Source: a virus
Taxonomy: Duplodnaviria > Heunggongvirae > Uroviricota > Caudoviricetes
Virus record (IMG/VR): IMGVR_UViG_2681813271_000015
Length of the DNA stretch: 6,934 bases
Reading direction: 5' to 3' (one strand)
Positions 1 through 6,934 of the stretch are shown here, one piece after another. Each line of letters opens with the position of its first letter. The first letter of the stretch is position 1. Both the position numbers and the translations under genes were made by a program. Under the pieces are notes generated by a model. That model searched no databases. It worked only from the letters and a program-made list of their open reading frames with translations, and was not told the DNA's origin.

Positions 1-981
1 TTATAACGTCACTCCGCCTTTTAGTGGATTCAGAGCGACGGCATTTTGCAGATAGTCAGGCGCAAGGTGCGCATAGGCCATCGTCTGCTGAATGCTCGCA
101 TGTCCCAGAATCTGTTGCAGTGCGATTATATTGCCCCCATTCATCATGAAATGGCTTGCGAATGTATGCCGCAGGATGTGGGTTGCCTGATTGGGTGGTA
201 TATCAGGTTTCACTCTGCGTAAAATCCCGCAAAATTTCTCATAATCAACTTTGAATAATTTGGCGCTGGCCTCCTCTTTAACTTTTTTCTCCAGTTCCTC
301 AGAAATCGGCACGGTTCGCTTTTTACCGTTTTTGGTTTTCAGGAAGGTAACCCTGCAATTTGTAATCTGTGCTGGTTTTAGCGTGGCAACTTCCGTCCAT
401 CTTCCTCCAGTGCTCAGACATAAAAGCGCGACAAGTAAGTCATCACCAGCCAAAACATTTAACAGTTTTTCGATTTCTGCTTTTTCCAGGAACGTCATTT
501 CAGGGTTGGCCTCCGCCAGTGGCGGCAGTCCGTGAATTGGGTGTTGCCCGGAAAATTCATCCAATTGAATTAATTTTGTGAACATGCCGGATAATCTGTA
601 CATGTCACGGTTTATCGTTGCGGCACTGATACCATCACGTAGTCGCATGGAACGATAATCCATCAAAGCCCTTTTGCTCATCCTGCTCACTGGTATATCA
701 CCTATGCCGCTGATGGTTTTGAGTAGATGATTAAACTCTTTTGTTCCATGCTCGTGGTTTTGCCCGTGATATTTCCACCAGATGTCCAGCAACTCACTCA
801 AAGTCCGGCGGTCTGCTCGCTGGCCTCCCCATTCTTTCTGACTGGCATTGGCGATTGTGTATCGCTCAAATGCTAGTGCTTCAGCTTTTCTTTCGAATTT
901 CCTGCGGATGCGTTTTCCGTCGCGACCGCGAGGTCTAATGTCCACTTCATAGCGACCATCATCGAGCTTCTTAATTGCCAT
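1..981 (-). CDS. int: P2-family tyrosine integrase (site-specific recombinase)
   Basis: Minus-strand ORF ending at TAA (window positions 3-1). Translation carries tyrosine-recombinase catalytic signatures near the C-terminus (..ATHILRHTFASHF.. and ..QQTMAYAHL..) and the N-terminus MAIKKLDDGRYEVDIRP resembles P2 Int as I recall it. Start chosen at ATG 981 (MAIKKL...) because a GGAGGG Shine-Dalgarno lies about 9 nt upstream on the minus strand; the ORF-track start at 1011 has no SD. The stop is at the window edge, so the att site is off-window. Confidence 0.9.
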   Translation of the reverse strand: MAIKKLDDGRYEVDIRPRGRDGKRIRRKFERKAEALAFERYTIANASQKEWGGQRADRRTLSELLDIWWKYHGQNHEHGTKEFNHLLKTISGIGDIPVSRMSKRALMDYRSMRLRDGISAATINRDMYRLSGMFTKLIQLDEFSGQHPIHGLPPLAEANPEMTFLEKAEIEKLLNVLAGDDLLVALLCLSTGGRWTEVATLKPAQITNCRVTFLKTKNGKKRTVPISEELEKKVKEEASAKLFKVDYEKFCGILRRVKPDIPPNQATHILRHTFASHFMMNGGNIIALQQILGHASIQQTMAYAHLAPDYLQNAVALNPLKGGVTL

Positions 982-1040
982 AAGAAAGCCCTCCGGCGCT
1001 GTATTCACCATCTTGGTAGCAAATGGTGAAAATGTAATCT

Positions 1041-1403
1041 TTATATAGNNNNNNNNNNNNNNNNNNNNNNNNNNNNNNNNNNNNNNNNNNNNNNNNNNNN
1101 NNNNNNNNNNNNNNNNNNNNNNNNNNNNNNNNNNNNNNNNNNNNNNNNNNNNNNNNNNNNNNNNNNNNNNNNNNNNNNNNNNNNNNNNNNNNNNNNNNNN
1201 NNNNNNNNNNNNNNNNNNNNNNNNNNNNNNNNNNNNNNNNNNNNNNNNNNNNNNNNNNNNNNNNNNNNNNNNNNNNNNNNNNNNNNNNNNNNNNNNNNNN
1301 NNNNNNNNNNNNNNNNNNNNNNNNNNNNNNNNNNTTCACAGAATTTTGATTGGCTTAGCCCTTCAGCCTCACGCAAGGCCTTAATCTTTTCGCTTAATTT
1401 CAT
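1041..1403 (-). CDS. C: C-type immunity repressor (HTH), 3' end hidden in N-masked gap
   Basis: Only 1335-1403 is readable: ATG at 1403, giving MKLSEKIKALREAEGLSQSKFCE, an N-terminus typical of a small HTH repressor that P2 C also has. Position (between int and cox, divergent from cox) matches the P2 C gene. P2 C is about 99 aa from memory, so the true stop is probably near 1100 inside the gap; the 1041 end is only the ORF-track maximum and is not trustworthy. Confidence 0.65.
   Translation of the reverse strand: MKLSEKIKALREAEGLSQSKFCEXXXXXXXXXXXXXXXXXXXXXXXXXXXXXXXXXXXXXXXXXXXXXXXXXXXXXXXXXXXXXXXXXXXXXXXXXXXXXXXXXXXXXXXXXXXXXXXXI
1049..1334. other. Masked/unknown sequence (run of 286 N)
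   Basis: Continuous N run seen directly in the sequence; it covers the 3' part of the repressor gene and the repressor-int junction. Confidence 1.
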
Positions 1404-1524
1404 TTGACATGGTGCCTATATAGGGACTAAATTCCCTCAAAACTGGAACCTATATAGGTTCCATTGATTTGAGAATAAACCAGCGTCTAAACGGTTTTGA
1501 GTGGTTTAGAAAGGGCTGGATCCT
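1404..1524. promoter_or_regulatory. Early control region: candidate Pe promoter, candidate operator palindromes, Pc expected on the opposite strand
   Basis: Consensus -35 TTGACA at 1404-1409, with TAAATT at 1428-1433 (18-bp spacer) as a candidate -10 reading toward cox. Two direct copies of the self-complementary 10-mer CCTATATAGG at 1415-1424 and 1449-1458; the second extends to a perfect 18-bp palindrome GGAACCTATATAGGTTCC (1445-1462). The copies flank the candidate -10, which is the P2-type operator layout. Exact Pc elements on the minus strand could not be pinned down. Confidence 0.5.
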
Positions 1525-1812
1525 ATGAGGGTACCATATATGGACGCTGAAAATTATGTGATTCAGTATCCGCTTGATGCGGTTCATGTGGATAAATTTG
1601 CTGATTTATTAGGGAAGCCAAAGACAGCCGTCAGTGAAATGGTGAAGGCAAATAAATTACCAATTATTGAATTGCGTGATCCTTGCAAACCGAAGGCTCG
1701 TGCCGGTGAAAAATGGGTTTTCATTCCTGAGTTTAATCGCGCTGTACGTGAGGCGTTTTATAACCGACCGGTTGAACAGCGTGATGCATGGCTTTTGTGG
1801 ATGGGGTTGTGA
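1525..1812 (+). CDS. cox: Cox-like excisionase / early-to-lysogenic switch protein
   Basis: First gene of the rightward operon, about 95 aa; C-terminal ...RDAWLLWMGL resembles the P2 Cox C-terminus as I recall it. AAGGG about 9 nt upstream of ATG 1525; alternative start ATG 1540 (MDAENY...) has GAGGG upstream. Stop TGA at 1810-1812. Confidence 0.8.
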   Translation: MRVPYMDAENYVIQYPLDAVHVDKFADLLGKPKTAVSEMVKANKLPIIELRDPCKPKARAGEKWVFIPEFNRAVREAFYNRPVEQRDAWLLWMGL

Positions 1813-1814
1813 TT

Positions 1815-1985
1815 ATGAATGAGCCGCGTTGTATTGCTCAGTTATTGCGTAACGAAAGCCCTAGGGCGATTGACTTCACCATCACCCACGGGAAGGGTCG
1901 CAAGGGAATCATTATCCGCACCAAAAAACAGAGTCCGTTAAAAAAGGCTCTGACCTTTCTGAAAAGCCGGAGGGTCTGGAAATGA
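1815..1985 (+). CDS. Small hypothetical early protein (position of P2 orf78)
   Basis: ORF in the early operon; ATG 1815 (MNEPRC...) is preceded by a G-rich stretch (GGGG 1803-1806). The ORF track starts it at 1788, which has no SD. Its stop TGA (1983-1985) overlaps the next ATG (1982-1984), indicating translational coupling. Basic, Lys/Arg-rich protein. Confidence 0.55.
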   Translation: MNEPRCIAQLLRNESPRAIDFTITHGKGRKGIIIRTKKQSPLKKALTFLKSRRVWK

Positions 1986-2482
1986 CAGTGATGACGCTCA
2001 ATCTCGTCGAAAAACAGCCAGCAGCTATGCGCCGGATAATTGGTAAGCATCTTGCCGTCCCTCGTTGGCAGGATACATGTGATTATTATAATCAGATGAT
2101 GGAGCGCGAACGGCTAACAGTTTGCTTTCATGCGCAGTTAAAACAACGTCACGCAACGATGCGTTTTGAAGAAATGAACGACGTCGAACGTGAACGGCTG
2201 GTTTGTGCAATTGATGAATTGCGTGGGGCATTCTCAAAACGCCGTCAGGTTGGCGCAAGTGAGTATGCATATATTAGTTTTTTAACAGTCAGTCAGCGTC
2301 GTACTTTATTTATGCATGCCGGATTGACTGAAAAAGAATTCAATCAGCCATACTGGCGAATTAATGAAGAGTCATGTTACTGGCGTGATGCTTTATTCCG
2401 TGCATTACGTGAACTATTCAGTCTGTTTGAGTATGCACCGACAATTCTGACGTCGGTAAAACCAGAGCAATATTTGCATTAA
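1982..2482 (+). CDS. B: Replication protein B (P2 B-like, helicase-loading function in P2)
   Basis: 166-aa ORF, the same length as P2 B, in the same position between cox/orf78 and the small orfs preceding A. The sequence looks highly similar to P2 B from memory; a database search would confirm. Stop TAA at 2480-2482. Confidence 0.85.
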   Translation: MTVMTLNLVEKQPAAMRRIIGKHLAVPRWQDTCDYYNQMMERERLTVCFHAQLKQRHATMRFEEMNDVERERLVCAIDELRGAFSKRRQVGASEYAYISFLTVSQRRTLFMHAGLTEKEFNQPYWRINEESCYWRDALFRALRELFSLFEYAPTILTSVKPEQYLH

Positions 2483-2503
2483 ATAATTAACCAGAGTTTT
2501 TAA

Positions 2504-2533
2504 CGCACTTAATTGTGCGGGGCTTCTTTTTGC
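2504..2533 (+). terminator. Weak hairpin plus T-tract between B and the next gene (possible partial terminator/attenuator)
   Basis: CGCAC (2504-2508), loop TTAATT, GTGCG (2515-2519), followed by GGGCTTCTTTTTG. The stem is only 5 bp, so at best a leaky terminator. Confidence 0.2.
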
Positions 2534-2545
2534 CTGGAGAAAGTC

Positions 2546-2725
2546 ATGCATACAGTTTCTGAAAATCAGTGCGGTAAATACGCATTACTGCTGCAACAGG
2601 CCAGAACCGAAGCACAGGCCGACGCTGCGACGCGCTTTTCTTCTCATCTTGACGCCATGATTCGCCATATCACAAAGGCGGAGTTATCCCGCGTGGAGAT
2701 AGTCGAGCTGCTCAGTCAGGAGTAG
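2546..2725 (+). CDS. Small hypothetical early protein (position of P2 orf80)
   Basis: ATG 2546 (MHTVSENQ...) preceded by GGAGA at 2536-2540 with 5-nt spacing; the ORF-track start at 2513 lacks an SD. 59 aa, stop at 2725. Confidence 0.6.
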
Positions 2726-2769
2726 GAAAAATTTCACAATATCGGATTGTCTCGCGGGGAGGTGCTTTG

Positions 2770-3069
2770 ATGTCCTGTTCTCATTCAGTTGTATTACTGA
2801 ATAACGCCTTAAAAATCGCCGTTATGAAAAATGGCGACTTGTCTCTTATTCAACTTTGTCTTGATAAAGAAAAACGCGACATCACTGAATCTGTTATCGC
2901 GATTTATCAGAATGAATTAAACCTCCTGTCTGATGTGGTCAATTTACTTGTTAAACGCGCTGTATTCCACAAGCAAATTTCCTCAGTGGATGAACTGACA
3001 AAATTAACGACAGAACTTGCCAGTTATTGCGCTGATGTATCCAGGAAACTTAACGATAAAAGGAGCTGA
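2770..3069 (+). CDS. Hypothetical early protein (position of P2 orf81)
   Basis: ATG 2770 preceded by GGGGAGG (2756-2762); the ORF-track start at 2767 is a TTG one codon upstream. 99 aa; stop TGA at 3067-3069 lies 2 nt before the next start. Confidence 0.65.
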   Translation: MSCSHSVVLLNNALKIAVMKNGDLSLIQLCLDKEKRDITESVIAIYQNELNLLSDVVNLLVKRAVFHKQISSVDELTKLTTELASYCADVSRKLNDKRS

Positions 3070-3071
3070 TA

Positions 3072-3296
3072 ATGCCGGACAACATAGATTTTATTCAGGA
3101 ACAACAGGCTGAATTACTGGAGCGCCAGATTAACGCGGCAAGGGTAAAACATTGCGGTGCTTCTGCGCTGGTTTGCGAAGAGTGTGACGCGCCAATTCCT
3201 GCTGCCCGTCGTGCGGCTTATCCGTCAGCCACGCGTTGTGTTTCCTGTCAGTCAGTCTTTGAAGCAAAAAACAAACATTACCGGAGAACGGCATGA
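3072..3296 (+). CDS. TraR/DksA-family C4 zinc-finger protein (position of P2 orf82)
   Basis: Strong SD AAAGGAG at 3058-3064. The 74-aa product has four cysteines arranged CxxC-(17)-CxxC (CEECDAPIPAARRAAYPSATRCVSC), the C4 zinc-finger signature of the TraR/DksA family. Confidence 0.8.
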   Translation: MPDNIDFIQEQQAELLERQINAARVKHCGASALVCEECDAPIPAARRAAYPSATRCVSCQSVFEAKNKHYRRTA

Positions 3297-3568
3297 GTAT
3301 TCGTATTGAAATTGGCGAACGTTATGTCGTTACCAGTGACAGCTTCCAGTTTATTCTCCACGAGAAAAAGAGAGCGGAAAGCGGTAAAAACGCCGGTCAG
3401 GAATGGCTGGCGGTGGTTGGTTATTACCCGAAATTAAGCCAGCTCGTTTCCGGCCTGATGCATCACGATATTCTGACCGGAAGCGCAAAGTCTTTTGCTG
3501 ATTTAAACGCGCAGGTTGAGCAACTCAGCAAGCGTTGTTCAGAGGCTTTTGGCTCATATGGCCGTTAA
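3293..3568 (+). CDS. Hypothetical early protein (position of P2 orf83)
   Basis: ATG 3293-3295 overlaps the preceding stop TGA 3294-3296 (ATGA coupling); GGAG at 3282-3285. 91 aa; stop TAA at 3566-3568 overlaps the A start. Confidence 0.7.
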   Translation: MSIRIEIGERYVVTSDSFQFILHEKKRAESGKNAGQEWLAVVGYYPKLSQLVSGLMHHDILTGSAKSFADLNAQVEQLSKRCSEAFGSYGR

Positions 3569-5855
3569 AGCCTCCGGGCGTTTTGTCCCTCCGTCAGCAT
3601 TTGCTGCAGGCACCGGTAAGGCGTTTACCGGTGCTTATGCATGGAACGCGCCACGCGAGGCTGTCGGGCGCGAAAGACCCCTTACACGTGACGAGATGCG
3701 TCAGGTGCAAGGTGTTTTATCCACGATTAACCGCCTGCCTTACTTTTTGCGCTCGCTGTTTACGTCACGCTATGACTACATCCGGCGCAATAAAAGCCCG
3801 GTGCACGGGTTTTATTTCCTCACATCCACTTTTCAGCGTCGTTTATGGCCGCGCATTGAGCGTGTGAATCAGCGCCATGAAATGAACACCGACGCGTCGA
3901 TGCTGTTTCTGGCTGAGCGTGACCACTATGCGCGCCTGCCGGGAATGAATGACAAGGAGCTGAAAAAGTTTGCCGCCCGTATCTCATCGCAGCTTTTCAT
4001 GATGTATGAGGAACTCAGCGATGCCTGGGTGGATGCGCATGGCGAAAAAGAATCGCTGTTTACGGATGAGGCGCAGGCTCACCTCTATGGTCATGTTGCT
4101 GGCGCTGCACGTGCTTTCAATATTTCCCCTCTCTACTGGAAAAAATACCGTAAAGGACAGATGACCACGAGGCAGGCATATTCTGCCATTGCCCGTCTGT
4201 TTAACGATGAGTGGTGGATTAGTCAGCTTAAAGGCCAGCGTATGCGCTGGCATGAGGCGTTACTGATTGCTGTCGGGGAGGTCAATAAAGACCGTTCTCC
4301 TTATGCCAGTAAACATGCCATTCGTGATGTGCGTGCACGCCGCCAGGCAAATCTGGAATTTCTTAAATCGTGTGATCTCGAAAACAGGGAAACAGGCGAG
4401 CGCATCGACCTTATCAGTAAGGTGATGGGCAGTATTTCTAATCCTGAAATTCGCCGGATGGAGCTGATGAACACCATTGCCGGTATTGAGCGTTACGCCG
4501 CCGCAGAAGGTGATGTGGGGATGTTTATCACGCTGACCGCGCCGTCAAAGTATCACCCGACACGTCAGGTTGGAAAAGGCGAAAGTAAAACCGTCCAGCT
4601 AAATCACGGCTGGAACGATGAGGCATTTAATCCAAAGGATGCGCAGCGTTATCTCTGCCGTATCTGGAGCCTGATGCGCACGGCATTCAAGGATAATGAT
4701 TTACAGGTCTACGGTTTGCGAGTCGTCGAGCCACACCACGACGGAACGCCGCACTGGCATATGATGCTTTTTTGTAATCCACGCCAGCGTAACCAGATTA
4801 TCGAAATCATGCGTCGCTACGCGCTCAAAGAGGATGGCGACGAAAGAGGAGCTGCGCGAAACCGTTTTCAGGCAAAACATCTTAATCGGGGCGGTGCTGC
4901 GGGGTATATCGCGAAATACATCTCAAAAAATATCGACGGCTATGCACTGGATGGGCAGCTCGATAACGATAGCGGCAGACCGCTGAAAGATACTGCCGCG
5001 GCTGTTACCGCATGGGCGTCAACGTGGCGCATTCCGCAATTTAAAACGGTTGGCCTGCCGACAATGGGGGCTTACCGTGAACTACGCAAATTGCCTCGCG
5101 GCGTCAGCATTGCTGATGAGTTTGACGAGCGCGTCGAGGCTGCACGCGCCGCCGCAGACAGTGGTGATTTTGCGCTGTATATCAGCGCGCAGGGTGGGGC
5201 AAATGTCCCGCGCGATTGTCAGACTGTCAGGGTCGCCCGTAGTCCGTCGGATGAAGTTAACGAGTACGAGGAAGAAGTCGAGAGAGTGGTCGGCATTTAC
5301 GCGCCGCATCTCGGCGCGCGTCATATTCATATCACCAGAACGACGGACTGGCGCATTGTTCCGAAAGTGCCGGTCGTTGAGCCTTTGACTTTAAAAAGCG
5401 GCATCGCCGCGCCTCGGAGTCCTGTCAATAACTGTGGAAAGCTCACTGGTGGTGATACTTCGTTACCGGCTCCCACACCTTCTGAGCACGCCGCAGCAGT
5501 GCTTAATCTGGTAGATGACGGTGTTATCGAATGGAATGACCCGGAGGTTGTGAGGGCGCTCAGAGGTGCATTAAAACACGGACTGAGAAGACCAAACCGT
5601 CAGCAAAGAAACGGAAGCCCGTTAAAACCGCATGAAATAGCGCCATCGGCCAGACTGACCCGGTCGGAACGAATGCAAATTACCCGTATCCGCGTTGACC
5701 TTGCTCAGAACGGTATCAGGCCGCAGCGATGGGAGCTTGAGGTGCTGGCGCGTGGGGCAACCGTAAATTATGACGGGAAAAAATTCACTTACCCGCTCGC
5801 TGATGAGTGGTCGGGATTCTCAACAGTATTAGAGTCAAACTCAGTGAAGCGTTAA
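3558..5855 (+). CDS. A: Rolling-circle replication initiator protein A (HUH endonuclease, P2 A-like)
   Basis: Long ORF with an HUH metal-binding motif (TPHWHMMLF; codons CAC-TGG-CAT at 4752-4760) and two tyrosines spaced four residues apart (GYIAKYISKNIDGY; Tyr codons at 4905-4907 and 4917-4919), the paired-tyrosine arrangement known for P2 A and phiX174 gpA. Start set at ATG 3558 (MAVKASGRF..., 765 aa), close to the about 761 aa I recall for P2 A; the ORF track starts at 3516 (779 aa). Stop TAA at 5853-5855. Confidence 0.92.
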   Translation: MAVKASGRFVPPSAFAAGTGKAFTGAYAWNAPREAVGRERPLTRDEMRQVQGVLSTINRLPYFLRSLFTSRYDYIRRNKSPVHGFYFLTSTFQRRLWPRIERVNQRHEMNTDASMLFLAERDHYARLPGMNDKELKKFAARISSQLFMMYEELSDAWVDAHGEKESLFTDEAQAHLYGHVAGAARAFNISPLYWKKYRKGQMTTRQAYSAIARLFNDEWWISQLKGQRMRWHEALLIAVGEVNKDRSPYASKHAIRDVRARRQANLEFLKSCDLENRETGERIDLISKVMGSISNPEIRRMELMNTIAGIERYAAAEGDVGMFITLTAPSKYHPTRQVGKGESKTVQLNHGWNDEAFNPKDAQRYLCRIWSLMRTAFKDNDLQVYGLRVVEPHHDGTPHWHMMLFCNPRQRNQIIEIMRRYALKEDGDERGAARNRFQAKHLNRGGAAGYIAKYISKNIDGYALDGQLDNDSGRPLKDTAAAVTAWASTWRIPQFKTVGLPTMGAYRELRKLPRGVSIADEFDERVEAARAAADSGDFALYISAQGGANVPRDCQTVRVARSPSDEVNEYEEEVERVVGIYAPHLGARHIHITRTTDWRIVPKVPVVEPLTLKSGIAAPRSPVNNCGKLTGGDTSLPAPTPSEHAAAVLNLVDDGVIEWNDPEVVRALRGALKHGLRRPNRQQRNGSPLKPHEIAPSARLTRSERMQITRIRVDLAQNGIRPQRWELEVLARGATVNYDGKKFTYPLADEWSGFSTVLESNSVKR

Positions 5856-5941
5856 CTCAATAAATATGAGTTTATAAGTTAGGCCTCGAGATTTTGTAGA
5901 AAGGGATGTATACTGAGTATCGTATAGATTTGGAGTGAGTG
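5856..5941 (+). promoter_or_regulatory. AT-rich intergenic region upstream of the methyltransferase gene; candidate promoter and RBS
   Basis: 86-bp AT-rich spacer with several -10-like hexamers (TATACT 5909-5914, TATAGA 5923-5928) and a -35-like TTGTAG (5894-5899), but no pair at canonical 16-18 bp spacing. SD GGAG at 5932-5935 lies 6 nt before ATG 5942. Confidence 0.3.
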
Positions 5942-6934
5942 ATGACTGTAAAGGTGATAGACCTTTTTTGTGGTGCTGGCGGATTAACTCATGGTTTGCA
6001 GCTTGCGGGGCTTGATGTCGTTGCAGGCATTGACCTTGAGGGGGAATGTAGGTTTCCCTATGAAAGAAACAATAAATCTAAGTTTATTGAGCAAGATATC
6101 GCTAAAGTAACAAAAGAGGAACTGCTGAGGCTTTATGGTGATGCGTCTGTAAAAGTATTGGCAGGATGCGCACCTTGCCAACCTTTTTCAAAATATACTC
6201 AAGGAAAAGATAAGGCTGATGATAAAAAATGGCCTCTTCTTTATGAGTTCGAACGTTTAATTCGCGAAGTATCTCCAGAAATCGTAACAATGGAGAACGT
6301 TCCTGATGTAACTAAACATAAAGTTTATAATGATTTTTATAATTCATTGTTAAAGTTGGGCTATTATGTTTGGGCGTCTAAGATTGATTGTGTCGAATAT
6401 GGAATCCCACAAAACCGTTCCCGTCATGTATTGTTGGCCTCAAAATTGGGGGCGATTGAGTTAGTAAAACGTGACGATGTTATTTTGAAAACAGTTAGAG
6501 ATGCAATAGGAAATCTTCCTCCATTAGAAGATGGCCAAACAGATCCAAATGATATATTACATAGAGCCAGTAAATTAAATCCGATTAATAAAAAAAGAAT
6601 TATACACTCTGTTCCTGGTGGTACATGGAAGGACTGGCCGAAAGAGTTGGTTGCCGCTTGTCATATGAAATCCAGCGGTAAAGGGTATGCTAGTGTATAT
6701 GGGCGCATGTCTTGGGATAAGCCAAGTCCAACAATTACAACTCTTTGTTATGGTTTCGGGAATGGGCGTTTTGGACATCCANNNNNNNNNNNNNNNNNNN
6801 NNNNNNNNGGACATCCAGAACAGCATAGAGCGATTTCTCTTAGAGAGGCTGCTTTATTGCAAACTTTCCCGATGGATTATATTTTTGTAGAAGACAAAAA
6901 CAAGTTTGTTATAAGAAGTATTGGGAAAATGATA
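5942..6934 (+). CDS. DNA (cytosine-5)-methyltransferase, 3'-partial (continues beyond the window); not in supplied ORF track
   Basis: Read directly from the frame starting at 5942: MTVKVIDLFCGAGGLTHG... gives motif I FxGxGG (5966-5983), motif IV PCQ with catalytic Cys codon TGC at 6176-6178, motif VI ENV (6293-6301), motif VIII QNRSR (6410-6424), a ...RMSWDKPSPTITT block, and after the N gap motif X ...RAISLREAALLQTFPMDYIF (6827-6883). No in-frame stop to the window end (331 codons). The frame is preserved across the 27-N gap only if the gap length is real. Confidence 0.88.
   Translation, partial: MTVKVIDLFCGAGGLTHGLQLAGLDVVAGIDLEGECRFPYERNNKSKFIEQDIAKVTKEELLRLYGDASVKVLAGCAPCQPFSKYTQGKDKADDKKWPLLYEFERLIREVSPEIVTMENVPDVTKHKVYNDFYNSLLKLGYYVWASKIDCVEYGIPQNRSRHVLLASKLGAIELVKRDDVILKTVRDAIGNLPPLEDGQTDPNDILHRASKLNPINKKRIIHSVPGGTWKDWPKELVAACHMKSSGKGYASVYGRMSWDKPSPTITTLCYGFGNGRFGHPXXXXXXXXXGHPEQHRAISLREAALLQTFPMDYIFVEDKNKFVIRSIGKMI
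6782..6808. other. Masked/unknown sequence (27 N) inside the methyltransferase gene
   Basis: N run seen directly; flanked on both sides by the identical 9-mer GGACATCCA (6773-6781 and 6809-6817). Confidence 1.

Follow-up and report, generated by a model that had tools for sequence, protein, structure and literature searches.

As of 2007, operators for C repressors had been located only in phages P2, P2 Hy dis and WΦ (PMC1904268). In P2, the C half-sites are 8 bp long, 22 bp apart, and lie around the -10 element. Those of P2 Hy dis are also 8 bp long, separated by 26 bp, and lie around the -35 element. For WΦ, experiments set the half-sites at 10 bp, 34 bp apart, around the -10 element (PMC1904268). 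The WΦ O1 sequence has been given as TATTGGTGAC (PMC1904263). Experiments with WΦ also showed that a single unit suffices for a C dimer to bind, that repression in vivo requires both, and that the spacing tolerates a loss of 6 or 10 bp. The P2 repressor is unable to bind a single unit. It is a symmetric dimer (PDB 2XCJ) and resembles proteins that bind palindromes; Massad et al. likened it structurally to C.Esp1396I and P22 c2-type proteins, and proposed that one dimer occupies each half-site, with only one subunit reading the sequence (PMC2995052).

The DNA analysed here, which we call the window, is the whole 6,934-nucleotide stretch. Its open reading frames and Pfam matches indicate a P2-like (Peduovirus) prophage, of which the window carries the left-hand end of the early region; judged by sequence, the prophage is of the L-413C immunity type. 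The features, with candidate operators labelled O1 and O2, are as follows.

Positions 1-1011, minus strand: integrase.
Positions 1335-1403, minus strand: visible 5' part of the immunity repressor gene C, 23 codons, MKLSEKIKALREAEGLSQSKFCE (from the list of open reading frames).
Positions 1404-1409, plus strand: -35 element of the early promoter Pe, TTGACA (promoter scan; the CAT-TTGACA junction is also found in WΦ and P2, and the P2 record annotates it as the Pe -35).
Positions 1411-1428, no strand: candidate O1, GGTGCC-TATATA-GGGACT, an imperfect 18-bp palindrome (7/9 pairs) with its 10-mer core at 1415-1424.
Positions 1428-1433, plus strand: Pe -10 element, TAAATT (promoter scan, 18-nt spacer; aligns with TATATT of WΦ).
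Positions 1445-1462, no strand: candidate O2, GGAACC-TATATA-GGTTCC, a perfect 18-bp palindrome with its 10-mer core at 1449-1458.
Positions 1525-1812, plus strand: cox, first gene of the Pe-controlled early operon (Pfam Phage_Cox, E 1.2e-23).
After cox, in order: orf78, B, orf80-83, A, then the C5 cytosine methylase.
Positions 5942-6934: C5 cytosine DNA methylase (Pfam PF00145, E 8e-41).

Note that the cox start is annotated at either 1525 or the ATG at 1540 in related records (L-413C, KC618326). The methylase sits in the variable 'TO' cargo slot that follows replication gene A; elsewhere, this slot holds cdt toxin genes (KC618326) or a Fic-like gene (R18C). The window seems to derive from a draft assembly, since it contains two runs of N, one with duplicated flanks. 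The first, at 1050-1334, masks the remainder of the C gene body. This run is ~58 nt longer than the homologous stretch of L-413C and KC618326, so the C gene of the window may not be intact. The second (6782-6808, 27 N) has GGACATCC duplicated on its flanks, like an assembly gap.

For the repressor we turned to relatives with an identical control region, where C is a protein of 97 amino acids (WP_000777029.1). The part of the C N-terminus visible in the window is identical, and the flanking DNA 100% identical, in KC618326, P24B2 and 314 E. coli genomes. The protein aligns end to end with P2 C (PDB 2XCJ/2L49, E 1.9e-21, residues 3-97) and matches Pfam HTH_3. Its identity is 56% with WΦ C and 43% with P2 C.

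The sequence-only reading had noted two copies of the 10-mer CCTATATAGG, 34 bp apart, with an 18-bp palindrome around the second. It had placed them in the control region between the repressor and cox, bracketing the -10 element of a rightward promoter whose -35 element abuts the repressor start. All of these details were borne out. Exact copies are found at 1415-1424 and 1449-1458, with centres at 1419.5 and 1453.5, and the second is contained in the perfect palindrome GGAACCTATATAGGTTCC (1445-1462). To the left is the N-terminus of C, encoded leftward, and to the right is cox. The trinucleotide CAT at 1401-1403 is the minus-strand repressor start codon, and TTGACA (1404-1409) follows directly. 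Our promoter scan joined this hexamer, across an 18-nt spacer, to TAAATT at 1428-1433, which is between the copies; together, the two elements have 10 of 12 matches to the consensus. The first copy is also within a palindrome, the imperfect GGTGCCTATATAGGGACT (1411-1428, or 1412-1427; 7/9 pairs), that was absent from the earlier reading. Each site has the pattern GGnnCC-TATATA-GGnnCC, where CCTATATAGG is made up of the inner CC, the TATATA centre and the inner GG. Candidate O1 spans the Pe spacer as far as the first base of the -10 element, and candidate O2 falls at approximately +5 to +22 relative to the inferred start of Pe transcription.

In shuffles of the 121-nt C-cox intergenic region, preserving mononucleotide composition, an exact non-overlapping repeat of at least 10 nt occurred 83 times in 20,000. 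A chance test across the whole window (2 matches found with up to 2 mismatches, versus 1.67 expected) was uninformative, since loose matches were counted. In the 31.2-kb genome of phage KC618326, of the same class, these are the only two sites matching CCTATATAGG with at most one mismatch, or even the 7-mer CCTATAT, and no distal operator copies of the 186 type were found. A third candidate site, GGATCCTATGAGGGTACC (1518-1535), overlaps the start of cox; it has 13 of 18 positions in common with O2 and is 73 bp from the O2 centre. We consider that it is probably not a class-specific operator, since part of this stretch is also conserved in WΦ, whose operators differ. Separately, a 15-nt direct repeat (TTTTGATTGGCTTAG and TTTTGAGTGGTTTAG, 87% identical) occurs at 1344-1358 and 1495-1509; one copy is within the repressor gene and the other is where the leftward promoter Pc, or Cox sites, would be expected.

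We compared this arrangement with the systems described above, as the sequence-only reading had proposed, and WΦ emerged as the direct precedent. In the WΦ sequence, CAT-TTGACA is followed by two copies of TATTGGTGAC, 34 bp apart. Hence, like the window, WΦ has a C start codon abutting the Pe TTGACA, two 10-bp units with centres 34 bp apart on either side of the -10 element, and a C protein of 97 amino acids. The suggestion that the palindromic units might signify a different repressor-operator geometry was not supported, since WΦ has the same layout. The units themselves differ: the WΦ sequence is TATTGGTGAC, rather than CCTATATAGG, and is not palindromic. The WΦ immunity class is defined by the half-site TATTGGTGAC and by C proteins with 95% identity or more within the class; with a core of CCTATATAGG and 56% identity in C, the window shares geometry alone.

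With P2, the window shares the switch architecture, the repressor family, and repeats that flank the Pe -10 element. Two repeats around this element in the C-cox region, and a leftward P2 C homologue of ~100 amino acids with a helix-turn-helix, are as expected for a Pe operator of the P2 type. Of the converging promoters that such a switch should have, Pe was found, along with cox, and Pc was absent from our consensus promoter scan. The P2 units differ in being 8 bp long, non-palindromic (GTTTAGAT) and 22 bp apart. The CCTATATAGG core is unrelated to GTTTAGAT and, with only 43% identity between the C proteins, immunity is almost certainly distinct from that of P2, as had been supposed. The trait of non-palindromic direct repeats is not shared by the window: although the copies are repeated directly, each forms a perfect 10-bp palindrome within a 16-18-bp palindrome or quasi-palindrome. 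This trait is a description of the three studied members rather than of function.

We put at about 0.85 the probability that the CCTATATAGG copies form the cores of the C operators O1 and O2 of Pe, in a P2-like prophage of the L-413C type. This reading is based on the WΦ layout, the P2 C homologue, the uniqueness of the sites, their conservation in prophages, mutations in lytic isolates, and covariation with helix 3 of the repressor. So understood, the operator is, on sequence grounds, an ordinary early operator, belonging to a P2-like immunity type that is common, with a geometry already known from WΦ. The dyad symmetry within each site adds a variation of modest interest, and the established picture of the P2-type switch is unchanged.

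A perfect palindrome might also act as RNA. If so, O2 would form a hairpin of 18-20 nt, in either the Pe leader or a converging leftward transcript, and serve as a terminator, attenuator or stabiliser. Our scan did call positions 1444-1463, together with TTGATTTGAG, terminator-like, and the predicted folding energies are -11.5 kcal/mol for the plus strand (z -3.96) and -12.5 kcal/mol for the minus strand (z -2.5). However, such folding is a property of any perfect DNA palindrome, and the U tract, TTGATTTGAG, is weak. Folding of the first copy is not significant (z -1.6), and this copy is upstream of the inferred transcript start. Furthermore, the equivalent of O2 in both WΦ and a sister class considered below is not self-complementary, yet its position is unchanged, and a hairpin leaves covariation with the repressor helix unexplained. 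We regard this explanation as improbable.

Read as C operators, the two sites bear comparison with better-known palindromic systems. Sites for C.Esp1396I and lambdoid repressors, such as P22 c2, are also dyad symmetric, with arms about one helical turn apart, and are bound by two neighbouring dimers. The centre of such sites is probably read indirectly, as in the class to which the window belongs. The differences are that C.Esp1396I sites are 15 bp apart, compared to 34 bp here, that the window has no third operator, and that C has no C-terminal oligomerisation or cleavage domain. In the narrow sense, C.Esp1396I and the lambdoid repressors also belong to protein families different from that of C. 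Phage 186 is, like the window, one of the Peduoviridae; its lytic and lysogenic promoters converge, as would be expected here, and its CI protein recognises inverted repeats. Conversely, 186 CI is a two-domain protein of 196 amino acids that assembles into a wheel and also acts through distal flanking sites. The P2-type C protein of 97 amino acids, and the lack of further copies in 31.2 kb, set the window apart from the 186-type switch.

Conservation in prophages is extensive. Positions 1335-1560 are 100% identical in several sequenced phages, including KC618326, P24B2 and vB_YpM_50, and 98.7% identical in Yersinia phage L-413C. Among 5,426 complete E. coli genomes, 420 have a match with at least 99% identity, which is single copy and chromosomal in every case. 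Over an 80-bp core, 314 of the 420 prophages are identical and 80 differ only at position 1433; a different single change is present in no more than 26, and two changes in one. The prophage variants inspected (at 1410, 1414, 1432, 1433, 1442 and 1485) are all outside the 10-mers; this check covered sampled alleles, with up to 26 E. coli variants falling outside individual inspection. Similarly, among 35 IMG/VR contigs of the same class, changes in the 10-mers were found only in the contig of phage R18C itself.

R18C is one of two lytic isolates in the class. Its authors described R18C as a virulent P2-like phage (PMC6823313); note that 'virulent' is their description, not the outcome of a lysogen test. 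The other, L-413C, is a lytic clear-plaque mutant derived from a temperate phage (PMC2893161; PMC3448106). Both encode a wild-type C protein. Over ~1 kb, the sole differences between R18C and the reference prophage are 1423 G>T, in O1, and 1449 C>T, in O2. Over 226 bp, L-413C differs only at 1415 (O1), 1432 (T>C, in the -10 element) and 1461 (in an O2 arm, just outside the 10-mer). Of the phages and prophages compared, these two lytic isolates are the only ones with changes in or beside both sites. The four site changes fall at positions 5, 6, 5 and 2 of the GGnnCC arms, all of which are conserved in the comparison below; we estimate, roughly, a joint chance of ~3.5e-4 for such placement. The prophage variant at 1414 falls on arm position 4, which is free. 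One change per site fits the rule from WΦ and P2, where both half-sites must be mutated for repression to be lost. If operator function is confirmed, paired operator mutations would explain the lytic habit of both R18C and L-413C, and so provide a testable reason for the escape of two useful lytic phages from repression. The first infects Citrobacter rodentium and Shigella sonnei, and the second is used in plague diagnostics. The cause of the clear plaques of L-413C may, of course, be elsewhere in its genome, for which the genome paper is reportedly Garcia et al. 2008. The pattern also suggests a design for virulent P2-like phages, with one conserved-arm change per site.

Operator cores and recognition helices covary across the family. 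We compared the first ~90 nt past the C start at 80 C-repressor loci from different species (L054-L133). Cores of the form C(C/T)ATAT(A/G)G, as in the window, accompany a helix 3 of the form x-S-T-x-K-K-Y-E. Among them are loci from Enterobacter, Hafnia, Dryocola and three Pseudomonas species, with C identities of 51-61% (51-56% for Pseudomonas). The WΦ-like helix, A-L-G-T-x-K-N-Y-E, is found with ..TGAC cores, and helix S-E-S-T-F-R-K-Y-E with TGTTCC-N6-GGAACA sites. In C of the window's class, helix 3 is PLSTLKKYE, compared to ALGTVKNYE in WΦ C. Since these residues differ, the two classes are expected to be heteroimmune. Sites in relatives with the same core are spaced by 24, 25, 29, 33 or 34 bp, and this range is in line with the tolerance of WΦ repression to shortened spacing.

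The comparison also bears on the idea that a protein other than C, either Cox or a host factor, binds the repeats, or that they are extra -10-like promoter elements. Each copy does contain TATATA and, according to annotation of the P2 record, Cox is also active in the P2 intergenic region. The same record, however, has O1 and O2 flanking the Pe -10 element, with the Cox-repressed Pc further to the right. None of the TATATA cores had an acceptable -35 partner in our scan, and the site core follows helix 3 of C. Loci from Enterobacter, Hafnia and Dryocola (L069, L072 and L073) also count against it. They have the same core and helix type, with sites 29 or 33 bp apart, but their first rightward gene encodes a protein of 114-115 amino acids that matches no Pfam family and does not resemble Cox. 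The lytic-side regulator thus seems to have been replaced at these loci. Retention of both site and helix type, without a Cox-like gene, points to C as the protein that binds, and we consider the idea of other binders or promoter elements very unlikely indeed.

Whether the palindromes matter to the repressor is a separate question. For loci sharing the helix type, we compiled both arms of each site and obtained the half-site GG-n-n-CC-TAT, with conservation at positions 1, 2, 5 and 6, while 3 and 4 vary freely. Paired dyad-symmetric sites, at p<=0.01, were found at 12 loci of the family, compared to ~0.8 expected. At other loci, the sites are purely direct repeats (WΦ, L023/L055, L066, L083 and L089) or are mutually inverted (L061, L074 and L078). 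Since sites in this family may be direct repeats, mutually inverted repeats or palindromes present twice, the 'direct repeat' rule, which came from studies of P2, P2 Hy dis and WΦ, does not, on these sequences, hold generally.

A sister class (L023, L055 and L039) has a helix 3 in which a single residue is changed (Gly37 to Thr). Here, the operator region has a 15-bp direct repeat, ATGGAACCTATATGT, with copies 33 bp apart; this keeps GGAACCTATAT, but the right arms are degenerate (L023/L055 sites: GGAACCTATATGT..). Recall that the sequence-only reading had tied the palindromic repeat unit to a distinct immunity. The palindromy is significant and recurs in the family. As the source of the distinct immunity, it did not hold up, because the sister class has non-palindromic repeats that share the left half.

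The sister class also lends weight to a reading in which the sites are C operators but their palindromy has no function; one subunit would read the left part, GGAACCTATAT, and the right halves would be incidental. The WΦ and P2 sites, with no significant dyad symmetry, are consistent with this, as is the model of Massad et al., with one specific and one less specific subunit (PMC2995052). Several observations run counter to it. The best pair of 18-bp windows in the intergenic region has 16 of 18 complementary pairs (7/9 in O1 and 9/9 in O2), a score reached in none of 3,000 mononucleotide shuffles. Next to this stands the excess of dyad-symmetric pairs across the family. Moreover, right-arm positions are conserved in the helix group (GG at 1-2 and CC at 5-6, both arms counted), and two of the four site mutations in lytic phages (1423 and 1461) are in right arms. 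Functionless palindromy is, in our judgement, quite possible, though we lean against it.

The other view of the palindromes, for which we would offer a little less than even odds, is that the recognition unit is the 18-bp dyad site, read by both subunits, in this class and in a wider subfamily of P2-type C repressors that extends to Pseudomonas. Non-palindromic direct repeats, held up as the hallmark of P2 C recognition, would then be derived by decay of one arm. The dyad symmetry of each site suggests that one symmetric C dimer would bind there, with both subunits probably making equivalent contacts to the outer GG and inner CC of each arm, around an A/T-rich, bendable centre. The case for a symmetric binding mode is weakened by L023/L055, where right arms are degenerate despite the one-residue difference in the helix, which fits the one-subunit model for P2. 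If the dyad site is indeed the unit, it would resolve how a symmetric dimer reads an asymmetric site.

For the C operators as a whole, we envisage the following mechanism. One C dimer would occupy each 18-bp GGnnCC-TATATA-GGnnCC site. At O1, the dimer would lie over the spacer of Pe and reach the edge of its -10 element; at O2, a second would cover the transcript start. The two dimers, about three helical turns apart, would probably bind cooperatively and bend the DNA, as do WΦ C and P2 C. Bound in this way, they would exclude RNA polymerase from Pe, so that cox and the replication genes would be silent. Silencing of Pe would, in turn, confer immunity to superinfecting phages of the same type.

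The immunity type is present in ~8% of complete E. coli genomes, and the location of the operator would tell which prophages exclude which incoming P2-like phages. P2 C has been presented as unusual, in that a symmetric dimer acts on direct repeats; a close relative with clean palindromes would be a good subject for structural work. The class is also suited to study of how direct, inverted and palindromic sites interconvert within one repressor family. Full-text searching with CCTATATAGG and the 18-mer returned no phage paper, although these repeats, or the operator changes of L-413C, may have been described earlier. Karlsson et al. 2006 reportedly defined immunity classes I-VII, and probably gave the repeats of each.

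Some variants in the region merit separate mention. The change 1433 T>C, in 80 of the 420 E. coli prophages, alters the last T of the Pe -10 element (TAAATT to TAAATC), and one genome has 1432 T>C and 1433 T>C together. From its position, 1433 T>C is predicted to weaken the lytic promoter, and prophages with this change may no longer be inducible. The change 1485 G>A is common (9 of 35 viral contigs, FSL SP-004, HQ103 and many E. coli genomes). With it, the minus strand at 1485-1492 becomes GTTTAGAT, the same as the P2 operator half-site; this match, in the Pc/Cox region, is probably a coincidence. Finally, in Yersinia phage HQ103 (L135, MZ420230.2 23866-24051), the repressor is annotated with a length of 186 nt, rather than 294, and the operator region is intact except for position 1485. 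Going by this annotation, HQ103 may be a repressor-truncation variant.

Follow-up and report, generated by a model that had tools for sequence, protein, structure and literature searches.

The abrupt fall in GC content at the 3' end of replication gene A very probably marks the left border of the accessory hotspot between A and the portal gene Q of P2-family phages (the tin/old region), which here holds genes for a DNA methylase, a HEPN protein and a DUF262 protein. The stretch of DNA analysed (6,934 nucleotides in total, hereafter "the window") is the part of a P2-like prophage that holds its early genes and is 97-98% identical to E. coli CFSAN064036 (L001), where the gene order is int, C, cox, B etc., A, methylase (+), HEPN (-), DUF262 (-) and portal Q (-). 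Both the hotspot border and the cargo arrangement are already known in the literature. The gpA-gpQ hotspot of P2-like phages has been described by Rousset et al. 2022 (PMC9122126) and Vassallo et al. 2022 (PMC9519451), as well as in bioRxiv 10.1101/2024.10.15.618418, and the identical arrangement appears with the L001 protein accessions in the supplement of PMC9122126 (Rousset Table S5A); the system listed there and its locus are those found here, and nothing substantive differs. There is no sign in PMC9122126 that the arrangement was cloned or tested, and no experiment on it was found in the literature.

Gene A (3516-5855) has a GC content of 0.532 (0.60, 0.46 and 0.54 at codon positions 1, 2 and 3), compared with 0.385 in the downstream stretch 5856-6934 (2x2 chi-square, p = 2.5e-15). 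The 86-nt spacer between A and the methylase (5856-5941) reaches 0.345, computed over 87 nt (5856-5942), and the methylase ORF, which starts with an ATG at 5942, shows 0.51, 0.39 and 0.29 at the three codon positions. Synonymous codon choice also differs between methylase and A (G-test, G = 155, df 41, p = 3.6e-15), while the control comparison between the two halves of A gave p = 0.14. Codons ending in A or T account for 71% of the methylase and 46% of A, with AAA, GAT, TAT, ATT and GTA as the top methylase codons. The largest GC step of the window lies at 5763-5851 and amounts to 0.157 and 0.158 with half-windows of 300 and 500 nt, respectively, above all of the background maxima further upstream (0.137 and 0.106). 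The compositional break at the end of A, which the first-pass annotation had seen by eye, is thus real, the predominance of A/T-ending codons such as AAA and GAT in the methylase is borne out, and GC content and codon usage both differ significantly across 5856.

The same annotation had put the break exactly at the A stop codon and had taken the early operon as GC-balanced to GC-rich throughout. The drop is indeed sharp, but composition supports any position within 5753-5853 (2-lnL support), and since GC content declines gradually over 5706-5905 (0.66, 0.46, 0.42 and 0.34 in 50-nt bins), it is unable to resolve a break exactly at the stop codon. Likewise, the description of the operon fits A, yet the early region is not uniform: 1340-3515 has a GC content of 0.447, and the conserved backbone ORF 2767-3069 is, at 0.376, as AT-rich as the methylase. 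On the 200-nt scale an equal-sized GC step (0.175) occurs at 2780 within conserved backbone, and therefore low GC by itself is no marker of cargo. These backbone genes speak for the view that the AT-richness is intrinsic, reflecting amino-acid content, expression level or silencing selection, and that the methylase is an ancestral gene lost by most relatives, with no horizontal acquisition. About 0.61-0.62 of the codons of cox, B and ORF 2767-3069, all of them genuine backbone, carry A/T at the third position, and methylase codon usage does not differ significantly from that of cox (p = 0.33) or ORF 2767-3069 (p = 0.06), both comparisons being of low power. Against this view, the contrast between methylase and A is strongest at synonymous third positions (GC3 0.29 vs 0.54).

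A finer position for the border comes from homology, which does not depend on composition. The window aligns to phage P2 without gaps over 1814-5835 at 96.6% identity and not at all thereafter; nucleotide identity is lost after 5828, and the BLAST alignment, and with it the backbone homology, ends at 5835. L003 harbours another allele of the module, with different local surroundings; its homology to the window breaks off at 5835 and picks up again at ~5843, the two stretches being separated in L003 by a 730-bp block that the window lacks. P2, L003 and L011 all lose homology to the window at one and the same base. These alignments place the backbone/cargo junction within 5829-5842, still inside A, whose stop codon ends 14-27 nt further downstream, and not within a few bases of 5856 as first proposed. 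As P2 identity ends at 5828 and L003 homology starts again at ~5843, the last eight codons of A and its stop codon are linked to the cargo. The features around the junction are as follows:

3558..5828, + strand: replication gene A as far as it belongs to the conserved backbone (codes for a rolling-circle replication endonuclease; Pfam Phage_GPA, E = 2e-123)
5829..5855, + strand: cargo-linked 3' tail of A, LESNSVKR and stop (P2 here: MEWT and stop), from comparison with P2 and L003
5856..5879, + strand: variable linker from the A stop codon to the conserved methylase leader, common only to the close alleles L001 and L003

The L001 equivalent of 3558-5855 is annotated as "replication endonuclease" in RefSeq, and the P2 "nick site at ori" (annotated at P2 position 5917) corresponds by ungapped alignment to about position 5416 of the window. 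Module alleles of the Klebsiella type become homologous to the window only from ~5880-5885 onwards. Across ten prophages, which represent eight types of cargo, A ends in eight different tails, and in the prophages compared the points at which cargo joins A vary within its last 2-15 codons (~45 nt). This pattern indicates that a short A tail comes with each cargo, and the last 2-15 codons of A may represent a tolerated "landing strip" that defines the hotspot.

A scaffolded draft could also produce such a junction by wrongly joining backbone to AT-rich DNA, and two runs of N do occur in the window, one being a scaffold gap accompanied by a duplicated 9-mer. The probability of an assembly artefact is nevertheless close to nil, given that the junction recurs base for base in eight complete E. 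coli chromosomes, the gene order is repeated in several IMG/VR contigs, and both N runs lie more than 900 nt away from the junction.

In L001 the AT-rich island extends over ~3.1 kb between A and cos/portal Q. No other GC step in 26 kb of L001 is as large as the two at its ends (~12764-12816 and ~15943-15997), and homology to P2 ends at 12836 and restarts at 15976 in the cosR region. The GC content is 0.386 for the methylase, 0.31 for the HEPN gene and 0.357 for the DUF262 gene, compared with 0.534 and 0.531 for the flanking A and Q. At the equivalent place P2 carries A, orf91, tin, old and cos, with tin and old at 0.329 and 0.348 GC. The P2 region resembles the island in its position, its sharp fall to ~31-39% GC, its conserved flanks and its replaceable content, and the reported average cargo of P2-type hotspots (~3.2 kb) is close to the 3.1 kb found here. 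It differs by harbouring orf91, tin and old instead of the methylase, HEPN and DUF262 genes. Because orf91 is missing here, no downstream gene is translationally coupled to A, unlike in P2, and A ends in a different 8-codon tail. Odegrip et al. 2006 is reportedly among the sources for the P2 tin/old region; the position of tin and old is also attributed to Calendar et al. 1998, as cited in PMC5694545.

The 3' part of A is matched in 1683 of 5426 complete E. coli genomes, only nine of which continue into the methylase, and among 60 records spread across the ranking no methylase-less prophage matched beyond 5835. Six further prophages carry six different gene sets at the end of A, each with a drop in GC, and in all prophages compared GC content is 0.54-0.55 before and 0.31-0.46 after the junction. 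The island thus lies between A and cos/Q, is AT-rich, combines conserved flanks with replaced content and holds one of many alternative cargos.

How such cargos are exchanged is less evident. The module could be a mobile element in its own right, inserted at a fixed site after A by a transposase or site-specific recombinase; cargo exchange without flanking homology has been discussed as unexplained (PMC13586616), and the single base at which homology of P2, L003 and L011 to the window ends would suit a fixed site. Such an element is very unlikely here, as the island has neither flanking direct or inverted repeats nor a gene for an integrase or transposase, the cargos join A at different nucleotides over ~45 nt, and the left end of the module depends on context (~5843 in L003, ~5880 in the Klebsiella alleles). 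Judging from the patterns of homology, the module would rather have entered first by illegitimate recombination, replacing the dispensable end of A, and its present spread among P2-like phages would be due to homologous recombination in the conserved flanks, A and cos/Q.

The cargo itself comprises three genes. The methylase is co-directional with A, and genes for a HEPN protein (MAE_28990 family) and a DUF262/GmrSD_N (ParB-like) protein converge on it, with a hairpin (bidirectional terminator) between the methylase and the HEPN/DUF262 pair (L001 13972-13988). The module of L003, placed after an orf91-like block, is 89-91% identical to that of L001 at the DNA level, whereas the flanks are 96-98% identical; the module has diverged by 10% and the flanks by 2-4%. 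The opposite disparity is seen in Klebsiella Fels-2-like contigs, where the module proteins are ~86% identical, yet A is only 30-36% and Q 60-63% identical. These disparities indicate that the evolutionary history of the module is separate from that of the backbone. They also argue, together with the presence of the methylase in only 9 of the 1683 genomes with a matching A and with at least eight unrelated cargos in the same slot, against an ancestral, intrinsically AT-rich methylase, which we consider extremely unlikely. The proposal of a horizontally acquired cargo is upheld by the end of the P2 alignment, the 9/1683 genomes, the six alternative cargos and the incongruence with Klebsiella. 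The low GC content would stem from a gene pool that is itself low in GC; the searches revealed no recent donor, and outside the Enterobacteriaceae the closest methylases are only 52-59% identical.

The three genes are linked in all P2-family alleles, including those only ~54% identical, and, overall, in ~25 of 33 viral loci examined and in one Oscillospiraceae genome, where the genes for the methylase, DUF262 and HEPN proteins run in one direction as an operon and their ORFs abut or overlap. The HEPN RNDL(S/A)H and DUF262 DG(S/A)QR motifs are conserved in four alleles. The methylase gene and its upstream region comprise the following features:

5880..5941, + strand: conserved methylase leader (ten-allele alignment and promoter scan)
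5885-5890, + strand: CTCGAG palindrome in the leader, invariant across ten alleles
5886-5891, + strand: weak -35-like hexamer TCGAGA, overlapping CTCGAG (promoter scan)
5909-5914, + strand: -10-like TATACT, 17-nt spacer from the -35-like hexamer (promoter scan)
5932-5935, + strand: ribosome-binding site GGAG of the methylase
5942..6934, + strand: C5 cytosine DNA methyltransferase, 5' 97% of the gene (runs off the window; 340 aa at full length in L001)
6782..6817, no strand: assembly artefact in the methylase gene, consisting of 27 N and a repeated GGACATCCA after them, which adds 36 nt that the real sequence lacks

The full-length L001 methylase matches Pfam DNA_methylase (PF00145) with E = 4.4e-58, the alignment covering positions 2-323 of the 324 in the profile, and the window gene, 98% identical to it in DNA, contains motifs I (DLFCGAGG), IV (APCQPFS), VI (ENV) and VIII (QNRSR); the C5 methyltransferase motif set, including IX and X (GNAVP), is complete in the alignment. 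The match to the nearest solved structures, M.HaeIII, M.HhaI and DNMT1, is confined to the catalytic core. At the artefact site L001 reads without interruption TTTTGGACATCCAGAACAGC, and the query is 36 nt longer than each of the eight full-length matches in E. coli.

The leader appears to have promoter function. Of the ten alleles, only L039 departs from the -10 hexamer, by one position (TATAAT), the sequence 5' of CTCGAG cannot be aligned among the ten alleles, and the leader shows neither an Rfam match nor an unusual RNA fold (z = -0.5). The region between A and the methylase has no predicted terminator. In the lysogen the methylase would be transcribed from its own promoter, and after induction also by read-through from the early operon.

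The DUF262 protein has its best PADLOC match, over the full length, in NsnA (E = 2e-54), and it also matches PD-T4-2_A (E = 5e-35). Among the PADLOC models none, including PD-T4-2_B, matched the HEPN protein at E <= 0.01, and Pfam assigns it to the MAE_28990 / RiboL-PSP-HEPN families. A classical restriction-endonuclease domain was not found, the DUF262 protein giving only a weak REase_II match (E = 3e-5). PD-T4-2 of E. coli ECOR65, likewise a pair of DUF262 and HEPN proteins, is a validated anti-T4 system without a methylase (Vassallo et al. 2022, PMC9519451), and RiboL-PSP is named as its HEPN family in PMC10952713. Component A of PD-T4-2 is detected here and component B is not, so that the HEPN protein is alike in kind, not a detectable member; a further difference is the methylase. 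Menshen (NsnABC) loci often adjoin methylase genes, and sensing of unmodified DNA by DUF262 has been suggested (PMC12065111). The present module shares with Menshen an NsnA-like DUF262 protein but lacks the NsnB ATPase and the NsnC effector, its partners being the HEPN protein and the methylase. A further counterpart is the methylase/ParB/MAE_28990 linkage predicted as a conserved operon by Anantharaman et al. 2013 (PMC3710099): all three components are adjacent here with conserved catalytic motifs (HEPN Rx4-6H and DUF262 DGQQR-type), yet the P2-family methylase is inverted and has its own leader, while the Oscillospiraceae version is co-directional.

The three genes may constitute a restriction-modification-like defence, as their domains suggest: methylation would label the cell's own DNA, the DUF262 protein would sense unmarked DNA, and the HEPN protein would act as the nuclease effector. 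The methylase appears to be transcribed apart from, and opposite to, the DUF262-HEPN pair, which counts against the assumed coupling. Alternatively, the methylase could be a stand-alone anti-restriction gene for self-protection beside an independent PD-T4-2-like DUF262-HEPN pair, in other words two unrelated cargos. Its opposite strand, own leader and the terminator fit this possibility, as does the protection by PD-T4-2 against T4 without a methylase; in phage PhiR44_1 a related methylase is paired with paraMORC3, and another hotspot variant consists of an unrelated C5 methylase and a ParB-N protein. The common occurrence of the three genes in every P2-family allele, even at ~54% identity, the Oscillospiraceae operon and the conserved operon already noted in PMC3710099 argue the other way, and we consider two unrelated cargos possible but rather unlikely. 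Returning to a single system, the CTCGAG palindrome over the -35-like hexamer could be the methylase's own target or binding site, such that the methylase would regulate itself, its expression would be set by the methylation state of DNA that is incoming or newly replicated, and it would form one self/non-self system with DUF262 and HEPN proteins, in which DUF262, on sensing unmethylated DNA, would activate the HEPN nuclease; like the separate idea of a "landing strip" at the end of A, this is a speculative and improbable reading.

Phage morons (after Hendrix and colleagues) are AT-rich extra genes that carry their own promoter and terminator and reside between conserved phage genes. The module is likewise AT-rich and dispensable, has a promoter-like leader and a terminator, and lies between essential genes. 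Morons, however, sit cleanly between genes, whereas the module has been inserted in place of the final codons of the essential gene upstream.

The raw sequence alone sufficed to pick out the border of one of the best-studied hotspots for phage defence genes, and the main use of the result is as a positive control for composition-based cargo detection. Its practical value is small and consists of a junction fixed at 5829-5842 inside A, cargo-specific A tails and a conserved methylase leader. Moreover, it flags a methylase/DUF262/HEPN module moving between P2-family phages of E. coli and Klebsiella, an ordinary subject for work on defence systems and no new direction. As a minor observation, the methylase that PhiR44_1 combines with paraMORC3 is 55% identical.

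The window covers the left, early part of a P2-like (Peduovirus) prophage, and the DNA following its replication gene A is a replaceable, AT-rich cargo module in the slot between A and the portal gene Q, with an evolutionary history independent of that of the phage backbone. After the repressor gene C, the window carries cox, B, four small early genes and A, and ends in a gene for a C5 cytosine methyltransferase (the methylase):

1-1011, minus strand: integrase
1049-1334: run of 286 N, masking most of C as well as the int-C spacer
3516-5855: A, the longest open reading frame; start at 3558 in the RefSeq counterpart
5850-5855: cgt (R), the final codon of the A tail that goes with the cargo, then the stop codon
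5856-5879: variable linker
5880-5941: conserved methylase leader
5932-5935: ribosome-binding site GGAG
5942: ATG of the methylase gene, the 3' end of which lies beyond the window

Only the first 23 codons of C are readable, and no Rfam family matched anywhere in the window at E <= 1. From 1814 to 5835 the window aligns with phage P2 without gaps at 96.6% identity. The best full match is a prophage adjoining cpxP in E. coli CFSAN064036 (L001, our reference for the module), which is 97-98% identical throughout and also matches the int-C-cox region (1-1813) well where this is readable. The match of 1-1813 to P2 is weak (70-80% in parts of int, and none in cox); the integrase/immunity module therefore differs from that of P2 and is joined to a P2-type early operon from 1814. 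A prophage locus of E. coli GN04592 (L003) harbours a PAPS-reductase-family gene between an orf83-like gene and A (L003 3549-4556); the gene is missing from the window, P2 and L001, which suggests that the early operon has another small site of variation.

The compositional break at the end of A, which a first-pass annotation had described from the sequence, is real. GC content falls from 0.532 in A to 0.385 from 5856 onward (chi-square p = 2.5e-15), and at third codon positions from 0.54 in A to 0.29 in the methylase gene (frame from the ATG at 5942). The two genes also differ in synonymous codon choice (G = 155, df 41, p = 3.6e-15), whereas both halves of A, taken as a control, are alike (p = 0.14). 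At the 300- and 500-nt scale the step at the end of A is the largest in the window, unequalled by any upstream position. The break had been placed exactly at the stop codon, but composition alone locates the change no closer than 5753-5853, and GC falls over about 150 nt around the end of A with no step at the stop codon. Similarly, the portrayal of the early operon through A as GC-balanced to GC-rich does not hold throughout: mean GC is 0.447 in 1340-3515, and 2767-3069 is a conserved backbone gene (orf81-like, DUF5405) with a GC content of 0.376, as low as that of the cargo. At the 200-nt scale the step at 2780, caused by this gene, equals the step at the end of A. Low GC by itself would therefore not tell cargo from backbone; homology does. 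GC skew reaches its window maximum (+0.41) over 5801-6100, an interval that takes in the junction and the opening 150 nt of the methylase gene.

Identity to P2 runs to 5828 (...TCTCAACAGTA) and is lost beyond, the BLAST match reaching 5835 via a chance GAGT. The A protein of P2 ends in STVMEWT*, with orf91 overlapping the stop codon, and that of the window in STVLESNSVKR*. In L003, A is followed by an orf91-like gene and a small ORF, and the methylase module found in the window comes only after these. Homology between the window and L003 extends to 5835 and picks up again at 5843, the 730-bp block of these two genes having no counterpart in the window. Since identity to P2 ends at 5828 and the match to L003 resumes at 5843, the junction lies within 5829-5842, i.e., 14-27 nt before the last base of the A stop codon. 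The boundary, initially proposed to fall within a few bases of 5856, is thus shifted upstream into A, and judging from these alignments the last eight codons of A belong with the cargo. In an alignment of ten prophages with eight cargo types, the point of joining to A falls within the last 2-15 codons but differs from one type to the next, and so does the short tail that A receives. Flanking repeats were not found at the island borders, where there are only short chance matches. The annotated replication-origin nick site of P2 corresponds by ungapped alignment to ~5416, ~420 nt upstream of the cargo junction; this site on one side of the hotspot and cos on the other are both DNA-end sites and might favour recombination.

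The further proposal that the DNA after A is cargo distinct from the phage backbone is supported by the end of P2 homology, by genome counts and by the replaceable contents of the slot. The 3' part of A is matched in 1683 of 5426 complete E. coli genomes, and in only 9 does the match run into the methylase; among 60 records sampled over the whole ranking, none without the methylase matches past 5835. Six other prophages carry in the same slot a reverse transcriptase, an orf91-like gene with unknown genes, a different methylase with a ParB-N protein, a DUF7380 protein, a ComEC-family protein or a Panacea-domain pair, and in all of them GC is 0.54-0.55 in the last 1 kb of A and 0.31-0.46 in the next 1 kb. 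In E. coli SCEC020022, A is interrupted by an IS21-family element (ISEc12; L014 473-5338), and owing to the split A this prophage is presumably defective.

Both the A-Q hotspot and this particular cargo are already known. Rousset et al. 2022 (PMC9122126) described the A-Q region of P2-like phages as a hotspot (18,150 loci, 1,650 arrangements, mean 3.2 kb), and their supplementary table includes precisely this arrangement, under the protein accessions found in L001. Vassallo et al. 2022 (PMC9519451) reported four new defence systems at exactly this position, a later hotspot-annotation tool employed it as a positive control (bioRxiv 10.1101/2024.10.15.618418), and according to a 2026 study (PMC13586616) these defences are swapped rapidly among P2-like phages. 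The linkage of methylase, ParB and MAE_28990 was noted in 2013 (PMC3710099), and Calendar and colleagues put the AT-richness of the P2 conversion genes into the title of a 1998 chapter (cited in PMC5694545). In the literature we found no report of the methylase/DUF262/HEPN triad being tested.

In the reference prophage L001 the module comprises three genes:

L001 about 12837-15975: island, 3.1 kb
within the island: methylase, 340 aa (Pfam DNA_methylase, E = 4e-58)
within the island, strand opposite the methylase: HEPN protein, MAE_28990 family (E = 3e-29)
within the island, strand opposite the methylase: DUF262/GmrSD_N protein (E = 5e-26)

Homology to the P2 cosR region resumes at L001 15976, and no GC steps in 26 kb of L001 exceed those at the two island ends. 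A GC-rich hairpin with T-runs on both sides separates the converging methylase and HEPN/DUF262 genes. Catalytic motifs are intact and conserved in all three proteins, and matches of the methylase to solved structures are limited to the catalytic core. At 6782-6817 of the window, 27 N followed by a repeated GGACATCCA add 36 nt to the methylase gene, and the reading frame happens to stay; this is a scaffold-gap artefact, as complete genomes read straight through.

The methylase leader was aligned for ten alleles, whose methylases range down to about 69% identity. All ten have CTCGAG (5885-5890), which overlaps the -35 position, the -10-like TATACT (5909-5914) differs only in L039, by a single base (TATAAT), and the spacing between the two is fixed; upstream of CTCGAG the sequence is unalignable, and in Klebsiella-type alleles homology to the window starts at 5880-5885. 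A promoter scan returned a weak sigma-70-type promoter (TCGAGA, 17 nt, TATACT), and the conservation points to a promoter in the leader. CTCGAG is conserved beyond the need of a -35 hexamer, and the palindrome might serve in regulation or be the site that the methylase itself targets. The more distant L038 and Oscillospiraceae alleles lack the motif. In a check for depletion of CTCGAG, as expected of a restriction target, it occurs once in the window (1.1 expected) and 0-4 times in the loci (1.7-6.6 expected), counts too low to be telling either way. No terminator was predicted after A, and the fold of the intergenic RNA does not stand out from those of shuffled sequences (z = -0.5). In the lysogen, expression of the methylase would start from its own leader; after induction the gene would also be read through from the early operon.

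The DUF262 protein matches the PADLOC models NsnA of Menshen (2e-54) and PD-T4-2_A of PD-T4-2 (5e-35), and the HEPN protein matches no PADLOC model. The chances are evenly balanced that methylase, DUF262 and HEPN proteins form a restriction-modification-like system, wherein methylation would mark self DNA, the DUF262 protein would sense DNA and the HEPN protein would serve as effector. The three-gene linkage is conserved across phyla, which favours such a system, yet the methylase is transcribed separately, PD-T4-2 works without a methylase, and phage PhiR44_1 pairs a related methylase with paraMORC3. The layout of a methylase plus a swappable effector recurs at the A-Q slot. In PhiR44_1 (L017 3504-6552) a 55%-identical C5 methylase reads away from A towards the convergent paraMORC3, and in E. 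coli 2013C-4538 (L012 5536-8588) an unrelated C5 methylase (34% identical) reads away from A, with an unknown protein and a ParB-N protein convergent to it.

Cargo and backbone differ in their degree of divergence. At the DNA level, L003 shares 89-91% identity with L001 in the three cargo genes and 96.5-98.4% in A, Q and the terminase gene. The DUF262 protein was used to fetch 33 IMG/VR loci, and some 25 of them share both the three genes and their arrangement. Roughly twelve of those contigs form a group with cargo proteins 78-88% (mostly about 86%) identical to those of L001, next to A and Q proteins of 30-36% and 60-63% identity; in the one contig checked, the portal/terminase region matches a Klebsiella Fels-2-like phage at 96.8% DNA identity. 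This contrast in identity between E. coli and Klebsiella phages (86% vs 32%), the cargo-specific A tails and the conserved CTCGAG-plus-TATACT leader are minor points that we did not find described in the literature consulted for comparison. Primary acquisition probably involved illegitimate recombination overwriting the dispensable end of A, as suggested by scattered junctions and the lack of flanking repeats and of a recombinase gene, and later spread among related phages would have occurred by homologous recombination in A and in cos/Q.

In enterobacterial phages the cargo has a GC content of 0.33-0.39 and the remaining DNA of 0.48-0.55; the values are 0.341 vs 0.350 in the low-GC contig L038, and 0.566 vs 0.64 in two high-GC contigs. 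Such values are consistent with a module that is native to low-GC genomes and drifts toward host composition. A search of the plasmid collection did not recover the island, and no recent low-GC donor can be named, the best non-enterobacterial methylase relatives (Oscillospiraceae, Bacteroidota, Pseudobutyrivibrio, Moraxella phages) being just 52-59% identical. An Oscillospiraceae genome carries methylase, DUF262 and HEPN genes as a co-directional operon beside mecA and dpaA (59%, 44% and 30% identical to L001). A third allele is found in the isolated coliphage P24B2, where the methylase (L016 3501-4548) is probably frameshifted, as its annotation and its tblastn match are each split in two. 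The DUF262 and HEPN genes of P24B2 look intact, and this phage would thus inform whether the methylase is needed to tolerate them.

Follow-up and report, generated by a model that had tools for sequence, protein, structure and literature searches.

A neighbourhood in which a HEPN protein of the MAE_28990 type, a ParB-like (DUF262) protein and a DNA methylase are encoded together was listed in 2013 by Anantharaman, Makarova, Burroughs, Koonin and Aravind (Biol Direct 8:15, Table 1; PMC3710099). A literature search for this triad found no paper that provides it with a name, a phenotype, a target site, a mechanism or an experimental test. The pair of a DUF262 and a HEPN protein is known as PD-T4-2 (Vassallo et al. 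2022; ECOR65) and protects Escherichia coli K-12 from T4 (PMC9519451). Its two genes occupy about 1.5 kb, and the 1.8-kb clone contains no methylase and leaves no room for one (PMC9519451, Table S2). Several of the new systems in that study came from P2-like prophages, in which the interval from gpA to the portal gene constitutes a defence hotspot (PMC9519451). In their account of P2/P4 hotspots, Rousset et al. do not refer to DUF262 or to a methylase in the main text.

In SspE and DndI, the NTPase of the DUF262 domain is stimulated by the phosphorothioate mark of the linked modification genes (PMC11662687). In Menshen (NsnABC), NsnA, with its ParB-DUF262 and DNA-binding parts, is the predicted sensor; some Menshen operons neighbour methylases, and ParB-DUF262 domains in such a position have been suggested to target, perhaps, non-modified genomes (PMC12065111). 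In DISARM, the role of DrmMII is the marking of self with 5mC, and the DrmMII of the class 1 DISARM in Serratia sp. SCBI methylates MTCGAK (bioRxiv 10.1101/2021.12.28.474362).

The locus described here was encountered at the edge of a 6,934-nucleotide stretch of DNA, which was analysed as a whole and is called the window in the following. In its gene content it corresponds to the left arm of a P2-like prophage, one of Shigella/E. coli. It begins with an integrase gene on the minus strand (1-1011) and a run of N (1049-1334), and between this run and gene A lie cox, a gpB-like gene, DUF2732, DUF5405, a TraR-type zinc finger gene and a second DUF5405 gene. The P2 replication gene A (3558..5855, plus strand; 765 aa; 53% GC; PF05840 Phage_GPA, E=2e-123) forms the left border of the cargo hotspot. 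Shigella sonnei 53G (HE616528.1; L007) is 99.98% identical to the window over 5,447 bases, and the counterpart of gene A is located there at 5617-7914. The prophage adjoins cpxP. A megablast search with the window against the INPHARED phage collection gave zero matches, and only prophage copies of the element are known.

An earlier note on this DNA had placed a C5-cytosine (m5C) methyltransferase at the opening of the slot directly after gene A, and this assignment holds. Gene A ends at 5855 and is followed by an intergenic leader of 86 bp (5856..5941, plus strand) with a Shine-Dalgarno motif GGAG at 5932-5935, after which a reading frame starts with ATG at 5942-5944 and stays open through the last base of the window (6934). 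At the local GC content of 38.7%, i.e., a stop probability of 0.073 per codon, 319 open codons are expected by chance with a probability of about 3e-11. A promoter scan of the 53G sequence found a weak sigma-70-like site in the leader (TCGAGA-17-TATACT at 5886-5914; 7945-7973 in 53G), and the number of sigma-70-like sites upstream of the methylase is not above the shuffled expectation. The gene is indeed missing from the ORF track of the window, because this list omits ORFs that run off an end; it is absent from that track only and not unannotated, as had also been claimed, since RefSeq carries it as 'DNA cytosine methyltransferase'.

The Pfam check that the earlier note had proposed returned a match of the translation to PF00145 over residues 4-317 (E=2.2e-51; 175.6 bits, cut-off 22), and the NCBIfam model TIGR00675 'dcm' is likewise matched (128.7 bits, cut-off 100.65). 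Codons 1-280 (5942..6781, plus strand) were identified by translation, by PF00145 and by 100% identity to a 340-aa 'DNA cytosine methyltransferase [Shigella sonnei]' (P0001), which is found on 754 contigs. Among the motifs I, IV, VI, VIII and X, all of which had been reported as readable, the first four are in place on the plus strand: the AdoMet-binding motif I, FCGAGG, begins with F9 (5966-5983), motif IV, PCQPFS, contains the catalytic Cys79 (P78-C79-Q-P-F; 6173-6190), motif VI is ENV (E118-N-V; 6293-6301) and motif VIII is QNRSR (Q157-N-R-S-R; 6410-6424). The target-recognition region covers roughly codons 165-283. Motif X lies beyond the edge, and what can be read instead is motif IX, RAISLREAALLQTFP, at 6827-6871 within codons 281-319 (6818..6934, plus strand), where the gene is cut by the end of the window. 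The key residues of motifs I, IV, VI, VIII and IX are invariant in an alignment of 14 family members (A1). The part beyond the right edge consists of the last 21 codons, GNAVPVELGKAIGQSIKNHLE, with motif X GNAVP among them, and the stop codon. Full-length relatives end with ...IGKMIGNAVPVELGKAIGQSIKNHLE, and GNAVP is present in P0001 and in the loci L001, L002 and L007.

A run of 27 N (6782-6808) interrupts the gene in frame and has a copy of the 9-bp sequence GGACATCCA on both sides, the second copy at 6809-6817. Both S. sonnei 53G and E. coli JNE120442 (L001) are continuous across this position, and window position 6781 aligns with 8840 of 53G while 6809 aligns with 8832, i.e., with an overlap of 9 bp. 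This comparison identifies the N run as an artefact of assembly or masking, and the segment 6782..6817 does not represent real sequence. With the 27 N and one of the two repeat copies taken out, the 319 aa of the translation agree with P0001 (residues 1-319) at 100% identity, and consequently there is neither a frameshift nor a stop and the gene is intact. The possibility of a pseudogene, which the earlier note had raised for this gap, was rejected on the grounds of the continuous relatives and the identity of the collapsed protein to a full-length one. The suggested length of roughly 330+ aa was about right for the complete protein, the true length being 340 aa, and too high for the window, which holds 319 real codons (331 when the artefact is counted).

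By all these features the gene is a real, intact, single-domain and active-looking C5-cytosine DNA methyltransferase of 340 aa, and as such it is ordinary and already annotated. Among solved structures, the best match of its N-terminal half is M.HaeIII (7.8e-22) and that of its C-terminal half (residues 210-338) DNMT1 (about 2e-20). An RNA methylase of the DNMT2 type was considered and rejected: DNMT2/tRNA methylases are the weakest PDB matches (about 1e-8 to 1e-9, compared to 1e-20 to 1e-22 for DNA methylases), and the pairing of the family with the DNA-directed DISARM (see below) likewise argues against an RNA substrate. The protein parallels the compact type II m5C methyltransferases M.HaeIII and M.HhaI in its size, its single domain and the order of motifs I-X; it differs from them in the C-terminal half, which is nearer to DNMT1, and, no recognisable classical restriction endonuclease adjoins it. 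A search of the methylome literature for a target site found nothing for S. sonnei.

The genes that follow the methylase are visible in S. sonnei 53G, where the methylase occupies 8001-9023 (plus strand) and is succeeded on the opposite strand by genes for a HEPN_MAE_28990 protein of 226 aa (9053-9733) and a GmrSD_N/DUF262 protein of 380 aa (9735-10877). The spacer between methylase and HEPN gene measures 29 bp and contains a GC hairpin between the two convergent stop codons, and the stop codon of the DUF262 gene and the start codon of the HEPN gene are one base apart. Each of the eight places shown for the identical protein has both partners next to the methylase; the portal gene Q comes next in five of them, whereas L005, L006 and L009 continue with only IS elements or prophage remnants. 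The same three genes are annotated by RefSeq in E. coli. From the near-identity of the 53G genome and the agreement of all eight places we infer that the partners lie just past the right edge of the window. The earlier note had left open whether the methylase is an orphan or the modification half of a system with partners in this position, and the latter reading is now supported. Of the kinds of partners that it had expected, viz. a restriction endonuclease, a Vsr-like nuclease, an ATPase or a helicase, none was recognised in classical form. Its downstream check, carried out on 53G, shows the partners between methylase and portal gene.

The three genes have a GC content of about 31-43%, compared to 50-58% in the prophage backbone and flanks, and this shared low GC points to one acquired unit. 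The cassette, with its foreign GC, is inserted between gpA and the portal gene (the latter in 53G), as cargo of the P2 hotspot. The block of three genes is furthermore retained in decayed, IS-riddled prophages (L005, L006, L008, L009).

The HEPN protein matches PF18737 (3.2e-29) and, less well, PF18735 (8.4e-9), and its Rx4H site (R174-x4-H179) is intact and conserved, as are YNLxES and GNxD. No PADLOC model was matched even at E<=10, and a search of its profile against PDB sequences found nothing meaningful. The components are exactly those of the neighbourhood listed in 2013, namely a PF18737 HEPN protein with Rx4H, a ParB-like DUF262 protein and a methylase: a MAE_28990-family HEPN protein with the Rx4-6H signature is encoded next to the methylase, and DUF262 in the operon of the HEPN gene. 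That neighbourhood is a single line in a computational table, to which the locus described here contributes its P2 hotspot context, a quantitative linkage and the ties of the methylase family with DISARM and with a HATPase-type restriction enzyme.

The DUF262 protein matches PF03235 (4.8e-26), with invariant YQR..W and DGxQR NTPase motifs. Among PADLOC models it matches NsnA over its full length (1.8e-54), which scores better than PD-T4-2_A (PDLC04027; 4.5e-35, residues 73-372); a weak match to 'REase_II' (3.1e-5) is the only sign of an adjacent restriction endonuclease, and no recognised REase domain was seen. Its profile finds only weak BrxU-type matches among PDB sequences, and a structural model (pLDDT 77) has BrxU as its closest fold, followed by CTP-binding ParB/Noc proteins. 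The C-terminal half is all-helical in this model and matches no nuclease fold, and a profile search detected no DUF1524 domain. To judge from the model, the protein looks like a sensor or NTPase, which leaves the HEPN protein as the only evident nuclease. The absence of a DUF1524 His-Me/HNH nuclease, either joined to or paired with DUF262, sets the locus apart from the type IV enzyme GmrSD. Menshen shares the full-length NsnA match, but neither the NsnB ATPase nor the NsnC inPIN-nuclease is present here, where a HEPN effector and then the portal gene follow. PD-T4-2 has the same succession of a DUF262 gene and a small HEPN gene and is the source of one of the models that the DUF262 protein matches; it differs in that its HEPN protein is filed under PF18735, whereas the present one matches no PADLOC model, PD-T4-2_B included, and in that it is a self-sufficient pair, in contrast to the adjacent methylase in 57 of 58 informative loci here. 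Membership in DISARM, Menshen, GmrSD or PD-T4-2 sensu stricto was rejected, as in each case at least one defining component fails.

We interpret the methylase as the self-marking part of a horizontally acquired three-gene defence cassette in the gpA-to-portal hotspot, with the DUF262 protein as sensor and the HEPN RNase as effector, and assign this interpretation a probability of about 0.7. The methylase would place 5mC in vivo at a specific target site in host and prophage DNA. By analogy to SspE and DndI, the DUF262 protein would read this mark, responding to either the methylated or the unmethylated state, and thereby tell self from invading DNA. It would further gate the HEPN nuclease, which would stop the infection, probably by cleavage of RNA and growth arrest. 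The analogy extends to a linked self-marking module, to a DUF262 NTPase as a possible reader that controls a nuclease (PMC11662687), and to the DGxQR NTPase motif, which is conserved in the present DUF262 protein. It ends at the mark, which is a phosphorothioate there and a predicted 5mC from a single methylase here, and at the effector, a fused DUF1524/HNH nickase there and a separate HEPN protein here. The triad is predicted to be a variant of modification-based defence, consisting of an m5C methylase, a ParB-like reader and a HEPN RNase. It is possible, and we propose this tentatively, that it even represents a distinct, unnamed class of methylation-gated abortive infection, which would follow the logic of restriction-modification, with self marked by 5mC, and in which a HEPN RNase instead of a DNase would be the executioner, a protein of ParB-like CTPase/NTPase fold the reader of 5mC, and the methylase could be exchanged for its counterpart in class 1 DISARM or in the HATPase-type enzyme. 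PD-T4-2 defends without a methylase, so a DUF262-HEPN pair needs none in principle, and this counts against our explanation. The same holds for one locus that has the pair but no methylase nearby, for the other partners of most members of the methylase family, and for the lack of any PADLOC match of the HEPN protein.

The roles of the two partners may also be distributed differently. Anantharaman et al. speak of a 'ParB nuclease' and apply a PrrC-like logic to HEPN proteins associated with restriction-modification (PMC3710099). The locus would then be a restriction-modification system in which the DUF262/ParB-like protein acts as DNase on unmethylated DNA and the HEPN protein as a PrrC-like fail-safe that is freed when a phage inhibits restriction. 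The linkage data speak for this arrangement as much as for a sensor with a HEPN effector, and the weak 'REase_II' match of the DUF262 protein could be understood as a trace of such a DNase. However, the protein lacks DUF1524/HNH, the domain that cuts DNA in GmrSD, BrxU, SspE and DndI, the helical C-terminal half of the modelled structure matches no nuclease fold, and the full-length match is to NsnA, a predicted sensor with a DNA-binding domain. We regard a DNase role of the DUF262 protein as rather unlikely.

The association of methylase and effector genes was quantified from both sides. Similarity to the HEPN protein (25-100% identity) picked 57 loci on viral contigs, among them 54 in which the contig continues. 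DUF262 is located directly upstream of HEPN in all 57, and a member of the methylase family is adjacent in all 54, in 49 convergently and in five upstream in the same direction. Four further loci on chromosomes or MAGs include three with the methylase (Brasilonema, Vibrio jasicida and one MAG), and the exception (L153, a cyanobacterial-type MAG) has the DUF262-HEPN pair with no methylase within 4 kb. In sum, the methylase family adjoins the pair, in two gene orders, in 57 of the 58 HEPN-picked loci with enough sequence, and this linkage spans Proteobacteria and cyanobacteria. Where the three proteins are compared within one set of loci, identity to the Shigella proteins amounts to 55-62% for the methylase, 36-52% for DUF262 and 20-41% for HEPN, and the target-recognition region of the methylase is as conserved as its catalytic core. 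Five loci combine an intact methylase with a broken effector gene, and none clearly shows the reverse; the numbers are small, and within this limit the asymmetry of decay fits a dependence like that in restriction-modification systems.

Orphan methylases are common in phages, and the present one might merely shield the prophage DNA from host restriction or regulate genes, next to an independent pair of the PD-T4-2 type. That PD-T4-2 works without a methylase agrees with this, as do the separate, convergent transcription of the methylase with a hairpin between the stop codons and the solitary DUF262-HEPN pair of L153. An independent methylase is, however, at odds with its adjacency in 57 of 58 loci from two phyla and in two gene orders, with the GC content that the three genes share, and with their being kept together in decayed prophages; other members of the family do not stand alone but accompany DISARM or a restriction enzyme, and only three of 80 loci lack a recognised partner. 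The linkage data make the orphan reading unlikely, and we give it only a small chance.

These 80 loci were picked by similarity to the methylase (55-86% identity) from contigs with one genome per species, and they derive from Proteobacteria, Verrucomicrobia and a cyanobacterium. HEPN is present in 16 of them, 14 of which also possess DUF262, convergently downstream. Most members of the family (64 of 80) have partners other than HEPN. Class 1 DISARM genes occur in about 45 loci, usually with Vsr; PADLOC recovers DrmD and DrmMI at E=0 each and DrmB at 2.8e-79. About 13 loci encode a HATPase_c_3 protein that matches a PADLOC type II REase model (2.4e-94). The linkage is near-obligate from the side of the effector and facultative from the side of the methylase, a pattern that fits a self-marking module at the service of more than one set of effectors, and the family behaves as such a swappable module, shared by the triad, class 1 DISARM and the HATPase-type restriction enzyme. 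Triad-linked methylases were not found to be monophyletic; a neighbour-joining tree without support values shows them as paraphyletic, with HATPase-linked ones interspersed.

The connection to DISARM is also apparent at the level of the single protein, as DrmMII of class 1 DISARM is the best PADLOC model for the present methylase (4.4e-91, full length) and family members at 55-62% identity adjoin DrmD, DrmMI and DrmB. The locus itself differs from DISARM by the absence of drmA, drmB, drmC and drmD, and the core drmA-drmB-drmC, which does accompany other members of the methylase family, was not found beside the methylase in L001, L002 or L003-L010. The MTCGAK site of the Serratia sp. SCBI DrmMII, a possible member of the same family, provides no more than a lead for the target of the present methylase.

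A third alternative would leave unexplained why the linkage to a single conserved methylase family is near-obligate. DUF262 proteins of the GmrSD/BrxU type recognise DNA with 5mC, 5hmC or glucosyl-hmC (PMC10952713), and PD-T4-2 was selected on T4, the DNA of which contains glucosyl-hmC. A DUF262-HEPN pair could attack phage DNA with modified cytosines in a type IV-like manner, like GmrSD, BrxU and perhaps PD-T4-2, with the methylase as a decoy, a regulator or an addiction element. Yet a cell that produces 5mC and at the same time harbours an effector directed against 5mC would become its own target unless the two specificities do not overlap. We consider an attack on modified phage DNA very improbable.

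The interest of the locus, under the preferred interpretation of a self-marking methylase with sensor and effector, lies in the context of the methylase and not in the routine methylase gene. With three small genes, a culturable host and natural alleles, the triad offers a simple model for the way in which the reading of a base modification by DUF262 may be converted into signalling to a HEPN RNase, and this question of modification reading likewise concerns Menshen, Dazbog and PD-T4-2. The occurrence of one methylase family in the triad, in class 1 DISARM and with a HATPase-type restriction enzyme illustrates the swapping of modules among modification-based defences and suggests that the three may have a 5mC motif in common. 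An additional 5mC methylase in S. sonnei lineages bears on the interpretation of methylomes and on DNA transfer.

Among 5,426 complete E. coli genomes, nine have the present allele, and the DUF262-HEPN pair occurs in exactly those nine; this P2-like backbone is present in about 1,225 of the 5,426. A second allele, with a methylase 71% identical to the present one, occupies the same hotspot in four genomes, and a third, with about 76% DNA identity to the second, occurs in three. An allele from Serratia (69%) is likewise inserted in the P2 hotspot, so that the triad recurs at this position in Shigella, E. coli and Serratia prophages of the P2 type. Homologues of the DUF262 protein, at about 85% identity, are reported from Klebsiella, Salmonella, Cronobacter and other Enterobacterales, and the triad as a whole is free-standing in Halomonas, Acinetobacter, Vibrio and cyanobacteria.

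The gpA-portal hotspot, i.e. the cargo slot between the P2 replication gene A (gpA) and the portal gene Q, holds divergent alleles of the whole triad of methylase, HEPN and DUF262 genes in other P2-like prophages of E. coli and Serratia (L148-L151 and the E. coli hits H52-H58). The methylases of these divergent alleles are 71% and 69% identical to the methylase of the window, and, at the DNA level, an additional E. coli allele of the triad is about 76% identical to the second (71%) allele. The presence of divergent alleles in one hotspot implies that the triad entered it more than once, filling it repeatedly, or that it diversifies in place.

The methylase-HEPN-DUF262 block is still intact inside decayed P2 remnants on S. 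sonnei and E. coli contigs with an identical methylase (L005, L006, L008 and L009). Signs of decay in this set include a truncated gpA fused beside the integrase, copies of a DDE_3-type transposase (IS) on either side, and an IS21-type insertion ahead of the terminase gene. We interpret the persistence of the intact block as suggesting that the cassette is under selection, or is addictive, after the death of the prophage.

In some relatives, additional cargo genes lie around gpA (7950-8957 and 11245-11909 in L002, the E. coli GN04592 prophage; 9124-9785 in L148). One of them, from the PAPS-reductase family, is immediately upstream of gpA; the others, a DUF3850/ASCH gene and a small ORF, occupy the interval between gpA and the methylase. 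None of the three is present in the window. The window also contains a run of 286 N (1049-1334) at a point where S. sonnei 53G (L007, 3167-3393) has 227 bp belonging to the P2 C-repressor gene, which encodes an HTH_3 protein of 97 aa. As this comparison shows that the number of N differs from the true missing length, the N runs of the window represent masking or scaffold gaps and not gaps of measured size, and the immunity repressor is largely concealed.

Methylases of the same family as that of the window, with 55-62% identity, adjoin either a class 1 DISARM system (Vsr, DrmD, DrmMI, DrmB, PLD) or a HATPase_c_3 protein of 550-680 aa, which PADLOC classes as a type II REase (L013, L021, L027, L034, L036, L047 and about 60 more genome loci). 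Triad-linked methylases are paraphyletic in an NJ tree, and most of those linked to DISARM fall into a single nested clade. Together, the differing neighbours and this tree pattern suggest that the methylase family has swapped partners repeatedly.

In the C-terminal half of the window's bacterial methylase, which includes the target-recognition region (residues 210-338 of the identical full-length protein P0001; window 6569-6934 and beyond), eukaryotic DNMT1 catalytic domains (about 2e-20) outscore the bacterial M.HaeIII and M.HhaI. This likeness may hint at a CG-containing target.

Several viral contigs (L128, L133-L136) display the order methylase, DUF262, HEPN on a single strand instead of the usual convergent layout, and where the L133 methylase would be expected to begin there is no canonical start codon. 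A single informative locus, a MAG contig from ENA with cyanobacterial-type neighbours (L153), possesses DUF262 and MAE_28990-HEPN genes without an m5C methylase within 4 kb; its methylase may be located elsewhere in the genome, or the DUF262-HEPN pair may be able to act alone.
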